Shown here: positions 1 to 64,000 of the stretch, one piece after another
Position numbering within the stretch: the first letter of the stretch is position 1
Layout of the letters: each line of letters opens with the position of its first letter
Assembly (NCBI GenBank): GCA_903842795.1
Contig: CAIMNJ010000018.1
Span: 67,246 to 131,245 of the forward strand
Origin: an uncultured bacterium
GTDB taxonomy: Bacteria; Patescibacteriota; Microgenomatia; UBA1400; PJMF01
Reading direction: 5' to 3'
DNA length: 64,000 nucleotides
Translations under genes and position numbers: made by a program
Notes under the pieces: generated by a model
Seen by the model: the letters and a program-made list of their open reading frames with translations, nothing else
Told to the model about the DNA's origin: nothing
Databases searched by the model: none

Positions 1-3637
<3,637 letters not shown>

Positions 3638-3743
3638 GAAAACTCCTTTTTAGCTTTAAATGCTTAATTTATTTCTTCTTGCTACTATTAAATTTCTAAA
3701 AAGAACAAAACAAAGAACAAGTAAATAAAGAAATGGTTGCCAG

Positions 3744-3781
3744 AAGCAAAAAAACACAGCTTATACTCGATAACGCTGTGT
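3744..3781 (-). terminator. Rho-independent terminator after mltG, preceding the rpoB leader
   Basis: On the minus strand a 7-bp stem (acacagc...gctgtgt) with a 14-nt loop is followed by TTTTTTT (the plus-strand A-run at 3746-3754). Confidence 0.5.
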
Positions 3782-3899
3782 GAAACAAACTACTTACTTA
3801 GTTGTTTTATAAAAACTAAAGGCACCAATCTTTGTTTTTTCTGCTAGCTTTTTACTTAGTCCTTTTTAGACAATTGGCTATTATAGCAACAAATTGGCC

Positions 3900-4889
3900 T
3901 TAACGCAAGTATTTGTTTACGTTTGAATTATGTTCTTCAACAGTCTCTGCCGTATGAATTTTGCCAGCATTGTCATGGATGTAGTAAAGAGCAGAAGTTG
4001 AACTAGGATTGAGAGCTGCTTTGATCGCTGCTAAGCCTGGATTGCAAATTGGTCCTGGTGGCAGCGAAGCATGTTTATAAGTGTTATATAAAGAATCAAT
4101 TTTCTTATCATCAGCCAAAGGGTTTGGCCACCATGAAAGCTCAGTTTTACTATATCCTTTTATGTATTGCAGAGTAGCATCAACTTGCAGTGCCATGCCA
4201 ATACGCAGACGATTCGATAAAATACCAGCCACCAAAGGCATTTCAGCTTCACTGGCACTTTCTCTCTGTACCAGAGATGCTAGAGTCAAAATTTGATTTA
4301 AGCTAAGCTGGCTAGCCGAAATTTCTTTGGCAAAAGGAGTAGTAATCTTAGAAGCAAAGGTGTTTTTAAGAAGTGATAAAAAGGCAGCGCTAGTAATTTC
4401 TCTTGGAACCAGGTAAGTGTCTGGGAAAAGCTGCCCTTCTAAACCCTTACTCAGAGTCAAAAACTCTTCAGCTTTGAAATTATCTAAACCTTGTTTACTA
4501 ATGCTATCAGCAATTTCTTCTCTACGCCAACCCTCAGGCAAAGTTACCCACAAATCATCAGTCCCTGTGGTCAAAGCATTACTAATTTGCCAAACATCCA
4601 TATTGGCTGACAATTCAAAACTTCCCGCTTGAATCTTATTGGCTAAATTATTTTTATAAACTACAAAACGAAAAGCCCATTTACTCTTGATCAATTTTTC
4701 ATCTTCCAATCTAGAAGCAATAATAGAAATAGCCTGACCCTTAGGAATTACAAAACGCACATTTTTTTGGTCAATATTAGTTTGAGCTTGAAACAAACTA
4801 ACAATAAAAAAGAAGAAAAAAATCAGAATCATTAAGAAAGAAAGAAATAAAAAGAAAAATTTTGGCAGTTTTCTAAACATTTTTAGCAT
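3900..4889 (-). CDS. mltG: Endolytic murein transglycosylase MltG (YceG family)
   Basis: 329-aa ORF with an N-terminal TM anchor and a YceG-like domain (QLSLNQILTLASLVQRESASEAEMPLVAGILSNRL...YNTYKHASLPPGPICNPG). It is linked to ruvX and alaS as in the conserved alaS-ruvX-mltG neighbourhood. Confidence 0.85.
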   Translation of the reverse strand: MLKMFRKLPKFFFLFLSFLMILIFFFFFIVSLFQAQTNIDQKNVRFVIPKGQAISIIASRLEDEKLIKSKWAFRFVVYKNNLANKIQAGSFELSANMDVWQISNALTTGTDDLWVTLPEGWRREEIADSISKQGLDNFKAEEFLTLSKGLEGQLFPDTYLVPREITSAAFLSLLKNTFASKITTPFAKEISASQLSLNQILTLASLVQRESASEAEMPLVAGILSNRLRIGMALQVDATLQYIKGYSKTELSWWPNPLADDKKIDSLYNTYKHASLPPGPICNPGLAAIKAALNPSSTSALYYIHDNAGKIHTAETVEEHNSNVNKYLR

Positions 4890-4940
4890 ATATTTAGCTC
4901 AGATCATAAAGTGTAGCATAAAAACCAGAGCGATGGAAAT

Positions 4941-5327
4941 TTATTGAGAAGAAAATTCAAGAAAATCTTCTAAGATTATGGCTGCGCTGTAATGGTCAAT
5001 GGCTCCTTGACGTTTTTTTAACTTGAAACCCGCTTCTTTCATGCGTTTTCCAACTTCATGAGAAGAAAGAGTTTCATCCATTAAATGAACTGGCAATTGA
5101 GTCTTTTGTTCAAGAAGAACGGCAAAAGCCTGAATTTTATTAGCCATTTCTGCCTCAGAAAGACCCAAAACAATTTGATCTATTTTCTTTTCTGCACAAA
5201 TTTTGGCGATTTTTTCTAAAGGATTGTCTGTAGCATCAAGCACAATGAGTGGCTCAACCAAACTAAAAACATTATAAGCCAAACCAATACGCTTAGTTCC
5301 ATAATCAATACTCAAAAAATTTTTCAT
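4941..5327 (-). CDS. ruvX: Putative pre-16S rRNA nuclease / Holliday-junction resolvase-like YqgF (RuvX)
   Basis: 128-aa ORF with the N-terminal motif LSIDYGTKRIGLA typical of the YqgF/RuvX RNase H-like fold. Confidence 0.85.
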   Translation of the reverse strand: MKNFLSIDYGTKRIGLAYNVFSLVEPLIVLDATDNPLEKIAKICAEKKIDQIVLGLSEAEMANKIQAFAVLLEQKTQLPVHLMDETLSSHEVGKRMKEAGFKLKKRQGAIDHYSAAIILEDFLEFSSQ

Positions 5328-5334
5328 TATATTT

Positions 5335-6285
5335 CTATTCTTTAATCAGTTGCGAGATTACTACTCCTCTACGCAGCACTGTACCCTCTGGGACACAAGT
5401 AACTAGCTTCAGTTGGCGAGCATCATAACGCTGAGCCAAAATAAAGGTATCAGTCGGCTGAACTTCCGTATTACTTTGCACCTGATAGGTATATTTAATA
5501 TTATTGTAAGTCAAGTAAATTTTATCACCATTTTTTAAGGTCATAATTTTACTAAAAATAGAAGTGTATCGACGTGAATTTTTCTCACTCGGGTTATAGA
5601 ACTGACGCAAGACAGAATGACCAAAAATTACCGGAGCACCAGGTTCTCCAGGAAGAGCAGTACCAGGATACTGAATAAGACTCTTGTTTAGATCAGTACC
5701 ACCCACTCTTACCTTAGCATTACTCAAATTAACAGCTGGAATATCTAAACGATATTCTTCAACCTTATAATCTCCATCAGTAAAACTAGAATCTTGATCA
5801 AACCAATTACTTAAATCTGTGTAATCCAAACTATAATCTAAAATAATCGGCTCATCCAAAACTGCCTTTTTCTCGATTTTATTCTCATCAATTACATTGG
5901 CCTTTGCAAAAACCAAATTACTTGAATTAGCAAGCTGAGTAGCTGACAAAGGTGATAATAAATTGGTAGCTTGCTGATTGTCGCTATTTTTTGGTAATAA
6001 TTGACTGATAATTGGCCAGGCAGCAGTTCCAGCTAAAACAATACCTATTCCAATCAAAATGAGAGGAATTGCGGCAGCGCCAACTTTAATAAATTGAGGA
6101 ATGCGCTGCCAAAATTTTGAAGCAATTTTTTCATCCAATTCTTTTTCAAAATTCTGATTGGCTCTAGTGCGCTTGGCCAGATCCAGAACTTTTTCATCCA
6201 ATTCGTCGAGAGAAACATTCTTCAATAGAGCCTGCCTGTAAACTCCAAGCAAATCCTGCTTGTTAATTTTTAGATCTTTTGACAT
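5335..6285 (-). CDS. Sortase-family transpeptidase (membrane-anchored)
   Basis: N-terminal cytoplasmic segment, then a TM helix (AAAIPLILIGIGIVLAGTAAWPII). The catalytic His motif is VIFGHSV and the active-site Cys lies in KLVTCVPEGT, corresponding to the TLxTC signature, with a downstream Arg (LRRG). Confidence 0.7.
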   Translation of the reverse strand: MSKDLKINKQDLLGVYRQALLKNVSLDELDEKVLDLAKRTRANQNFEKELDEKIASKFWQRIPQFIKVGAAAIPLILIGIGIVLAGTAAWPIISQLLPKNSDNQQATNLLSPLSATQLANSSNLVFAKANVIDENKIEKKAVLDEPIILDYSLDYTDLSNWFDQDSSFTDGDYKVEEYRLDIPAVNLSNAKVRVGGTDLNKSLIQYPGTALPGEPGAPVIFGHSVLRQFYNPSEKNSRRYTSIFSKIMTLKNGDKIYLTYNNIKYTYQVQSNTEVQPTDTFILAQRYDARQLKLVTCVPEGTVLRRGVVISQLIKE

Positions 6286-6290
6286 AGGAG

Positions 6291-8456
6291 TTATTTGTTT
6301 AGCTCCAATATGACTCTGTTTTGATCATTTGGCAAATTACGTAAAACATTAATCAAAAATGGAGGATTAAAAATTACCTGAGCTTGTCTGATTTCAGCAC
6401 TATTTTCTAAAGATTCCTCTGCACCAATCCACGGCTTACCTAGAATCTGAGGCTTCAGTGAATTCAAATCAATTTTGGCTACAGCTTTAGCACTAAGATC
6501 TGCTGTTAATTTAATTTTACTAGAATCAGAAGCAGCCTGAGCCTTATCACTCATCAAAGAAGGATCTTCATCCATAAAAACATAACCTGCTGGCAAATCT
6601 TTTTCCAATAAAGCCAAGCCTAAACTTTTTAGATCTTTAGAAAGATATTTTACTGCCTCAACATTGACCGTTAAGCTTAGAGTAATTGATTCTGTTTCAT
6701 CGCCAATCTTGGCAGAAAACTCACTCTTATTTACTTTAACCTTGCCAGTTGGCACTAAATAAACGCCATCTTTAGAATCAGTCTCATACTCTTTGGCCGC
6801 CTCTTGCGATAATTTCTTGGTTAAATTTTCCATCAAGCGATCTTGATCTATCTGCGCTACTACCCTAACTTCACGACTAGATCCTCCAGAAAAATTATCG
6901 GCAGAAATAGCAGAAAACTTATCTTCAAAATAATCAGCCACTCGAAACTTAGTGTCTTTGTTGAAATTAGCTTCAGAACCAATGTCTTTAGCAGTTACAT
7001 TGGTTTCAAATTTACCAAAATCCACCCCAGAACCATCTTGCTTAACAACTGAAGCTGGAACTTTAATTGTTTCATCCAATAAAAATTCAATGTCATTGGT
7101 GCTGACAATAGTTCCTTGTTTCAGCTCAACTTCTTGAGAAGTTTTATTGTAGATAATAACCCTACCCTTAGCTTTGTCTCCAACCAAACCAATTCCAGTG
7201 GTGGCCAAAACATCTTGACCAGAAATTTCCTTATTTTGAACAGAGGCCTTAAGCAGGGCTTCTTCGAAATCAGAAGTTTCTATATTTGGATCAAGAGTAA
7301 TGGTGACGTTCTTATGCAATAAAGTTTCTTCTGGAGTAATCACAATTCTCACTTTAGAAAAAAGAAGAGCAAAAGCAGTAAAGGCTAAAATTAGCGCCAA
7401 CAAGCCAGCTCCGAAACCCAAGAGAATCATTTTTTGATGGTAAAGATAAAATCTTCCAAAAGGAGAACGTTTTTTTGTTGGCTTAGCCACAGGAGCAGCA
7501 ATATCTTCTGAACTTACTTTATTATCAGACGACTCGTTATTATTCTTATGATAATTTTGATCGAACTTAATTCCAAAACTACTGGCACTTGGCTTCTCAA
7601 TAGCGTAATCATTTTCTTCAGAGGCTTCTTCTACTTTTTTAATATTGCTCACTAGTGGTTTTTGTTCGATTTGTTGATGAGGGGTAGTAGCAATAGGTTG
7701 TTTTTTAGGCATTTTAGCCAGCAAACTCTCTTTACTAAAGATTTTGCCAGCACTCAAGCTTACAGACTTAATCATATAATCAGCCTCCAAAGCAACAATA
7801 TCTGGAGCTTGAGTAAATCCAGGATTGGTAGTCCAATCTACTTTTGCCAATTGGCTATGCAAAGAATCTAATTCTTTCTTGGAAAGAGCAATTGACGTTA
7901 GAAGAATTTTACTTGGAAAATATTTACCATCATCTTGATCTAAGTGTTTAGCTGCTCTAGCCAAAATTTCAGAAAAATCAGCCACAACATCACCAGATCT
8001 GCCAACGGTAATCAAATCAATGAATTGACCATGTTTAAGAAAAACCAAATCAAAAATGTTTTCCTTAAAAATCATCAGTAAACAAGAATCATTTTCATCA
8101 CCAATCAACCTGGCTTCTGCTAAAGCCTCTGGAATACTAAACTGTCCAACAGCATCTAAACTTAGTTTTTCAGAAACATCCTTGATAACTGCTTTTTTAT
8201 CTGCACTAAGTTCACCATTTTCTAACCAGGTTTGATCAAAAGCAAAAACAGTTTCAGAAACCTCATTGGAATCTTCCCCCAATTGTTGCAAGCTTTTATC
8301 AAGCTGATCTGATAAGTCTTGGCGATCAAAATAATTGGCAATTTTGGAAAATTCTTGAATCTGCACTCCTTGACCATTATTGGAAACCAAGGAAGACTGC
8401 AAATATTTGTCGGTCAAAAGAATAGTAAGAAAGAAATGCTTATCCTGATCGGGCAT
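6291..8456 (-). CDS. Hypothetical bitopic membrane protein: ~340-aa cytoplasmic N-domain, one TM, ~350-aa extracytoplasmic C-domain
   Basis: 721-aa ORF with a single hydrophobic helix (ILLGFGAGLLALILAFTAFALLF) near residue 345. No recognisable catalytic motif. Its position next to the sortase, inserted between alaS and ruvX, is notable. Confidence 0.55.
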   Translation of the reverse strand: MPDQDKHFFLTILLTDKYLQSSLVSNNGQGVQIQEFSKIANYFDRQDLSDQLDKSLQQLGEDSNEVSETVFAFDQTWLENGELSADKKAVIKDVSEKLSLDAVGQFSIPEALAEARLIGDENDSCLLMIFKENIFDLVFLKHGQFIDLITVGRSGDVVADFSEILARAAKHLDQDDGKYFPSKILLTSIALSKKELDSLHSQLAKVDWTTNPGFTQAPDIVALEADYMIKSVSLSAGKIFSKESLLAKMPKKQPIATTPHQQIEQKPLVSNIKKVEEASEENDYAIEKPSASSFGIKFDQNYHKNNNESSDNKVSSEDIAAPVAKPTKKRSPFGRFYLYHQKMILLGFGAGLLALILAFTAFALLFSKVRIVITPEETLLHKNVTITLDPNIETSDFEEALLKASVQNKEISGQDVLATTGIGLVGDKAKGRVIIYNKTSQEVELKQGTIVSTNDIEFLLDETIKVPASVVKQDGSGVDFGKFETNVTAKDIGSEANFNKDTKFRVADYFEDKFSAISADNFSGGSSREVRVVAQIDQDRLMENLTKKLSQEAAKEYETDSKDGVYLVPTGKVKVNKSEFSAKIGDETESITLSLTVNVEAVKYLSKDLKSLGLALLEKDLPAGYVFMDEDPSLMSDKAQAASDSSKIKLTADLSAKAVAKIDLNSLKPQILGKPWIGAEESLENSAEIRQAQVIFNPPFLINVLRNLPNDQNRVILELNK

Positions 8457-8476
8457 ACTCTTCCATTAAAGCAAAA

Positions 8477-10438
8477 CTAAACAGTTTTTTGAAGAGCGTA
8501 TATTCTTCTAATGCCATCTGCCACTGCTTTCTCTTTGGCAAGAACAATTTTCCCAATTACACCAGTATGTTCTACGTGAGGGCCAGAACAGAACTCGCGA
8601 GAAATATAATCTTTTCCTCTCATGGTCCCAGTTGGATTTTGACCAATAGAATAAATGTTGACTATATCTGGATATTTATCCACAAAAAGTGCTACTGCCC
8701 CAGATTTTAAGGCTTCGGTTTTTGGCATAGTTTGTTTACTAACCGCGTAGTCGGCAGCAATCCATTGATTAATTAAATCTTCAATCTTGGTTTTTTCTTC
8801 TGCAGTCAAAGCTTTGGAGTAAGAAAAATCGAAACGTAAACGTTCTGCAGTAATATTCGAGCCTTTTTGCTCAACAGATTCACCCAAAACCAAACGTAAA
8901 GCCGCATGCAATAAGTGAGTAACAGTGTGATATTTGACTGTCATCTCACCTTGATCTGCTAAGCCACTCTTAAATTTACTAGTTGAGCCAGATTTAGAAT
9001 CATTAGAATGAGCTTGTTTTTGTTGCGCATATAATTCCTTAATTTTATCTTCAATCACCAAACCCCTAACCTGAGCTTCTTCAAGTGACAATTCCAAAGG
9101 AAAACCAAAGCTTTCATAAAGTTTAAAAGCTAAGTAAGCAGTTAGTTCATTTTGATGGACGACCATTCTTTCAAATTCTCTTAAACCTTTGCTTAAACTT
9201 TTACTGAATTTAAGCTGTTCAGCTTGCAAAACCTGACTAATTTTTTCTTCTTGATCCTTTAGATGTGGATAAAAATCAGCATAAATACCAATCACTACTG
9301 GCACAAGCTCAACCAAGGTTTCTTGTTTGATTTCCAAATAAGCTGCTTGACGCAAAGCGCGACGCAACAAACGACGCAACACATAACCTTGTTCTTTACT
9401 TGAAGGAAAAACTCCATCAGACATTAGCATTACAGCTGCTTTCATATGATCAGCAATAATACGAAAATATTTCTTGTTTACTTCTTCCTCATATTTATGA
9501 CTAGTGAAAGACTGAATCTTTTCAATCAGTGGCCAAAATGCAGCTGTTTTAAATACATCAGCCTGATTTTGATAAGCAGCTAAAATTCTTTCCAATCCGC
9601 CACCAAAATCAATATTGGCTTGAGCCAAAGGCTCAAACCCTTTGTTTGTCTTCTGATACTGCATGAAAACCGAATTACCAATTTCTAAAAATCTACCGCA
9701 GTCACAATTAATATGACAAGGACCTTCAGTTTGATGAATTTTTTTGGCTAACTCGCTGGTTTGCTCACCAAAATCATAAAAAACTTCACTGTCTGGACCG
9801 CCCAATTCACCAATAGGCATATTGGCTGGCACACCAGAACGAGACCACCAATTTTTTTTCTCTCCATAAAAAAAGATACGCCCCTCTTGCAAACCCTTTT
9901 CTGGGTTGGCAATAATCTTAGCTTCAATCTTCATTTCAGAAAAATGTTTTTGCCACTCCGTTGCTGCAAAATCATCACGCTCAATACCTAGATCCTTATT
10001 GCCAGAAAAACAAGACACATAAAGCTTATTTGGATCTAAATTTAATTCTTTGGTTAAAAAACCAAAAATAAAACCTATTTGCTCTTTTTTAAAGTAATCA
10101 CCAAAAGACCAATTGCCAAGCATCTCAAAAAAAGTAGTGTGTCTATTGTCACCAACTTCTTCAATATCATCAGCACGAAAACATTTTTGTGAATCAGCCA
10201 CTCTCTTACCCTCAGGATGAGTTTCGCCAAAAAAATAAGGAATCATCGCCTGCATACCAGAACTAGAAAACAACGTAGTGGGATCATTTTCGGGCACCAA
10301 AGGAGCAGAAGGCACTATCTTATGATTTAAGGTGCTTAAGTAAGCTAAATATTTTTGACGAATAAAAGACAAGTCTGACATGGTCGCTATTATATTTTGG
10401 ACCCTGTCTTTTTGCAAAGCAAAAAGCAGCTGGTACAA
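8477..10438 (-). CDS. alaS: Alanine--tRNA ligase (short form, 653 aa)
   Basis: Class II AlaRS catalytic core motifs (FSSSGMQAMIPYF, FRADDIEEVGDNRHTTFFEMLGNWSFGDYFK) and an editing-domain HxxxH...TAERLRFDF block. The C-terminal C-Ala/oligomerisation region found in ~870-aa enzymes is missing. Confidence 0.92.
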   Translation of the reverse strand: MYQLLFALQKDRVQNIIATMSDLSFIRQKYLAYLSTLNHKIVPSAPLVPENDPTTLFSSSGMQAMIPYFFGETHPEGKRVADSQKCFRADDIEEVGDNRHTTFFEMLGNWSFGDYFKKEQIGFIFGFLTKELNLDPNKLYVSCFSGNKDLGIERDDFAATEWQKHFSEMKIEAKIIANPEKGLQEGRIFFYGEKKNWWSRSGVPANMPIGELGGPDSEVFYDFGEQTSELAKKIHQTEGPCHINCDCGRFLEIGNSVFMQYQKTNKGFEPLAQANIDFGGGLERILAAYQNQADVFKTAAFWPLIEKIQSFTSHKYEEEVNKKYFRIIADHMKAAVMLMSDGVFPSSKEQGYVLRRLLRRALRQAAYLEIKQETLVELVPVVIGIYADFYPHLKDQEEKISQVLQAEQLKFSKSLSKGLREFERMVVHQNELTAYLAFKLYESFGFPLELSLEEAQVRGLVIEDKIKELYAQQKQAHSNDSKSGSTSKFKSGLADQGEMTVKYHTVTHLLHAALRLVLGESVEQKGSNITAERLRFDFSYSKALTAEEKTKIEDLINQWIAADYAVSKQTMPKTEALKSGAVALFVDKYPDIVNIYSIGQNPTGTMRGKDYISREFCSGPHVEHTGVIGKIVLAKEKAVADGIRRIYALQKTV

Positions 10439-10560
10439 AAGATGCTGTGCATATTTTGAACATCTTGAAAAAAGATGCTGTGCATATTTTGAACATCTTG
10501 AAAAAAGATGCTTTAGCGAATTTTAGAAACTCACGCTTTTTGCAAAGCAAAAAGCTAAAT
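10398..10560. repeat. Intergenic repeat/palindrome cluster in the alaS 5' leader (copy 1 of a family also seen at 30962-31060)
   Basis: Two perfect 19-nt palindromes CTTTTTGCTTTGCAAAAAG lie at ~10408-10426 and ~10536-10554. They flank a 33-bp unit (AAGATGCTGTGCATATTTTGAACATCTTGAAAA) repeated twice in tandem, plus a degenerate third copy (AAGATGCTTTAGCGAATTTTAG...). Confidence 0.7.
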
Positions 10561-10935
10561 CCCTTTAAATTTGTGTTTTTTATTGCGAGCGCGGCGTCGA
10601 CTCAATTTTGCAAGATGAGCCAATTCTTTTTCTACTGTATTGCTCTCAAAAGCAACTTTCATGCTAGCAAAAGAGTCAGCAAGTTTCTTTAAATATTGAT
10701 CACGAAAATCTTCCAAAGAAATATTTTTATCTTCAATTAACCCTTGTTGATATAAATAATCCCTAACCTCCAACCATTTGTCTGAAAGTTGTCTCCATTT
10801 CTTACTACCGGCTTCGCTAGCAAAATAAGAAAAAATAGCACCCAAGCTAAAAGCACCAGCAAATAACAATAAAGAATTACTCTCTGTCTTTGACATCAAG
10901 TTTTTTGCCTTCTTTATTTGATTCTTTAGCCCCAT
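10555..10935 (-). CDS. Hypothetical small membrane protein (YtxH-like architecture; the start may be the internal Met at ~10896)
   Basis: 126-aa ORF with one hydrophobic helix (SLLLFAGAFSLGAIFSYFA) followed by a charged, helical region. It overlaps the upstream ORF by 59 nt unless the later start is used. Confidence 0.45.
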   Translation of the reverse strand: MGLKNQIKKAKNLMSKTESNSLLLFAGAFSLGAIFSYFASEAGSKKWRQLSDKWLEVRDYLYQQGLIEDKNISLEDFRDQYLKKLADSFASMKVAFESNTVEKELAHLAKLSRRRARNKKHKFKGI

Positions 10936-11221
10936 CTTTATCTCTGTTCACAAAAGACATAAAACCCTCGGCCACTTTGAGACCAGCGGTGAAGTTTGTA
11001 ACAAATGCACTAAGACTATGAAAAGGATTAAGAATTCCTGAAATTTTTTCCTGTGTACTATCAATTACAGAATTGGCTTTATCTACAGCACTATTTGCTT
11101 TTTTTAAAACTTTTTTACCTTCAACCAAAACGCCAATCAAATTAATGGCAACTACTACCAAAACAATGGTAAGTGCCACCAAACAAACAACTAAAACGAT
11201 AGGAAGAATTTCATTATTCAT
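10877..11221 (-). CDS. DUF948-like membrane protein
   Basis: 114-aa ORF: MNNEILPIVLVVCLVALTIVLVVVAINLIGVLVEGKK is a TM helix, followed by a coiled-coil-like segment. This architecture is typical of the DUF948 family found in Firmicutes-like genomes. Confidence 0.5.
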   Translation of the reverse strand: MNNEILPIVLVVCLVALTIVLVVVAINLIGVLVEGKKVLKKANSAVDKANSVIDSTQEKISGILNPFHSLSAFVTNFTAGLKVAEGFMSFVNRDKDGAKESNKEGKKLDVKDRE

Positions 11222-11252
11222 GAGGCTATTGTGCCACAGCTAGAAGTTTTTA

Positions 11253-11897
11253 TCAAAACTTAACTTTTACACTACGTTGTAAAACAGTAGTTTTTCCATT
11301 TTTGTCACTAGCCTTGATTGTAATTGTATTCGTACCTTCTTGAGGCAAATAAATTTCCGTTTCAAAATAACCATCTGCACGAAGAGCAACGGGCATGGCA
11401 TTGATTGTCAAAATAGCATCTGGCTTAGTATTACCTTCAATCAATACTTTGGAAGATACTTCGCTATCATCCAAAGGATTTGATAAGACCAATTCTGGAG
11501 GACGACTTAATTGATACCATTGCCAAGAAGCATATGAGAAAAAAATCAAAAAAATTAAAGCTACTGACAAAAGAACCAAGCGCACCGGAGACCAAGATGT
11601 CTTTTTTTTAAATTGTGGGTATAAAAATTCTCTAGGGATTAGCTGTCCTTTCACACTCTCCTCGTAATCACGGCGCAAAATGGCAAATAAAGGCTTCTCA
11701 TCAAGCTTAAACAATCTGGCATAGTTACGTATATAAGCTTTAATAAAAGTTGCTGCTGGCAAAAAATCAAAATCGTTCTCTTCCAAGGCAGCTAAATACT
11801 CGATTTTTATATGAGTTTCAGCGGCTAAATCCTCTAGAGTAAAATGAGCTTTTTCTCTAGCAGCTCGTAATAAATCTCCAATAGTTTGGGTTTGCAT
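11253..11897 (-). CDS. rodZ: RodZ-like cytoskeleton protein (HTH_XRE + TM + C-terminal domain)
   Basis: The N-terminal helix-turn-helix (TIGDLLRAAREKAHFTLEDLAAETHIKIEYLAALEEND) is followed by a TM helix (VRLVLLSVALIFLIFF) and a C-terminal beta-rich DUF4115-like domain. Confidence 0.65.
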   Translation of the reverse strand: MQTQTIGDLLRAAREKAHFTLEDLAAETHIKIEYLAALEENDFDFLPAATFIKAYIRNYARLFKLDEKPLFAILRRDYEESVKGQLIPREFLYPQFKKKTSWSPVRLVLLSVALIFLIFFSYASWQWYQLSRPPELVLSNPLDDSEVSSKVLIEGNTKPDAILTINAMPVALRADGYFETEIYLPQEGTNTITIKASDKNGKTTVLQRSVKVKF

Positions 11898-11898
11898 T

Positions 11899-12330
11899 TT
11901 AAGTCAAAGCTTTTTTCAAAAAAGCAGTCACTCTACCGCCATCAGCTCTATTACCGACCTTCTTCATGACTTGACCCATCAATGGACCAAAATCCTTAAC
12001 TGTGGCATTTGCCAAAACTTCAGCAACAACTTGTTCTAGTTCAGCATCTGACAATTCAGTTGGCAAATAAGCAGTAAAAACAGCAATTTTAGCATTGGTT
12101 TCGTCAACCAAATCCTGGCGAGCAGCTTTTTCGAAGTCTAACAAAGCATCTTTTTGCTGTTTAAGCATAGTTTTGATGATTTTTTGTACTTTCTCATCAT
12201 CAGCTTCGCCATTATCAATTTCAAAATTTTTAATCTCAGAACGAATCATTCTGACCACATCCAACTTAAGAGCTTCGTGTGCTCTCATAGCATTCTTCAT
12301 ATCTTCCATCAATTGTTCTTTTAGTGTCAT
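11899..12330 (-). CDS. yqeY: GatB/YqeY domain protein
   Basis: 143-aa ORF beginning MTLKEQLMEDMKNAMRAHE...DVVRMIRSEIKN and ending ...GPLMGQVMKKVGNRADGGRVTAFLKKAL, the YqeY family signature. Confidence 0.85.
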   Translation of the reverse strand: MTLKEQLMEDMKNAMRAHEALKLDVVRMIRSEIKNFEIDNGEADDEKVQKIIKTMLKQQKDALLDFEKAARQDLVDETNAKIAVFTAYLPTELSDAELEQVVAEVLANATVKDFGPLMGQVMKKVGNRADGGRVTAFLKKALT

Positions 12331-12415
12331 AGACGTTCCTTTCGCTAATTGTCGTCGCCCCCTTCGGGGACTAGGCGGGCTTATCGAGCTTCGCTCGATT
12401 TGAGACTCGCCGTTG

Positions 12416-12489
12416 TGGACAATACAGGACTCGAACCTGTGACCTCACGAATGTGAATCGTGCGCTCTAACCAACTGAGCTAATTGTCC
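12416..12489 (-). tRNA. tRNA-Val (anticodon CAC)
   Basis: The minus strand reads GGACAAT-TA-GCTC-AGTTGGTTA-GAGC-G-CACGA-TTCACAT-TCGTG-AGGTC-ACAGG-TTCGAGT-CCTGT-ATTGTCC-A. This is a 74-nt cloverleaf with perfect stems, U33/A37, and anticodon CAC. No CCA is encoded. Confidence 0.9.
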
Positions 12490-12576
12490 TCTGAACTAGG
12501 CCGTATTATAGGAAACTCTTGGGCAAAAGACAATCCGCTACAAATTTTGCTACCAAAAACAGTAAAAATTAAAAAA

Positions 12577-13236
12577 ATGCAGATCAAAAATTTTTTTCTG
12601 GAATTGTTTTTCCCGGAATTCTGCCTAAATTGTGGGAAGCTTGGACCACCACTTTGTGCTAATTGTTATAACGATTTGAAATTTTATTTCATTGCAAATC
12701 AAAAAGATGAAATGAAAAAGAATTTAAATAAAATTTATTTTGATAATTTACAAATTATGGCCAATTTTTCTGGCTGTCTAGCCAAACTCATTAAAGCAAT
12801 TAAATACGAAAATGGCCGTAACATCGCTTATTTTCTAGCCAAAATGCTATACCGTCACCAAATAATTCCTCAAGTAGATATGATCACTTTCATTCCTTTA
12901 CATCCATATAAATTGCGTAGTAGAGGCTACAACCAGGGACAAATAATTGCCTTTGAACTTGGAAGAATCACCAATTTACCAGTCAAAAACCTACTTTTTA
13001 AAAAAGAAAATACTCTTGCTCAGGCTACAATAAAAAATCAAGAAGAACGACTGGCAAGAATGCAAAATCTATTTACTGTTCAAGAAAAATATAAACAATT
13101 GATTCAGAACAAAAAAATTCTATTGTTAGATGACATTGTCACTACCGGAGCTACAATCAATTCTGCCAGTCAAGTCTTGAAAGTCGCCCAAGTAAAACAA
13201 ATTTTTGCTATAGCACTCGGATCGAAAATGGAGTGA
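12577..13236 (+). CDS. comFC: ComF-family protein (ComFC-like phosphoribosyltransferase domain)
   Basis: N-terminal zinc-finger-like CLNCGKLGPPLCANCYNDL and a C-terminal PRTase motif ILLLDDIVTTGATINSAS. The start is set at ATG 12577 (MQIKNFF) because the longer ORF from 12484 would overlap tRNA-Val. Confidence 0.8.
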   Translation: MQIKNFFLELFFPEFCLNCGKLGPPLCANCYNDLKFYFIANQKDEMKKNLNKIYFDNLQIMANFSGCLAKLIKAIKYENGRNIAYFLAKMLYRHQIIPQVDMITFIPLHPYKLRSRGYNQGQIIAFELGRITNLPVKNLLFKKENTLAQATIKNQEERLARMQNLFTVQEKYKQLIQNKKILLLDDIVTTGATINSASQVLKVAQVKQIFAIALGSKME

Positions 13237-13281
13237 TTTATGGCTAATTTTATGCTATAATGGATGCTAGTTCTTTAAAAA

Positions 13282-13682
13282 GGGGATGTATTGCTTTGAC
13301 GTAACATCTTTTAGATAGTCGCAAATCGTCTTTCAGATCAAAAGACGTAAAAGAAGATCTAGACATAACTGTCGAAAATATAATTTCAAAAGCAAAGAGT
13401 GCTGTCAGTAATTTTATTGCCAGTTTCAATGCTCCAGCCTTAGCTTATTGCTAATGCCGGCATTTATTTATTTGTGTGAGTGATGCAAATAAATAAGTGG
13501 AAACCCAGTCACTTTGCAGATTATTCGCCTTTGCGTGGCGGATAATTCTAAGAAATTAACGCAGATAAATTAGAGAGAGTTTGTTTGTAATACTTACTAA
13601 TTTTTAATCAAAAATAAACTAGATTTGTAGAAGCTATTTGAACAGCTGGATACGGACGCGGGGTCATAACCCGCCATCTCCA
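13282..13682 (+). ncRNA. ssrA: Candidate tmRNA (ssrA), ~400 nt
   Basis: The 5' end GGGGATGTATTGCTTTGACG resembles the tmRNA 5' acceptor plus the GAUUCGACG-like block. The 3' end GGACGCGGGGTCATAACCCGCCATCTCCA matches the tmRNA/tRNA-Ala-like T-arm plus acceptor (compare GGACGGGGGTTCGATTCCCCCGCCTCCACCA). The 5' GGGGATG pairs with the 3' CATCTCC with one G-U. The RNA sits in a 467-nt gene-free gap. The tag reading frame is unresolved; candidates are the 'TAGTC GCA AAT...' resume-like site at 13316-13350 or a frame ending ...NAPALAYC* at 13444. Confidence 0.45.
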
Positions 13683-13703
13683 CTTTTAAAATCTAATAAA
13701 AAT

Positions 13704-15890
13704 CTAACTCTGATCCTTACTCATCAAAAATTCTCTAATTTTGTTGTTATTGACGTCTCTTGGCTTGCTGCCATCTGGAGCACCCACTAGCCCAAGCTCA
13801 TAAAGCTGGTCCAGAATTCTGGCTGCGCGAGCATAACCAACCGACAAGCGACGTTGAATTAGTGAAGAAGAAGCCTTATCTGCAGTCAAGAAAAGTCTGG
13901 CTGCCTCTACACATTTATCATCAATATCATTTCCATTACTATCAGCACCCATACTACCTCCAGTCACTTTGCCAGCTTGATATTTACTGACAATATCAGC
14001 TTCATATTGAGGCTTCTGACCCTGAGACTTAATGAAATTAATTAAATCTTTGGCTTCTTGAGTACTAACGAAGGTGCCTTGAACACGAATTGGCTTGGGT
14101 TTATCTGGAGCTTGGAAAAGCATATCACCACGACCAAGTAGCTTTTCTGCCCCTGGACTATCCAAGATTACACGACTATCAGTCATAGAAGTAACGTTAA
14201 AAGCAATACGAGTTGGGATATTTGCCTTGATTAAACCAGTCAAAACATCTACTGAAGGACGCTGTGTAGCCAAAACTAGGTGGATGCCAACAGCACGAGC
14301 CATTTGAGCTATACGAGTTACACTATCCTCAACTTCGGCTGGAGCAAACAACATTACATCAGCTAATTCATCAATCACAATTACAATATTTGGCATTGTG
14401 GCTAAACCAGCTAATTCGTTGTATTCGCTAATAGTTTTGACTCCAACTTCCTGAAGCATCTTGTAACGGCTATCCATTGTGGCACATGCCCACTTAAGTG
14501 CTGAAACTACTTTGTCTGGTTCGGTAATTACTGGAGTAAGTAAATGTGGAATATTATCATAACCTGTTAATTCAACACGTTTTGGATCTACCAAAATCAA
14601 TTTCACTTCCTCTGGAGTGGCACGATAAAGAATTGAGCATAAAAACGAATTAACACAAACTGACTTACCAGAGCCAGTTGATCCAGCAATCAAAAGATGA
14701 GGCATTGAGGCAATATCTACCACAGAAGGATTGCCAGATACATCAATACCAAGCGCCACAGCTAATTTAGACTTATGTTTTTTCATTACTGGAGAAGACA
14801 ACATCGTCTTAAGAGTGACATATTCAGCACTACGATTTGGCACTTCTACACCAACCAAATTGCGACCAGGAATTGGTGCTTCAATACGAATTTGACCCGT
14901 TGGAGCAGAAAGAGCCAATGCTAAATCAGTTGATAAAGCCGTAATTTTAGCCAAGCGAGTACCAACCTTAATATCTAAAGCATATTGAGTTACTGCTGGA
15001 CCAGGATTATATTCAACTACCTTGGCACTAATACCAAAAGAATCAAGGGTATTTTCAATAATTGAAGCATTTCCTTTCACGTCACCACGATCGGCTTTGC
15101 CACCAGTTTTTTGCGAAAGCAAAGAAAGAGGCGGATATTCCCAAACCATTGGTACAGCAGAAGTATTTAGATTCTCAGGACCATTAAGATCCTGTGTATT
15201 GATATTGGAAGAGGTCTGTTTCTTAATTTCGTCCTCAATAATTGCCTTGGCTGAAGTAGTGTCTTGCTCAAGCTCTTTATTGAAAGAAGATCCTTGTTTT
15301 AATTCTCTATCCTTGCCAAAACCAAATGTTGGAATAGAGAAACCTTTAGCTTTATTGATTTCTTTTTCAGAAACTTGATCAGCAAAAATATCTTTATCAG
15401 CTTTCTTCTCTTTTTTCTTGAATAATTTAGCAATCAACTCAAAGAGCTCAATCAAAGAAGATTGAGAAAGAATTAAGAAACCAATTAAGAAAATTGCAGC
15501 AAAAAAGGCATAGGAACCTGGCTCTGTAAGAAGCCTACCAAAATTAAAAAAGACACTTTCACCCACTTGGCCACTTCTAGCAAAACCCATAGTACCAATC
15601 ATTAGTAAAATAGTTCCAAGTAAAATAGTGGGCTTGGACCAAGCGTGCTTGCTACGCAACATCACTAAACCTGCAGAAATAAAGACAAATGGCAAGTACA
15701 GCATGGCCAAGCCAAACTGCAAAGATAAAAAGTCATTAATAAAAACAAGCAACTGACCACGACCAGTAAAAGAAAGAATTACCAATAAACCCAACAACAT
15801 GAGAGAAACTGCCACAATTGAGTGACTAGTCTCCGCTCTCATTTTCAAACGAATTGCTTGTTTTTTTCTTCTACTCTTAGACTTAGCCAT
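13704..15890 (-). CDS. ftsK: DNA translocase FtsK/SpoIIIE
   Basis: N-terminal polytopic membrane domain, then a motor domain with Walker A LLIAGSTGSGKSVCVNS and Walker B VIVIDELAD. A C-terminal winged-helix gamma domain follows (SSLIQRRLSVGYARAARILDQLYELGLV). Confidence 0.93.
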   Translation of the reverse strand: MAKSKSRRKKQAIRLKMRAETSHSIVAVSLMLLGLLVILSFTGRGQLLVFINDFLSLQFGLAMLYLPFVFISAGLVMLRSKHAWSKPTILLGTILLMIGTMGFARSGQVGESVFFNFGRLLTEPGSYAFFAAIFLIGFLILSQSSLIELFELIAKLFKKKEKKADKDIFADQVSEKEINKAKGFSIPTFGFGKDRELKQGSSFNKELEQDTTSAKAIIEDEIKKQTSSNINTQDLNGPENLNTSAVPMVWEYPPLSLLSQKTGGKADRGDVKGNASIIENTLDSFGISAKVVEYNPGPAVTQYALDIKVGTRLAKITALSTDLALALSAPTGQIRIEAPIPGRNLVGVEVPNRSAEYVTLKTMLSSPVMKKHKSKLAVALGIDVSGNPSVVDIASMPHLLIAGSTGSGKSVCVNSFLCSILYRATPEEVKLILVDPKRVELTGYDNIPHLLTPVITEPDKVVSALKWACATMDSRYKMLQEVGVKTISEYNELAGLATMPNIVIVIDELADVMLFAPAEVEDSVTRIAQMARAVGIHLVLATQRPSVDVLTGLIKANIPTRIAFNVTSMTDSRVILDSPGAEKLLGRGDMLFQAPDKPKPIRVQGTFVSTQEAKDLINFIKSQGQKPQYEADIVSKYQAGKVTGGSMGADSNGNDIDDKCVEAARLFLTADKASSSLIQRRLSVGYARAARILDQLYELGLVGAPDGSKPRDVNNNKIREFLMSKDQS

Positions 15891-15996
15891 AATTATTTAT
15901 TATAGGATATAACACAAAACACTAATACAAGTCAAGTGCTTTGATTCCCTTACTCTTTCTATTTAAGAGGAAAAGCACCTGACTTGCAAGAGAAGA

Positions 15997-17658
15997 CTAC
16001 ATGTCCATGATAACTGGAACAATCATCGGCTCGCGCTGAATTACTTTATAGAGTTTTTTACCCAATCTACGCTCAATTTTTTTCTTGAGTTCATCATCCT
16101 TAAGATTTTGTTCTCCTTCGCTAATAATTTCAGCAGTTTTTTCCTTGATAAACTGCACCACTTCGTCAGCCTCTTTCATAAAAACAAAACCTCTGGAAAC
16201 AACTTTCATTTGCGCTAAATCAAAGTTGCCATCCACTTTTGGAATAACCAGAACAATAATGCCAGCCTTAGAAAGCGATAGACGATCAGAAAGAACTACT
16301 GGTCCAACATCACCGATGCCTAAACCATCAACTGCTTTGGCATTTAAAAGGACCTCATCTACTACCTTAACCCCAGTCTCATCAATACCTAGGACTTCGC
16401 CTGATTTTGGCAAAAGAACATGGCGATCATCATAGCCAGATTCGAAAGCAACAAGCTTTTTAAAAAGAGCGCGATGTCTGTCTGCGCCGCCAATTGGCAT
16501 CAAGTAAGTAGCATGCAAAGTTTCTACCACTTCCTTTTGTTCCAAAGCACTGGCATGACCAGAGGCGTGGATTTTGTGATTTATTTCTGGATAAACCACT
16601 TCCACTCCATTAGCTGAAAGCTCGTCAATGGCAGCGTAGTAATTAATTTCATTGCCAGGAATTACATTGGCAGAGAAAATCACCTTGTCTTCTGGAGTGA
16701 TCTGAATGACACGATGCTCGCCGTAAACGGCTCGCACCAAAGAAGATCCTTCCTGACCCTGACTGCCAGCAATAATCACACAAAGTTTACTATCTGGCAC
16801 TTCAGCAATATGATTTTTATCAACTTGCATACCAACTGGCACACGAAGTTTTTTGAGCAATGAGGCGGAAACAACATTCTGCTCTACACTACGCCCTACA
16901 AAAACCACTTGACGACCTAAACGCTCACAGGCATCCACCACCTGTTGGATACGATGAATATGAGAACTCATTAAGGTAACCAAAATCTTGCCTTTTACAT
17001 TAGTCATTTCTTGCTCAAGAGCAGGACCAACTGATGACTCTGATCTGGTCCAGGTGTCTTCTTCCACACGCAAAGAGTCAATCATGGCTAAAAGCACTCC
17101 TTCACCAGCTACTCTGCGCACTTCTTCAAGATCTGATAAAACTCCATCAACTGGTGATTTATCTAATTTGAAGTCACTACCATGGTAAATTTTGCCAACT
17201 GGAGTATCGATTACGACATGTTTTGTATCTGGTACAGAATGAGTCATGGCAATTAGTTCAAAAGAGAAATTATTGCTCAATTTTAAAACCTGTTTGTCTG
17301 GAACAACATTGACTTGACGTTCAATCTTTTTATCTGCCAATCGATCCTGAGCAAAACCAGCAGTTAGAGGTGAAGCATAAATTGGAAATTCTGGCAAATC
17401 TCCAAGCAAATAAGGTAAAGCACCAATATGGTCGTCGTGACCGTGACTCAAAATCATAGCAATAATTTTGGCCCCTGCTTGAACTTGATCTTGTAGATAG
17501 CTAATATCTGGGATCAAAGTATCAACTCCAGGCATATACATATCTGGAAAACCGATGCCACAATCAACGATTAAAATTTCGTTTTCATATTGATAAACAT
17601 ACATGTTTTGGGTAACACTACCCATGCCTCCTAAAGGTAAAAGTTTTAGTTTAGACAT
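15997..17658 (-). CDS. rnj: Ribonuclease J (metallo-beta-lactamase / beta-CASP)
   Basis: HxHxDH motif (LSHGHDDHIGALPYLL) plus beta-CASP and a C-terminal domain, 553 aa. Confidence 0.9.
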   Translation of the reverse strand: MSKLKLLPLGGMGSVTQNMYVYQYENEILIVDCGIGFPDMYMPGVDTLIPDISYLQDQVQAGAKIIAMILSHGHDDHIGALPYLLGDLPEFPIYASPLTAGFAQDRLADKKIERQVNVVPDKQVLKLSNNFSFELIAMTHSVPDTKHVVIDTPVGKIYHGSDFKLDKSPVDGVLSDLEEVRRVAGEGVLLAMIDSLRVEEDTWTRSESSVGPALEQEMTNVKGKILVTLMSSHIHRIQQVVDACERLGRQVVFVGRSVEQNVVSASLLKKLRVPVGMQVDKNHIAEVPDSKLCVIIAGSQGQEGSSLVRAVYGEHRVIQITPEDKVIFSANVIPGNEINYYAAIDELSANGVEVVYPEINHKIHASGHASALEQKEVVETLHATYLMPIGGADRHRALFKKLVAFESGYDDRHVLLPKSGEVLGIDETGVKVVDEVLLNAKAVDGLGIGDVGPVVLSDRLSLSKAGIIVLVIPKVDGNFDLAQMKVVSRGFVFMKEADEVVQFIKEKTAEIISEGEQNLKDDELKKKIERRLGKKLYKVIQREPMIVPVIMDM

Positions 17659-17745
17659 ATTTTTTATGCAAATTATTCCCTCAAGAATAACTTGCTCCTT
17701 TCTTTTTTATTTCTTTAATTTTATTTATTTATGATCAAATTATTT

Positions 17746-18492
17746 TTAAACAAAAAACAACATTGAGATTAATAAGATTATATTCGCAATATAGCTAGGA
17801 AGCACGAGTCTTTTTCTATTTTCCAACCACCAAGAATTCTTAGTAATTTTCTTTGAGAACTTGCCAGGAATTTTACCGTTATAAATTTTTTTATAAAATT
17901 CACTCAAAATTCTTTCAAAACCAAAAATAGCTAAAGTAAAAATTTTAGGATCAGGATTAGCGAATCTGAATAATAAAATCAATCCTGCCACCATTGCCAA
18001 AAATGGACTGCGAAAAAATTTAAGCTTCTCGAAACCTTCATAAGGAGCATCTTTCATCATGCCACCCATTGCTGTCACAAAACCAGCTAAAAAAATTACC
18101 AAATAGTAGTTAAGGTTAAAATCAATAAACAACACAAAATAAACAAAAAAAGCATAGATTACCAAAGCTAATAATCTCTTCAGCCAAATGTTTTGTTTAA
18201 AACTTAAGTCTGAAGGAATCGAATACTTACTTTGATCTTCTTTCCTAATTAAAGCTTTATAAATTTCTGTTGCTAGGCGCTCAATCGCGATTGCACTTAA
18301 AGAAACTAGAAATAGATTGGTGTTTGAACAATAAAAATACAACAATATTGCAGCTAAAAAAGCAAAGATAAAAGAGCGTAGAATTTTGAAAATTTGGAAT
18401 TTCTCTACCACAAGATCACCATAAACGCCCCACAAAACCATGTTCATCACTCCCAAAGCAGCTGCTAATAAATAGAAAAAAAACTGCATCAT
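17746..18492 (-). CDS. Hypothetical polytopic membrane protein
   Basis: 248-aa ORF with six or more hydrophobic helices and no recognisable motif. Confidence 0.5.
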   Translation of the reverse strand: MMQFFFYLLAAALGVMNMVLWGVYGDLVVEKFQIFKILRSFIFAFLAAILLYFYCSNTNLFLVSLSAIAIERLATEIYKALIRKEDQSKYSIPSDLSFKQNIWLKRLLALVIYAFFVYFVLFIDFNLNYYLVIFLAGFVTAMGGMMKDAPYEGFEKLKFFRSPFLAMVAGLILLFRFANPDPKIFTLAIFGFERILSEFYKKIYNGKIPGKFSKKITKNSWWLENRKRLVLPSYIANIILLISMLFFV

Positions 18493-19125
18493 TTATAGCA
18501 ATGCCTCTCTAACAGTTTCTGTGAATTCCTCAGTAGCACTAGCTTTTTCTACCCAATTTACAATTTTTTCAATTTTGGAAAAATCTTTGACAAAAGACTC
18601 TTTAATTCTAGTAGCTCTAAGAGCAGCAGCAGGATGATACATGGGCAAAACAAACAAAGTTTGATTATTCCATTTGATTTTATGTAATCTGCCATGAACT
18701 TCTGAGACCTTTACATCTGGCAAAAATTTACCCATGCTAAAACGACCTAAAGTAACAATTAATTTTGGCTTGATTACTTGGATTTCTGCATCTAGATATG
18801 GTTTAAAAGCCAAAATTTCCTCTTGTAATGGATCACGATTGTCAGGTGGTCGAACTTTAACAATGTTGCTAATATAAACTTCTTTCTCTGATAAACCACT
18901 TTCTGCCAAAATTTTGCGCAAAAGTTGCCCAGAACGACCAACAAATGGCCTTCTTTGCACACTTTCATAATAACCAGGAGCTTCACCAATCAACATCACA
19001 CTAGCAGACTCATTCCCTTCACCATGCACAATGTCTTCAGGTTTTTCAACTAGAGGGAGATTTTGGAAGTTTTTTTCTAGATCTGCTTTGAGTGAGTTTA
19101 AATCAGTGAAATTCATTAAGTTCAT
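18493..19125 (-). CDS. Uracil-DNA glycosylase, family 4
   Basis: Motif A GEAPGYYESVQRRPFVGRSGQLL is the family 4/5 UDG signature (GE[AG]PG...PF.G..G). A C-terminal HPAA-like motif (YHPAAALR) is also present. Confidence 0.85.
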   Translation of the reverse strand: MNLMNFTDLNSLKADLEKNFQNLPLVEKPEDIVHGEGNESASVMLIGEAPGYYESVQRRPFVGRSGQLLRKILAESGLSEKEVYISNIVKVRPPDNRDPLQEEILAFKPYLDAEIQVIKPKLIVTLGRFSMGKFLPDVKVSEVHGRLHKIKWNNQTLFVLPMYHPAAALRATRIKESFVKDFSKIEKIVNWVEKASATEEFTETVREALL

Positions 19126-19142
19126 TATAGCAACAATTAGCT

Positions 19143-20201
19143 CTAGTAGGATGGCAAGAAAATCTTGTAATTATCTGGACCAATTTCTACCTTATCATAC
19201 TTGCCTTCCACAATAATACGTGCCGCCTTGCGAGCAGCTCCCTGAATAGTACGTTGCAAAGTACGAATACCAGCATCAAAACCAAGTGGACGAACCATTT
19301 TTTGCCACATTTCATCACGAATAATAAATTGTTCTGGTTTGAGACCAACTTCGGCCAAAACTTGAGGCATCACATATTTCTTGGCAATGGAAACTTTTTC
19401 CTCATCTGTATAAGACGGCATAGTAATCTTTTCCATACGATCCATGACAGCGGTGGCAATTTTGCGGGTATTATTGGCGGTTGCTAAAAAGATCGCTTGG
19501 GAAAGATCTATTGGATAATTAATATAGTCATCGGTAAAAGCATGATTTTGCGCTGGATCCAGCAACTCAACCAAAACACCCATGATGTCCATGTTAGCGT
19601 CATCGGCACTACGATCAATCTCATCAAGTAAAATGATCGGATTCATTACTCCAGCTTCACAAACTCCTTTGACTACTTTACCAGGCTCAGAACCAAGAAC
19701 TAAACGAGAATGACCTCTTAATTCTTTGGCACTGCCCATACCACCAAAAGGAATACGCACCAATTTACGACCAAGAGCCTCTGCTAAAGAGTAAGCAAAA
19801 GTTGTTTTACCGGTACCAACCAAGCCCACTAAAAGCAAAATTGGAGCATGAAAAGTTTCATCTTGTAAATTATTTTTTTGTAAATTTAAAACTGCTAAAT
19901 ATTCCAAAAAACGATCTTTGACCTCTTGCATGCCAAAATGATGTTGATCGAAAATTTCCTGAGCTTTAGGAATATCTAAAACGTCGTTTGATTTCTTTCC
20001 AAACGGCAAACGTAAGCACCAGTCAATATAATGAGAAACTTTCTCATATTTCTCATCATAACTACCAAGCTCGACACTACGCTCCAAAGCCACAATTTCT
20101 TTTTTGAGCTGATAGCGCATTTCCTCTGGCAATTCACCTTGTTCAACTTTAGCAGCCAAAGCAGCAATCTCTTGGTTGAGAATTTCGCGGAAATCTGACA
20201 T
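19143..20201 (-). CDS. Lon-like AAA+ ATPase lacking the protease domain
   Basis: 352-aa ORF. YIDWCLRLPFGKKSNDVLD, HFGMQEVKDRFLEYLAV, LLVGLVGTGKTTFAYSLAEALGRKLVRIPFGGMGSAKELRGHSRLVLGSEPGKVV and ILLDEIDR align block-for-block with the Lon A-domain (Walker A, Walker B, sensor). The ORF stops after the alpha-helical lid (…PDNYKIFLPSY) with no S16 peptidase Ser-Lys dyad. Confidence 0.75.
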   Translation of the reverse strand: MSDFREILNQEIAALAAKVEQGELPEEMRYQLKKEIVALERSVELGSYDEKYEKVSHYIDWCLRLPFGKKSNDVLDIPKAQEIFDQHHFGMQEVKDRFLEYLAVLNLQKNNLQDETFHAPILLLVGLVGTGKTTFAYSLAEALGRKLVRIPFGGMGSAKELRGHSRLVLGSEPGKVVKGVCEAGVMNPIILLDEIDRSADDANMDIMGVLVELLDPAQNHAFTDDYINYPIDLSQAIFLATANNTRKIATAVMDRMEKITMPSYTDEEKVSIAKKYVMPQVLAEVGLKPEQFIIRDEMWQKMVRPLGFDAGIRTLQRTIQGAARKAARIIVEGKYDKVEIGPDNYKIFLPSY

Positions 20202-20215
20202 AGGTTTATAAAAAA

Positions 20216-20725
20216 TTAATCCTTATATTTGACAGCCACACCAAGCCCAATTAAAAATAAGGCTAGAGCTGCACTTAAAAAGGTATTTTCCACAGTACCA
20301 GAAGCTGGCAAAGAGCTACCAGAAGAAGTGACCGTAGCTGTAGGTGTGGAAGTAGGGGTGGTAGTAGCAGAAGTAGAGCTAATGGTCAAAGTAAAATTCA
20401 AACTACTCTGACTAGCTGAACTGATGGTAACAGTGTGAGCACTATAAGTCAGATTGGAAAGATAGGTGGACCAATCACCAATAGAATTAGCAGTAGCTGA
20501 ATAAGTCACATCGTCAATCTTAACTGCCACAGAACTCGATGCATTGGCAGTACCATAAAGAGTAAATGACCTTAAAGGATAAGTGTAGGCGGAAACGGTT
20601 GAGCCAATTCCTTTGCCAGTTACATCGGTAGCACCAATCTTAGTGATTTCCATGGCGCTAGCGCCATCAACAAAAACTAAGAAAAAAACTGCAAAAAAAG
20701 ATAATAAATACAAAAGCCTTTTCAT
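20216..20725 (-). CDS. Secreted Ser/Thr-rich surface protein with an LPxTG-like (LPASG) cell-wall sorting signal
   Basis: Signal peptide (MKRLLYLLSFFAVFFLVFVDGASA) and a T/S-rich linker. The C-terminus is LPASG, then a hydrophobic helix (FLSAALALFLIGLGVAV), then KYKD, the canonical tripartite sortase substrate signal. Confidence 0.7.
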   Translation of the reverse strand: MKRLLYLLSFFAVFFLVFVDGASAMEITKIGATDVTGKGIGSTVSAYTYPLRSFTLYGTANASSSVAVKIDDVTYSATANSIGDWSTYLSNLTYSAHTVTISSASQSSLNFTLTISSTSATTTPTSTPTATVTSSGSSLPASGTVENTFLSAALALFLIGLGVAVKYKD

Positions 20726-20743
20726 ATTCTATTTAATTAAACA

Positions 20744-21679
20744 CTAATTTTGGTGCTTTGTTAACTCTAAGATTTGCGCCTTACGCAATAAACCCAACTT
20801 AGCTCCAAAATAAGCAACAACATTTCCAGCGTTTTTAACTCCCCAAGCAATAGCAGTTGGGGTGTCATGCCCATAAAGAGTGGCTGCTACATAGGCAGCA
20901 GCAAAAGCATCACCAGCCCCAGTACTATCCACAAGAGTACTAGCTTCACCTTCAAATTCAAATTTCTTCTTACCAAAAAGATGAACTTCGCCACCTTTTT
21001 TCCCTTTAGTGATTACCACCTGTGGAAAGTTTAGTAGAATTTCTTCATGTAGAGGCTCAATCATGTCCCATTCTTCTTGATTCACGAAAAAAACTTCACA
21101 CGGAATTTGTTCAATGACAAACTCTTCATTAAGCAAAAGCTCCAATTCTTTTTTGCCAGGATTCCAAGAAAGCTTAGTTTCTTGATTACTACTTACCACT
21201 TTAAAAATTTTGGCCAAAGTTTCTTTGCGTCCGCCTATGCTAGAGAGATGAAGCCATCTGCTTTGCGATAACCAAAAAGCTGGCAAATCAAAAGGATCAA
21301 GCATCGAGGCGGCCCCACGATGCACCATAGCAACTCTTTCTGAATCTTTTGCTACTAGTACTACTGAGCCTCCAGTTTTTTCTAATTTTTCCTGTATCAG
21401 TAAATTTGTAGCTACACCTTCTTTTTGAAAATCAGCGTTAATTAAACTAGCAAACTCATCCCGACCAGTTTCAGAGATAACAGCAGTAGCAAAACCTAAG
21501 CGAGCAAACGATACAGCAGTGTTGCTTGCTCCACCACCAGTCACAATATGAAAATCTGACAATTCAAGTTTGTCGCCATAAGTCAAAATTTGGCGCTCGC
21601 CGTCACGATCAGCTTCCAAATCATTAGACTTGATAAAAATATCAAGCAAAGATGAGCCGATAGAAATTACATCGTACAT
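20744..21679 (-). CDS. PfkB-family carbohydrate kinase (ribokinase-like)
   Basis: N-terminal GG motif (VTGGGASNTAVSFARLG) and C-terminal anion-hole/ATP motif DSTGAGDAFAAAYVAATLYG. Confidence 0.85.
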   Translation of the reverse strand: MYDVISIGSSLLDIFIKSNDLEADRDGERQILTYGDKLELSDFHIVTGGGASNTAVSFARLGFATAVISETGRDEFASLINADFQKEGVATNLLIQEKLEKTGGSVVLVAKDSERVAMVHRGAASMLDPFDLPAFWLSQSRWLHLSSIGGRKETLAKIFKVVSSNQETKLSWNPGKKELELLLNEEFVIEQIPCEVFFVNQEEWDMIEPLHEEILLNFPQVVITKGKKGGEVHLFGKKKFEFEGEASTLVDSTGAGDAFAAAYVAATLYGHDTPTAIAWGVKNAGNVVAYFGAKLGLLRKAQILELTKHQN

Positions 21680-21714
21680 ATGGGCAGACTTTCTTCTCTA
21701 TCTTAACGTGAAAG

Positions 21715-22335
21715 CTAAACTGATTTCAAGCGACGCGCAGCCATTTCTTCATCAAAAATGCGCAAAGCAATCTTAAATTCCTCTAGGTTTTCAACAATAC
21801 GATAAACTTGAGCTTCCTTATAGCCAATCATAAAATTCTTGTGCACTACATCCATAAATTCATGCCAAAACTTACCATAAAGAATCATTGGTTTGTGATT
21901 GCCATAATATAAATGCGCCAAAAGCCAAGCAGTGGCCCATTCACTCAAAGTGCCGGTGCCACCCTTAAAACACACAAAGAGATCAGCGTTATCCATCAAG
22001 CCAAACATGCGCTCAATATAGTTGGCAGTTTTAATTTCTTTGTCAGCAACATTGAGCTCATCACGACCTTCAAATTCTGGCAAGTCTTGTGGATAAAAAG
22101 TAACAACCAAAGTTTTACCACCGGCAGACTCAGCTCCATTGGTGGCAGCACGCATAATTCCAGGACCGCCGCCGTCAATTACCATTTTGCCTCTTTTGGC
22201 AACATGTTTGGCAGCTTGGTAAGCTTCGTCGTAAGCTGGATCAGTTTCGTCTAGATCAGCACTACCATAGAAAGCAATTTTCTCAATTCTAAGAAGGCGA
22301 TTGGCCTTAGGAACAACAACTTTTTTATTTGACAT
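21715..22335 (-). CDS. LOG-family protein (TIGR00730, cytokinin riboside 5'-monophosphate phosphoribohydrolase-like Rossmann fold)
   Basis: GGGPGIMRA and the PGGTGTLSE-like motif (FKGGTGTLSEWATAW). The start is set at the internal MSNKKVVV (22335), which reduces the overlap with rpe. Confidence 0.75.
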   Translation of the reverse strand: MSNKKVVVPKANRLLRIEKIAFYGSADLDETDPAYDEAYQAAKHVAKRGKMVIDGGGPGIMRAATNGAESAGGKTLVVTFYPQDLPEFEGRDELNVADKEIKTANYIERMFGLMDNADLFVCFKGGTGTLSEWATAWLLAHLYYGNHKPMILYGKFWHEFMDVVHKNFMIGYKEAQVYRIVENLEEFKIALRIFDEEMAARRLKSV

Positions 22336-22990
22336 GGGACAGAAATTCCTCCACAGCTTGTTTGTAATTACTTGCTTTATTAAAAGCGGAATTAACAGTA
22401 ACACCATGAATTCCACTGTTTTGCAAAGTTTCAATATTATCTAAATTAACACCACCATCGATAAAAATACGCATTGGCTCACCAGTAGCAATTTTTGCTC
22501 TAACTTCTTTGATTTTTTCCAAAAGCAATGGATTCTGCACTTGTCCAGAAGCTCCAGCTTCAACACCCATTAATAGAATTGCATCCATCCAATCCCAACT
22601 ATTTTCATCAATAGCCTCAATTGGCGTGTAGAGATCTAAGGCTAAACCAGCTTTCCAATCTTGCTTTTTGACTTCTTCCAGAAAAGCTTCCTGATAAGAC
22701 ATTTTTTCAATTTGACCGTAAACGGCTCTAATTGGTAAATGACGGCAATATTCTTCCATTTCCCAGACATAATCCATCGGTTCTTCCGTCATTAAATGAA
22801 AATCGATTTGCAATTGACCAAAATCGACATCCACTAAGTCTTGTGGAGTAAAAGTATGCACATCGGCAAAAAGACCATCAACTATATCTATCTGAATTGC
22901 CTCTAAACCACTATCTTTAGCTAACTCAATTTGTTTTTTTGCTAAATCAAGATTGCCAGTAAATACATTAGCACTAACATCTAAATTCAT
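22325..22990 (-). CDS. rpe: Ribulose-phosphate 3-epimerase-like TIM-barrel protein
   Basis: IDIVDGLFADVHTFTP (compare RPE HxDxMDGxFVPN), a C-terminal IDGGVNLDNI, and adjacency to rpiB (4-nt overlap). The assignment is by motif similarity plus context. Confidence 0.6.
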   Translation of the reverse strand: MNLDVSANVFTGNLDLAKKQIELAKDSGLEAIQIDIVDGLFADVHTFTPQDLVDVDFGQLQIDFHLMTEEPMDYVWEMEEYCRHLPIRAVYGQIEKMSYQEAFLEEVKKQDWKAGLALDLYTPIEAIDENSWDWMDAILLMGVEAGASGQVQNPLLLEKIKEVRAKIATGEPMRIFIDGGVNLDNIETLQNSGIHGVTVNSAFNKASNYKQAVEEFLSHVK

Positions 22991-23439
22991 GATTGTTCCT
23001 CGTAATTACTAATTTGTTGCAATCTTCTAAAATGTCTTTCACTCTCATCAATTGGTGTTTGCATGAAAATCTCAAATAACTTAATCATTTCTGATAAAGA
23101 TAAATAATCACCACTAAAAGCAATTATATTGGCATGATTATGACTTTTGGCGTGAGCAGCAATCTTTTCGTTATAAATTTCCACAGCTCTAATCCCTTTG
23201 ACTTTGTTGGCTGCAATCACCATTCCAGAACCAGAACGGCACAATAAAATTCCTAGATCTTGCTCTGACTGAACTTTGCTGGCCACCTGCAAAGCAAAAT
23301 TAGGATAGTCATCCTCTGAATCAAGTGTTAAAGCACCGCAGTCTTCTACTTCCAATTCGAGATGATTGCTTGCCAAATAATTCTTGAATTCTTCTTTTAG
23401 CTTAAAGCCACCGTGATCACTACCTAGATAAATTTTCAT
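22987..23439 (-). CDS. rpiB: Ribose-5-phosphate isomerase B (RpiB/LacAB family)
   Basis: MKIYLGSDHGGFKLKEEF...GILLCRSGSGMVIAANKVKGIRAV, the RpiB signature including the catalytic Cys region. Confidence 0.88.
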   Translation of the reverse strand: MKIYLGSDHGGFKLKEEFKNYLASNHLELEVEDCGALTLDSEDDYPNFALQVASKVQSEQDLGILLCRSGSGMVIAANKVKGIRAVEIYNEKIAAHAKSHNHANIIAFSGDYLSLSEMIKLFEIFMQTPIDESERHFRRLQQISNYEEQS

Positions 23440-23544
23440 AATTACAATAATAACATTAGCCTACTACAGAGTCGAACTCCTGTCTGTCCTTGCTCGGTCT
23501 CATCCTCCATCTCCACTCCGGATATTCCCTAGCGAAGCTCGGTC

Positions 23545-23575
23545 ATAAAAAACCCCGCTCGAAAGCGGGGTTTTA
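23545..23575 (-). terminator. Rho-independent terminator (structure is bidirectional)
   Basis: AAAAACCCCGCTCGAAAGCGGGGTTTT: a 6-bp GC-rich stem with a 6-nt loop, flanked by an A-run and a T-run. It lies immediately after the stop of ORF 23603-23806. Confidence 0.7.
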
Positions 23576-23602
23576 TGTTTTCACAAAAAGTGAAGACGAA
23601 TT

Positions 23603-23806
23603 TTATTTCTTCTTCAAAACTGGCATACCAGTTCTCTTGGTCTCAACTACCTGGTAGGCAGCTGGAACGGCACTTAAAGAACCTTCACGGACATCACGAG
23701 CGAAGAAGTAGATAGTTTGAACTCTACCATTCTTCAAGGTGACTTCTCTGGTGTGAAGGTAATAGGTTTGACCCTTGGAGTTTGTATAACTGTAGGCGGT
23801 TGCCAT
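23603..23806 (-). CDS. Hypothetical small basic protein (67 aa)
   Basis: Complete ORF with its own terminator downstream and a palindrome (CTCTGTGATTCACAGAG, 23822-23838) just upstream of the RBS. No recognisable family. Confidence 0.45.
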   Translation of the reverse strand: MATAYSYTNSKGQTYYLHTREVTLKNGRVQTIYFFARDVREGSLSAVPAAYQVVETKRTGMPVLKKK

Positions 23807-23943
23807 ACTTTACCCTTCTTTCTCTGTGATTCACAGAGAATAATTTTTATTACTAATTAAGCCTAGCACACTTGACTAGCTTATCAAGAAGCAATTTCCT
23901 TTTTTTTGTGTCAAAGTGCATCTAAAAAGATCAAAAATAAAGA

Positions 23944-24465
23944 CTAATTTGCCTCTGGAGCGGTTAATTCTGCTTTCAAGAGCACATCTTGCAACATTAA
24001 ATCAGAAGCTTTGGTCACTACTACTCTAACTGGAAGAACATCGGCAGAAATCATAGCGCTACCAACATAGCCAGCTTTAGAGAAAGCAAGGTTAAAAACA
24101 CGCTTGCTAGCTTCACCATTTAAATCAGTTAGCCAAACAGCATATTCTTCTTTAGAACTTGGTAAATTTGCAGTGACAGTAAAGCTTAACTTGCCATCTT
24201 TAATCTGATAGCGCAATTCACCGACTGCTTGCTCTGAACCCTGCATATCTAACATTTTGTAATCAGTAGCACCTTTGATAATACTATTTTGCAAATCCTT
24301 AGATAAGCTCTCTACTTTTAATTGAGAATCAAGCAAGCTCAATGGAGCTTCAGCTGTCTTGCCCTTATACCAACGAGCAAACATGATCACCACAAAGATG
24401 ATCGCAATTAGTGGAAAAAGATATGGGAGCAGGGCTTGCAGTTTTTTTGACATATTTCCTTGCAA
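23944..24465 (-). CDS. Hypothetical N-terminally anchored protein
   Basis: 173-aa ORF with one TM helix (LLPYLFPLIAIIFVVIMFARWY) and a soluble domain. Confidence 0.5.
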   Translation of the reverse strand: MQGNMSKKLQALLPYLFPLIAIIFVVIMFARWYKGKTAEAPLSLLDSQLKVESLSKDLQNSIIKGATDYKMLDMQGSEQAVGELRYQIKDGKLSFTVTANLPSSKEEYAVWLTDLNGEASKRVFNLAFSKAGYVGSAMISADVLPVRVVVTKASDLMLQDVLLKAELTAPEAN

Positions 24466-24508
24466 TAAGTATTACTATGATCCCATTCTGCCGTGAAAAT
24501 TTACTTTG

Positions 24509-25078
24509 TCAAGATAGAGTCTCGATATACCTCTTGTACCAGAGGCCAATTGCCACCTTAGCAATACTCGAATATTCGTCAGTACGATTGGTAAAACCAC
24601 TAGTAAGATAGCCAATCATGCCAGCTTTTTTGCGTAAATCTGGATCATCCGCATATTTTCCAAGAGCTGGACCCATCTCCTGACCAGCAAGCAACATCTC
24701 TGAAATAAAATCTGGCAAAGGAAAGCGTGCGCCGTTGCTAAAATATTCCTGACCTTTTTGATCTAGAGCTACCACCCAAACAGTTGACCACAACTCATTT
24801 TGATTGGTAGCGAAAGTTGGATGAAAAGCTCCGCCCTCCAAACCGACACATAACGAATCTTCATCTGGAAGAATTAGTTTATTTTTCAAAGCAAGCCTTC
24901 TAACAAACAAGGCTCGATTGGTGGCTCCAAGTTTAGTTTCTTCATCACTCATTGGCTGAGCAGAAACACCACTATCCACTTCTAAGCCAATAACCTCTAC
25001 TTCTGGAAACTTGTCGGCAATAGCTAAAGCAACAGCATTAGTTTTAACTGGGTTAGTGGAAGCAACAATAAATTTCAT
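24509..25078 (-). CDS. Inosine/xanthosine triphosphatase (YjjX / DUF84 family)
   Basis: MKFIVASTNPVKTNAVALAI...EVDSGVSAQPMSDEET, the YjjX N-terminal signature (non-canonical purine NTP house-cleaning). Confidence 0.75.
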   Translation of the reverse strand: MKFIVASTNPVKTNAVALAIADKFPEVEVIGLEVDSGVSAQPMSDEETKLGATNRALFVRRLALKNKLILPDEDSLCVGLEGGAFHPTFATNQNELWSTVWVVALDQKGQEYFSNGARFPLPDFISEMLLAGQEMGPALGKYADDPDLRKKAGMIGYLTSGFTNRTDEYSSIAKVAIGLWYKRYIETLS

Positions 25079-25094
25079 TTTAAGTTTTTTGTTC

Positions 25095-25586
25095 TTATGG
25101 CTTTAGAAAAGCTGCACGAGCAATTTCTAAAACAAATTCACCCTTCTCACCACCAAAATCATAGTTAGATAAACCATCTATTGAAACCCAAGCATAATTT
25201 TGATGTTCGTCAGAAATAACAATTTCAGTTTGAGAAGTTGAAGAAAAATCAAGCACCCAACCACAAATAATTGTGTAAATTTGTTTTTCACTATCAAAGT
25301 AAGTTGAAAAATGGACCAATTGATCTAAAGGGAAGTTGCTTTGTATCACATCCAATCCTGTTTCTTCAGTAATCTCTCTACTAATATCGTCCAAATGCAA
25401 ATTGGTAGCAGAAAGCTGTTCTGCACTTGGCCATTCGCTATTACCACCAGGAAGATCCCAAGAACTTGGCCTAGATAAAGCATTAACGCTTCTTTGTAGA
25501 AGTAAAATTTCTGGAGTTTCGCCATTATGACGAAGAATAGCCACTTTTTGCAGGATTTTTACATTTTCAGTCAATTGATGTTGCAT
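25095..25586 (-). CDS. NUDIX hydrolase
   Basis: Nudix box: LPGGNSEWPSAEQLSATNLHLDDISREITEETGLDV (GX5EX7REUXEEXGU pattern). Confidence 0.75.
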   Translation of the reverse strand: MQHQLTENVKILQKVAILRHNGETPEILLLQRSVNALSRPSSWDLPGGNSEWPSAEQLSATNLHLDDISREITEETGLDVIQSNFPLDQLVHFSTYFDSEKQIYTIICGWVLDFSSTSQTEIVISDEHQNYAWVSIDGLSNYDFGGEKGEFVLEIARAAFLKP

Positions 25587-25616
25587 AGATATATGGCCAT
25601 TCTCTCAACAATCGAC

Positions 25617-26150
25617 CTACTTGGCAAGTGAAAAGGCCAATTCTATTTCTTTTAGGATTGAACTAGCCAATTCTGCTTTGTATTTTCCATACAAATCTTC
25701 TAGTGAAAACCAGGCTATTTCGGTTGATTCACCCTCTGCTGGATTAATTTCCAAAGAACCATTTAGTTTAGCCAAGTAAGCAAAATTTAAGTGCTTCTCA
25801 CAACCTTTTTGCCACAGTAAATTTGGCATAAATTCTGATTTATTTTTAAAAGAATTTAAACGGAGATCATAATTCTCCCTACAAACCCAATGCTCGTTAA
25901 CCACAAATGGAATTGGATGAAAAAGGTCATCGTTTTCTATAGAGCGTGGCTGAAATAATGAACTATAGACCTGAACTTTAATGCCTGTTTCTTCCAAAAA
26001 TTCTCTCTCTGCAGCCTGGTGTGGCAATTCATTACCCTCAATATGACCTCCTGGACAAAGCCACTGTTTGAGTTTTTTATGCTTAACTAAAAGGACCTTC
26101 CCGTCATGAATAAGAGTAGCTGAAGCTGTCAAACAAATTTTTGGTTTCAT
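25617..26150 (-). CDS. NUDIX hydrolase
   Basis: Nudix box: CPGGHIEGNELPHQAAEREFLEETGIKV. Confidence 0.8.
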   Translation of the reverse strand: MKPKICLTASATLIHDGKVLLVKHKKLKQWLCPGGHIEGNELPHQAAEREFLEETGIKVQVYSSLFQPRSIENDDLFHPIPFVVNEHWVCRENYDLRLNSFKNKSEFMPNLLWQKGCEKHLNFAYLAKLNGSLEINPAEGESTEIAWFSLEDLYGKYKAELASSILKEIELAFSLAK

Positions 26151-26157
26151 ATTGAGC

Positions 26158-26742
26158 TTAGATTAGACTCATTTGTACACCACTTGCTTTGGAGCTGGTA
26201 AAAGAGAAATCTACCGGAGCTTCTATTAAACGATTCCATTTGTTACGAAATTTAACTTTGCCATTTTTGAGACCATAATCATAAACATCGCGCGTCACCG
26301 CCACATCCTGTAAACAATATTTTTCCAAGGCTTCCCAATTGCCTGATTTAAAATATTTAATGGCATCTAAACCATCTCCAGACTTACCAATTCCTAAAGT
26401 CTCTTTTGCCACTGCATCCAAACCAATACGATGTCCAACACTCTTTTTGATACGATCCATCACATCTAAAGTAGGAATACGACTAATATCTGCGCTGTAA
26501 TAAGGAATAAAAGTAGGCATATCAAAACCATCAATATTAAAACCAACCACTACATCAGCCCGCTCCAAAAGAGGAAAAAGCTTGGGAATATCCTTTTCGA
26601 AATAAGACTGCATTTCGCCTTTTTCAAAACGACCAGTACGCACACAAACACCAACAAAAGAAATGCCTAATTTTTCTGGAAAATAACCGCCAACATCATC
26701 AAAAATTTGTTTGGTTTCAACATCGAGAATGACTTCCAACAT
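26158..26742 (-). CDS. DEDDy-type 3'-5' exonuclease-like protein
   Basis: Exo I ILDVET, Exo II VVGFNIDGFDMP, and Exo III with YxxxD (KYCLQDVAV) match the DnaQ-like 3'-5' exonuclease triad of the DEDDy subtype. Assignment is from motifs only. Confidence 0.55.
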   Translation of the reverse strand: MLEVILDVETKQIFDDVGGYFPEKLGISFVGVCVRTGRFEKGEMQSYFEKDIPKLFPLLERADVVVGFNIDGFDMPTFIPYYSADISRIPTLDVMDRIKKSVGHRIGLDAVAKETLGIGKSGDGLDAIKYFKSGNWEALEKYCLQDVAVTRDVYDYGLKNGKVKFRNKWNRLIEAPVDFSFTSSKASGVQMSLI

Positions 26743-26791
26743 AGAAAAATATGCTAAAGCAAATTTAGAAAGATGTCTAGAATTTGTTTGG

Positions 26792-27421
26792 TTACTTTTT
26801 CAGTCCCAACTGGTAGCGCTCTTCAATTTTTTGCCAATCCAAAACTTGCCAGATTGCTTCCAGATATTCTGGACGACGATTTTGATACTTTAGGTAATAA
26901 GCATGCTCCCAAACATCAATACCCATAATCGGATAATGCTTGCTGAGTAAAGGAGAATCTTGATTTGGTAAAGAATAAATAGCTAATTCTTTTTTCTCAT
27001 TTAGCACCAGCCAAGCCCAACCAGAACCAAAATGCTTGGTAGCAACATCAATTAATTGAATTTTGAAATCTGCAAAAGAATTAAACCTGGCATTTATGGC
27101 AGCGGATAAATCGCCTACCGCTTCTCTAGAACCATTTGGCGACATGATCTCCCAAAAAAGATTGTGATGCTCAAAGCCGCCGCCATGATTTTTGATGGCT
27201 GTAGCAATATCTATTGGAGTTTTAAGCTGTACGCGATCAGCAAAGTGCCAAAGTAAATCTTCTGCACTTAAAGCTGCCAAGTCAGGATAATTAGTTAGAG
27301 CAGTATTTAATTTGTCTAAATAAGTTTGATGATGCTTGTCATGATGAATGTGCATGGTAAGACCATCAATGTGTGGTTCAAGAGCTTCATAAGCATAGTT
27401 CAGGGCTGGAAGTGTGTACAT
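26792..27421 (-). CDS. sodA: Fe/Mn superoxide dismutase
   Basis: HHDKHHQTY and DVWEHAYYLKYQNRRPEY metal-ligand motifs, 209 aa. Confidence 0.93.
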   Translation of the reverse strand: MYTLPALNYAYEALEPHIDGLTMHIHHDKHHQTYLDKLNTALTNYPDLAALSAEDLLWHFADRVQLKTPIDIATAIKNHGGGFEHHNLFWEIMSPNGSREAVGDLSAAINARFNSFADFKIQLIDVATKHFGSGWAWLVLNEKKELAIYSLPNQDSPLLSKHYPIMGIDVWEHAYYLKYQNRRPEYLEAIWQVLDWQKIEERYQLGLKK

Positions 27422-27502
27422 AAGTCCTTTTTTCTATAATAAGTATATTTAGAAATACATATAGATAGTAATCTATATGTGCATAAAAAGCAACTTTTCA
27501 AG

Positions 27503-28369
27503 TTACTTAGCAAGACTTTCTGAGGCAATGCGATTGAGCTCCATCAAACGATCTCTAACTGTAGTATCAATGTATTTTTGAATTCCAAGTAAATCTAAAG
27601 TCTGATCAGAATTTCGATAACTAGAAATTTCTTTCCAAAGAACTGATCCTAGACAATAGCCAGCAGCACCATTTTCCATGGCCATACGAAATTTTTCTTT
27701 GAAAGAATCGTAGGTGTCTTGTTCATCAGCCATAATTAAACAGGGTATGTCCAACTCACTGATAATAGTCGCCACCGCCAATGGATTAGGGGGATTTTGA
27801 ACAGCTATAAGGTCTGTGAGAGATCTTAATTCTTGGACAGCTGTTAATTGATTTTCTTCAAAGTTAAACTCTGTTTCAGCTTTTTTTTGCAAATCGAATT
27901 TTGAAGGATCATAAATTTTTAATTTAAGTAAAAAATCAATATTAAGAATCTTTGAATATTCTCTAATCTCTGCCAATAATTGATGCTTTTCAATTACCTT
28001 TGTCTCTTCCGGATGATAATTAAGTTCTAATTTGGCTAAAGCATAGTTATTACTGACTTCTTCCAAGCTAAAATTTGGAAAAAGCAATGGCATACTATCT
28101 GGTAAATTTTCTTTATCTTGTTCTAAACGCAGAATCGCACCGGTGTTTTGATCTTTTTTAGCCAAAAATTTAAAGGTGTAAATTGGATCAAAAATAACGC
28201 CAGTCACTTCTTTACTAAGCACTAACAATTTTTCATTAACAATATCAAGTAAATCAAGATTATCTGGTAAGGTTAAATCTAAACCCAATAAGCCAGCTAA
28301 TTCGCGATTATTATCCAATTCTAGGATAGCAAAAAAAGAAGCCGAGCTTTGCAAATAGGCAGCGCGCAT
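27503..28369 (-). CDS. Hypothetical protein, possibly a class I aldolase-like TIM barrel (LacD/DhnA-like)
   Basis: 288-aa ORF. The C-terminal AAGYCLGSVLWKE resembles the glycine-rich phosphate-binding loop of DhnA/LacD aldolases. The similarity is weak. Confidence 0.3.
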   Translation of the reverse strand: MRAAYLQSSASFFAILELDNNRELAGLLGLDLTLPDNLDLLDIVNEKLLVLSKEVTGVIFDPIYTFKFLAKKDQNTGAILRLEQDKENLPDSMPLLFPNFSLEEVSNNYALAKLELNYHPEETKVIEKHQLLAEIREYSKILNIDFLLKLKIYDPSKFDLQKKAETEFNFEENQLTAVQELRSLTDLIAVQNPPNPLAVATIISELDIPCLIMADEQDTYDSFKEKFRMAMENGAAGYCLGSVLWKEISSYRNSDQTLDLLGIQKYIDTTVRDRLMELNRIASESLAK

Positions 28370-28401
28370 AAATTAATATAGCTAGTATAACGGAAATTAG
28401 A

Positions 28402-28437
28402 CAAAAACAAAAAAGCTCCAGTTTTTAGGCTGGAGCT
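28402..28437 (-). terminator. Rho-independent terminator after pnp
   Basis: On the minus strand an 8-bp stem (AGCTCCAG...CTGGAGCT) is followed by TTTTTTGTTTTTG. Confidence 0.7.
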
Positions 28438-28463
28438 TCTAAGATTTTGATTACTGAAGAAAT

Positions 28464-30866
28464 TTAATATCTTCTGTCGCCGCGATCTCCACCACGGTCA
28501 CCACCTCTTCCACCAAAGGAAGGACGGCGGTCGTAACCACCTCTATTGCCGCGATCTCCACGATCTCCGCCAAAGCGGCGACCACCACCAAAACCACCTC
28601 TGTCACCACCGCGACCGCGACCATTATCATCGCTTTCGCCACGAGCAGCCTTGGCAGCTTTAGCAGCTTCTTCTTGTTCTTTAGTGAGCATAGTCAAAGC
28701 AATCTTACCTTCTGGGTTGTATTCTTTGACACGAACATGAACAATGTCGCCAACTTTGTAAAGATCGTTAGCATCTTTGACATATTCGGTGGACATATTG
28801 GAAACATGCACTAGGCCTTCACGACCTGGTAAGAATTCGACAAAAGCACCATAACCCTCAACACGAGTAATACTGCCGTCAAATTCGTCATCGACTTTGA
28901 CTTCTCTGGTAATATCTTCAATCATCTTGACTGCACGATCAATCGCAGCTTGGTCTGGAGAAGAAACATTGATGACACCAGTTTTATTTTCTTTGTCTTC
29001 CTCAACATTCACTTCGGCACCAGATTTCTCGATAATATCTTTGATTACTGAGCCACCAGAACCGATGACGGCGCCAATTTTCTCAGCTGGAATAACCACT
29101 TGAGCTACTTTTGGAGCATATTGGCTCAAAGCAGTTCTTGGTTCGCTAATACATTTCATCATTTCACCCATGATATGCAATCTGCCTTCAAGAGCTTGAC
29201 CAAGAGCTTTGACCAAAACTTCTTTTGGAATACCTTTGAGCTTAATATCCATCTGGATAGCAGTGATACCTTCTTTGGTACCAGCCACTTTGAAATCCAT
29301 ATCACCAACATGATCTTCCAAACCTTGAATATCTGACAAAACAACAAATTTCTCACCATCAGACATTAAACCCATAGCAATACCTGCAACTGGTTTCTTA
29401 AGAGGTACACCAGCAGCCATCAAAGCCATAGTAGAGCCACAGACAGAAGCCTGAGAAGTTGAACCATTAGAACTCATAATGTTACTGACCACATGAATGG
29501 TGTATGGAAATTCTGCTTGATTTGGCACCATTGGCAAAAGGGCGCGCTCAGCCAAAGCACCATGACCAATTTCACGTCTCTTTGGATAACCAATACGTCC
29601 AGCTTCACCAGAAGCATATGGAGGCATATCGTAGTGGTGGAAATAGTGACGAGTTTGTTCACCAGCCATATCCTCCACTAATTGACCAAGAGATGGATCA
29701 CCAAGAGTGACCACGGTTAAAGCTTGAGTGGCTCCACGTTTAAACATTGCACTACCATGAACTCTAGGGAGCAAATCAACTTCACACCAGATTGGTCTGA
29801 TTTCAGTGGTTTTACGGCCATCTGGACGGATACCGTCTTCAAGAATCATACGACGAGCTTCAGCTTTCATTAAATCGTGGAAAATGCTGTTTAGCATACC
29901 TTCATTTAATTCACTAACTTCACCCTCAGCTAATTTGGCAGTATCTTCGGCCAAAATTTGAGCAATTAAGTCACTTAAACCAGTTGACTCAAGACGACCT
30001 TCTTTATTAACCATGTCGTTGATTTGAGTTTTGTAAGTACTGACCAAACGATCAACAATTGTTTGCTTAGCAGCAACTTTTTCTGGATCTTCTGCATCGA
30101 CCAAGACAAGCTTCTCTTTGCCAATTTCGGCAGCTACGGCCTCAATTTGTTCACAAATTTTGGTAGCCTCATCTTGAGCTCTAAGTAAAGCCTCAATCAT
30201 GATTTCTTCAGCAACCTCATTGGCTCCAGCCTCCACCATCACGATGGAATTCTTTGAAGCGGACACGATCAAATCAAGATCATTACCTTCGGTCTGACTA
30301 CGCAAAGGATTAATGATGAATTGTTTATTTTCATCCAAACCAAGACGCATGCCAGCAACTGGACCATCAAATGGAATATCTGAAATTTGTAAAGCAATAG
30401 CAGTGCTAAGCAAAGCGATCATATCTGGCTCATTCTCGCCATCATAAGATAGAACTGTACTGATTACCTGTACTTCATTGGTAATGCCATCTGGGAAAAG
30501 TGGGCGCATGGTGCGATCGATAACACGAGCACGAAGCACACTATCATCAGTGGGACGACCATCACGCTTGACCCAGCGAGAACCTTTGATGATGCCGCCA
30601 GCGAAAAGTTTTTCCACAAATTCAACTGACAATGGGAAATAGCCAAGATTGACTTTTCTGCCCAAAGCGACAGTGGTGTGAACAATTGTTTCACCACAAG
30701 TGGCCAAAACAGCGGCGCTGACCTGTTCACTAAATTTTCCTACTTCAAGATGAATGACTTTGTCACCCACCACAATATCTTTCTTATAAGTATTTCCATA
30801 CTTTGGATAAGACATATTTTTCTTTCTTGCCTCGCGATCTGCGCGAGAACATTTTTGGAAATTCAA
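28464..30866 (-). CDS. pnp: Polyribonucleotide nucleotidyltransferase (PNPase) with an RGG/RGD-rich C-terminal extension
   Basis: Two RNase PH domains, KH (GSGGSVIKDIIEKSGAEV) and S1 (GYGAFVEF...GLVHVS). An additional ~60-aa tail is rich in RGG, GDRG and GGDRGG repeats. Confidence 0.95.
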   Translation of the reverse strand: MNFQKCSRADREARKKNMSYPKYGNTYKKDIVVGDKVIHLEVGKFSEQVSAAVLATCGETIVHTTVALGRKVNLGYFPLSVEFVEKLFAGGIIKGSRWVKRDGRPTDDSVLRARVIDRTMRPLFPDGITNEVQVISTVLSYDGENEPDMIALLSTAIALQISDIPFDGPVAGMRLGLDENKQFIINPLRSQTEGNDLDLIVSASKNSIVMVEAGANEVAEEIMIEALLRAQDEATKICEQIEAVAAEIGKEKLVLVDAEDPEKVAAKQTIVDRLVSTYKTQINDMVNKEGRLESTGLSDLIAQILAEDTAKLAEGEVSELNEGMLNSIFHDLMKAEARRMILEDGIRPDGRKTTEIRPIWCEVDLLPRVHGSAMFKRGATQALTVVTLGDPSLGQLVEDMAGEQTRHYFHHYDMPPYASGEAGRIGYPKRREIGHGALAERALLPMVPNQAEFPYTIHVVSNIMSSNGSTSQASVCGSTMALMAAGVPLKKPVAGIAMGLMSDGEKFVVLSDIQGLEDHVGDMDFKVAGTKEGITAIQMDIKLKGIPKEVLVKALGQALEGRLHIMGEMMKCISEPRTALSQYAPKVAQVVIPAEKIGAVIGSGGSVIKDIIEKSGAEVNVEEDKENKTGVINVSSPDQAAIDRAVKMIEDITREVKVDDEFDGSITRVEGYGAFVEFLPGREGLVHVSNMSTEYVKDANDLYKVGDIVHVRVKEYNPEGKIALTMLTKEQEEAAKAAKAARGESDDNGRGRGGDRGGFGGGRRFGGDRGDRGNRGGYDRRPSFGGRGGDRGGDRGDRRY

Positions 30867-30961
30867 AGTGAGTGAGTATTCTGAAAAGAAGAGAAGAAAT
30901 TCTCGTCTTTTTGGAATCCTCGAAAACTCTCTTGAACTTCCTAATTAATATAGGGCTATTA

Positions 30962-31060
30962 TATTTCAGACCCTGTCTTTTTGCAATTTATTGAAAAAAG
31001 CAGCTGGTATGAAAGATGCTTTAGCGAAATTCAGACCCTTGGTATGAAAGATGCTGTGCA
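30962..31060. repeat. Intergenic repeat element in the pnp leader (copy 2 of the family seen at 10398-10560)
   Basis: CAGACCCTGTCTTTTTGCAATTTATTGAAAAAAGCAGCTGGTATGAAAGATGCTTTAGCGAAATTCAGACCCTTGGTATGAAAGATGCTGTGCATAGC shares ACCCTGTCTTTTTGCAA, AAAAAGCAGCTGGTA, GATGCTTTAGCGAA and GATGCTGTGCATA with the alaS-leader locus. Confidence 0.65.
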
Positions 31061-31063
31061 TAG

Positions 31064-31092
31064 CATAAAAAAGCCTCGCTTGTGGCGAGGCT
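31064..31092 (-). terminator. Rho-independent terminator after rpsO
   Basis: On the minus strand GAAAGCCTCGCCACAAGCGAGGCTTTTTTAT: an 8-bp GC-rich stem followed by a U-run. Confidence 0.75.
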
Positions 31093-31113
31093 TTCCATAT
31101 TTCAATTGTGAAA

Positions 31114-41668: not shown

Positions 41669-42385
41669 TTAGTCAGTCATGCTTTCAATCAAACCCTTGA
41701 AATATTTCATGATTGGCAATACGTAAGAATAATCAAATCTAGTAGAGCCCAATACTCCAAAGCGGCAATTGGTGCTTGGCAGCTCTACGAACATAATACT
41801 AATTTGATCCAAATCCTTATTGCCTAAATCTTGACCAAAGATGACCTTTACTGCGTTTTCGCTGTGGCTACTTTCAAAGATTTGATCCATCAATTGCTCT
41901 TCTTCAATCATGTGTAAAACATGCCTGGTCAAATTGATGTCATAAAACTCTGGCATTTGCAAAAGATTGGAATAACCAGAATGAAACATTCTACCTTCCG
42001 CATTCATAGCGATTCCAAGAGCATGGGATTTTTCTGCCAAAACCTTGGAGGTTTCATAAAGCAAATCTTCCATGCGATTGCGATAACGCCAGATTTTTTC
42101 TTTGACACCGACCTCATCTGCAACAGAGAGCTCTTTTTCTTTGACCAACTCATTAATGTAAAGACGCATTGCCAAAGCAGTGGGAACACGACCTGCACTA
42201 ATATGAGATTTAATCAAATAGCCTTGTTTGGTTAGATAGACCATTTCGTTGCGAATGGTAGCTGGAGAAACACCAATATTAAATTTCTTATCAATTTTTT
42301 CAGAACCAACAGGCATGCCTGTCTCAATAAATTCCTCAATAATGGCACGCAATATTTGAATCTGTCGGGCAACTAGATCAATCAT
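41669..42385 (-). CDS. hrcA: Heat-inducible transcription repressor HrcA (short form, 238 aa)
   Basis: N-terminal winged helix (ILRAIIEEFIETGMPVGSEKI...GVSPATIRNEMVYLTKQGYL). It sits at the head of grpE-dnaK-dnaJ with a CIRCE element immediately upstream. Confidence 0.85.
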   Translation of the reverse strand: MIDLVARQIQILRAIIEEFIETGMPVGSEKIDKKFNIGVSPATIRNEMVYLTKQGYLIKSHISAGRVPTALAMRLYINELVKEKELSVADEVGVKEKIWRYRNRMEDLLYETSKVLAEKSHALGIAMNAEGRMFHSGYSNLLQMPEFYDINLTRHVLHMIEEEQLMDQIFESSHSENAVKVIFGQDLGNKDLDQISIMFVELPSTNCRFGVLGSTRFDYSYVLPIMKYFKGLIESMTD

Positions 42386-42388
42386 ATA

Positions 42389-42415
42389 TTAGCAATCATA
42401 CCGAGAGGTTGCTAA
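42389..42415. promoter_or_regulatory. CIRCE operator upstream of hrcA (variant consensus)
   Basis: TTAGCAATC-ATACCGAGA-GGTTGCTAA: a 9-N9-9 inverted repeat with 8/9 arm complementarity (canonical TTAGCACTC-N9-GAGTGCTAA). It lies 4 nt upstream of the hrcA start. Confidence 0.8.
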
Positions 42416-42448
42416 AGTGTCAAGCTCATAAAGCTATTCTTTATGTTT

Positions 42449-44264
<1,816 letters not shown>

Positions 44265-44272
44265 TTAATTTC

Positions 44273-45181
44273 CTAGCGCATCTTGGCGCTACTAATATCT
44301 AACAATTCATTAGTAATCATGGTTTGGCGTGATTTATTGAAGTCTAATTTCAAAACCTCAACCAACTCCTTAGCATTGTCGCTTGCACTCTTCATGGCAA
44401 TCATACGAGCACTGTGTTCACTTGCCAAAGATTCCAAAACCAAGTGATAAAAACTTAACTCCAAATAGTAGTTTAGTAAAAAATCCAATAAAGAACTTGG
44501 GCTTGGCTCTAATAAATAATTTGCTCTAACCTTTTCACCGTCTTCTTCTTTTTTGTGTTCTGCGTGCTTAGGATTTTTATTTTTAAATTCTGCCTCTAAT
44601 TGCTGAATTTGCAAATCTTGTAATGGCAGAAGTTTAAAAATCAAACTACGCTGTTTTAAGACATTTACGAAGTCAGTAAAGAGAACATCGATATTATTAA
44701 TTTCTCCAGCCAGATATTTATTTTTGATCAAATCAATCAGTGGCAAAACATCACTCATCTTAGTTTTTTCTGGCCAATCAGTAAAACCAGCCAATAAATT
44801 GAAGCCGCGATTGCGTAAAAAAGTCACTGCCTTTTGACCAACTGCCACATAAGCAGCATTTGGATGATCTTTAGACCACAACATTAATTTTTTAAAAAGA
44901 TTGGTGTTGAGTGAACCGCACAAACCTTTATTGGTAGAAATGACGATCATCATGTCACTGCCAGGTCTGTCTTTACTCAAAAATGGATGAAGCTTGGGAT
45001 CAGCGAAATTAGCAACTGTTTCCAAAGAATCCAATAAAGACTGAATATATGGCAAAGAACTAGTGGCCACTTTTTGGGAGTATTTAGTTTTGCTGGCAGA
45101 AACCAACTGCATCGCATTAGTGATTTTGGCGATATTCTGCACAGAATTGACGCGGCGTTTGATGATTCTTGCGTTGGCCAT
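44273..45181 (-). CDS. atpG: F1Fo ATP synthase subunit gamma
   Basis: 302-aa ORF; the N-terminal MANARIIKRRVNSVQNIAKITNAMQLVSASK and the C-terminal helix match the gamma subunit. Confidence 0.92.
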   Translation of the reverse strand: MANARIIKRRVNSVQNIAKITNAMQLVSASKTKYSQKVATSSLPYIQSLLDSLETVANFADPKLHPFLSKDRPGSDMMIVISTNKGLCGSLNTNLFKKLMLWSKDHPNAAYVAVGQKAVTFLRNRGFNLLAGFTDWPEKTKMSDVLPLIDLIKNKYLAGEINNIDVLFTDFVNVLKQRSLIFKLLPLQDLQIQQLEAEFKNKNPKHAEHKKEEDGEKVRANYLLEPSPSSLLDFLLNYYLELSFYHLVLESLASEHSARMIAMKSASDNAKELVEVLKLDFNKSRQTMITNELLDISSAKMR

Positions 45182-45186
45182 AAAAA

Positions 45187-46704
45187 CTAAGCCTCTTTCT
45201 TATAAAAACGAGGATGAGTCTTCTCAAATTCCTTAATAAGTTTTTTCAAATCTTCTTCTTGAGGACCTTCGATTTTGACACCAGTTTGAAGAGTTTTGAA
45301 TAAATTGGCAAAGTTATTTCTGGCAAAAGCCAAATATTCTGTCTCCCATGAAGAAAGGTCTGTCACTTCAACTACATCTAAGTAGCCATTAACAGCAGCG
45401 TAGATCATTAAAACCTGCTCGGCGACTGACATTTGTAAATCCCAAGGCTGTTTTAAAATCTCACTCACTCTTTTACCTCTGTCTAATTGTTTTTTTGTGG
45501 CTGCATCAAGATCAGAACTAAATTGAGCAAAAGCCTCTAATTCTCTGAACTGGGCTAAATCCAATTTCAAACTACCAGCTACTTGTTTCATAGCTTTAAG
45601 CTGAGCGGCCGAACCCACACGAGAAACTGAGAGACCAATATTGATAGCTGGTCTCATACCTGAGTTGAATAAATCTGTTTCCAAATAAATTTGGCCATCA
45701 GTGATAGAGATCACATTGGTTGGAATATATGCAGAAACGTCATTGGCTTGAGTTTCAATAATTGGCAAAGCGGTAATAGAACCACCACCATTTTCTTTAT
45801 TGAGCTTACAAGCTCTCTCCAATAAACGAGAATGCAAGTAAAAAACGTCACCAGGATAAGCCTCACGACCAGATGGTCTCTTAAGCAACAAGGAAATTTC
45901 ACGATAAGCTTGAGCGTGTTTACTAAGATCATCAAAAATGACCAAAACGTCCTTGCCTTTGTCCAAGAAATACTCTGCCACAGCTTGACCTGAATATGGA
46001 GCTAAAAATTGTAAAGAAGCTGACTCAGAAGCAGAAGCAGACACCACGGTGGTGTAAGCCAAAGCACCATTATCATCCAAAGTTTGGATGAATTGAGCTA
46101 AAGTAGATTTCTTCTGACCAATGGCAACATAAACACAAATTACATCTTTATCTCTTTGGTTGAGAATTGTAGCCAAAGCAATTGAAGATTTACCAGTGTT
46201 GCGATCGCCAATAATCAATTCACGCTGACCACGACCAATTGGAATCAAAGCATCAACAGCCTTAATACCAGTTTGTAGTGGCTGATTAACTCCTTCACGA
46301 GCAATAACACCAGGAGCAATCTTCTCCAAATACATATCTCTATCTTTTTTGATTGCAGCTTTGCCATCAACAGCTACACCAAGTGGATCAATTACTCTAC
46401 CAACAATTTCATCAGAGACGTTGATAGACAAAATTTTGCCAGTACGATAAACAAAGTCTCCAGCTTTGATTTTTCTAGCACCAGAAAGAACGATGATGCC
46501 GACTTTTTCTTTTTCAAGATTGAGTGCGACGCCATAACCATCGTTACCAAAACTAACTAACTCTCCTGCTTGTACATCTGCTAGCTCATCAGAGAAAACA
46601 ATACCATCGGCATAAGAAATAACTCTTCCGATAGAAACGCTTTGAGCGTTTAGATCGCTATCTTTAATTGAACTAAGATTGGCAAAAATATCTGATTTTG
46701 ACAT
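45187..46704 (-). CDS. atpA: F1Fo ATP synthase subunit alpha
   Basis: Walker A GDRNTGKSS and the alpha-specific blocks, 505 aa. Confidence 0.97.
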   Translation of the reverse strand: MSKSDIFANLSSIKDSDLNAQSVSIGRVISYADGIVFSDELADVQAGELVSFGNDGYGVALNLEKEKVGIIVLSGARKIKAGDFVYRTGKILSINVSDEIVGRVIDPLGVAVDGKAAIKKDRDMYLEKIAPGVIAREGVNQPLQTGIKAVDALIPIGRGQRELIIGDRNTGKSSIALATILNQRDKDVICVYVAIGQKKSTLAQFIQTLDDNGALAYTTVVSASASESASLQFLAPYSGQAVAEYFLDKGKDVLVIFDDLSKHAQAYREISLLLKRPSGREAYPGDVFYLHSRLLERACKLNKENGGGSITALPIIETQANDVSAYIPTNVISITDGQIYLETDLFNSGMRPAINIGLSVSRVGSAAQLKAMKQVAGSLKLDLAQFRELEAFAQFSSDLDAATKKQLDRGKRVSEILKQPWDLQMSVAEQVLMIYAAVNGYLDVVEVTDLSSWETEYLAFARNNFANLFKTLQTGVKIEGPQEEDLKKLIKEFEKTHPRFYKKEA

Positions 46705-46706
46705 AT

Positions 46707-46922
46707 TTAAATTTTACTAGCTAACTGATTTAGACGAGCTCTTAAGCTAGTGTCATAAAGCCTACCAGCCACGCTCACACTTAAACCAGCAATTAATTCC
46801 TCTTTGACCTGATAATTAAAAGCAAGCTCTTCTTTAGAATATTTTTTTTGCAAGGAAGCTTCTAACTTCTTTTTTTGAATATCACTAAGAGCAATTGCAC
46901 TGGCAATATTAATTTGCAACAT
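46707..46922 (-). CDS. atpH: F1Fo ATP synthase subunit delta (minimal 71-aa form, C-terminal domain only)
   Basis: 71-aa ORF between atpF and atpA. It matches only the C-terminal part of OSCP/delta (…ELIAGLSVSVAGRLYDTSLRARLNQL). The ~100-aa N-terminal helical bundle is absent. Confidence 0.7.
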   Translation of the reverse strand: MLQINIASAIALSDIQKKKLEASLQKKYSKEELAFNYQVKEELIAGLSVSVAGRLYDTSLRARLNQLASKI

Positions 46923-46924
46923 AT

Positions 46925-47410
46925 TTAAAGACTTTCAATAATTTCATTAATTGAATCATCAATTAATTTTTGATGTTTCTTGCCATCAATTGAAGAACCA
47001 AGCACTTTTTCTGCAATCACTAAAGCAGCTTTTTTAACTTCTGCTTCCATTGATTTGAGTTCTTCTTTTTTCAATTTAGCTAATTCACTAGAAAACTTAG
47101 CCTCTTTGGCAGAAATTTCTTCTTTGCTACGCTCTAAGAGAAGCTTAGCATCGTTTTTAGCTTCTTTTCTAATTTCATCTTCAATTTTTTTAGCTTTTTG
47201 ATTGGCTTTAAGCAAAGTGCTCTCTTTGAGCTTTTCAATCTCTTCTTTTTCTTGTAAAACCTGCTCAGCAGCTTTAGCAGCCTCAGCAACTTTCTTCTTG
47301 CGATCTTCTAGAAGCTTGAGAACTGGTTTGTAAACTAAGCGAGTCAAGAAAAACAACACCAAACCAAAGTTAATCATTTGAAAGATAATTTGGGGAAATT
47401 GTATATCCAT
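46925..47410 (-). CDS. atpF: F1Fo ATP synthase subunit b
   Basis: N-terminal TM helix (IIFQMINFGLVLFFLTRLVY), then a long charged coiled coil, 161 aa. Confidence 0.88.
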   Translation of the reverse strand: MDIQFPQIIFQMINFGLVLFFLTRLVYKPVLKLLEDRKKKVAEAAKAAEQVLQEKEEIEKLKESTLLKANQKAKKIEDEIRKEAKNDAKLLLERSKEEISAKEAKFSSELAKLKKEELKSMEAEVKKAALVIAEKVLGSSIDGKKHQKLIDDSINEIIESL

Positions 47411-47430
47411 AGTTTTATCCTTTTTTTTGA

Positions 47431-47664
<234 letters not shown>

Positions 47665-47710
47665 TTAATGTTTTTTAATTACTATTTTATTAATTTACTT
47701 TCAAACTCAC

Positions 47711-48700
47711 TTAGCTGTGAGCTACCTCAGCACTTTCCTCATGATGACTCTTAGTAGCCAAATTGAAGAAGATTAGAGATAACATTGAAAAGACCAAAGC
47801 CTGAATGAAACCGACAAACAATTCCAAAGCATAGAATGGAGCTGGCACCAAAATGGCGACCAAATAGGTCATGACTGCCAACAACACTTCACCGGCAAAA
47901 ACATTACCAAATAATCTGAAGGCAAAAGAAACAATTTTGGCTAATTCCAAAACAATTTCCAAAATACCAACAAAGAAATTGATCGGACTAGAGAAATTGA
48001 TAAACTTAGAGAAATAAGACAAACCAAGATGAGAAATGCCAAAAATTTGGGTCAAAACCACTGAAATAATAGCCAAAGCCAAAGTAGTATTGAGATCAGC
48101 AGTGGCAGCTCTAAAAAGAGGTACCAATTTAGCATGAACGCTCTCAGCATCACCAGACTCAGCAGAAGATTCATGATTCTCAGCAGCAACTTCGGTAGTT
48201 TCACTTGCAGCAGCACCCTCGACTTCAGCTTTTACTGGAGCCTCTTCAACAACTTTAACGGAACTAGCCATCACTTGTTTAGGAGCTAGAGAAAGCTCTT
48301 CTTTTTCTGCCTCAGGAGCCAAAATTGAACCAACACCTGGCAACAAACCAATGTAATTGTTCATGATGATAAAAATGAAAAAAGTAGCAATCAATGGAAA
48401 GAATAAAAGCGTTTTTTTGGTATTCTCTGTAATCGAATAAACAAAACCATACAAGGCTTCAACAATCATTTCAACAAAATTTTGAAAAGAACTTGGCTTA
48501 TCTGTTTCTTTAAATTTTGATTTAAAAATTAAAGCAAAGCCAATGAGCAAAAAACTAACAATTAAACTTGTAAAAATTGAGTTACTAATTGCTAAACCAA
48601 AAAAATTAAATACTGGCTCAGCAGAAATAGAAACATGTAAGGTCTGATTTCCCATCTTATTTACTCTTTCTAGAGTTAGATTTGTAGAGAAATAAGACAA
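47711..48700 (-). CDS. atpB: F1Fo ATP synthase subunit a, with an acidic low-complexity loop insertion
   Basis: 329-aa ORF with five or six TM helices and the conserved Arg in LAKIVSFAFRLFGNVFAGEVLL. A ~65-aa A/E/S/V-rich insertion (APEAEKEELSLAPKQVMASSVKVVEEAPVKAEVEGAAASETTEVAAENHESSAESGDAES) sits between helices. Confidence 0.88.
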   Translation of the reverse strand: MSYFSTNLTLERVNKMGNQTLHVSISAEPVFNFFGLAISNSIFTSLIVSFLLIGFALIFKSKFKETDKPSSFQNFVEMIVEALYGFVYSITENTKKTLLFFPLIATFFIFIIMNNYIGLLPGVGSILAPEAEKEELSLAPKQVMASSVKVVEEAPVKAEVEGAAASETTEVAAENHESSAESGDAESVHAKLVPLFRAATADLNTTLALAIISVVLTQIFGISHLGLSYFSKFINFSSPINFFVGILEIVLELAKIVSFAFRLFGNVFAGEVLLAVMTYLVAILVPAPFYALELFVGFIQALVFSMLSLIFFNLATKSHHEESAEVAHS

Positions 48701-48828
48701 ATCGTTGTCTATATTTTTATTTCCCTACAAATCCACTATTAAAATACTAAATTAGAACTATACGGCGTGGATTATAAATAAGCAAAGCAAATAAGACAAG
48801 CATCTGTTTTTTTGCTAACATTAATTCA

Positions 48829-50253
48829 ATGAACCAGAATTATCCCATCAATCCTAGATTACAAAAAAAAAGAAAAGCTATTTTGTCTTTTTTTACCCTT
48901 TTAATTTTGGTGGGGGGTATCATGGCTGGGGCATGGCAAATCAAGGTTGTTAGACAATTTTTTGGTCAAGCAAGTGGTAAGGAAGCCAACCTAGTTGTCG
49001 ATGTCACTGCCGTGCTTGGCCCAATGCCTAGACCATGGCGCAATCTCGCTCAAGGCGGTGAGGATCATGCCTGGAGAATTGGTAATTTAACCGGACAAGT
49101 CGCCGCACTCAAACCAGAATATATTCGTTTAGACCATATTTATGATTTTTATGACATTGTTCAAGGCACTCCTGGAAACATCACTTTCGATTGGACTAAA
49201 TTTGACTTAATTATTGATGACATCATTCAAACTGGTGCCAAACCATATATTGCCCTGAGTTATATGCCACCAGCCATATCTTCTGGAGATATTTTGGCTT
49301 ATCCAACTAATTGGTCAGATTGGCAATTAGTTGTACAAAAAACTATTGAACACGTGAGTGGCACCAAGGGCATTCGCGATGTTTATTATGAAGTTTGGAA
49401 CGAACCGGATCTTTTTGGCTCTTTCAAATACTACGGCGACAAGAATTACTTAACTCTTTATTCTTACGCTAGTGCTGGAGCCAAAAATGCTCACGGTGCG
49501 TTGCCTTTCAAACTGGGTGGACCAGCAATCACAGCTCTCTATGAGAACTGGTTTATAGCCTGGGCCAAAGGTTGTACCGAAAATAAATGGCGTTGTGACT
49601 TCTTTTCATGGCATAGATACAGCAATGACTTAGATCAATACGCTCAAGATATGAAATCAGTTAGACAATGGGTGCAAGAATTTCCTCAATTAGAACCAAC
49701 CCTAGAATTTCAAATCACGGAATGGGGTCATGATAGTAATAATCATGCTGGTTATGACTCTCAATATGGCGCTGCTCACACTGTGGCAGGAGCAATTGCT
49801 ATGGGCAATTATGTGCAAAGAGCTTTTGCCTTTGAAATTCAAGATGGCAAAGATCCAAATGGCAAAAATCTTTGGGGTCGCTGGGGATTATTTACTCATA
49901 ATGACTTTGGTGCCAACAGTAAACCAAGATACAGAGGACTTAAAATGCTAGATAGCATCGCTGATCAGCGTTTACAAATCAATGGACTTGGTTCATGGGT
50001 TAAAGCCTTGGCAGCCAAAAACACCAATGGCGATACTGAAATGATTATTGCCAATTTTGATGCCAATGCTGCTCATAGCGAATTGGTGCCGATTACTTTT
50101 ATCAATATAGAACCTGGCACATATACATTGAGCAAAGAGTTTTTAAGCGGATCAAAACAAACTCAGGAAATTGCCACTACAGCAGCGGCGCTAAGAGCTG
50201 AAGTATTTATGCCCGTCAATGATGTGGCTAAAATAAAATTGATTAAAAAATAA
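48829..50253 (+). CDS. Membrane-anchored clan GH-A glycoside hydrolase (GH39/GH5-like)
   Basis: N-terminal TM anchor (ILSFFTLLILVGGIMAGAW). The catalytic acid/base context is VYYEVWNEPD and the nucleophile context is EFQITEWGHD, the retaining (beta/alpha)8 signature of GH-A. It is the only plus-strand gene in a ~45-kb minus-strand run. Confidence 0.6.
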   Translation: MNQNYPINPRLQKKRKAILSFFTLLILVGGIMAGAWQIKVVRQFFGQASGKEANLVVDVTAVLGPMPRPWRNLAQGGEDHAWRIGNLTGQVAALKPEYIRLDHIYDFYDIVQGTPGNITFDWTKFDLIIDDIIQTGAKPYIALSYMPPAISSGDILAYPTNWSDWQLVVQKTIEHVSGTKGIRDVYYEVWNEPDLFGSFKYYGDKNYLTLYSYASAGAKNAHGALPFKLGGPAITALYENWFIAWAKGCTENKWRCDFFSWHRYSNDLDQYAQDMKSVRQWVQEFPQLEPTLEFQITEWGHDSNNHAGYDSQYGAAHTVAGAIAMGNYVQRAFAFEIQDGKDPNGKNLWGRWGLFTHNDFGANSKPRYRGLKMLDSIADQRLQINGLGSWVKALAAKNTNGDTEMIIANFDANAAHSELVPITFINIEPGTYTLSKEFLSGSKQTQEIATTAAALRAEVFMPVNDVAKIKLIKK

Positions 50254-50267
50254 ATTTATCAGACTTA

Positions 50268-51416
50268 TCAAGAATTAATCACGGCTTTGAGCTGATCTTT
50301 GAAATTTTGTGGTGAATATTTTTTGGTAGTTTGGTGAATTTCATTTTGATTGCAAACAAATTCTTTTTCAAATTTTTCAATTGCTTGCACCAAACCATCT
50401 ACGCTTAAAGTTTCAAAAAAAATACCAGTTTTATTTTCAATAATAGTTTCTTTTGGGCCGCCAGATTTATGCGCAATCACTGGCGTGCCAAAAGTCATTG
50501 CTTCCACTGGCACCATACCAAAATCTTCATCTTCAACTGGATAAAGCAAAGCTTTGGCATTTTTATATAAATCAATTAATTGTTTATCATTAACAGCTCC
50601 AAGAAACTCAACTGTTTTGCCTGCCATGTTTTTAAGATCATTAAGCATAGCACCAGAGCCAACTACTTTTAGTGGCAAATCTAATTTGCTAGCTGCCTGG
50701 ACAGCAATTTCTGGATGCTTGGCTAAAGCTAAGCGATTAACATAAAGGTAATAAGATTCATTTTTTTTCGACATTAGTTGCTTTTTTTCTGTTTCACCAA
50801 GATTGGTAAAAAAAGCATCAGCCTGATCAAAAATTTCAATTGGCGGATTAATAACTATGCTTTCTCTCTTGTAGAATTTTTTGATACGCAGAGCTGTTTC
50901 TTTAGAATTAGCGATCATTATGTCTGGGTTTTGCCCAGCCACGAAATCCATCTGCCTGACAAAGTGATTGAGAAAATTACCAGCTAAGCGAGTGATCGGA
51001 TTGGCTTGCCAATTACTTTTAGCACTATATCCATAAAGAACTCTTGGTGGAGTGTGGCAATAACAAATATGCTTGCCATTTTTGACCTGCACTGCTTTGG
51101 CAAAATAAGCATTAGAAGAACTAATCACCAAATCATATTCACTAAAATCGAATTGCTCGAAAGCCCATTTGGCAAAAACACGCATTGGCGAAAACAATTT
51201 TTTATAAAAAGGAAAATTAATCAATTTACTTTGGCGAATATCCCAACTAGCAAAACGAAACCAGTTCTTGCCCATAGCTTTTTCATCCACAAAAGCTGTG
51301 TAAACTGGCGCATCTGGATAAATTTCGTGCAAAGCCTCTAAAACTCTTTCCGCTCCACCATACTCTCGCAAATAATCGTGAACTAGGGCAATTTTAGGAA
51401 AATATTTTTTTGACAT
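50268..51416 (-). CDS. Glycosyltransferase family 4 (GT-B fold)
   Basis: The N-terminus IALVHDYLREYGGAERVLEALHEIYP is typical of GT4. The C-terminus has the E-x7-E-like region (FGMVPVEAMTFGTPVIAHKSGGPKETI). Confidence 0.8.
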   Translation of the reverse strand: MSKKYFPKIALVHDYLREYGGAERVLEALHEIYPDAPVYTAFVDEKAMGKNWFRFASWDIRQSKLINFPFYKKLFSPMRVFAKWAFEQFDFSEYDLVISSSNAYFAKAVQVKNGKHICYCHTPPRVLYGYSAKSNWQANPITRLAGNFLNHFVRQMDFVAGQNPDIMIANSKETALRIKKFYKRESIVINPPIEIFDQADAFFTNLGETEKKQLMSKKNESYYLYVNRLALAKHPEIAVQAASKLDLPLKVVGSGAMLNDLKNMAGKTVEFLGAVNDKQLIDLYKNAKALLYPVEDEDFGMVPVEAMTFGTPVIAHKSGGPKETIIENKTGIFFETLSVDGLVQAIEKFEKEFVCNQNEIHQTTKKYSPQNFKDQLKAVINS

Positions 51417-52348
51417 TAAAATAAGGCTTCCTGAACTGAGGTTTCAAAAGCGTCTTTTGGTAAAGAACTAACCAAAGATTTAAAACCCAAATCCATAAAA
51501 ATCTTAATTACTTGATTTTTATCATAAGAAGTTAGTCGACAATTTTCTAGATCAAAATCAATTGGCGCTTTGCATTCAATTGTAGCCAATTCTTTACTCA
51601 TAAAAGCTGCTTCTTTACCTTCTAAGAGTTTTGGCAATAAAGCTCCCTTAATTAATTCATCTCCAACTGGTTGTTTGGCTAAGAAATCATAAATTTTTTC
51701 TACCGTGCCAAATTTTTGAATCAAATTAGCTGCTGTTTTGGGCCCAACACCCTTGACTCCTGGAATATTATCAGACGTATCTCCCATCAAAGCTTTTAGA
51801 TCTATTACTTGCAGTGGTTTAATACCTAATTTTTTTTCAACCAATGCAGCATCATATTCAATATCACCTTTTTGCTTACCACGAGCTGGCATCCAGATAT
51901 GAGTATCGTTATCAACCAACTGAAAAGAGTCCTGATCACCAGTCACAATAATTGTTAGCAATTCTCGATCTAAGTGCTCGACTTTACGGTTGACTGTGCC
52001 AATCAAATCATCAGCCTCGAATCCTTCTATTTCAAATTTAGGAATTCCAAGTGCTTGCACAACGTCTTTGACCAATTGAATTTGAGGAATCAAATCATCT
52101 GGCATTTTGGCCCTTTGAGCCTTGTAGCCATCAAATTTTTTGTGACGAAAAGTGGGCTTGGGATGATCAAAACAAACCGCCGCATATTCTGGTTCAAAAT
52201 AAGAAACAGCAGCAAGAACCATCTTGCTAAAACCATAAACAGCATTTACCAGCCTTCCATTTGGATCAGTAAGATTGGGAATACCATAATAGGCACGATA
52301 AATTAAAGCATGAGCATCAACCAAAAGAAATTTTTTGCGCGAGGACAT
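51416..52348 (-). CDS. Standalone 5'-3' exonuclease (FEN/Pol I N-terminal domain-like, with H3TH)
   Basis: LLVDAHALIYRAYYG, the acidic metal site EADDLIGT, and an H3TH motif (IPGVKGVGPKTAANLIQKFG). 310 aa with no polymerase domain. Confidence 0.85.
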   Translation of the reverse strand: MSSRKKFLLVDAHALIYRAYYGIPNLTDPNGRLVNAVYGFSKMVLAAVSYFEPEYAAVCFDHPKPTFRHKKFDGYKAQRAKMPDDLIPQIQLVKDVVQALGIPKFEIEGFEADDLIGTVNRKVEHLDRELLTIIVTGDQDSFQLVDNDTHIWMPARGKQKGDIEYDAALVEKKLGIKPLQVIDLKALMGDTSDNIPGVKGVGPKTAANLIQKFGTVEKIYDFLAKQPVGDELIKGALLPKLLEGKEAAFMSKELATIECKAPIDFDLENCRLTSYDKNQVIKIFMDLGFKSLVSSLPKDAFETSVQEALF

Positions 52349-52391
52349 TGTTTCATTTTACCAGAGTTTCTACAAAGCCAACCAACAATTC

Positions 52392-52883
52392 TTACTGTTT
52401 TAATTTTTTCTCACCTTTTTGAAGAATAATAAAATCAGTTTTTTTCTTGACCTCTTCCACACTTTTGCTAATTTGTTCAAGTTGTTTATAAATTTTTTCC
52501 CATTCGTAGTTGTCTCTTTTGCGGTGCAATTGAACAACCAAACTTCCAATAATACTACTCGTCATAACCACACCGATTAACTGCAAAATAATTCCGAGCA
52601 CACGCCCTTCAAGAGTTACTGGCACCACATCTCCATAACCTACAGAAGTAATAGTCGAAACCATCCACCACATTGAATCATTTAAATTATGAATTTTAGC
52701 GTTTGGCTTACCAGATTCTAAAGGCACAACTAAAATGGCAAAAGACAACGATAAGAAAAACAAAGACAACAAAATTTTTCGAAGTGTACGTTGACGAAAT
52801 AGTTGGGCAAGAATATTTCTCACACTGAAATTATACAGCTTTGGCTTTTGGCATGTCCATGAGTTTGGAGAACTCATCGGCAT
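52392..52883 (-). CDS. Two-TM potassium channel (KcsA-like pore)
   Basis: Selectivity filter TITSVGYGDVVP flanked by two TM helices. The annotated ATG start overlaps the ftsH 3' end by 52 nt; an alternative GTG near 52823 would remove the overlap. Confidence 0.75.
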   Translation of the reverse strand: MPMSSPNSWTCQKPKLYNFSVRNILAQLFRQRTLRKILLSLFFLSLSFAILVVPLESGKPNAKIHNLNDSMWWMVSTITSVGYGDVVPVTLEGRVLGIILQLIGVVMTSSIIGSLVVQLHRKRDNYEWEKIYKQLEQISKSVEEVKKKTDFIILQKGEKKLKQ

Positions 52884-54765
52884 CTAAAGTTTCTCTTTCC
52901 AAAAGGTTTTCGGCCACTTTCACTAAACTTGATTTATGTTTGGTGAGTAAACTCATAGCACGTTCCTCAGCTTCATGAATGTAATTCATCATTTCTTCAT
53001 CAACTTTTTCTTGAACTTTGAGAGATGGACGATCAGGCTCTCCCCAAGCTCGATTGTAATCTTGGTCTTCGTATTGAGAACCAAAATTCATTGGCCCAAG
53101 TTTGCTCATACCATAATGAGCAACCATACTGCGAGCAATCCTAGTAGCGCGATCAATATCATTGCTGGCACCAGCAGTTTGCTCATTAAAAATCAGCATT
53201 TCTGCTGCACGACCACCAAGCATAACAGTCATGTCATCCAACAATTCAGACTTGAGTACTTGCAGTTTGTCTTTTTCTGGAGGAGTGAAAGTATAGCCAA
53301 GGGCTTGTCCTCTGGAAACAATTGAGATACGGTGAACTGGATCAGCATATGGCAAAATATGAGCCAAAACCGCATGTCCAGCTTCATGGTAGGCGGTCAT
53401 TTTCTTCTCTTCATCATCTTGCAAGCGTTTCTTGCTTGGACCATATTTAACCTTAAGAGAAGCTTCTTCAATATCCTCCAAAGTCACCTCATCACGACTC
53501 TCGCGAGCAATAGCAATAGCAGCTTCATTGAGCATGTTTTCCAAATCAGCACCAGAAAAACCTACTGTTCTCTTGGCAACTTTTTCCCAATTTAAATCTT
53601 TGGAAAAGACTTTATTCTTAGCATGAATACTTAAAATAAACTTACGCTCTTCTAAATCTGGCAAATTAACTTGCACACGACGATCAAAACGACCTGGACG
53701 AACAAGAGCTGGATCAAGCATATCGCCACGATTGGTAGCAGCCATAACGATCACGTTATCATTTTGAGTGAAACCATCCATTTCCACTAGAATCTGATTA
53801 AGAGTTTGTTCTCTCTCATCGTGAGAAGACATACTGTTGCGACCTCTCATACGACCAATGGCATCAATTTCATCAATAAAAATAATAGATGGAGCAATCT
53901 TTTTAGCGGTATCAAAAAGATCACGTACACGTGAAGCACCGACACCAACCAACATCTCCATAAATTCACTACCAGCAATTGAAAGAAACTGCACACCAGC
54001 TTCTCCAGCCACAGCACGAGCTAATAAAGTTTTACCTGTTCCAGCTGGACCAACTAATAAAACACCCTTGGGAGTGCGAGCTCCAACTCTAGTATATTTT
54101 TTTGGATTACGTAAGAAATCAACAATTTCCTCTAGTTCTTTCTTGGCTTCATTCATACCACCAACATCCTTGAAACTAGTGTTTTGTTTGCCTTTAACAA
54201 AAACTTTGGCCTTGCTCTTACCCATGCCAAACATTGCATCACCGCCACCTTTAGCTTGTTTGAAAACAACCATCAAGAAGACAAACATTAAAATAATTGG
54301 CAAAAAGTTGATAACCAATTCCCAAAGCATTTGTAAAAAGGTGGCATCATGAATTTGTGTATCTACGGCAGTTAAATCAATACCGGCGGCATTGAGAACC
54401 TGCAGAGCTTGCTGTCCTTCTTCTTTTTTGGCAATTTTTTTAGAATCATCCTTATAAGTGAGACGCAATTCTTGCCCATAAACTTCCATTTTGCTAACTT
54501 TTTGGGCGCGAATATCAGTCACCATTTGACTCATGGTGATTTGTTCACGACCTTTGCCAGCACCAATGGCTCCAAATAAAGAAGGTACGAACAAAAATAA
54601 GATTATTAAATAAACCAAGGTCTTACTGAAAAATTTATTTAGATTAATTTTTAATTCAATACGTTTGTAGGAAGTATTTGGCTTAGAAACTGGTTTTTGC
54701 TCAGTCTTTGCCGAATCAATTTTAGTTTCTTTATTTTCTTTGACTTCTTTTTTTTTGTCGTTCAT
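52831..54765 (-). CDS. ftsH: ATP-dependent zinc metalloprotease FtsH
   Basis: Two N-terminal TM helices, AAA Walker A GPAGTGKT and SRH, and the zinc site HEAGHA. Confidence 0.97.
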
Positions 54766-54801
54766 AGATCTTATTTTTTATTTTTATAACTTTATTATTA
54801 A

Positions 54802-55143
54802 TTAACACAATTCAGAACCAATTTCTGCTTCTTCAGCCAAAGTAATTAAAATTGGCTTGGCTTCATCGTTAGCAACTACCATCATCATCATTCCCTGACT
54901 CACAGCTGGGCCCATTTTGCGCTCGGCCAAGTTGACTACAAAAGGAAATTTTTTATTCAAAAAATCAACTTCGCTGAACCATTTTTTAACTCCAGAAAAA
55001 ACAGTTTTTTCACCAATTTCTTGGCCAAAATCTACTCTAAATTCAAGAAGTTTTTCTGACCATTCTGGAACTTTAACTTCCTTGACTAGGCCAACACGCA
55101 TCTCAACTTTTAAAAAATCAGCAAATTGAATTGTTTCTGCCAT
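54802..55143 (-). CDS. tRNA-binding protein (CsaA/Myf OB-fold domain)
   Basis: FADFLKVEMRVGLVKEVKVPEWSEKLLEFRVDFG matches the Myf/EMAP-II tRNA-binding fold (FxxLDLRVGxI...KLxxxxVDxG), 113 aa. Confidence 0.75.
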   Translation of the reverse strand: MAETIQFADFLKVEMRVGLVKEVKVPEWSEKLLEFRVDFGQEIGEKTVFSGVKKWFSEVDFLNKKFPFVVNLAERKMGPAVSQGMMMMVVANDEAKPILITLAEEAEIGSELC

Positions 55144-55151
55144 AAGAGGTC

Positions 55152-56276
55152 TTATTCTACCATTTTTTTCTCAAACAAAATTGCAGAATTCCTTGAGTAA
55201 CGGCTAATTGCCAAAGTAATTAAACCATCTATTAATTCCGTATAAGTCATTCCTGTTTCTGCCATCATTAATTTTGGATACATACTGATCTTAGTAAAAC
55301 CGGGAATTGTATTTATTTCGTTAAAAACAACGTCACCTTTTTCAGTTAAAAAGAAATCTACTCTAGACATGCCCTCACACTGACAAACAGAAAAAATGCG
55401 TTTGGAAAGACTTTGAACTTCTCTCTTTTTATCTTGATCAATTGGAGCGGGAATCAAAAGTGCTGCTCCAGATTCATCTATATATTTAGCGTCATAAGAG
55501 TAAAAGCCATGCTTAGCACTAGGAATGATTTCACCAACTTCCCCAGCGGTTAATTCATTCATATTGCCAAAAACTGGACATTCAATTTCCCTGCCGATAA
55601 TCGCCTCTTCAATTAAAATCTTACGATCCACTAAAAAAGCTTCATTTACGGCTTTTTTAAAAGATAACTCATCATCAACCTTGCTAATTCCAACTGAAGA
55701 ACCGGCATTAGCAGGTTTAACAAAAACAGGTAAACCCAACTCTTCTTTGACTTTTTCAAAAGTAATTTCACCTTTTTGATCAAAACCAAAAGACAAATAT
55801 TTAGCAATCTTAATTCCAGCTATACCTGTTAATTTTTTGGTAATTTCCTTATCCATAGAAATAGAAGATGCTAAGACATCTGGACCAACATAAGGAACAT
55901 TAAGCATTTCCAAAAATCCTTGCATTTTGCCATCTTCAGCAAAAGAGCCATGCATAATTGGAAAAACAACATCAATTTTGATCAACTGTTCCTTGCCTTC
56001 AAATAAAATTGCCTGACCTTGACCATCAATCACTGACCAAGATACTCTAGAAAAACCATCTTTTTTTAAAGAAACAGTTCCAGCATTATCTTGATTGTCT
56101 AAAAAATTTTGATAATCAGTGTAAAAACGAAAAGAACCATCTTTAGCCACAGCAAAAAGATTTAAGTTATATTTTTCAAAATCCAGAGCTGCAATTATAT
56201 TTTTGGCAGAAATCAAAGAAACTTCATGTTCTACTGACTTACCACCACAAATTAAAGCTAAATTAATTTTTGCCAT
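55152..56276 (-). CDS. ddl: D-alanine--D-alanine ligase
   Basis: MAKINLALICGGKSVEHEVSLISAKNI and the ATP-grasp domain. The start is set at the internal MAKINL; the longer ORF overlaps the trpS 3' end. Confidence 0.9.
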   Translation of the reverse strand: MAKINLALICGGKSVEHEVSLISAKNIIAALDFEKYNLNLFAVAKDGSFRFYTDYQNFLDNQDNAGTVSLKKDGFSRVSWSVIDGQGQAILFEGKEQLIKIDVVFPIMHGSFAEDGKMQGFLEMLNVPYVGPDVLASSISMDKEITKKLTGIAGIKIAKYLSFGFDQKGEITFEKVKEELGLPVFVKPANAGSSVGISKVDDELSFKKAVNEAFLVDRKILIEEAIIGREIECPVFGNMNELTAGEVGEIIPSAKHGFYSYDAKYIDESGAALLIPAPIDQDKKREVQSLSKRIFSVCQCEGMSRVDFFLTEKGDVVFNEINTIPGFTKISMYPKLMMAETGMTYTELIDGLITLAISRYSRNSAILFEKKMVE

Positions 56277-57258
56277 AGAAGCCCATCTTTCTCTTGGTCT
56301 CAGCAAGCGTAGCAGCAGCAATTGTTCTGGCTTTTTCTGCTCCTTCTCTAATAATTTGATCTACATATTCAGGATTTTGTTCTAGTTCTAATCTCTTTTC
56401 ACGAATCGGAGCTAAATAATCAAAAATTGCCTGAGCTAGCTCAGCTTTAAGATCACCATAACGCAAACCTTGATTTAAATAATCATTTTCATAAGCTTTT
56501 TTGCGCTCTATACCTTGGAAAATTTCTACAAAATTAAGCAAATTGGCCACGCCGCCAGTCTTTGGCACTTCATCGCCTTTGCCAGAATCAGTTGGACAAC
56601 TTGCCAATCTTTTTTTGATTACAGATAAATCATCAGTCAAATTAATTGAACTACCTTCTACTGATTTACTCATTTTACCTTCACCAGTCAATGAAGGAAC
56701 ATACTGAGTGGGAGTAGCAATACGCTTTGTCTCTGGAAAATCAGTGCCATAAAGATCATTCATGCGACGAGCAATTTCACGAGTCACCTCGATGTGCGGC
56801 TCCTGATCTAAACCAGCAGGCACCACACTAGCCTTGTAAGCCAGAATGTCAGCTGCCATCAAAGTTGGATAATTGAGTAAGGCTAAAGTTACGTGGTCAG
56901 GATGCTGCTTAACTTTGTCTTTAAAAGTTGGCAAATGTTGCATTTTGGCCACAGAAATAATCGAAGAAAAAAGGAAAGCCAATTCCACATGCTCTGGCAC
57001 TAAAGATTGAATAGTAATAATGGCTTTGGCTGGATCAAGACCAGCAGCCAAATAGTCCATAATAATTTCTTTAGTGGCTGATGCTAATCCATGATGGTCA
57101 TAAGGCGTGGTAATAGTGTGTACATCCACAGCCATGTAAACGCATTCATAATTAGGATCATTTTGCAAATCGATATAACCCTTAACTGCTCCAAAATAAT
57201 TACCCAAATGTAAACGACCAGTCGCTCTTGTACCTGAGAAAACACGAATTTTAGACAT
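56263..57258 (-). CDS. trpS: Tryptophan--tRNA ligase
   Basis: HIGH-type motif (TGRLHLGNYFGAV) and KMSKS (GKMSKSVEGS), 331 aa. Confidence 0.95.
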   Translation of the reverse strand: MSKIRVFSGTRATGRLHLGNYFGAVKGYIDLQNDPNYECVYMAVDVHTITTPYDHHGLASATKEIIMDYLAAGLDPAKAIITIQSLVPEHVELAFLFSSIISVAKMQHLPTFKDKVKQHPDHVTLALLNYPTLMAADILAYKASVVPAGLDQEPHIEVTREIARRMNDLYGTDFPETKRIATPTQYVPSLTGEGKMSKSVEGSSINLTDDLSVIKKRLASCPTDSGKGDEVPKTGGVANLLNFVEIFQGIERKKAYENDYLNQGLRYGDLKAELAQAIFDYLAPIREKRLELEQNPEYVDQIIREGAEKARTIAAATLAETKRKMGFYGKN

Positions 57259-57322
57259 AAAATACTCCCCCTCTTCTTATAGGGAATATCTTAACACGAG
57301 ATCAAGACAGAAAAAACTGAAA

Positions 57323-58189
57323 TTAAAGTTCTTCAATTTTGATATTTGGCTGCATATCTGGAGTTTCAATCAAATGAAGATATTTTTCAGTGGTGGTAAT
57401 ACGTTTATGACCAACCAATTGTGATACATAGACCAAAGGAGTACCAGCTTTGAGTTGCTCAACCACAAAAGTATGGCGTAAATCGTTGACTTTGGCATCT
57501 TTGATGCCAGCCAAACGAAAATAGCGATCAATGGCGGTACGGATATTTCTGACCAAGAAAGGACGACAGGTTTTGGTCAAAAATAAAGTTTTCTCTTTGG
57601 CACGTGGACGCAATTTCAAGTAATCTAGAATAGATTTTTTGGCAGCAGCGTTCAAAGGAATACGACGAGCTTCACGAGAATTTTGAGCTTGAATATAAAT
57701 CAATTCTCTCTCAAGATCGATATCAGTTAATTGCAAATAAGCCAATTCACTAATTCTCATACCAGTCTGTAATAAAATTTCCACAATAGCGTGCATTCTG
57801 GCATCAGCGCGACAAGAATCACGCAAAGCGCGATACTCTAAACGAGACAAAATGCGTGGAGGAGTTTGGTCAAATTTTGGCTGAGTAATTTCTTCGGTCG
57901 GATTGATATCTACCAAACCTTCACTCACACAAAAGCGGAAGAAAGCTTTGATAGAATTAATTTTTCTTGAGATAGATTTACTAGTGTAACGCTGTTTCTT
58001 TAGTAATTCTTTAAAATCCTCAATATCTGGTGCACTAACCTCAGAGAGCAAGTTCTTAGATCTCTTACTCATAAAGTCAGCTAACTGCTCAATATCTTTG
58101 CTATAAGCAATTACAGTAGCGTGAGCCTTACCATTGGCTCTTAAGCTATCAGTAAACTTTGCTTGTGCATCAACTAGATTTGTGTGCAT
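57323..58189 (-). CDS. Tyrosine site-specific recombinase (XerC/XerD or integrase family)
   Basis: C-terminal catalytic region with R...HxxR...Y (LRHTFVVEQLKAGTPLVYVSQLVGHKRITTTEKYLHL) and an N-terminal SAM-like core-binding domain. 288 aa. Confidence 0.85.
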   Translation of the reverse strand: MHTNLVDAQAKFTDSLRANGKAHATVIAYSKDIEQLADFMSKRSKNLLSEVSAPDIEDFKELLKKQRYTSKSISRKINSIKAFFRFCVSEGLVDINPTEEITQPKFDQTPPRILSRLEYRALRDSCRADARMHAIVEILLQTGMRISELAYLQLTDIDLERELIYIQAQNSREARRIPLNAAAKKSILDYLKLRPRAKEKTLFLTKTCRPFLVRNIRTAIDRYFRLAGIKDAKVNDLRHTFVVEQLKAGTPLVYVSQLVGHKRITTTEKYLHLIETPDMQPNIKIEEL

Positions 58190-58308
58190 AATTATTCTAC
58201 CTATCAGGGCAGATAGTTAGTGTTATCAAATATCAGGGTCTTATAATATCATAAATTAGGTTTAATGGCAAGGACTACAAGGCTAAGTTAAATTATAAGA
58301 AGATCAAA

Positions 58309-58683
58309 ATGGATAAAGAAAAAATAAAAAATTTATTAGAATCTCCTATGGTTGCAGTTTTTTTTACAATCATTTGTATTTTGGTAATCTTTTCCTTACA
58401 CAAAAGCAGTCAAAAAGCAGAAATTTCTAAAGAAAGCATTAAAAACTTAGAAGAAGGACTGAAAATAGAAGAAAAAAATCTAGAAAAAGAAAAAGATAAA
58501 TTGAAAAATAGTCAAGAACAACTAACCATAGAAAAAATGAAGAGAAACGAATTGCTGCTTAAAAGAGAAGGTGAAATCACTATTCAAATTCCAGAAAAAG
58601 AACAAGCCCTAGCAAAAAATAGTGAAGAAAAAGAAGAAACAAATAGTCCGCAAAAAGAATGGAAAGAGTTGCTGTTTGATTAG
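58309..58683 (+). CDS. Hypothetical TM + coiled-coil protein (124 aa)
   Basis: One TM helix (MVAVFFTIICILVIFSL) followed by a K/E-rich coiled coil. No family recognised. Confidence 0.45.
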   Translation: MDKEKIKNLLESPMVAVFFTIICILVIFSLHKSSQKAEISKESIKNLEEGLKIEEKNLEKEKDKLKNSQEQLTIEKMKRNELLLKREGEITIQIPEKEQALAKNSEEKEETNSPQKEWKELLFD

Positions 58684-58743
58684 AAAAAACAAAGCTTCTC
58701 TAGTCTTGCCATATTAGCCAGAAATTTGTTATAGTAAATTACT

Positions 58744-59898
58744 ATGTCACTTCCATTTGAAGCTCAAAGATTAAGTTTAAAAGAAGCACAAAAAGAAGCT
58801 GCTTCTTTGCAAGAAAAAGTTGGTGATCATGGAGAAACAGAAGATTATAAAGATGCTTACAGCGAATTAATAGCCGAACAAACAAAAGAGAAACTCGCTA
58901 ATAGCAACTGGGAAGAAACTTTAAGATTCAACGTTGCTGCAATTGATCGTAATGAAGATATGCTCAATCAAAGTAGCCGCACTAAGCGTGAGCTAACTGA
59001 GCAAAAGCGTCGCATTGAGGATCAAATAAGAAGATCAAGAAATTTAGAAGATAATCAAAAGTTGTTTGCCGAAGTTTTAGAAAAAATTGAAAAAGGAGCT
59101 AGTGAAGTTCCAGTTGGATTATATGATAGTGATCTTTATTTTGTTTTAATTGACATTGCTAAAAGTGCTAGCGACAAAGAACTAAAAAATTCTATCTGGC
59201 AAAAATTAAGCGACGCCTCATTCAATAATCGTGACACCAAAAATACTCAGATATCCGAAGTAACTCTCACACCAGAAGAAATTGACCTGCTAAAAAAAGC
59301 AATTCAAAAATCCAAAGAAAATTCTGTAGAAGAATTTGCCAGTCTTGGTAAATCTTTGAAAGAAAGTAGGGCTAAGTATGAAGAAGCTCACAGTATAAGT
59401 TTAGCTGAAGAGCAAGAGCTGATGGATCTACACGACATCACCATAGCTGCTATCGAGGTCTTGGATCAAAGAGAAGAAGAACAGGGAGCTCCTGCCTATC
59501 CAGATGAAACTGAAGCTGCAGAAAACAAACATAAAGCATATCTTAATAGAATTGATTGGAGAAAAAAACAATTAGATAAGATTGGTTATATGAAAGTTCC
59601 AAGAGGAAAAGAGATTAGTCGCAAATGGGCAATTTATGCAAAAATGGATGGCCATTACTTTTTATTAAATAAGGGTCATGAGTATGATGATGTACACCCA
59701 GTAGAAATTCTAACCTATCGCATTCCAGAAAGAACACCTGCTGTTTACGCTGAAGGCATGATGATGGCCCGTGGAGACGCTTCTTTGCAAGCAGTCATAA
59801 ATAACGGTATTTTGGAAAAACGCTCAGAATTAGATGTGAGAGAATATGAAAAAGATTTAAACGCTCATTTATTGGAATTAAAAATTCAAATTCGCTAG
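58744..59898 (+). CDS. Hypothetical protein (384 aa, helical and charged)
   Basis: Complete ORF followed by a strong terminator at 59915-59951. No motif recognised. Confidence 0.5.
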   Translation: MSLPFEAQRLSLKEAQKEAASLQEKVGDHGETEDYKDAYSELIAEQTKEKLANSNWEETLRFNVAAIDRNEDMLNQSSRTKRELTEQKRRIEDQIRRSRNLEDNQKLFAEVLEKIEKGASEVPVGLYDSDLYFVLIDIAKSASDKELKNSIWQKLSDASFNNRDTKNTQISEVTLTPEEIDLLKKAIQKSKENSVEEFASLGKSLKESRAKYEEAHSISLAEEQELMDLHDITIAAIEVLDQREEEQGAPAYPDETEAAENKHKAYLNRIDWRKKQLDKIGYMKVPRGKEISRKWAIYAKMDGHYFLLNKGHEYDDVHPVEILTYRIPERTPAVYAEGMMMARGDASLQAVINNGILEKRSELDVREYEKDLNAHLLELKIQIR

Positions 59899-59914
59899 CA
59901 AATAACTTATAAAC

Positions 59915-59951
59915 AAAAAAAGAACGGCCTTTAGCCGTTCTTTTTATTTTT
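59915..59951 (+). terminator. Rho-independent terminator
   Basis: AAAAAAAGAACGGCCTTTAGCCGTTCTTTTTATTTTTG: a 7-bp stem plus T-run after ORF 58744-59898. Confidence 0.8.
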
Positions 59952-60039
59952 GTTGCGGAACTTCGTCCTCCGTCTCCACTTCGGACACTTCTTCGCATAA
60001 GCTCAGTCGGAGTCAACGATTCATAGCTGATACAAACAA

Positions 60040-60077
60040 AAATAAAAAATCTGGCATGAGCCAGATTCTTTATTTTT
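60040..60077 (-). terminator. Rho-independent terminator downstream of tRNA-fMet
   Basis: On the minus strand ATCTGGCTCATGCCAGAT (7-bp stem) is followed by TTTTTATTTTTG, directly after the tRNA 3' end. Confidence 0.7.
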
Positions 60078-60078
60078 G

Positions 60079-60147
60079 TTGCGGAACTAGGAGTCGAACC
60101 TAGCCTGTGGGATTATGAGCCCCACGTGCACCGTACACTATCCCGCG
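60079..60147 (-). tRNA. Initiator tRNA-fMet (anticodon CAU), compact 69-nt form
   Basis: The minus strand reads CGCGGGA-TA-GTG-TACGGTG-CAC-G-TGGGG-CTCATAA-TCCCA-CAGG-CTAGG-TTCGACT-CCTAG-TTCCGCA-A. It has the C1·A72 mismatch, three consecutive G·C pairs in the anticodon stem and a CTCATAA loop, all initiator hallmarks, with a reduced D-arm. No CCA is encoded. Confidence 0.8.
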
Positions 60148-60250
60148 TATATATGTTAGGTGGTTATTGTAACAAAAGAATATAGCATTATCAAGCAAGC
60201 TGCGCTAAAATACTCTCCTAGGTAAAACGCACATTGTAAATTACCAATTA

Positions 60251-60324
60251 GGCGGGATAGCTCAGCTGGTTAGAGCATCGGATTCATAAACCGAAGGTCC
60301 TGAGTTCGAATCTCAGTCCCGCTA
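60251..60324 (+). tRNA. tRNA-Met (CAU; elongator, or tRNA-Ile2 if lysidinylated)
   Basis: GGCGGGA-TA-GCTC-AGCTGGTTA-GAGC-A-TCGGA-TTCATAA-ACCGA-AGGTC-CTGAG-TTCGAAT-CTCAG-TCCCGCT-A, a 74-nt cloverleaf. The anticodon is CAT. Confidence 0.85.
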
Positions 60325-60329
60325 CTTTA

Positions 60330-60365
60330 TAAAAAAACAAAAAAAGGGACTCGTGAGAGCCCCTT
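60330..60365. terminator. Bidirectional terminator between tRNA-Met (+) and groEL (-)
   Basis: AAAAAAAGGGACTCGTGAGAGCCCCTTTT: a GC-rich stem with A-run and T-run flanks. Confidence 0.6.
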
Positions 60366-60388
60366 TTCAGTTTTAATTAAACCAAGGA

Positions 60389-62035
<1,647 letters not shown>

Positions 62036-62051
62036 CTATTTAAATTAAAGT

Positions 62052-62498
62052 TTATTTAATAATTGCTAAAATATCTTCAAATTTTAAAAATTGATACTCT
62101 ACGTCACCAATCTTAAACTCATTACCTCCCCATTTTTTATAAATAACCTTGTCGCCAACTTGAACTGAGGAACTCGAACAAGAGCAGGCTGAAGCACAGC
62201 AAGAACCTTTTTGTTCTTCTTCATCTTCATCGCAATCACAGCATCCTCCACCACAGCAACTATCACTGGCTTTTTCTTCTGAAGAGCAGCAGCCTTCTCC
62301 GCAACAATCATCATCTTCACAGCGATCATTGCATTCGCAATCTGCTTCACCAACAGCCAAAACAACACCATATTGAGGTTTTTCACTATCACTCTCTGAC
62401 AAAATAATGCCAGATTTAGTTTTTTCTTCTGACTTAGCTGGTTCAACTAAAACATAACCTTTGGTGGGTTGGATTTTTTTTATATCTAAATCTTTCAT
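62052..62498 (-). CDS. groS: Co-chaperonin GroES with a ~55-aa Cys/Asp/Glu-rich insertion (16 Cys)
   Basis: The GroES N-terminus (IQPTKGYVLVEPAKSEEKTKSGIIL) and C-terminus (VQVGDKVIYKKWGGNEFKIGDVEYQFLKFEDILAII) are conserved. In between lies ADCECNDRCEDDDCCGEGCCSSEEKASDSCCGGGCCDCDEDEEEQKGSCCASACSCSSSS. 148 aa versus the usual ~95. Confidence 0.9.
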   Translation of the reverse strand: MKDLDIKKIQPTKGYVLVEPAKSEEKTKSGIILSESDSEKPQYGVVLAVGEADCECNDRCEDDDCCGEGCCSSEEKASDSCCGGGCCDCDEDEEEQKGSCCASACSCSSSSVQVGDKVIYKKWGGNEFKIGDVEYQFLKFEDILAIIK

Positions 62499-62567
62499 AG
62501 ATTTTTCCCTTCTTTTATTTTTTTATAATTAAATCACGTGGCAAAAATTTATCACAAAAATCAATTA

Positions 62568-62594
62568 TTAGCAATACTTGTTATTGATTGCTAA
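62568..62594. promoter_or_regulatory. CIRCE operator upstream of groES-groEL (variant consensus)
   Basis: TTAGCAATA-CTTGTTATT-GATTGCTAA: 9-N9-9 with 8/9 arm complementarity. It sits ~70 nt upstream of the groES start and overlaps the stop of the upstream ORF. Confidence 0.8.
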
Positions 62595-62959
62595 CTAGAA
62601 AGACCATCAATTCCATAAAATAAGGCATTGATGAGAGAAATCGATTTGCGTAAGTCAGTGGCAAGCTGCATGGAAAGCTCAGCTGATTCTTGATCCAACT
62701 GCATTCCTTCCAAACTTAAATTAGAGTTGTCTACAAAAATTTTCATTAAAGATTCTATCGACGCCTTATTCTCACTAACAAAAAGATCTTGATCAGCTCT
62801 CTTTTTAAGCATAATCTTTTCTAAATAAGCAACAACCTGCTTCATTTCTCTACTGCGCAAAAAAAGATTAAATTTAATGTCAGCCTGATCTTCAATGGCT
62901 ATTGGATTTTGAAAATCTAAATTATCTAAAAGTTGATAACGCTTATTTGTTTTTGGCAT
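62591..62959 (-). CDS. Hypothetical protein (122 aa)
   Basis: Complete ORF with no recognisable motif. Confidence 0.4.
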   Translation of the reverse strand: MPKTNKRYQLLDNLDFQNPIAIEDQADIKFNLFLRSREMKQVVAYLEKIMLKKRADQDLFVSENKASIESLMKIFVDNSNLSLEGMQLDQESAELSMQLATDLRKSISLINALFYGIDGLSS

Positions 62960-62991
62960 TATAATATTGAGTTTGTATCTTACACATTTAT

Positions 62992-64000
62992 ATGAAAATT
63001 TTAAAGCTCAATTCTAATAGAGCGGAAATCATCAAGACAGTTGCTGCCTGCCTAAAAACAGACGGGCTAGTTATATATCCAACTGAAACTGTCTATGGTA
63101 TTGGTGCTTGTGCCACCAGCGCCAAAGCCATTGATAAACTACTGCAATACAAAGGTCGCCGGGAAGGCAAGCCTCTTTCAATTGCAGTAACAGATCAAAA
63201 AATGGCTGAAAAATATGTTGAGATAAATGAACAAGCTCTAAAATTTTATCAAAACTTTTTGCCTGGTCCATTTACCGTTGTTTCTAAATCAAAAAACCTA
63301 GTTGATAAAAGAGTTAATTCCGAATTCGGCACTCTGGGAATCAGAATCCCAGAATACCCATTAATCATTGATATTATCAAAGAATTTGGAGAAGCGATTA
63401 CTAGCACTTCAGCCAATGCTTCCGGCAAAAAAAGACCATACAAAATTCAAGATATCTTTGACAATTTATCTGATAAGCAAAAATCATTAGTTGATTTAGT
63501 AATTGATGCCGGAGAATTACCAAAAAATGAACCTTCAGTGGTGGTTGATACCACCCTATCTACTCCAATTGCTCTACGCGGATCACTACAAAAAAACCAA
63601 AAAGAAGCAGAAGTACTTTGGAGCAAGTCTCCAGTCGAAACTATTGAACTTGCTGGCAGATTAATGCTTAATCACTTAAATCAATTGCAAAAAAATGGTT
63701 TAGTTTTTGCTTTAAATGGTCAGCTTGGTATGGGTAAAACCATTTTTGCTAAAGGAATTGCAAAATTTTTATGCATAGAAGAAAACATTAATTCACCAAC
63801 TTATTCATATATAAATGAGTACAATTATAAAAGATTAGAAACCAGTGGTGTTTTTTATCATATTGATGCTTGGAAAATAGACAGCAAAGAAGAAACTGAA
63901 CTTTTGCAAATTGAAAAATTAGTGAAAAAAAATAACGTCTTAGTTATCGAATGGTTTGATCAAATTGAAAAATGGCTACAATTCGCAAAAGACACCAACA
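62992..64000 (+). CDS. Fusion of threonylcarbamoyl-AMP synthase (TsaC/YrdC domain) and t6A ATPase TsaE (YjeE); partial, runs off the window end
   Basis: ATG at 62992 gives MKILKLNSNRAEIIKTVAACLKTDGLVIYPTETVYGIGACATSAKAIDKLLQYKGRREGKPLSIAV..., the YrdC/Sua5 N-domain (VYGIG, KGR..KPL). In the same frame it continues to the TsaE P-loop ALNGQLGMGKTIFAKGIAKFL...PTYSYINEY with no stop before nt 64000. The ORF track omitted it because it is open-ended. Confidence 0.8.
   Translation, partial: MKILKLNSNRAEIIKTVAACLKTDGLVIYPTETVYGIGACATSAKAIDKLLQYKGRREGKPLSIAVTDQKMAEKYVEINEQALKFYQNFLPGPFTVVSKSKNLVDKRVNSEFGTLGIRIPEYPLIIDIIKEFGEAITSTSANASGKKRPYKIQDIFDNLSDKQKSLVDLVIDAGELPKNEPSVVVDTTLSTPIALRGSLQKNQKEAEVLWSKSPVETIELAGRLMLNHLNQLQKNGLVFALNGQLGMGKTIFAKGIAKFLCIEENINSPTYSYINEYNYKRLETSGVFYHIDAWKIDSKEETELLQIEKLVKKNNVLVIEWFDQIEKWLQFAKDTN

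Follow-up and report, generated by a model that had tools for sequence, protein, structure and literature searches.

The question raised by this locus is why two unrelated genes, alaS and pnp, are preceded by the same palindromic sequence. In the 64,000-nucleotide stretch of DNA analyzed here (the window), the initial annotation had recognized a shared element in what it took to be the 5΄ leaders of both genes, and had proposed a common operator, a dispersed REP- or MITE-like repeat, and a small-RNA or processing site as possible explanations. We found that the two repeats lie where that annotation had put them and belong to one sequence family, with a similarity far above chance in the window: GACCCTGTCTTTTTGCAA occurs exactly twice (positions 10400–10417 and 30969–30986), against a chance expectation of ~0.11 matches even with three mismatches allowed. 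In addition, AAAGATGCTGTGCATA was found at positions 10438, 10471 and 31047, AAAGATGCTTTAGCGAA at 10504 and 31012, and the 19-nt hairpin CTTTTTGCAAAGCAAAAAG at 10408–10426 and 10536–10554, and a 32-nt block extending from GCTATTATATTT to GACCCTGTCTTTTTGCAA is 94% identical between the alaS and pnp loci. On the minus strand, the core common to both loci reads GCATC-TTTCRTACC-AG-CTGCTTTTTGC-loop-GCAAAAAGACAG-GGTCYGAAA-TATAAT. This core had been correctly placed at first, but the shared region runs further, to 10386 (alaS) and 30955 (pnp), that is, through a TATAAT hexamer that had gone unrecognized. No more diverged copies were detected in the window beyond the two loci (nhmmer --max and an unfiltered covariance-model search).

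The features of both loci are listed in Table 1. The element is intergenic at alaS, lying between the upstream ORF's stop codon (10555–10557) and the alaS start at 10381, and is not part of a coding sequence; an alternative alaS start at TTG 10438 was rejected. What had been described as a perfect 19-nt palindrome is an inverted repeat, present twice as claimed, with 8-nt arms and a 3-nt centre lacking self-complementarity. The 33-bp unit is indeed an exact head-to-tail tandem, each copy being predicted to form a CATCTT/AAGATG hairpin, and a third, partial unit adjoining the two had been overlooked. The full unit at alaS recurs unchanged in L055 and L060, the arrangement of the degenerate unit matches TTGCAAAAAGCGTGAGGGTCCGAAATTCGC in L022 and L025, and short units like that upstream of pnp also occur in L015, L016 and L047. 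An exact-protein look-up showed that contigs with the AlaRS protein of the window carry the same 173-nt spacer.

Table 1. Features of the alaS and pnp loci in the window
Feature	Position	Strand	Description
alaS	8477..10381	-	634 aa; Pfam tRNA-synt_2c and tRNA_SAD on identical protein; homologues named alanine--tRNA ligase
Full hairpin-promoter unit, alaS	10389..10445	-	Predicted hairpin; covariance model R1, 86.2 bits; GCATC, left arm TTTTGTACC-AG-CTGCTTTTTGC, loop TTT, right arm GCAAAAAGACAG-GGTCCAAAA, TATAAT
–10 hexamer TATAAT, alaS	10389..10394	-	Promoter scan
–35-like hexamer TTGCAA, alaS	10412..10417	-	Promoter scan; within right arm and loop of hairpin
Two exact 33-nt tandem units (TATGCACAGCATCTTTTTTCAAGATGTTCAAAA)	10437..10469 and 10470..10502	-	Diverged 'short units'; R1 weak, 12.2 bits each
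Degenerate unit CGTGAGTTTCTAAAAT-TCGCTAAAGCATC and linker to first 33-nt unit	10503..10535	-	
Distal copy of inner palindrome CTTTTTGC-TTT-GCAAAAAG	10536..10554	-	R1 partial match, 16.4 bits
pnp	28464..30815	-	783 aa; RGG-rich C-terminal tail; 88% identical to PNPase ORFs of L015 and L016
pnp 5΄ leader, ~145 nt	30816..30957	-	Downstream of element; begins with TATATTAATTAGG box
Full hairpin-promoter unit, pnp	30958..31019	-	R1, 85.9 bits; promoter scan; GCATC-TTTCATACC-AG-CTGCTTTTTTCAA-TAAA-TTGCAAAAAGACAG-GGTCTGAAA-TATAAT
Promoter hexamers, pnp	–35 30981..30986, –10 30958..30963	-	TTGCAA-17-TATAAT; promoter scan
Short hairpin unit TTTCATACC-AA-GGGTCTGAAT with left-boundary motif TATGCACAGCATC	31022..31062	-	R1, 23.6 bits at 31022–31054
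rpsO intrinsic terminator AAAGCCTCGC-CACAA-GCGAGGCTTTTTT	31067..31094	-	Read from sequence

Both loci contain a σ70-type arrangement, with a –35-like and a –10 hexamer at the 16–18-bp spacing of such promoters, in the form TTGCAA-17-TATAAT; at alaS (10417–10389), the promoter scan gave 10/12 matches. The alaS ATG (10381–10379) lies 7 nt (AGCGACC) past the TATAAT. In these uncultured organisms, the call of promoter activity is based on consensus and geometry, from which we infer that TATAAT is the active –10, with transcription starting ~7 nt downstream; because the ATG is only 7 nt past the –10, the alaS mRNA would then probably be leaderless. Instead of occupying the 5΄ leaders, as had been assumed, the element thus lies wholly upstream of the likely start at alaS, and at pnp it lies upstream of the –10, before the ~145-nt leader and after the rpsO terminator, which directly adjoins the pnp copy and bounds the element without belonging to it. 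The pnp leader holds a GC hairpin at 30831–30847 and is conserved with L016, whose promoter is plain.

Using the covariance model R1, we identified 68 sense-strand units in ~0.5 Mb from related Patescibacteria genomes, a sample in which most loci were picked up via the element itself. A scan of species-representative genomes yielded 35 of the loci, and 31 were obtained by scanning metagenomes with a pattern whose centre was free; sequence conservation is partly fixed by the search pattern of each scan. The copies precede tRNA operons, tmRNA, alaS, glyS, argS, thrS, ileS, rpsO, rpsU, rplK, rpmE, tig, yebC and pnp, among more than 25 gene kinds besides alaS and pnp; the enrichment for translation genes is an apparent one, being counted among loci found through the element rather than across all promoters of a complete genome. 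The suggested connection with autoregulation of alaS and pnp does not agree with this range of targets or with the absence of the module at most relatives' alaS, and no alaS-specific site conserved with alaS, as would be expected of an operator of the Escherichia coli type, was found, the element being absent before alaS in L068–L072. All copies lie 5΄ of genes in a single orientation (R1 scores of 57–90 bits sense and 33–38 bits antisense), some of them between divergent tRNA operons. The family recurs in this genome and in related genomes, and is in that respect dispersed, as anticipated; the expectation of many, REP-like copies gives way to a modest density of ~1 per 40 kb, with two copies in the 64-kb window and three in 131 kb of alaS-anchored loci.

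The taxon labels of the matching records conflict (Paceibacterota, Parcubacteria, Pacebacteria, Saccharibacteria, 'TM6' and 'Pseudomonadales'), and AlaRS homologues are labelled Patescibacteria, Pacebacteria or Woesebacteria. Since the flanking proteins are 57–92% identical between loci, we treated the matching records as one clade, and the cassette is specific to this clade of Patescibacteria (CPR), the records being mostly labelled Microgenomates or Pacebacteria. No match to the element was found among IMG/VR viral contigs, PLSDB plasmids or INPHARED phages, and a phage or plasmid origin therefore shows no sign. A literature search, by sequence strings and by CPR/Patescibacteria promoter, leaderless, inverted-repeat and tRNA topics, returned no description of the element.

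Throughout the family, the distance from GCAA in the right arm to TATAAT is a constant 21 nt in all variants. An imperfect ~20-bp inverted repeat has the whole –35/spacer segment as its 3΄ arm; its 5΄ arm, at about –45 to –70, follows a GCATC that does not vary. Further upstream come between zero and five additional hairpin units, either 'short' (without the inner palindrome) or full (without a –10). The two T of TTGCAA are unpaired in the loop, where pairing imposes no constraint, but most copies retain them. In ~10–15% of copies, the –35 is ATGCAA, AAGCAA, CTGCAA, GTGCAA or TTGTAA, and it may thus not be the essential part. The mirrored left arm was also considered as a second, divergent promoter, and this was rejected because GATGC occupies the –10 position. 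Mature tRNAs have their 5΄ ends 11–33 nt past TATAAT at the various loci, and the ORFs of alaS, glyS, rpmE, yebC, tig, argS, a class II aaRS, purB and others start 3–17 nt past it, too close for a Shine-Dalgarno sequence to fit in between; some target genes are further away (70–270 nt).

We consider it probable that the shared sequence is the portable, hairpin-bearing upstream half of a σ70-type promoter that marks translation-machinery genes. A cassette of 55–70 bp would end at TATAAT and contribute the TTGCAA –35 together with the 21-nt GCAA-to-TATAAT stretch, and the –10 would be the resident one, held in common with element-free orthologues; its targets in the window would be alaS, without a leader, and pnp, with its ~145-nt leader. 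Such a cassette would give the translation machinery a common, and probably high and co-ordinated, expression. A regulatory role, as first proposed, is very probable.

An element acting at the RNA level, be it a transcribed leader, a processing site, a small RNA, or a terminator or 3΄ stabilizer of the upstream gene, is by comparison highly improbable. Hairpins stable on both strands and G·T pairs in 14 of the 1063 predicted pairs would suit such an element, as would the alaS array, the distal palindrome of which begins directly past the upstream stop codon, so that read-through transcripts would contain the array. However, TATAAT is just 7 nt away from the alaS ATG, element-free orthologues share the –10, and copies between divergent tRNA operons receive no incoming upstream transcript. 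An intrinsic terminator was not found by a scan of 10250–10700, the stems precede AAATATAAT or AAATTCGC without a U-tract, and rpsO owns a canonical terminator upstream of the pnp copy. Predicted folding energies are –18.23 kcal/mol for the sense and –18.27 kcal/mol for the antisense strand (15 versus 14 units favouring each), and with such equal folding no strand can be assigned to an RNA or single-strand function. Rfam holds no family for the element at either gathering or permissive thresholds, the matches being at chance level, and the earlier small-RNA or processing-site reading is disfavoured by the same observations. The sole related result from Rfam was a sub-threshold S15 leader adjoining the element.

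We compared orthologous promoters with and without the module. All four that were examined (alaS, pnp, rpsO and tRNA-Val(cac)) occur both filled and empty, depending on the genome, the junction being sharp and always at the –10, and the cassette-free promoters keep TATAAT and the downstream sequence, often as TGnTATAAT. The cassette-free promoters compared were those of the window rpsO (against L015/L016), the L016 pnp (against the window), and alaS in L068–L072. Six relatives have TATAAT, 6–11 nt and ATG at alaS whether the module is present or absent; the module is missing before alaS in five of the six (L068–L072), and before pnp in one relative. Among the relatives examined, only the closest (AlaRS 87% identical) shares the alaS copy, which in the window has expanded into an array. 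Because orthologues carry either the module or a plain promoter, with the junction always at the –10, these comparisons indicate that the module is gained and lost at orthologous promoters.

The same pattern would be expected of a selfish REP/MITE-like hairpin mobilized as single-stranded DNA in trans by an HUH/Y1-type enzyme, with the hairpin serving mobility; its end would carry an outward –35, and insertions would survive only 17 bp from a resident –10, where a hybrid promoter would arise. This explanation is unlikely, if conceivable. It would account for the filled or empty state of all four promoters with their sharp junctions, for the tandem clusters of units, and for the invariant GCATC 5΄ of every hairpin together with conserved mismatches and bulges, as in protein-recognized hairpins; moreover, the plain orthologous promoters are of the –35-independent TGn type, replaceable by a –35 donor. 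The MITE-like character proposed initially is borne out by terminal inverted repeats (TTTCRTACC... and ...GGTCYGAAA) and by insertion polymorphism, but not by target-site duplications, none of which was found at three filled/empty site pairs (alaS, pnp and rpsO). Also against a selfish element are the single orientation that every copy has with respect to its downstream gene, the low copy number, and the lack of matches in viral, plasmid and phage collections; no transposase gene was identified in a search of less than genome-wide scope. Furthermore, the same tRNA operons are occupied in genomes whose flanking proteins are only 60–90% identical, which implies long persistence of the copies.

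To characterize the hairpin, we aligned 47 distinct units with MAFFT (alignment A1), and compared the alignment with 500 shuffles and with slid controls. In total, 95.9% of cells were paired, compared with 33–55% in the slid controls, and 7 of 19 pairs exhibited changes on both sides, with 35 doubly changed cells, so that pairing is maintained through many compensatory changes. The observed pairing and covariation values were reached by 0 of 500 shuffles, a test that overstates the independence of copies related by descent. At least 12 inner-stem variants were found, each self-complementary, including CTAC/GATAG, CTCTTTTTTTGC/GCAAAAAAAGAG, CTGTTTATTTGCAAT/ATTGCAAATAAACAG, CACC/GGTG, TTACAATG/CATTGTAA and CGAC/GATCG, and the outer-stem variants CG/CG, CA/TG and TG/CA differ among copies of one genome, also within the window. 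The loop ranges from 3 to 12 nt, and the stem has conserved irregularities (a T·C mismatch and bulges of AG and A). For the alaS spacer as a single DNA strand, six hairpins are predicted (–31.4 kcal/mol, z = –4.06), and the pnp copy has a predicted energy of –14.4 kcal/mol (z = –2.65). The hairpin-forming capacity noted initially is thereby upheld, and the results suggest a functional role for the structure.

A conventional operator or activator site in double-stranded DNA, on which a dimeric factor would contact the half-sites TTTCGKACC and GGKYCYGAAA, is very unlikely. The outer half-sites are strongly conserved, the short units set them just 2–6 bp apart in the manner of a classical palindrome, and the target genes resemble a regulon. 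However, the half-sites are 27–38 bp apart in full units, a spread of ~10 bp among full units by themselves; they co-vary from copy to copy in the same genome, which is unexpected for duplex recognition; and the inner stem is free to change in sequence while its pairing stays. The common operator of the initial annotation, understood as a fixed double-stranded site, accordingly fits poorly. The inverted repeat would most likely work in cruciform or hairpin form, either occluding the –35 or being recognized by a structure-specific protein, and not as a linear operator.

That the module is a natural structure-gated promoter, with cruciform extrusion under negative supercoiling as a factor-poor global switch for translation genes in genome-reduced Patescibacteria, is a distinctly unlikely elaboration. 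Negative supercoiling, partly built up upstream by the strong transcription that the cassette drives, would extrude the cruciform, and extrusion would either take the –35 and spacer out of the duplex or build a binding site for a protein that recognizes junctions or hairpins, so that the expression of tRNAs, synthetases and ribosomal proteins would be coupled to DNA topology or growth state. If this were true, compensatory promoter evolution would constitute direct evidence of selection on DNA secondary structure. The inverted repeat does overlap the core promoter, its right arm comprising the –35 and spacer; the conserved mismatches and bulges would make extrusion energetically harder. The cruciform-regulated promoter of Horwitz and Loeb 1988, as cited in PMC6060812, was laboratory-selected on a plasmid. 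In that account, it likewise has an inverted repeat over the –35 and spacer, and supercoil-driven extrusion would remove the duplex promoter; the module, unlike the promoter so described, would be natural, multi-copy and evolutionarily maintained, with extrusion hypothetical and with conserved mismatches in the stems.

The module can be compared with other known systems. Putative mobile promoters are near-identical intergenic promoters located before non-homologous genes (Matus-Garcia, Nijveen and van Passel 2012, PMC3488235; PMC3575422). The module resembles them in that homologous promoter sequence precedes non-homologous genes, in the window alaS and pnp and in the MAGs CALQZX and CAZEEV five to six loci apiece, and is shared between related genomes; it differs in comprising only the part upstream of the –10, in having a hairpin with compensatory evolution, in its concentration on translation genes, and in its persistence at orthologous tRNA operons of genomes with 60–90% protein identity. 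IS and MITE ends with outward –35 hexamers, for example those of the Correia elements of Neisseria, create hybrid promoters. Here too, an inverted repeat supplies a correctly spaced –35 and its presence or absence alters promoter architecture, but the module is shorter (55–70 bp versus ~100–150 bp), occurs in a single orientation next to a resident –10, and was seen without a target-site duplication or transposase partner. REPs have a GTAG flank and hundreds of copies in both orientations, mostly 3΄ of genes, and are associated with RAYT transposases. The module shares with REP/BIME elements imperfect palindromes, a short conserved 5΄ flank, arrays and an exclusively intergenic location; the REP-like classification is nevertheless contradicted by its GCATC flank, its low copy number, and a fixed orientation 5΄ of genes in which it is always fused to a –10. 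The UP element and Fis sites are upstream DNA of E. coli rrn and tRNA promoters, without arm complementarity or compensatory change. As with these, conserved DNA, in some cases in repeated copies, lies upstream of the –35, with a T-tract at ~–45 to –50, and is specific to genes for stable RNAs and translation; unlike them, the module has complementary arms, and it has no sequence similarity to them.

To our knowledge, next to nothing is known of how transcription is controlled in Patescibacteria (CPR), which are uncultured and have genomes of ~0.75–0.85 Mb with few recognizable regulators. The module provides a searchable signature of a putative translation-machinery regulon in these organisms, and suggests that leaderless or near-leaderless starts are common in this clade. 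It represents a rare case of promoter DNA with RNA-like compensatory evolution, which points to selection on a DNA hairpin or cruciform or on its recognition. It also shows that promoter architecture (TGn extended –10 versus cassette –35) is swapped at orthologous genes over short evolutionary timescales. The cassette is also a candidate strong native promoter for the emerging genetic tools of Patescibacteria.

We searched the window for the sequence family that the initial annotation had reported upstream of alaS and pnp, and found it as described: GACCCTGTCTTTTTGCAA occurred only once at each locus, with a chance expectation of ~0.11 matches even at three mismatches, and every copy of AAAGATGCTGTGCATA (three) and AAAGATGCTTTAGCGAA (two) fell inside the alaS and pnp regions. 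The 33-bp head-to-tail repeat upstream of alaS is an exact tandem pair, and the 19-nt hairpin CTTTTTGCAAAGCAAAAAG is indeed present there twice. The alternative that the alaS element is coding sequence was also checked; the region is intergenic, lying between the upstream ORF's stop codon and the alaS ATG. As single-stranded DNA, the alaS spacer was predicted to form six hairpins (z = -4.06). An unfiltered search of the whole window, using a covariance model of 47 distinct units, returned two full units (inner palindrome plus outer stem), each scoring 86 bits, together with the short unit at pnp (lacking the inner palindrome), the distal palindrome at alaS and the 33-nt units, and no further loci beyond the two regions. 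The 33-nt units, which have their own hairpin (CATCTT/AAGATG) in place of the canonical TTTCGTACC/GGTCCGAAA stem, are short units that have diverged (GATGTTCAAAATATGCACAGCATCTTTTTTCAA against AAGGTCCGAAATTCGCTTTGCATCTTTCGTACCAA), and the distal palindrome with CGTGAGTTTCTAAAAT is a degenerate upstream unit, as in the related loci L022 and L025.

Coordinates of the features in the window and in loci from related genomes
Feature	Window	Related loci
GACCCTGTCTTTTTGCAA	10400-10417; 30969-30986	
19-nt hairpin CTTTTTGCAAAGCAAAAAG	10408-10426; 10536-10554	
33-bp tandem pair	10437-10502	
Stop codon of upstream ORF	10555-10557	
alaS ATG	10381	
AlaRS gene	8477-10381 (-)	
Plain promoters, extended -10	31440-31470	L016 1120-1140; L070-L072 ~9975-9995
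Second conserved box	31400-31470 (-); 30940-30957 (-)	L007, L013, L015, L016, L032, L047
RF00114 match, rpsO 5' region	31327-31435 (-)	
GC-rich hairpin, pnp leader	30831-30847	
PNPase C-terminal tail	28464-28620 (-)	
Repeat family D4 blocks	59912-59962; 60038-60088	
tRNA-Met genes	60078-60147 (-); 60251-60325 (+)	
rpsU frame		L007 ~4150; L013 ~5400
GIY-YIG ORF and tmRNA		L072 5556-6500

On the minus strand, which encodes both genes, the shared core is GCATC-TTTCRTACC-AG-CTGCTTTTTGC-(loop)-GCAAAAAGACAG-GGTCYGAAA-TATAAT, and both loci contain TTGCAA-17 nt-TATAAT, a sigma-70-type promoter pattern. The element had been placed in the 5' leaders of the two genes. At alaS, however, only 7 nt (AGCGACC) separate the -10 from the ATG, which places the element upstream of where transcription probably starts and would make the mRNA leaderless; at pnp it stands between the canonical rpsO terminator and a leader of ~145 nt. 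'Leader' is the wrong label, and the element is better read as a putative promoter with its upstream region. Promoter function is well supported by inference: the hexamers fit the consensus, the geometry towards tRNAs and leaderless start codons is constant, element-free orthologues have the -10 in common, and the TT of TTGCAA is conserved in the loop.

Orthologous promoters were found with and without this module. For alaS, the window has an array (173-nt spacer) and L067 a single unit (77-nt spacer; AlaRS 87% identical), whereas L068-L072 have plain promoters (AlaRS 76-58% identical; spacers of 21-72 nt; three with TGn; ATG 6-11 nt after the TATAAT); alaS was leaderless or nearly so (6-11 nt) in 7/7 genomes compared. 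The rpsO promoter is plain in the window (cATGATATAAT), and L015 and L016 have the module there, joined to the same TATAAT and leader. Conversely, pnp carries the module in the window and is plain in L016 (tcTGCTATAATAGCC...), and tRNA-Val(cac) carries it in L036, L053 and L069 and is plain in the window (TTGTCT-17-TATAAT). In every one of these comparisons the junction fell at the -10, with no sign of a target-site duplication. The module is portable, and the simplest history of the alaS copy would be that the window's lineage gained it recently and then expanded it in tandem. In this clade, plain promoters often have an extended -10 (TGnTATAAT) and no recognisable -35.

We scanned 185,579 species-representative genomes for exact matches to the 18-mer TTGCAAAAAGACAGGGTC and obtained 35 loci, 31 from ~17 small-genome MAGs and four that were chance matches in unrelated coding DNA. 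A metagenome scan with the centre left free (GCATCTTTNNTACC, 22-45 nt, GGGTCNNAAATATAAT) added 31 loci, among them 750-840 kb contigs, each holding 3-4 strict matches. Across the 0.5 Mb of DNA fetched, the covariance model detected 68 sense-strand units, scoring 57-90 bits, compared with only 33-38 bits on the antisense strand. Inconsistent record titles notwithstanding, we treated the module-bearing genomes as one CPR clade, because orthologous flanking proteins are 57-92% identical between loci and the AlaRS homologues carry the labels Patescibacteria, Pacebacteria or Woesebacteria. Three loci (L013, L020 and L029; CP011212.1) are titled 'candidate division TM6 bacterium GW2011_GWF2_28_16' but have 36-38% G+C and proteins up to 92% identical to those of MAGs labelled Patescibacteria or 'Pseudomonadales'; public-record taxon labels for this clade are unreliable.

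Downstream of TATAAT, the mature 5' ends of tRNAs (Thr, Arg, Val-gac, Val-cac, Gln, Leu-cag, Leu-tag, Ser, Lys and Asp) lie at 11-33 nt, and the start codons of alaS, glyS (four lineages), rpmE, yebC, tig, argS, a class II aaRS, purB, a MazG-like gene and two unknown membrane proteins at 3-17 nt. Longer leaders precede pnp, rpsO (73 nt), rplK (105 nt), rpsU, thrS (239 nt) and ileS (265 nt), and in L072 a diverged unit lies ~200 nt upstream of tmRNA. The translation apparatus accounts for ~23/28 distinct target kinds, a count over recovered loci rather than a whole-genome promoter census.

Several neighbouring features were also observed. No ATG, GTG or TTG stands where the rpsU (S21) frame downstream of the module would be expected to start in L007 and L013; initiation at a CTG located 9 nt past the Shine-Dalgarno sequence GGAGGTGA would yield MPIVIRAKK.... 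In L072 an 85-aa GIY-YIG ORF directly adjoins the tmRNA gene. The rpsO, pnp, rpsU and ileS leaders share a second conserved box (CTT(A)TTAAT(T/A)(A/G)TTAA-like, ~+7 to +20 past the -10), which is there with or without the module and may serve as a common leader or operator motif. The rpsO 5' region matches the Rfam S15 leader below threshold (RF00114; 30 bits, with the gathering score at 39.5; E = 5.8e-5), which suggests that S15 autoregulation is retained. The pnp leader has a hairpin (CTCGCG-CAGA-TCGCGAG) ~20 nt before the ATG, with a different hairpin in the same place in L016; it may be the real autoregulatory or RNase III site sought by the initial annotation. The PNPase tail (~60 residues, GRGRGGDRGGFGGGRRFGGDRGDRGNRGGYDRR...) is low-complexity and RGG/GDR-rich, which is unusual among bacterial PNPases. 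AlaRS of this clade has only 619-684 aa (the window protein and homologues P0001-P0120), whereas the E. coli enzyme has 876 aa, and the C-terminal C-Ala domain is evidently missing. Two similar hairpin-plus-T-run blocks with the same ending, TTTTTGTTGCGGAACT, adjoin divergent tRNA-Met genes, the second overlapping the 3' end of one of them.

Within the module, the left arm, at ~-45 to -70, and the right arm, which comprises the -35 and spacer, are complementary. In a MAFFT alignment of the 47 units, 95.9% of cells were paired and 7/19 pairs (35 cells) had changed on both sides; 0/500 shuffles reached the observed pairing or covariation values, and pairing fell to 33-55% when the partner was slid by 1-3 columns. 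A centre-unconstrained search recovered at least a dozen inner-stem variants, each self-complementary (CTAC/GATAG; CTCC/GGAG; CACC...GGTG; CGAC/GATCG; CTCTTTTTTTGC/GCAAAAAAAGAG; CTGTTTTTTTGCAA/TTGCAAAAAAACAG; CTGTTTATTTGCAAT/ATTGCAAATAAACAG; CAGCTATTTGCAAT/ATTGCAAATAGACTG; CTCCTTTTTTACAATG/CATTGTAAAAAAGGAG), with loops of 3-12 nt; the distance from GCAA to TATAAT is constant at 21 nt, and the left arm adapts to the right. The hairpin itself is probably under selection. Outer stems (CG/CG, CA/TG, TG/CA) vary among copies within one genome, as between the pnp (CA/TG) and alaS (TG/CA) copies of the window, and the 16 distinct short units all behave likewise; this excludes a lineage-wide change in protein specificity. 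Conservation extends to a T.C mismatch, a 2-nt bulge, an A bulge and the 5' GCATC, indicating sequence-specific constraint besides pairing.

The earlier proposal of a common operator, if taken as a linear site for a dimeric factor, fits poorly, because the distance between the arms is variable and each copy shows co-variation of its two arms. An RNA-level role, such as the small RNA or processing site also suggested, is a poor fit as well: where the element lies, the missing U-tracts, the lack of an Rfam family and the absence of strand bias speak against it, and sense and antisense strands have equal predicted folding. Tests for membership among REPs, MITEs and leader RNAs failed on defining features, and no match was found in Rfam or in phage, plasmid or viral collections, nor any description in the literature searched. 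The nearest concepts are the 'putative mobile promoter' (PMC3488235, PMC3575422) and hybrid promoters from IS or MITE ends. What remains of the dispersed-repeat proposal is a hairpin needed for propagation, in a REP/MITE-like element with an outward -35. The other remaining reading is a DNA-level structure, in which a cruciform or hairpin would hide the -35 or be read by a structure-specific protein; a cruciform promoter has a laboratory precedent (Horwitz and Loeb 1988, cited in PMC6060812). With low confidence, we favour a functional in-situ structure, since orthologous loci have kept their pairing through long divergence and there is uniformity of orientation and of targets. A natural cruciform-gated regulon is a minority reading, which would be much more novel if true.

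Follow-up and report, generated by a model that had tools for sequence, protein, structure and literature searches.

A stand-alone LonA-type AAA+ ATPase without a protease domain in Patescibacteria

Lon is the textbook enzyme in which an AAA+ motor and its protease share one polypeptide chain, and the natural variants known to us, LonB, LonC and LonBA, all retain the protease. Why, then, does a gene encode a Lon motor that stops where the protease should begin? The gene in question occupies 19143..20201 on the minus strand of the window (the whole 64-kb stretch of DNA analyzed here), and is a complete ATG-to-TAG open reading frame for a protein of 352 aa, with the TAG at 19143-19145. Is it the remnant of a broken Lon, one half of a split protease, or a motor kept for a purpose of its own?

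Domain content and boundaries

The first-pass annotation of this DNA recognized a Lon ATPase domain with Walker A and B motifs and a helical lid, ending before any S16 peptidase domain, and profile searches and structural alignments bear this out. Pfam places AAA (PF00004, E 6e-17) at residues 122-260 and Lon_lid (PF22667, E 6e-10) at residues 284-335, both above their cutoffs, and finds in the 352-aa protein no match to Lon_C (PF05362; the Ser-Lys peptidase, MEROPS S16) or to LON_substr_bdg (PF02190) and the coiled-coil N-region. The NCBIfam model TIGR00763, 'endopeptidase La', aligns residues 11-336 with its positions 253-570 of 795 at 320.7 bits, half of the cutoff of 608, and NF008053 gives 238 against a cutoff of 891; none of the curated NCBIfam cutoffs is reached by the protein. 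It corresponds to LonA residues ~250-580 and breaks off at the linker that would lead into the S16 peptidase. The LonA N-domain of ~245 residues, a loss on which the first-pass annotation was silent, is missing as well.

The closest solved relatives in the PDB are all LonA, and identity to LonA is 36-44% over ~330 residues; the match to B. subtilis 3m6a covers residues 10-348 (E 5e-72). The E. coli Lon fragment 6n2i (residues 235-584) is nearly co-terminal with the window protein, residues 11-348 of the query aligning with 10-338 of the chain. That fragment is a laboratory truncation that keeps the LonA pore loops, whereas the window protein has almost the same boundaries by nature, is under selection and has re-specified pore loops. 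Residues 1-65 (20007..20201, minus strand) make up an N-terminal three-helix bundle that aligns with residues 8-~65 of the B. subtilis Lon construct and with E. coli Lon from ~249, and is equivalent to LonA helices alpha8-alpha10, the 'NTD3H' or C-terminal part of the HI(CC) domain (PMC6722904). An AF2 model of the monomer, made with 12 close sequences, places these helices at residues 2-21, 26-45 and 49-64. The model is of moderate quality (mean pLDDT 70; TM ~0.45 to LonA chains), and its use was limited to confirming the fold and the N-terminal bundle; its top Foldseek matches are all LonA, with probability 1.00. The small alpha-helical domain, a Lon-type lid, spans residues ~265-340 (19182..19409, minus strand), and its motif, YTREAGVR in LonA, reads (L)G(F/Y)DAGIR in the protease-less clade.

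The product of 19143-20201 is a LonA three-helix bundle followed by an alpha/beta ATPase domain and a lid, without N-domain or S16 domain. These three elements, together with the Walker A and B, sensor-1, arginine-finger and sensor-2 residues, are shared with the LonA proteins of E. coli, B. subtilis, Meiothermus taiwanensis and human (LONP1); the window protein differs from them in the absence of the LON N-domain with its coiled coil and of the Ser-Lys peptidase, and in changed Walker A, pore-loop and lid motifs. It resembles archaeal, membrane-anchored LonB, and LonBA, in being without the large LonA N-domain. LonB, however, has a transmembrane insertion in its AAA+ domain and an S16 domain, whereas no hydrophobic (transmembrane) segment was detected in the 352-aa protein, which groups with the LonA-type modules.

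An intact gene under purifying selection

Could the gene be a pseudogene, a truncated Lon remnant, or a sequencing or assembly artifact that hides a peptidase domain? The JGI pipeline and one NCBI submitter call these proteins 'Lon protease', which could suggest a truncated gene call. The flanking genes, however, abut the ATPase gene. The stop codon of the 5' neighbor lies 14 nt before the ATPase start, and the spacer between the ATPase stop and the next gene (19126..19142) measures 17 nt and holds no frameshifted remnant; a lost domain would fit into neither gap. Both flanks were read, and tblastn of the window and 91 related loci found no S16-like coding remnant in any frame; a frameshift or a hidden peptidase is ruled out.

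The homologs tell the same story. More than 230 of them have identical boundaries, and the 120 closest protein clusters (69-93% identity) are 325-368 aa long, nearly all of them 351-355 aa. The positions of the start and stop codons are unchanged in the 12 homologs checked, where internal stops are absent. No member of the Microgenomates subfamily extends past the C-terminus of the query, and the median extension in Dojkabacteria is 5 residues. The exact 352-aa protein is present on three other, independent contigs. The dN/dS of the gene is 0.03-0.06, at dS >1, and conservation at its catalytic residues is 100%. Within its block no gene is better conserved; its median identity is 69%, whereas RNase J, FtsK and UDG reach 58-60% when the same pairs of genomes are compared. 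This stand-alone Lon ATPase gene is under strong purifying selection. A remnant or artifact is extremely improbable, and the suggestion that the gene is a pseudogenized Lon is refuted by the cluster lengths, the fixed stop codon, the low dN/dS and the invariant catalytic residues.

How does the protein relate to other Lon ATPases? A neighbor-joining tree sets 24 protease-less sequences apart from 65 full-length LonA representatives at a bootstrap of 100/100, and divergence within the protease-less clade is 0.85 versus 0.80 across LonA. Those members that carry names belong to Microgenomates (Pace-/Woesebacteria) and Dojkabacteria. Residue conservation, as given below, was counted in 248 members, including 120 of Microgenomates type and 118 of Dojkabacteria type. 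What emerges is apparently an old clade of protease-less proteins, an offshoot of LonA that is found in Patescibacteria, is strongly conserved and has not been described: a full-text literature search returned no account of a protease-less LonA-type ATPase, nor of Lon in these phyla. Two other affiliations were considered and dropped. The modules of tandem-AAA Lon proteases resemble the query less than ordinary LonA does, and their pore loop is mostly still aromatic; we regard them as unrelated. A defense-system ATPase, such as BrxL, was likewise rejected; PADLOC gave only weak, generic AAA+ matches (the best to DolB, at 36 bits), and the gene context is one of housekeeping.

Neighboring genes and the search for a peptidase

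The gene that follows the ATPase gene, 17 nt away, encodes a protein of the uracil-DNA glycosylase superfamily (18493..19125, minus strand; Pfam UDG PF03167, E 1e-33), as the first-pass annotation had it. Of the 86 loci whose sequence extends far enough downstream, 68 have UDG after the ATPase gene, mostly with a gap of <100 nt; in a 42%-identical homolog the two genes overlap by 4 nt. UDG is missing from the other 18 loci, which have room for it, and is a frequent rather than an obligatory neighbor. The order LonAAA-(UDG)-RNase J-FtsK recurs in Microgenomates, at most of the 91 loci: RNase J adjoins the ATPase in a 55%-identical homolog, and in another, of 39% identity, FtsK follows 3.5 kb downstream. 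The window itself contains a long collinear housekeeping block with nusA, infB, pnp, rnj and ftsK. According to their gene tables, two Dojkabacteria loci do not have the Microgenomates order. Functional coupling was therefore not read from a synteny that is kept in Microgenomates and not in Dojkabacteria; we treat it as inherited gene order.

Envelope proteins had also been noted nearby, and both are as described. The 5' neighbor encodes a 169-aa secreted protein whose N-terminus is signal-like and whose C-terminus carries LPASG, a hydrophobic stretch and a KYKD tail, scoring 18.8 bits with Pfam Gram_pos_anchor, slightly under the cutoff of 20; two genes downstream lies the gene for a 248-aa protein with ~5-6 hydrophobic segments. 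The first is detectable in about one quarter of related loci and the second in 6 of 91, and these neighbors say nothing about the function of the ATPase.

Where, if anywhere, is the peptidase? Many AAA+ proteases, ClpXP and HslUV among them, consist of two components, and the first-pass annotation had raised the possibility of a split Lon, in which the ATPase ring would dock in trans on a separately encoded S16 (or other) peptidase to form an ATP-dependent protease. The protein does stop at the linker that in LonA joins the AAA+ module to the protease, and the tail at its C-terminus, N-x-K-I-F-[L/M]-P-x-[Y/F], is conserved within the subfamily and could be a docking element. This tail, however, differs between subfamilies. 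When a gene has split, its parts normally lie side by side in some lineages at least. A tblastn search with 40 S16 domains detected none, either in the 64-kb window or at the 91 related loci (1.06 Mb), which were covered to at most 10 kb on either side of the ATPase gene. The same search yielded no adjacent peptidase gene that the first-pass annotation might have overlooked. Forty LonA N-terminal regions were also used as tblastn queries against the window and the 91 loci, and the sole matches from the two query sets were to the AAA/lid region of the ATPase gene itself, and came from the mis-cut queries P0207 and P0222. L092 and L093, two additional Dojkabacteria loci, list no S16 gene in their gene tables, which brings the loci without an S16 neighbor to 93, with clade members down to 38% identity among those covered. 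The search covered the window and these loci, and an orphan S16 peptidase or a full Lon elsewhere in the genome is conceivable. The LonA translocation signature is gone (HRRTY-x-G in pore-loop 1; in pore-loop 2, the aromatic residue together with Gly and Pro), which is unexpected in a motor that feeds a protease. We find the split-Lon proposal without support and judge it improbable.

ATPase residues, pore loops and function

Is the motor itself intact? The Walker A motif, G126-LVGTGKT-133 (19803..19826, minus strand), corresponds to GPPGVGKT in LonA; the Pro-Pro of LonA is replaced throughout the clade, GPPG becoming GLVG in the window protein, and K132 is invariant in 248 of 248 members. The same invariance holds for D193-E194 of Walker B (IILLDEID, residues 189-196; 19614..19637, minus strand), for the sensor-1 Asn243 (19473-19475) and the arginine finger Arg255 in the DRME motif (19437-19439), which together span 19437..19475 on the minus strand, and for the sensor-2 Arg313 in the GIRTLQR of the lid (19263-19265, minus strand). 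The equivalents in E. coli Lon are Lys362, the Walker B motif, sensor-1 Asn473, Arg484 and sensor-2 Arg542 (PMC6722904). Judged by these alignments, every residue for ATP binding and hydrolysis that marks a catalytically active AAA+ ATPase of the HCLR clade is kept, including the trans-acting arginine finger, whose conservation implies an oligomer. The E. coli Lon(235-584) fragment binds ADP and packs in its crystals as an open helical hexamer (PMC6722904).

The loops that would grip a substrate are another matter. Pore-loop 1, residues 163-174 (19680..19715, minus strand), reads GHSRLVLGSEPG where LonA has GHRRTYIGAMPG, and the Tyr found there in 65 of 65 LonA representatives is V168 in the window protein. 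In the protease-less subfamily the LonA HRRTY-I-G has become xSR-L-[L/I/V]-L-G, followed by a conserved Glu (E172). Among the 120 Microgenomates-type members the Tyr position is Leu in 87, Ile in 18 and Val in 10; among the 118 Dojkabacteria-type members it is Phe in 56 and Tyr in 19 (64% Phe or Tyr), and several deep branches are polar at the pore tip, with sequences such as SRVRPDAE and SKANPDAE. The pore-loop 2 region, residues 197-209 (19575..19613, minus strand), reads RSADDANMDIMGV where LonA has K..D(F/W)RGDP..A, and A202 stands in place of the LonA aromatic. Aligned residue by residue with Meiothermus taiwanensis Lon (MtaLon, 7p6u), D-A-N-M-D-I faces D-W-R-G-D-P; of the LonA GDP motif, in which Gly and Pro are 98% conserved, both are replaced in the whole clade and the Asp (D205) is largely kept. 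In MtaLonA, Tyr397 and Trp431 touch the substrate (PMC8503904).

What do these substitutions mean? With Leu, Ile or Val in place of the Tyr, the window protein does not count as a threading motor of the standard LonA kind. The new pore-loop 1 is conserved within the subfamily, which suggests that it still matters. An initial view, drawn from 24 sequences, that the pore loops are dead and no threading occurs was weakened by the 248 sequences, where the loop is conserved, aliphatic in the subfamily of the window and Phe or Tyr in 64% of Dojkabacteria-type members.

The reading that we favor, as a somewhat better than even prospect, is that the gene encodes a ring-forming, hydrolysis-competent, non-degradative Lon-derived remodeler with a re-tuned pore, a member of the old protease-less clade that derives from LonA. 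Such a protein would assemble as a hexameric ring or spiral like LonA and cycle ATP, and an engaged client would be released instead of cut because nothing lies below the ring. It may act as an unfoldase, a chaperone or a complex-disassembly factor. The axial pore would be re-specified by the new pore-loop-1 motif and by the loss of the pore-loop-2 aromatic and Gly/Pro, and the aliphatic tip would grip more weakly than that of LonA, which would fit loosely folded or partly unfolded clients rather than the processive unfolding of stable domains. With Phe or Tyr at the tip in most Dojkabacteria-type members, a weak grip may not hold for the clade as a whole. The dedicated unfoldase or disaggregase proposed in the first-pass annotation stands as the most plausible class of function, though not in the form of a standard LonA threading motor. 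LonA hexamers are stabilized by the protease domain, and in its absence the formation of a stable ring is not guaranteed.

Might the ring not translocate polypeptides at all? An aliphatic pore tip that is polar in several deep branches leaves room for the absence of threading, in which case the protein might serve as a switch or scaffold that depends on ATP, possibly tied to nucleic-acid transactions. The polar or charged residues at the Tyr position in those branches and the relaxation of LonA-invariant residues around both pore loops are in keeping with this, as are the recurrent gene order in Microgenomates and the fact that LonA itself binds DNA (PMC11719849). That gene order, however, lies inside a housekeeping block, is absent in Dojkabacteria and may be inherited, and UDG is missing from 18 loci with room for it. 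The net charge and pI are like those of LonA AAA+ modules (median pI 6.1 versus 6.2), on which ground, leaving aside the lysine patch mutated in the Caulobacter Lon4E variant, a specialization in DNA binding was rejected; the conserved E172 beside the pore is unfavorable for nucleic acid; and pore-loop 1 is hydrophobic and conserved within each large subfamily, which suggests contact with something. We consider a non-threading switch or scaffold unlikely, though a good deal less so than a split protease. The partners named for it, which it would regulate or assemble through ATP binding and hydrolysis, are for example the neighboring UDG, RNase J and FtsK functions, or a second AAA+ machine such as FtsH.

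Motors of AAA+ proteases that work without a protease have precedents in other families. In yeast mitochondria ClpX (Mcx1) acts without ClpP, and both it and chloroplast FtsHi serve as a non-degradative remodeler or import motor, a use like that proposed for the window protein, and Mcx1 keeps canonical aromatic pore loops. We know of no Lon-derived protease-free motor, and none was found in the literature searched. The nearest parallel within the Lon family is LonC (e.g., of Meiothermus taiwanensis), which is also a Lon relative minus one of two coupled activities. LonC keeps the protease and has lost the ATPase, whereas the window family appears from its motifs to keep the ATPase and has lost the protease. 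LonC is reported to act as a chaperone (PMC3391209, PMC13069640). An 'unfoldase-only Lon', if true, would be the natural mirror image of ATPase-dead LonC.

An old, widespread and constrained motor-only family with intact ATPase residues and rewritten substrate-gripping loops shows that selection can maintain a Lon motor for some task besides supplying a protease of its own. It also offers a natural system in which to study a Lon ring without protease and N-domain: its assembly, its grip and the role of the pore-loop Tyr. There is an annotation problem as well. The JGI pipeline and some submitters write 'ATP-dependent Lon protease' for these proteins, and with such labels metabolic reconstructions may credit organisms with a protease that they do not have.

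The family further bears on protein quality control in ultra-small Patescibacteria with their minimal toolkit. We offer, as a tentative proposal that is more doubtful than the remodeler reading itself, that Microgenomates and Dojkabacteria are without any Lon protease; that their common ancestor pared LonA to the motor alone and altered the tuning of the pore; and that the resulting 'unfoldase-only Lon' may be essential and non-degradative, with FtsH as the main or only AAA+ protease. The presence of FtsH in this genome, which the first-pass annotation had supposed, is confirmed by a gene in the window at 52831..54765.

Architecture and integrity of LonAAA

LonAAA, the stand-alone LonA-type AAA+ ATPase of the window, is encoded on the minus strand by a single ORF of 352 aa running from an ATG at 20201 to a TAG at 19143-19145. 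Pfam places an AAA domain at residues 122-260 and the Lon-specific lid at residues 284-335, and finds no match in the protein to Lon_C (the S16 peptidase domain) or to the LON substrate-binding domain. Residues 11-336 correspond to positions 253-570 of the 795 in TIGR00763, the NCBIfam equivalog for endopeptidase La, with a score of 320.7 bits where the cutoff is 608, and every curated model in the NCBIfam search scored below its own cutoff. The solved structures that match strongly are LonA throughout; B. subtilis 3m6a comes first (E 5e-72), ahead of M. taiwanensis, E. coli, Y. pestis, and human LONP1. The AlphaFold2 model (mean pLDDT 70) runs from three N-terminal helices through an alpha/beta domain to a helical lid, and its top Foldseek matches in the PDB are all Lon AAA+ modules. 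LonAAA is the LonA three-helix bundle and AAA+ module, while the protease and an N-terminal region of ~245 residues are missing; we regard its identity and architecture, taken jointly, as close to certain. The first-pass annotation of a Lon A-domain ending before any S16 domain is confirmed by the Pfam domains and the LonA-only structure matches.

Is the protease truly missing? The stop codon of the upstream gene lies 14 nt before the LonAAA start codon, and the gene for a uracil-DNA glycosylase superfamily protein (UDG; 18493-19125, minus strand) starts 17 nt after the LonAAA stop, as expected from the earlier reading that UDG comes next and no peptidase gene follows. Three other contigs encode an identical protein, and the 120 closest protein clusters listed (69-93% identity) are nearly all 351-355 aa long (range 325-368) and contain AAA and Lon_lid only. 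Compared with homologues of 88-93% amino-acid identity, LonAAA has synonymous sites near saturation (dS 1.1-2.7), a dN of 0.05-0.09, and a dN/dS of 0.03-0.06; in all 12 homologues checked the stop position is identical and internal stops are absent. It is also the best-conserved gene of its block, with a median identity of 69% in genome pairs where RNase J, FtsK, and UDG reach 58-60% and PfkB 47%. LonAAA is under strong purifying selection. The earlier suggestion of a pseudogenised Lon is contradicted by the dN/dS and the fixed, uninterrupted frame, and with the tight flanks and identical copies also opposed to it, we give a pseudogene or artefact reading practically no credence. When the last 230 residues of 40 full-length LonA representatives served as tblastn queries, nothing resembling an S16 coding sequence was detected, either in the 64-kb window or across 91 related loci (1.06 Mb total), which speaks against the frameshift or missed adjacent peptidase ORF that had been considered. 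Within the DNA so scanned, the same result also counts against a split Lon, whose S16 partner would then be encoded far away; we judge that reading improbable.

A clade of protease-less Lon proteins

Searching 1.84 billion representatives clustered at 50% identity returned further protease-less forms with 39-55% identity to LonAAA, some of 351-380 aa and others with low-complexity N-terminal extensions, all with a common end boundary; ordinary LonA proteins (740-900 aa, 36-44% identity) came next. In a neighbor-joining tree built on the 340 alignment columns common to 24 protease-less sequences and 65 LonA representatives, the two groups were split in 100 of 100 bootstrap replicates, and the mean distance within the protease-less clade (0.85) was comparable to that across LonA (0.80). 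From these sequence data, we infer that the protease-less forms are a separate, old clade.

Named members of the window's subfamily, the Microgenomates type, belong to Candidatus Microgenomatus, Pacebacteria, Woesebacteria, and 'Patescibacteria group'. The sister subfamily is that of Dojkabacteria/WS6, and among the 120 of its proteins listed (366-632 aa) Lon_C is absent from all. The nearest named full-length LonAs are from Negativicutes, Clostridiales, and Deinococcus, with none from Patescibacteria. The NCBI pipeline labels these proteins 'AAA family ATPase', while JGI and one NCBI submitter label them 'Lon protease', and a full-text literature search found no account of such a protease-less Lon family. 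The family is a real, conserved Lon variant that has apparently gone undescribed. Its architecture will surprise Lon specialists, and it has a bearing both on annotation and on how minimal Patescibacteria maintain proteostasis.

The low-complexity N-terminal extensions of several protease-less relatives (P0132, P0133, P0138, P0141, and P0145) are rich in Pro, Gln, Thr, and Ser and reach ~330 aa. The protease-less relative P0155 has a ~200-aa C-terminal low-complexity extension; such extensions are absent from the Microgenomates subfamily. Many loci with Patescibacteria-type synteny (L014, L018-L021, L054, L058, L076, L083, and others) come from records with implausible titles, such as 'uncultured Pseudomonadales', 'Vitreimonas', 'Methylococcaceae', and 'Limisphaerales'; CP011212.1 is titled 'TM6 bacterium GW2011_GWF2_28_16', and its locus has a GC content of 37%. 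The taxon labels of those genome-contig records should not be trusted. The representative search also returned many tandem forms of 900-1700 aa, in which two to three Lon-type AAA+ modules (each AAA plus Lon_lid) precede one Lon_C and the LON N-domain is lacking (e.g., P0121-P0127, P0129, P0134, P0137, and P0139). Most tandem modules retain an aromatic pore-loop-1 residue, and P0121, with three modules, is annotated as Candidatus Dependentiae. These proteins would be a 'stacked-ring' Lon architecture.

Motor site, pore loops, and mode of action

Walker A Lys132, Walker B Asp193-Glu194, sensor-1 Asn243, Arg255 of the DRME motif, and sensor-2 Arg313 are each present in 248 of 248 family members. 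Their E. coli Lon equivalents are Lys362, Walker B 419-424, Asn473, the arginine finger Arg484, and Arg542 (PMC6722904). At the sequence level the ATPase site is intact, trans Arg finger included. Since the finger works across subunit interfaces, a finger conserved in this way points to an enzyme that oligomerises and hydrolyses ATP.

The LonA-invariant positions lost in the clade fall into four clusters: Walker A (GPPG to G-L/V-x-G), the stretch carrying pore-loop 1 (DE-x-E-I-R-G-H-R-R-T-Y-phi-G in LonA), pore-loop 2 (D-(F/W)-R-G-D-P to D-A-N-M-D-I), and the lid before sensor-2 (Y-T-R-E-A-G-V-R to L-G-(F/Y)-D-A-G-I-R). In M. taiwanensis LonA, Tyr397 of pore-loop 1 and Trp431 of pore-loop 2 touch the translocating substrate and are needed for degradation (PMC8503904). 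The pore-loop-1 Tyr, found in 65 of 65 LonA representatives, is Val168 in LonAAA. Within the window's subfamily (n=120) the position is Leu in 87, Ile in 18, and Val in 10, in a conserved S-R-L-x-L-G-S/A-E-P-G; the Dojkabacteria subfamily (n=118) has Phe in 56 and Tyr in 19, in S-K/R-A-F/Y-L-D-A-E-P-G, and several deep branches have a polar residue. A clade-specific Glu (E172) follows where LonA has Met. Because the loop is conserved within subfamilies, mostly hydrophobic, and unlike that of LonA, and is then followed by this Glu, pore loop 1 is re-specified rather than decayed.

How might such a protein work? LonAAA would assemble into a LonA-like hexameric ring or spiral, hydrolyse ATP, and act on proteins via its axial face; with no chamber below the ring, clients would be released rather than cleaved, and the aliphatic pore tip predicts a weaker grip than that of LonA. 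We tentatively favor a non-degradative remodeller, unfoldase or chaperone, holding this mode of action at somewhat less than even confidence; the whole explanation, architecture and mode of action together, we consider slightly better than an even bet. In its working LonAAA would come closest to a LonA motor, yet three features that define LonA set it apart: it has no S16 domain, it has no N-domain, and it has neither the pore-loop Tyr nor a score above the curated cutoff. It is not a LonB, having no membrane insertion, and is the converse of LonC, which retains the protease and has lost ATPase activity. Protease-free uses of AAA+ protease motors include mitochondrial ClpX without ClpP and chloroplast FtsHi, which are conceptual parallels only. 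LonAAA is the natural counterpart of an engineered fragment with almost the same boundaries, EcLon(235-584) (6n2i). When crystallised, that fragment adopts an open helical hexameric packing (PMC6722904), a precedent for the ring or spiral envisaged for LonAAA.

Genomic context

In the window's subfamily, most of the 91 loci share a one-strand order of LOG, PfkB, (small secreted protein), LonAAA, (UDG), RNase J, and FtsK. Of the 86 loci that extend far enough downstream, 68 have UDG after the ATPase gene, mostly within 100 nt, and 18 lack it. Among more distant relatives, UDG comes directly after P0143 (42% identity to LonAAA) with a 4-nt overlap, RNase J comes after P0128 (55%), and FtsK lies 3.5 kb downstream of P0160 (39%). 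The window is a collinear housekeeping region (RpoB, AlaRS, FtsK, RNase J, PNPase, IF-2, NusA, DnaK, FtsH, and GroEL), and the synteny is therefore taken mainly as inherited gene order, hinting at most weakly at a tie to UDG. The minus-strand block at 13704-37360 comprises FtsK (13704-15890), RNase J (15997-17658), UDG, LonAAA, RpiB, Rpe, LOG, and PfkB (20744-23439), PNPase (28464-30866), IF-2 (34514-36016), and NusA (36020-37360), of which the LOG-PfkB-LonAAA-RNase J-FtsK part is kept in Microgenomates whose LonAAA proteins are ~69% identical. The remodeller has a rather unlikely rival in an ATP switch or scaffold that does not thread and may be linked to nucleic-acid enzymes. FtsH (AAA plus Peptidase_M41; 52831-54765), DnaK (39137-41059), and GroEL (60389-62020) are all encoded on the minus strand of the window, so the organism possesses the main chaperones and at least one true AAA+ protease.

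The neighborhood differs in two Dojkabacteria genomes, where a few kb separate the Lon-AAA gene from an opposite-strand type-IV-secretion-like cluster with a VirB4/TraG-like ATPase, a TraC-like gene, and a PrgI-like gene (L092, 9187-15317; L093, 10578-14716). The association occurs in both genomes and has no evident tie to the ATPase.

The envelope neighbors noted at first pass are real, but their conservation is poor, with the gene for the 169-aa protein detected in roughly one in four of the loci and that for the membrane protein in six. The 169-aa Ser/Thr-rich secreted protein (20216-20725, minus strand) has a signal-like N-terminus and a C-terminal sortase-type sorting signal (LPASG, a hydrophobic stretch, and KYKD), and scores 18.8 bits against Pfam Gram_pos_anchor, slightly below the cutoff of 20. 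Its conservation estimate comes from tblastn, and some other related loci have a small unannotated ORF at that place. Further upstream, the LOG-like ORF (TTG start, 239 aa; 21715-22434) and the preceding ribulose-phosphate 3-epimerase ORF (22325-22990), both on the minus strand, overlap by 110 nt. Since homologues of the LOG-like gene are 211-249 aa long, its translation may really begin downstream of the TTG, perhaps with the internal Met in 'MSNKKVV'.

Follow-up and report, generated by a model that had tools for sequence, protein, structure and literature searches.

A conserved structured element whose 3′ end repeats that of the initiator tRNA probably accounts for a direct repeat downstream of tRNA-fMet in a Pacebacteria-like Patescibacterium

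The CIME concept (ICESt1/ICESt3) describes cis-mobilizable elements that are flanked by att sites. Serine recombinases would neither need nor create a long direct repeat, and the attC site of integrons forms a single long, imperfect palindrome whose ends are RYYYAAC and GTTRRRY. To our knowledge, the genomes of Patescibacteria are tiny, with hardly any non-coding RNAs or systems of mobile elements described from them, and our literature search on their initiator tRNA, serine recombinases and tRNA-like RNAs found nothing relevant. In pneumococci, BOX elements are made up of boxA, a variable number of boxB and boxC (PMC3049150). The conserved element described here (the unit) is similar to BOX in its 5′ module, variable internal module (one or two, roughly 45 nt) and 3′ module, in being intergenic and often 3′ of genes beside terminators, in its insertion polymorphism and in its predicted fold when transcribed. 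It differs in that its 3′ module copies the initiator tRNA 3′ end and the element is strongly associated with the tRNA-fMet gene, in having no sequence similarity to BOX and only 2 copies in 64 kb, and in that a candidate transposase was not identified. With tRNA islands and CIMEs the locus shares a second tRNA 3′ end lying downstream, a variable segment delimited by the repeats, cargo accreted in tandem at one tRNA gene and the use of the same sequence by a large serine recombinase (LSR) in relatives; however, the inter-repeat segment holds no recombination genes, the nearby tyrosine recombinase appears to be chromosomal, the conserved part of the unit shows covariation of the RNA type and the integrases seen at the site are serine recombinases. 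Like the tRNA-end mimics (tmRNA acceptor end, viral tRNA-like structures, YrlA), the unit carries the exact 3′ strand of acceptor and T stem, but it has no supported acceptor helix (tested), T loop, CCA or match to Rfam clan CL00001. An analogy to integron attC was rejected since the unit consists of three serial hairpins whose ends do not fit the core sites; an integron cassette array was likewise rejected, the integrase model giving 77 bits for the neighbouring recombinase against a cut-off of 265.

The window, which is the whole stretch of DNA analysed (64,000 nucleotides), belongs to a Pacebacteria-like Patescibacterium, and its features of interest are collected in Table 1. The 20-mer TTTATTTTTGTTGCGGAACT is present in two exact copies, and none of 100 dinucleotide shuffles had two or more matches to it (chance expectation 0.03), which bears out the direct repeat reported in an earlier, sequence-only reading. 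The copies are offset by 126 nt with 106 nt in between, correcting the 124 bp given there. Copy 1 joins the final 9 nt of tRNA(CAU), encoded on the minus strand, to 11 nt of trailer. Copy 2 was said to lie outside any gene; this holds for protein genes, but the copy sits inside a conserved non-coding element. On the minus strand each copy is followed by its own hairpin and T-run, and the two hairpins differ. Within the window we found no further copy at up to 3 mismatches, including beyond the recombinase where a third one had been proposed for search, and no third copy of the 10-mer core GTTGCGGAAC at up to 1 mismatch. A search of IMG/VR with the 20-mer for a phage attP also gave no match.

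Table 1. Features of the window that bear on the repeat (positions are those of the window; a dot marks both strands)
Feature	Position	Strand	Basis or remark
Initiator-type tRNA(CAU)	60080..60148	-	ARAGORN; Rfam tRNA, 43 bits
Promoter-like site of tRNA-fMet	60166..60194	-	TTGATA, 17-nt spacer, TG-TACAAT
Second tRNA(CAU), elongator Met or Ile2	60251..60325	+	divergent from tRNA-fMet
Repeat copy 1	60069..60088	-	tRNA positions 65-73 (AGTTCCGCA) and trailer ACAAAAATAAA
Terminator-like hairpin 1	60035..60068	-	GAATCTGGC-TCAT-GCCAGATT and T-run
Conserved structured element (unit)	about 59951..60034	-	covariance model R1, homologous copies, covariation
Unit, 5′ hairpin P4	60010-60022	-	
Unit, helix P3 with tandem G.A	59991-60006	-	
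Unit, hairpin P1/P2 with purine-rich internal loop	59965-59986	-	
Unit, single-stranded tail	59951-59962	-	AGTTCCGCAACA
Repeat copy 2	59943..59962	-	tRNA-like tail of unit and A-tract of terminator 2
Terminator-like hairpin 2, bidirectional	59917..59945	.	ends unit (-) and orf384 (+)
orf384, lineage-specific orphan	58744..59898	+	between unit tail and DivIC-like gene
DivIC/FtsB-like small membrane coiled-coil ORF	58309..58683	+	Pfam DivIC E 3e-6, just below cut-off
Xer-like tyrosine recombinase, 288 aa	57323..58189	-	Pfam Phage_integrase and SAM-like N domain
Second copy of the 45-nt module	23500..23547	-	R1 56 bits, E 5e-13

The tRNA gene was called at 60078-60147 by ARAGORN and at 60079-60147 by Rfam; on counting the preceding C, C1 is at 60148 and A73 at 60080. 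Position 1 then faces position 72 as a C x A non-pair, which is flagged in the Rfam alignment. Such a mismatch is the hallmark of bacterial initiator tRNA, and on this basis it is reasonable to read the gene as tRNA-fMet. Among 99 near-identical copies in related metagenome loci, position 1 is C in 95. As for the three consecutive G:C pairs of the anticodon stem (29-31 with 39-41) by which initiators are also recognized, we find G29-C41 and G30-C40 followed by G31.U39, and in many relatives the stem has A29-U41. The D loop has 5 nt and CCA is not encoded, the 3′ end being ...GCAA followed by CA. It may be added that the initiator tRNA is unusual across the clade, with a reduced D loop, no encoded CCA and in some members a group I intron. 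The divergent pair of tRNA(CAU) genes is kept in relatives, and hairpin 1 also follows the tRNA in relatives that lack the element (L144, L105, L134 and L196). On scanning 59700-60450, the only promoter-like site was that of tRNA-fMet.

The unit is roughly 90 bases long and copy 2 of the 20-mer forms its 3′ tail. Read on the tRNA-sense strand, the order is tRNA terminator, P4, one or two 45-nt modules (each being helix P3 with its tandem G.A plus hairpin P1/P2 with its purine-rich internal loop), tail and second terminator. The tail is 12-17 nt long, unpaired, and repeats the 3′ strand of the T stem and acceptor of tRNA-fMet; mostly, unit tails have a terminator after them. The two ends of the unit show a weak complement (5′ TTGYGG and 3′ CCGCAA), which is partly explained by an extended terminator stem. 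Module GC is 52-55% against ~35% in the surrounding genome region, and the unit is about as conserved as the tRNA while the flanking hairpins drift. Our covariance model R1 matches 59963-60011 with 61.7 bits (E 1.7e-14) and is specific, with no match in 1.15 Mb of other loci or in 20 viral loci; a pattern search for the module in viral contigs returned 20 matches, none of which R1 upheld. No Rfam 15 family matched the unit at the gathering threshold, only terminator-driven noise appearing at E up to 10, and the units of 7 relatives likewise gave no family.

Evidence that the unit folds as RNA comes from compensatory changes and from strand-specific G.U pairs, counted on 25 distinct modules with short helices (2-4 bp blocks) in an alignment that we anchored on sequence motifs and from which the variable loop was spliced out. 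In this alignment pairing holds in 95.2% of cells, whereas shuffles give 85.8% and none of 500 comes up to the observed value. Both sides change in 7 of 10 pairs (34 cells); slid controls gave 19-52% pairing. P1 is 100% paired, one of its positions having GC, AU or GU and another UA, CG or UG. Also, P1 and P2 together contain 7 G.U pairs but no A.C pair, an imbalance that speaks for the tRNA-sense strand as the one that folds. In P3, the window variant GACUGAGC...GCGAAG compensates the consensus GACCGAGC...GCGAGG, and the hairpin between the P3 strands can be as short as 3 nt or as long as 22 nt, its loop in L151 being a GNRA. P4 and any helix closing the 5′ and 3′ ends are poorly supported. 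RNAalifold on the raw MAFFT alignment recovered the structure in part only, and single-sequence folding energies were not better than those of shuffles save in L151 (z = -2.4). Further pairings were tried and rejected. A closing helix of 5′ UGUGG with the tail and a pairing of GGUU with GACC were inconsistent across lineages; an acceptor-like helix of GCGAGGG with the tail, which would have made the unit a minihelix or tRNA mimic, failed as the changes are compensated in P3 and not in the tail (GCGAAG in the window, ACGAGG in L131 and GAGAGG in L123b).

Homologous copies of the unit were found in more than 20 related loci. It is adjacent to tRNA-fMet in 14 of 77 distinct loci and further away in 4, these frequencies being biased because a tRNA pattern was used to sample the relatives, all of them metagenome contigs. 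The loci with a unit downstream of the same tRNA are L101, L102, L106, L109, L115, L123, L124, L131, L133, L146, L155, L161 and L164, while more distant or multiple copies occur in L085, L087, L118, L123 and L151; a locus has one to three units and up to five module matches. On comparing close relatives, the inter-repeat segment of roughly 110-130 bp is either present or absent with its boundaries at the repeat. L161 thus corresponds to L121 plus hairpin, unit and tail, and L131 to an L144-like site plus the same three parts. A GroEL search of genome contigs yielded the same tRNA pair in only a single genome (BroJett032, L003), which lacks the unit. The identity between tRNA and unit does not stop at the tRNA end but continues into the trailer (8 nt in the window, 32 nt in L101), and recombination or duplication of DNA accounts for this better than selection acting on an RNA. 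The suggestion that a duplicated tRNA 3′ end is a sign of DNA traffic is therefore supported by this variable segment, but its alternative form, a bare excision scar, is not, since copy 2 is part of a conserved structured element.

The window has a second module copy, which carries no tRNA-identical tail. It lies in an insertion of ~85 nt (about 23455-23550) that has a terminator on one side and rpiB on the other; the same spacer lacks the insertion in L315 and L316 and has a decayed trace of it in L318. A clear target-site duplication was not seen. Dispersed copies and insertion polymorphism, as expected of a MITE or BOX-like element, are thus both present, with two copies in the window and one of them absent from orthologous spacers.

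Taken together, we consider it probable that an interspersed element, modular, GC-rich and structured, resides in the tRNA-fMet trailer and has copy 2 as its intrinsic 3′ end. We found no promoter-like site for the unit, which on the tRNA strand lies between two terminators, the upstream one being strong. As it has no promoter of its own, the unit may be transcribed by read-through from tRNA-fMet or be released from that transcript by processing, and would then fold as RNA. Its spread or loss could proceed by recombination through the 13-20 nt of identity with the tRNA end. The tail may also duplicate the left half of the attB used by LSR islands, in which case each unit would add a landing site and arrays of alternating cargo and unit would be built up.

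Among the alternatives, the one that survives best is that the repeat is a DNA-level att relic, whereby the unit is the conserved, attP-derived arm of a family of small integrative or cis-mobilizable elements at the tRNA-fMet end, the 20-mer is the crossover core, the recombinase is an LSR or else the neighbouring Xer acting in trans, and the element in the window is minimal and without cargo. We regard this as unlikely. In its favour are the presence or absence bounded by direct repeats, the identity running past the tRNA end and the constant proximity of a Xer gene. Also, the unit tail serves as an LSR attachment site in L123, and the right end of LSR elements abuts the unit in L118, L085 and L151. 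That LSR elements abut the tRNA-fMet end in 10 distinct loci and the tail in L123 is part of the case for the preferred reading. The serine recombinase of L118 (334-2085) has a Resolvase domain (E 7e-16) and matches phrog_95 (E 2e-45); a tblastn search found none in the window. The idea of an integrative element at the tRNA end is hence correct for relatives, and at exactly this position, except that the enzyme there is an LSR and not a tyrosine recombinase. Arrays of the cargo-unit-cargo-unit type, which also speak for the relic, are present in L151, L085 and L123, the cargo being Fic/DOC, MNT/HepT and AbiEii.

Against the relic, the minimal units have no integrase and a free circle of 110-130 bp is implausible on physical grounds. 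Beyond the LSR right end (…CACATTCTC) the host flanks differ, which places the unit outside the LSR element. We had considered the unit as part of the LSR attP, and rejected this as the flanks vary and the unit looks resident, although the test is not decisive; the LSR left-end motif was not found in viral contigs, where 92 pattern matches amount to chance. Covarying hairpins, strand-specific G.U pairs and conserved, non-complementary purine loops are RNA-like and are not what protein-binding repeats would show, nor is the unit one long imperfect palindrome as in integron attC. Moreover, the module copy at 23500-23547 was inserted away from any tRNA, and the unit tails of L151 read TCCCGC where the local tRNA has TTCCGC.

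A degenerate tandem second tRNA-fMet gene, of which the 3′ end alone was retained, is very improbable. The tail is identical to the tRNA and the unit segment GCGAGGGAAUGUCCGGAGCA resembles tRNA positions 2-22 by eye, but the similarity between body and tRNA is not better than that of shuffles (157-851 of 1000 score as well) and neither ARAGORN nor Rfam detects a tRNA in the unit, even at E up to 10. The body covaries in a structure of its own, duplicated modules occur, and the acceptor-like pairing of GCGAGGG with the tail is uncompensated, compensation being found in P3 instead.

The main proposal of the sequence-only reading, a small or decayed island in tRNA-fMet made up of the tyrosine recombinase and cargo ORFs at 58309-59898 with the 20-mers as attL and attR, has next to no probability left. 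The duplicated tRNA end, the tyrosine recombinase 1.8 kb off and the two plus-strand ORFs that break the strand bias, one of them an orphan, had suggested it, and the positions of these three genes are confirmed. Yet the repeats enclose 106 bp only and all the genes are on one side of them, with no third copy in the window. The model is refuted by synteny: the order GroEL / tRNA-fMet / DivIC-like / Xer / TrpRS-Ddl is kept at least partly in more than 40 related metagenome loci, independent of the presence or absence of the repeat, with Xer orthologues of 60 to 94% identity. That relatives show the same gene order is the outcome named beforehand as speaking against an island. The recombinase has the domain architecture of XerC/XerD and scores best with XerA (169 bits), XerD (164) and XerC (160), against 77 bits for the integron integrase model, which argues against an integrase of the phage or ICE type as far as profile scores can tell; its PHROG 'integrase' matches are generic for the fold. 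It differs from XerC/XerD in that all its Xer scores are below the curated NCBIfam equivalog cut-offs (220-335 bits), likely due to a divergent lineage, and in being a single gene in the window and not a C/D pair. Best models and synteny thus support the fallback of the earlier reading, that this is the chromosomal Xer. As regards the supposed cargo, the DivIC-like ORF has tblastn matches beside Xer in about 30 loci and is, judged by its synteny, a chromosomal neighbour and not cargo. The variable part is orf384, the only part of the region that behaves like cargo as judged from comparison with relatives, from which it is absent; in L161 the tail directly abuts the DivIC-like gene. No homologue of orf384 besides itself was found in 5.8 billion proteins, so that it could not serve as a synteny anchor, and it had no match in Pfam, NCBIfam, PHROG or PADLOC. 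GC composition of 57-60 kb shows no anomaly.

A trivial local duplication, by slippage or tandem duplication of tRNA trailer and terminator and with no conserved element involved, is scarcely credible: an A-tract, a hairpin and a T-tract follow both copies and the AAAAATAAA of the 20-mer is a terminator A-tract, but the two hairpins have nothing in common in sequence, conservation of the 84 nt before copy 2 extends to loci with a GroEL only 68-90% identical to that of the window, and the same arrangement occurs in independent samples.

We may carry the preferred reading, that of a structured interspersed element, one step further and ask if the unit represents a class of structured RNA element not seen before, mobile and modular, that uses the initiator tRNA 3′ end as a functional tail; at present we hold this to be decidedly improbable. 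If true, the tail would act in the DNA as a portable secondary attB that recruits serine-recombinase islands and gives rise to cassette-like arrays beside tRNA-fMet. At the RNA level it would possibly be a decoy or guide presenting the acceptor 3′ strand of tRNA-fMet, with enzymes or toxins that act on tRNA 3′ ends as possible partners, AbiEii and HepT-type cargo being present in the unit arrays, and co-variation of the tail with the host tRNA would then reflect selection for matching and not just gene conversion. For annotation, the lesson is that a tRNA-end repeat together with a tyrosine recombinase is insufficient for calling an island, the recombinase here being, by all indications, a housekeeping Xer. 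For the biology of the clade, the tRNA-fMet 3′ end is a recurrent landing site for serine-recombinase islands, and the unit, which carries a copy of this end, marks the far border of the variable region. Should the unit prove to be an RNA, RNA libraries would gain a new family, and with it a candidate for a regulator or mimic linked to the initiator tRNA; should it be a recombination module, this would account for the build-up of accessory genes at one site in otherwise streamlined genomes.

The 20-mer TTTATTTTTGTTGCGGAACT, which the sequence-only reading had reported as a direct repeat, is real: a search of the window gave exactly two exact instances against a chance expectation of 0.03, and none of 100 shuffles had two matches. 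A third copy beyond the recombinase was not found, as there is no further instance at up to 3 mismatches within the 64-kb window, nor a third instance of the 10-nt core. Copy 1 covers the 3′ end of a tRNA(CAU) with a C1 x A72 mismatch (counting the preceding C), marked as a non-pair in the Rfam alignment; the tRNA is therefore of the initiator type, which bears out its earlier identification as tRNA-fMet. It is unusual in having a D loop of 5 nt and no encoded CCA. Both copies are followed on the minus strand by a hairpin and T-run, the two hairpins being different, and the sole promoter-like site of the region is that of tRNA-fMet itself. Other samples contain contigs with this locus at 100% identity.

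Features of the window and pairing of the module helices
Feature	Position	Strand	Remark
Repeat copy 1	60069-60088	(-)	AGTTCCGCA = tRNA(CAU) positions 65-73, then trailer ACAAAAATAAA
Repeat copy 2	59943-59962
tRNA-fMet	60080-60148	(-)
Unit	~59951-60034	(-)
Module in unit (R1 match)	59963-60011	(-)
Second module copy	23500-23547 (insertion region 23455-23550)	(-)	between terminator and rpiB
Recombinase	57323-58189
DivIC/FtsB-like ORF	58309-58683
orf384	58744-59898
GroES-like ORF	62052-62498	(-)
tmRNA	13282-13685	(+)
P3			CC-GA-GC with GC-GA-GG, central tandem G.A
P1			GYCY with RGRC
P2			GY with RC, closes tetraloop

The initiator tRNA of the clade (L083-L202) is atypical yet extremely conserved, about 99 copies having an identical 5′ half, with a 5-nt D loop, U11:A24 and a 3′ end ...GCAACA without encoded CCA, while its anticodon stem covaries (GUGGGG/CCCAC, GUGAGG/CUCAC, GCGAGG/CUCGC). 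In some relatives (L094 6075-6281, L168 2039-2244, L138, L154 and L160) it is split within the anticodon loop (CUCA|A...), and Rfam calls a group I intron in the interrupted gene at 56 and 54 bits. In the BroJett032 genome (L003 10200-10280) the 3′ two-thirds of a neighbouring tRNA-Met(CAU) is partly duplicated, abutting the gene, and a 209-aa ORF lies between the two tRNA genes.

It had been proposed that the recombinase and the ORFs at 58309-59898 form an integrated element. The 288-aa recombinase has Phage_integrase and SAM-like domains, and its best models are XerA (169 bits), XerD (164) and XerC (160), with integron integrase at 77, all below the curated cut-offs. The flanking genes are of the housekeeping type (FtsH, a tRNA-binding protein, Ddl, a class-I tRNA synthetase of the Trp/Tyr family that is TrpRS-like, GroEL and GroES). 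Scanning metagenome contigs with a distinctive 17-mer of the tRNA D arm gave 120 loci, about 99 of them with the same tRNA. On tblastn with the window proteins, more than 40 of these loci showed all or part of the order GroEL, tRNA-fMet, DivIC-like, Xer, TrpRS/Ddl, with Xer identities of 60-94%, and the GroEL-to-TrpRS/Ddl order is kept with or without the second tRNA-end copy. Since the synteny is conserved and the genes lie outside the repeats, which do not flank them, the integrated element is refuted by the comparison with related genomes that the sequence-only reading had itself set as its criterion. The Xer-like recombinase is chromosomal, and together with the DivIC-like gene it is a bystander. 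The only cargo-like gene is orf384, which matches nothing in Pfam, NCBIfam, PHROG or PADLOC, whose sole database match is itself and which was seen only in the window in the same tblastn against the related loci. The organism belongs to Patescibacteria, near Pacebacteria and Microgenomates, as placed by its GroEL and RpiB relatives. The GroES-like protein, at 148 aa, is about 50 aa above the usual length, and its Cpn10 match falls into two parts, suggestive of an insertion within the protein. The tmRNA is a standard one-piece form (Rfam 77 bits) with tRNA-Val 0.8 kb off.

The duplicated tRNA end is nevertheless biologically meaningful, only not by way of the proposed element. A second tRNA-end copy lies 126-145 nt downstream in 14 of the 77 distinct tRNA-fMet loci, and is always the 3′ terminus of one conserved sequence, here called the unit. 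The 20-mer repeat exists because a conserved, modular, structured element of RNA type ending in a copy of the initiator tRNA 3′ end occupies the tRNA trailer. Its consensus is ...GA(A/C)UCUGACCGAGC-[variable hairpin]-GCGAGGGAAUGUCCGRAGCNNNGGCGGAGGAC-CUAGUCCCGCAACA, with a terminator after it. The unit body is nearly invariant and the flanking hairpins differ completely across lineages. The tail mostly tracks the local tRNA variant (UUCCGC/UCCCGC, CCUAG/CCCAG, AACA/AAAUUA; exceptions L106, L118 and L151), with a contiguous identity of 13-23 nt, or 47 nt in L101. No Rfam family was found for the unit of the window or of seven relatives. Derivation of the body from the tRNA 5′ half was rejected, the similarity being not significant. 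In its build, with a 5′ and a 3′ module on either side of one or two 45-nt internal ones, the unit is similar to pneumococcal BOX elements (PMC3049150). A variant unit in L125 (tRNA+75 to +235) has the usual 5′ hairpin and tail with a different middle (GGGCTGAAAGCCC hairpin).

Twenty-five distinct modules were aligned with the length-variable loop left out. Three helices (P3, P1 and P2) hold, with a symmetric purine-rich internal loop between P1 and P2. Standard pairs fill 95.2% of cells as against 85.8% in shuffles, a value reached by 0 of 500 shuffles, although the helices are short, the alignment is author-anchored and single-sequence folding energies are unremarkable. Both sides are changed in 7 of the 10 pairs (shuffle mean 4.3) and in 34 cells (shuffle mean 9.1), and sliding the partner by 1-3 columns leaves only 19-52% of cells paired. 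The odd GCGAAG of the window is compensated by GACUGAGC. P1 and P2 contain 7 G.U and 0 A.C pairs, which argues that the tRNA-sense strand is the folding strand. Between the P3 strands lies a loop of 3-22 nt, which in L151 is a GNRA tetraloop, and the upstream hairpin P4 is capped by a triloop or an inserted stem-loop. Module GC is 52-55% compared with ~35% in the surrounding genome region. Pairing of the tail with GCGAGGG was rejected, as changes there are compensated in P3 and not in the tail.

R1, a covariance model built for the module, gave 2 matches in the window and 29 in the tRNA-fMet loci L083-L182, every one of the latter on the strand of that locus's tRNA-fMet, but none in 1.15 Mb of other loci or in 20 viral loci. 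Of the closest relatives (Xer identity >90%), L161, L131/L176, L146 and L118 carry the unit, as the window does, and L144, L121 and L126 do not; L105, L134 and L196, whose tRNA variant and terminator are those of L144, also lack it. The boundaries of presence and absence are the shared tRNA-end sequence, such that L161 equals L121, and L131 an L144-like site, plus hairpin, unit and tail. Sites lacking the unit are found among the relatives, with the boundary at the repeat, and the recombinase is kept regardless of the repeat. There are two units in L123 and three in L151; the module is duplicated in two of the three L151 units and in the single unit of L085. Units of L151 and L085 alternate with accessory genes (Fic/DOC, GARS-like and SET-domain proteins, MNT/HepT, AbiEii). 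At the DNA level the unit is both gained and lost, and it is also multiplied.

The segments between tRNA-fMet and successive units (L151 5363-10734; L085 1967-3427) carry toxin-antitoxin and defence-type genes (Fic/DOC, MNT/HepT, AbiEii) and also encode an ATP-grasp protein alongside a SET-domain one; the end of L151 has what by eye resembles an IS30-type transposase fragment, with no Pfam match. In L194 (tRNA+60 to +100) a 15-nt repeat GTCCCGCAACAATAT, with instances 25 nt apart, looks like the deletion scar of a unit present in its relative L101.

The second module copy, an insertion of ~85 nt, has no tail identical to the tRNA. The orthologous spacers of L315 and L316 lack this insertion, and L318 has just a decayed trace of it. 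After the copy come a degenerate second module and then GGAGTTCGACTCTGTAGTAGGC, which is loosely like the T arm and acceptor 3′ strand of tRNA-fMet. Lying ~15 nt upstream of rpiB, the copy could affect rpiB expression.

Directly after the tRNA end, 10 distinct loci have ...GTGGGAATAGCGGGATC..., with a convergent large serine recombinase (LSR) gene in 8 of them and little or none of it in L112 and L135. The LSR of L118 has 583 aa (Resolvase domain E 7e-16; phrog_95 E 2e-45), and this locus is L146-like, with a 10.7-kb element that separates the tRNA from the hairpin and unit; comparison of L118 with L146 suggests a crossover in or adjoining GCAA. In L123 an LSR-type element lies at the tail of the unit and not at the tRNA. 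No such LSR was found in the window. The family of integrative elements with a 583-aa LSR at the tRNA-fMet 3′ end (L118 349-11000; L139, L156, L173, L175, L180, L183, L186, L187, L122) has GTGGGAATAGCGGGATC as left end and ...CCTCCCACATTCTC as right end, and the ORFs of the ~10.7-kb L118 element include a macro-domain-like one (read from its sequence) and HTH ones. The unit coincides with an insertion hotspot of serine-recombinase islands, and its tail may serve, for instance, as a secondary attB, as a decoy or as a homology block.

Follow-up and report, generated by a model that had tools for sequence, protein, structure and literature searches.

A predicted bifunctional TsaC–TsaE fusion protein encoded directly ahead of tsaD in Patescibacteria

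Two points of the bacterial synthesis of t6A, a universal tRNA modification, are unsettled, namely, the route by which TC-AMP passes from TsaC to TsaD and the role of TsaE, an essential, chemically unnecessary ATPase (PMC6009658, PMC11648230). The window analysed here, a stretch of 64 kb of DNA from an uncultured patescibacterium, ends in an open frame that the initial annotation read as TsaC(YrdC) and TsaE(YjeE), two proteins of the t6A pathway, joined in one chain, on the premise, which agrees with the literature, that TsaC and TsaE are separate in characterised bacteria. What could such a joining do for the pathway? The single-chain reading was borne out by sequence, motifs, fold and the tsaD context, and the 358-aa product is a predicted bifunctional t6A enzyme in which TsaC is tethered to TsaE. 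We found no description of a natural TsaC–TsaE (YrdC–YjeE) fusion in open-access full text (subscription-only literature being outside the scope), where the sole 'TsaE-TsaC' string denotes an engineered gene array, and the fusion appears to be undescribed in any paper.

An uninterrupted frame and its two domains

The features of the fusion gene, all on the plus strand, are as follows.

62992..64000, plus strand: tsaC–tsaE fusion ORF, first 336 of 358 codons; open frame, both domains above curated cut-offs
63052..63579, plus strand: YrdC/TsaC domain, aa 21-196 (fold from aa 2); PF01300, TIGR00057
63079-63099, plus strand: PTETVYG motif of the TsaC half
63151-63159, plus strand: KxR motif of the TsaC half, K54-G-R56, aligned to 2eqa and 9d3h
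63409-63417, plus strand: SxN motif of the TsaC half, S140-A-N142, aligned to 2eqa and 9d3h
63580..63627, plus strand: interdomain linker, aa 197-212 (GSLQKNQKEAEVLWSK); disordered, variable, no in-frame start
63628..64000, plus strand: TsaE P-loop ATPase domain, aa 213-336 of about 213-358, truncated by the window end
63718-63741, plus strand: Walker A motif of the TsaE half, GQLGMGKT
63793-63804, plus strand: SPTY motif of the TsaE half
63859-63873, plus strand: HIDAW motif of the TsaE half
63949-63954, plus strand: EW motif of the TsaE half

The frame opens with an ATG at 62992 and runs without a stop to base 64000 (336 codons). An extension, sought through exact matches to GroES, to GroEL and to the 122-aa protein encoded upstream, reached 876 bp beyond the window end in contigs L092 and L093, two independent assemblies that are 100% identical to window positions 62248-64000 and provide the fusion sequence beyond the window. 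There the full-length protein comprises 358 aa, with no mismatch to the 336 aa of the window, and its stop codon lies outside the window, at window-equivalent positions 64066-64068; the window thus does end inside the TsaE domain, as had been noted, with 22 further codons to follow. No stop or frameshift separates the two domains in L092 and L093. The 358-aa frame is likewise intact in L001 and L002 (98.7% nucleotide identity; same or near-identical strain) and in two ENA contigs for which gene calls were used, whereas L090 and L091 (100% identical) end inside the fusion gene after 282-284 uninterrupted codons. Because the frame is uninterrupted in further assemblies of this strain or of one nearly identical to it, a sequencing frameshift as the source of the fusion frame is excluded.

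The N-terminal half matches Pfam PF01300 (Sua5_yciO_yrdC) over aa 21-196 with an E-value of 2.3e-45 (154.7 bits against a cut-off of 25.1) and the NCBIfam equivalog TIGR00057 with 168.9 bits against 123.2. On alignment, the KNR and SAN motifs of S. tokodaii Sua5 fall at K54-G-R56 and S140-A-N142, which thus represent the KxR...SxN catalytic tetrad of TsaC/Sua5 as named in PMC9654439; in 18 diverged fusions K54, S140 and N142 do not vary, and R56 is conserved in at least 90%. The TsaC domain of the AF2 model has pLDDT values mostly above 85, and its Foldseek target-normalised TM-scores are 0.79 to E. coli YrdC (1HRU) and 0.80 to YciO (1K7J). A SUA5 domain is absent: alignments to Sua5 chains stop at query residue 196, second-domain scores are negative, Pfam matches past aa 197 are to TsaE and other P-loop families, and no Sua5-type linker motif was detected in the fusion protein. 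Since no Sua5 match extends past aa 197, the fusion is best described from its sequence as a TsaC core of one domain joined to a C-terminal partner other than SUA5. The N-terminal half is a predicted threonylcarbamoyl-AMP synthase with an intact KxR...SxN tetrad and shares fold, catalytic motifs and pathway with E. coli YrdC (1HRU/2MX1).

The C-terminal half matches Pfam PF02367 (TsaE) over aa 227-330 (E-value 1.5e-25, 90 bits against a cut-off of 26.6) and the NCBIfam equivalog TIGR00150, with 82.5 bits for the window fragment and 85.5 bits at full length against 60.1. In the model the TsaE fold, with strand 1 and helix 1, starts at about aa 213 and not at the Pfam envelope start of 227, and therefore the true linker spans only about aa 197-212. 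The motifs line up with those of B. subtilis YdiB, H. influenzae HI0065 and T. maritima TsaE, and in the 18 diverged fusions G243, G246, G248, K249, T250, S268, P269, Y271, H290, D292, W294, E320 and W321 are invariant; throughout the fusion family Switch II reads W-K in place of the usual Y-R (HIDAWK). Mutation of T43, Y82, E108 or W109 of E. coli TsaE abolishes the ATPase stimulated by TsaBD (YgjD-YeaZ) (PMC4330362), and the fused TsaE half retains equivalents of all four, Y82 being W294 here. Target-normalised Foldseek TM-scores for this half are 0.79 to HI0065 (1HTW) and 0.72 to 5NP9, and the TM-score to TsaE in the TsaBDE complex (6S84 chain B) is 0.74. The TsaE half is thus a predicted P-loop ATPase with intact Walker A, SPTY, HxDxW and EW motifs, similar in fold, motifs and tsaE-tsaD association to E. 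coli YjeE, HI0065 (1HTW) and T. maritima TsaE (6S84/6N9A). The conserved adjacency to tsaD (see below) lends indirect support to a TsaBD-stimulated ATPase activity, of the kind that multi-turnover t6A synthesis needs.

TsaC and TsaE of the characterised systems are separate proteins, whereas in the fusion a flexible linker joins them in a single polypeptide. The AlphaFold model contains two confident domains with a pTM of 0.54 and no fixed interdomain interface or tunnel, and the linker region (aa 190-205) has pLDDT below 50. Mean pairwise identity is 0.40 in the linker versus 0.66 in the TsaC domain and 0.56 in the TsaE core. The stretch from invariant R196 to T217, comprising the linker and the first TsaE strand, measures 17-28 residues in 18 homologues, and the gap between the two domain matches in 130 representatives is mostly 11-29 residues, with a full range of 8 to about 100. 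Separate translation of TsaE from an internal start was considered and rejected, as the linker lacks ATG, GTG and TTG; the first such in-frame codon is M225, which lies within the first TsaE helix and is not conserved.

Distribution of the fusion and its linkage to tsaD

A search for other YrdC-YjeE fusions, suggested by the initial annotation, returned many. Both Pfam domains are present in 120 of the best 120 clusters at 90% identity and in 130 of the best 150 cluster representatives at 50% identity; in all 130 the order is TsaC followed by TsaE, at identities down to about 31%, and none of the 150 is a TsaE-only protein. One relative, AKM81097.1/KKQ09110.1 from the complete 853-kb genome of Candidatus Pacebacteria bacterium GW2011_GWF2_38_9, shares 78% identity with the fusion protein of the window. 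A GTDB scan yielded at least nine fusion loci among the matches listed, a sample and not a census, and several record labels of these loci are wrong. The fusion is intact in hundreds of uncultured ultra-small bacteria, and neither a stop nor a frameshift between the domains, either of which would have meant two adjacent genes, occurs in at least 8 assemblies or in at least 130 diverged relatives. Judged by these sequences, the architecture is old and common in Patescibacteria, with its tsaD linkage conserved, and purifying selection is predicted to act on both halves, in which the catalytic motifs are invariant across 18 fusions, except for R56, which is nearly so.

The initial annotation had raised the question of whether tsaB and tsaD lie downstream, and only tsaD does. 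Just past the window end, in L092/L093, lies a gene for a 377-aa TsaD (TIGR03723, 321.8 bits against a cut-off of 296.1; the HxxxH motif reads HIEAH), the ATG of which overlaps the fusion stop by 8 nt; fusion and tsaD form a two-gene unit. TsaD is an ORF separate from the fusion, and there is no YrdC-Kae1/TsaD single chain with a tunnel. The same arrangement, tsaD 3' of the fusion, is found in 14 out of 14 further distinct loci that reach far enough downstream, and in four of the loci (L007, L008, L010 and L012) the tsaCE-tsaD pair is the sole shared synteny. No standalone TsaE was seen beside tsaD in fusion loci, and no second TsaC or TsaE homologue was found in the 64-kb window. Searches with phmmer and an HMM of the TsaD N-domain detected no TsaB-like ORF in the window or within 10 kb on either side of 15 fusion loci. 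The gene 3' of tsaD encodes a protein of about 600 aa that lacks a Pfam match and is not an ASKHA protein; it has a TM helix in its centre, and its C-terminal half is likely beta-rich. Unfused genes occur in related bacteria: the patescibacterium Southlakia has tsaD-tsaC and tsaE-tsaB pairs, its 130-aa TsaB being encoded next to tsaE and far from tsaD, and another locus (L080) has a standalone tsaE followed by tsaD.

Upstream of the fusion, two further features were delineated.

62591-62959, minus strand: gene for the 122-aa protein, divergent, upstream of the fusion
62960..62991, no strand: divergent intergenic spacer of 32 bp between the 122-aa gene (minus strand) and tsaCE

The conserved 122-aa protein has only 53 relatives, all in the Pacebacteria-like clade; AF2 models it as a plain three-helix bundle, which has no significant counterpart in the PDB. 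As a substitute for TsaB or Pcc1 it was rejected: it has no Pfam match and is absent from more distant fusion loci. The 32-bp spacer presumably holds the promoter and start region of tsaCE. Two promoter-like matches (62933-62962 and 62953-81) overlap it, and the promoter/terminator scan around the start gave 8 matches in the whole region versus 6.9 ± 2.8 expected, that is, chance level.

Possible coupling of TC-AMP synthesis to TsaD

We propose a proximity coupling through a flexible tether, whereby docking of TsaE would link TC-AMP synthesis to TsaD, and consider this reading about evenly poised between right and wrong. The TsaC half would make labile TC-AMP from threonine, bicarbonate and ATP, and between turnovers, while no tRNA is bound, the ATP-bound TsaE half would dock on TsaD, together with TsaB or a partner equivalent to it. 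Because both halves belong to one chain, each docking would put the TsaC active site within linker reach (a few tens of angstroms) of the TsaD active site, so that TC-AMP would be loaded at high local concentration while TsaE keeps TsaD open. ATP hydrolysis would then release the whole TsaC–TsaE chain, freeing the tRNA site. Such a coupling would work by proximity and not through a pre-formed tunnel of the TobZ/HypF type. Of the earlier suggestion that the fusion implies channelling or an altered stoichiometry, the second part holds in that the fusion itself fixes TsaC and TsaE at 1:1, with translational coupling expected to link both to TsaD. Channelling would be no more than a possibility, the model having a disordered linker, a pTM of 0.54 and no fixed interface or tunnel.

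Sua5 has a natural C-terminal domain after its YrdC domain. Published reconstitution and structural studies used recombinant E. coli TsaC tagged at the C-terminus and T. maritima TsaE tagged at the N-terminus (PMC6009658, PMC4330362). By analogy, these cases suggest that appendages are tolerated, which would count in favour of coupling. According to the proposal of Missoury et al. (2018), TsaE 'prepares' TsaD to interact with TsaC; TC-AMP is handed over while TsaE is bound, and only then does ATP hydrolysis free the tRNA site (PMC6009658). Furthermore, TsaE and tRNA compete for binding to TsaDB (PMC11648230), and TC-AMP is short-lived (PMC6009658, PMC4330362). In the published model TsaE-bound TsaBD meets TsaC, and a stable TsaC-TsaBDE four-protein complex could not be isolated (PMC6009658); such a complex being too transient to isolate, the model has not been tested directly. 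A deeply conserved TsaC–TsaE fusion that is translationally coupled to tsaD would provide it with independent comparative-genomic support. It may also offer a practical reagent, as tethered TsaC–TsaE with TsaD could trap the encounter complex for cryo-EM, and fused versus split versions would be a clean test of TC-AMP hand-over.

Several observations weigh against coupling. As modelled, the TsaC/TsaE pair has no defined interface, so the AlphaFold prediction would give no structural argument for channelling. In TobZ the TsaC-like module lies on the side of the TsaD-like module opposite the TsaE binding site (PMC6009658); by this analogy, a TobZ-like hand-over in cis would leave the linker, with its 16 or so residues, fully stretched, or else the enzyme would have to act on the second TsaD of a tetramer. 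The variation in linker length, from 8 to about 100 residues, and the separate genes with which Southlakia and the patescibacterium of locus L080 appear to manage also argue against it. Moreover, TsaB forms half of the TsaE docking site in known systems, and the failure to find it in the window or within 10 kb of any examined fusion locus would likewise count against coupling. A further-reaching possibility, which we regard as tentative and rather doubtful, is that the t6A machine has been rewired in a large branch of Patescibacteria, perhaps with a reduced or missing TsaB: TC-AMP synthesis would be built physically into the TsaE ATPase cycle, docking of TsaE would deliver TsaC to TsaD, TC-AMP would be loaded without equilibrating with bulk solvent, and ATP hydrolysis would eject both so that tRNA binds. 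If so, the fusion would be a natural, stable form of the transient, never-isolated TsaC-TsaBDE encounter complex, and the purpose of TsaE would be settled.

Alternative explanations and related systems

It is quite possible, if not the reading that we lean towards, that the fusion is neutral or a product of streamlining, the stop between adjacent tsaC and tsaE having been lost in a tsaC-tsaE-tsaD operon of a small genome; the halves would then work as the standalone proteins do, with equimolar co-expression but no kinetic coupling or hand-over. The linker, disordered and variable in both sequence and length, fits this explanation, as do the pTM of 0.54 with no interface and the unfused genes in other pairings in related Patescibacteria. 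Operon neighbours also fuse readily: a SyntTax survey of bacteria reported TsaB-RimI-TsaD, hydrolase-TsaB and Alr-TsaE fusions (PMC3571937), and a TsaC-HemK fusion in Mycoplasma genitalium likewise came from comparative genomics, although none of these t6A-subunit fusions combines TsaC with TsaE. The same survey stated that YrdC was not known to interact directly with the YgjD complex and that the four genes rarely cluster together (PMC3571937). Set against neutrality, and still compatible with it, are the retention of one domain order in at least 130 clusters at 50% identity, without a single TsaE-only protein among the best 150 representatives, and the persistence of the tsaCE-tsaD pair after complete loss of the surrounding synteny.

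Improbable, in our assessment, is that TsaE acts in cis on TsaC, replacing the SUA5 domain and using ATP to gate or regulate the TsaC active site instead of serving TsaD. Sua5/TsaC2 proteins (2EQA from S. tokodaii, 6F87 from P. abyssi, 9D3H from T. maritima) do have the same order as the fusion, a YrdC domain, a flexible linker and a C-terminal alpha/beta domain; they are the nearest sequence relatives of its N-terminal half, and two-domain structures of this kind are its best whole-chain Foldseek matches. The rmsd of these matches is, however, 14-16 angstroms, and therefore only the N-domain truly superposes. Their C-terminal domain is SUA5, whereas that of the fusion is a TsaE P-loop ATPase without the Sua5 linker motif, which keeps every motif of a genuine TsaE, including the equivalents of T43, Y82, E108 and W109. 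Moreover, with no standalone TsaE beside tsaD in fusion loci, the fused domain would have to serve TsaD.

We consider it highly improbable that one half is degenerate and non-catalytic, be it an ATPase-less TsaE-like docking domain or a YciO-like paralogue, with the real enzyme encoded elsewhere. The visible genome is 64 kb only, so that standalone copies could lie elsewhere, and Switch II departs from the usual Y-R. Against this, both equivalog cut-offs, TIGR00057 and TIGR00150, are passed, the catalytic residues are all invariant (R56 nearly so), the YrdC half is nearer in sequence to Sua5/TsaC2 (E-values of 1e-25 to 1e-28) than to YciO (7e-17), and the Y-to-W and R-to-K changes are conservative and fixed across the fusion family. 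Finally, the merging of two neighbouring genes by a sequencing or assembly error is already refuted, as independently assembled contigs of this strain and hundreds of diverged homologues show the same frame. We found no point in support of such an artefact.

Among known systems, TobZ and HypF (YrdC-like plus Kae1/TsaD-like) and Pandoravirus TsaN (TsaD-TsaC-SUA5-TcdA) also join a YrdC module covalently to a pathway partner. In these the partner is the transferase itself, whereas in the fusion it is the accessory ATPase and TsaD is separate; TobZ and HypF have a tunnel between the two sites, whereas no fixed interface is predicted here. Archaeal Kae1-Bud32 (MJ1130, HVO_1895), a classic Rosetta-stone link, resembles the fusion in joining an accessory ATPase to a catalytic subunit, but there Bud32 sits on the transferase Kae1 and here the unrelated bacterial ATPase TsaE sits on the TC-AMP synthase. 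Database names of the fusion, e.g. 'L-threonylcarbamoyladenylate synthase', cover the TsaC half only; because such public names leave the TsaE half out of sight, surveys of gene content would mistakenly list these Patescibacteria as TsaE-less.

The tsaCE reading frame and its two domains

From the ATG at 62992, a stop-free frame of 336 codons continues until the window ends at base 64000. It encodes a Sua5/YciO/YrdC domain (aa 21–196, E 2.3e-45) followed by a TsaE domain (aa 227–330, E 1.5e-25), both far above the Pfam gathering scores, and passes the NCBIfam equivalog models TIGR00057 (L-threonylcarbamoyladenylate synthase; 168.9 bits, cut-off 123.2) and TIGR00150 (TsaE; 82.5 bits, cut-off 60.1). 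Since both sets of cut-offs are passed, the fusion lies where the initial annotation had placed it and is not a chance resemblance. Its full extent was obtained from two metagenome contigs of independent assemblies (L092 and L093), retrieved by exact look-up of the adjoining 122-aa protein, which are 100% identical to window positions 62248–64000 and continue for another 876 bp. Here the frame closes with TAA at window-equivalent 64066–64068, giving a protein of 358 aa without a single mismatch to the 336 aa in the window. As this frame is intact in both contigs, with neither stop codon nor frameshift between the domains, the reading as two adjacent genes fails and the TsaC–TsaE identification is supported.

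The N-terminal half aligns over its full length with T. maritima TsaC2, MTH1692 and the Sua5 proteins of S. tokodaii and P. abyssi, K54-G-R56 and S140-A-N142 falling on the KxR...SxN tetrad. Whereas in Sua5/TsaC2 a SUA5 domain follows the YrdC domain, alignment to these chains gave no SUA5 match past residue 196, and the N-terminal half is a single-domain TsaC core. Foldseek found it to resemble E. coli YrdC and YciO (TM 0.79–0.80). The C-terminal half can be aligned, through the Walker A, SPT(F/Y), YHxDxYR (YHIDAWK in the fusion) and IEW motifs, to B. subtilis YdiB, H. influenzae HI0065 and T. maritima TsaE, and by Foldseek it resembles HI0065 (TM 0.79) and TsaE as it occurs in the TsaBDE complex of T. 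maritima (TM 0.74). Mutation of T43, Y82, E108 or W109 in E. coli YjeE abolishes the ATPase activity stimulated by YgjD-YeaZ (PMC4330362); the equivalents in the fusion are T250, W294, E320 and W321. Two substitutions in the usual YHxDxYR, Y to W and R to K, are fixed across the fusion family in an alignment of 18 sequences. An AlphaFold2 model based on this alignment has two confident domains (mean pLDDT 83.8), with residues 190–205 below pLDDT 50 and a pTM of only 0.54; as modelled, the two domains are joined like beads by a flexible linker, and no interface between them is predicted with confidence. No PDB chain holds both TsaC and TsaE domains.

Other YrdC-YjeE fusions, sought by domain architecture as the initial annotation had suggested, were found: both Pfam domains are present in all of the best 120 matches from a 5.8-billion-protein collection (identity 99% down to 56%; 347–384 aa, except one 261-aa match covering 78% of the query). 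A full HMMER scan yielded 199 proteins at E ≤1e-30 (representatives at 50% identity), to the best 150 of which we applied domain HMMs built from the two fusion halves. Both domains occur in 130 of these, in the order TsaC to TsaE without exception, with a median length of 361 aa, a gap between domain envelopes of mostly 11–29 residues and identity to the query dropping to ~31%. The other 20 have the N-domain only and are short fragments or standalone TsaC of ~200 aa; no TsaE-only protein was found among the best 150. Across 18 diverged fusions, the catalytic residues of the TsaC half (PTETxYG, K54, S140/N142) are invariant, as are Walker A G243-T250, S268-P269, H290, D292, W294 and E320-W321 of the TsaE half. 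Mean pairwise identity is 0.66 in the TsaC domain, 0.56 in the TsaE core and 0.40 in the linker; purifying selection acts on both halves and not on the joint between them.

Linkage to tsaD and the genomic neighbourhood

The initial annotation had raised the question of tsaB and tsaD downstream, and tsaD is indeed there. In L092 and L093 it starts at window-equivalent 64061, inside ATGAGTAA, overlapping the fusion by 8 nt. Its product of 377 aa contains the metal-binding motif HIEAH and, in L001, a contig 98.7% identical to the window, scores 321.8 bits against TIGR03723 (cut-off 296.1). Moreover, tsaD lies 3' of the fusion on the same strand in each of 14 other distinct fusion loci whose sequence continues past the fusion, usually overlapping it or within 30 nt, with three exceptions (~160–950 nt). 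In four distant contigs (L007, L008, L010 and L012; 36–48% identity) the tsaCE-tsaD pair is the sole synteny in common with the reference loci; the linkage is thus a specific one and does not simply follow from gene order being frozen. The TsaD of this lineage (L001 2256–3389, 377 aa) carries a lineage-specific insert of ~28 aa (roughly aa 270–297, SPNLIKDEYPDRDFLKHLKKGNVPITEINE), absent from TsaD of more distant fusion loci, whose alignments split at this position.

A search for TsaB with phmmer (TsaD as query) and an HMM of the TsaD N-domain, covering the 64-kb window and 10 kb around the fusion loci, found none. This is not evidence of absence: the TsaB of Southlakia epibionticum, the only genetically studied patescibacterium, is encoded far from tsaD (PMC10633639 supplement). 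In that cultivated organism tsaC and tsaE are apart, the pairs SEML1_0047/0048 and SEML1_0713/0714 being arranged tsaD-tsaC and tsaE-tsaB, whereas in the window lineage they are fused, with tsaD next. Southlakia TsaB has 130 aa and only the N-domain, TsaE is annotated as hypothetical, and all four genes are non-essential by Tn-seq (PMC10633639 supplement). In L080, a Saccharibacteria-labelled genome, a standalone 159-aa tsaE is followed directly by tsaD. Thus, there are at least three arrangements of t6A genes in Patescibacteria, and the fusion marks one large branch. No second TsaC or TsaE homologue was found within the 64-kb window.

The window is a housekeeping stretch (rpoB, alaS, ftsK, pnp, dnaK, ftsH, groESL) on a low-GC chromosome (about 37%). 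Every named relative of the fusion or of its neighbours belongs to Patescibacteria (Pacebacteria GW2011_GWF2_38_9, Woesebacteria, 'Patescibacteria group'). At ≥50% identity the gene order is groEL-groES-(...)-[110–122-aa protein, minus strand], then tsaCE-tsaD-[~600-aa membrane protein]-smpB. The two flanking proteins are as follows.

62591–62959, minus strand: divergent 122-aa protein, conserved, no Pfam match, 32 bp from the tsaCE start
Just past the window end (contigs L003 12232–14031, L084 12164–14020, L086 12253–14136): protein of ~600–627 aa after tsaD, conserved, no Pfam match

The 122-aa protein has only 53 relatives, all in a Pacebacteria-like clade; at ≥50% identity its gene is the one directly upstream of the fusion, a place it does not occupy in more distant fusion loci. 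It is modelled by AF2 as a three-helix bundle with a disordered N-terminus; with no Pfam or significant PDB match, it was rejected as a TsaB-like or Pcc1-like candidate. The protein after tsaD, which overlaps tsaD by 32 nt in L086, has a single TM helix at its centre, with a cytoplasmic domain on the N-terminal side and a probably beta-rich half on the C-terminal side.

Three related contigs come from GTDB/NCBI records labelled Proteobacteria: L004 (DASPLQ010000012.1, 'Vitreimonas sp.'), L005 and L006 ('uncultured Pseudomonadales'). L004 and L006 display long-range synteny and 55–80% protein identity (GroEL, RNR, YidC, Band_7) with patescibacterial loci, and L005 has both the fusion (~51% identity) and the clade-restricted 122-aa neighbour. 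These organism labels look wrong, and the 1.41-Mb contig of L004 is probably a near-complete patescibacterial genome.

Possible role of the tether

Sequence and model show one bifunctional chain in which both active sites are intact and the tether is flexible, and which is translationally coupled to tsaD. TC-AMP is short-lived (PMC6009658, PMC4330362). TsaE with ATP binds the TsaB-TsaD interface, opening and disordering the TsaD active site (PMC6009658), and competes with tRNA for binding (PMC6009658, PMC11648230); ATP hydrolysis then frees TsaE and resets TsaD for the next turnover (PMC11648230, PMC9654439). In the scheme explicitly proposed by Missoury et al., TsaE 'prepares' TsaD to meet TsaC and the transfer of TC-AMP takes place while TsaE is bound; a stable four-protein complex was not isolable (PMC6009658). 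Given this intermediate, this cycle and this model, we infer that the tether would make TC-AMP synthesis part of the TsaE cycle: each docking of TsaE would bring the TsaC active site to a few tens of angstroms from TsaD, just when the tRNA site is blocked and a TC-AMP reload is due. A covalent TsaC-TsaE chain would be the evolutionary shortcut that such a scheme predicts. The channelling proposed in the initial annotation is a hypothesis, now backed by a concrete published model. The chief alternative holds that operon compaction in a small genome produced the fusion neutrally, providing only 1:1 expression, and this is just as compatible with the variable linker and with the lack of a predicted interface. 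In TobZ, the TsaC-like module lies on the face of the TsaD-like module opposite TsaE (PMC6009658), which, with a 16-residue tether, makes a TobZ-like tunnel unlikely in the fusion; coupling would more likely rely on proximity, or act in trans within a dimer or tetramer of TsaD.

No natural TsaC-TsaE fusion was found in the open-access full text of t6A reviews and primary papers. Known fusions are Kae1-Bud32, TsaC-HemK, TsaB-RimI-TsaD, Alr-TsaE, TobZ/HypF (YrdC-Kae1) and pandoravirus TsaN (among sources PMC3571937). The fusion sequences have been public for a while, members of the Pacebacteria cluster having NCBI accessions (AKM81097.1, KKQ09110.1) and being named only as Sua5/YciO/YrdC/YwlC family protein or threonylcarbamoyl-AMP synthase, and the two-domain architecture is already implicit in precomputed Pfam matches. 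As a system it is thus not new in kind: the fusion represents a widespread variant of the bacterial t6A machinery, undescribed in open-access full text. Nor is it startling, given how common fusions between pathway partners are and that this family is large and already represented in databases. Its use to t6A specialists lies in the Rosetta-stone argument it supplies and in its potential as a reagent to trap the encounter complex of TsaC with TsaD.

Other features of the window

6291–8456, minus strand: large ORF, 721 aa, no Pfam match at E ≤1e-5
31708–33843, minus strand: large ORF, 711 aa, no Pfam match at E ≤1e-5
58744–59898, plus strand: 384-aa ORF, Glu/Lys-rich, no Pfam match at E ≤1e-5
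60078–60147, minus strand: tRNA-Met(CAU), between the 384-aa ORF and groEL
60251–60325, plus strand: tRNA-Met(CAU), between the 384-aa ORF and groEL
62052–62498, minus strand: GroES, 148 aa against the usual ~100, Cpn10 match split in two

The stretch holding the 384-aa ORF, from an integrase-like gene (57323–58189) to groEL, varies in content among relatives (L003 versus L086). The tRNA-Met(CAU) genes, one per strand, are separated by ~100 nt; one of the two is just 70 nt long, with its anticodon at position 31. GroES carries an insert of ~55 aa in which nearly every residue is Cys, Asp, Glu, Gly or Ser (CECNDRCEDDDCCGEGCCSSEEKASDSCCGGGCCDCDEDEEEQKGSCCASACSCSSSS) and which may be metal-binding; the relatives in L084, L086 and L088 have an ordinary GroES of 101–106 aa. 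Several independent assemblies break in or beside this gene: L092 and L093 begin at 62248, and ENA contigs end inside it.
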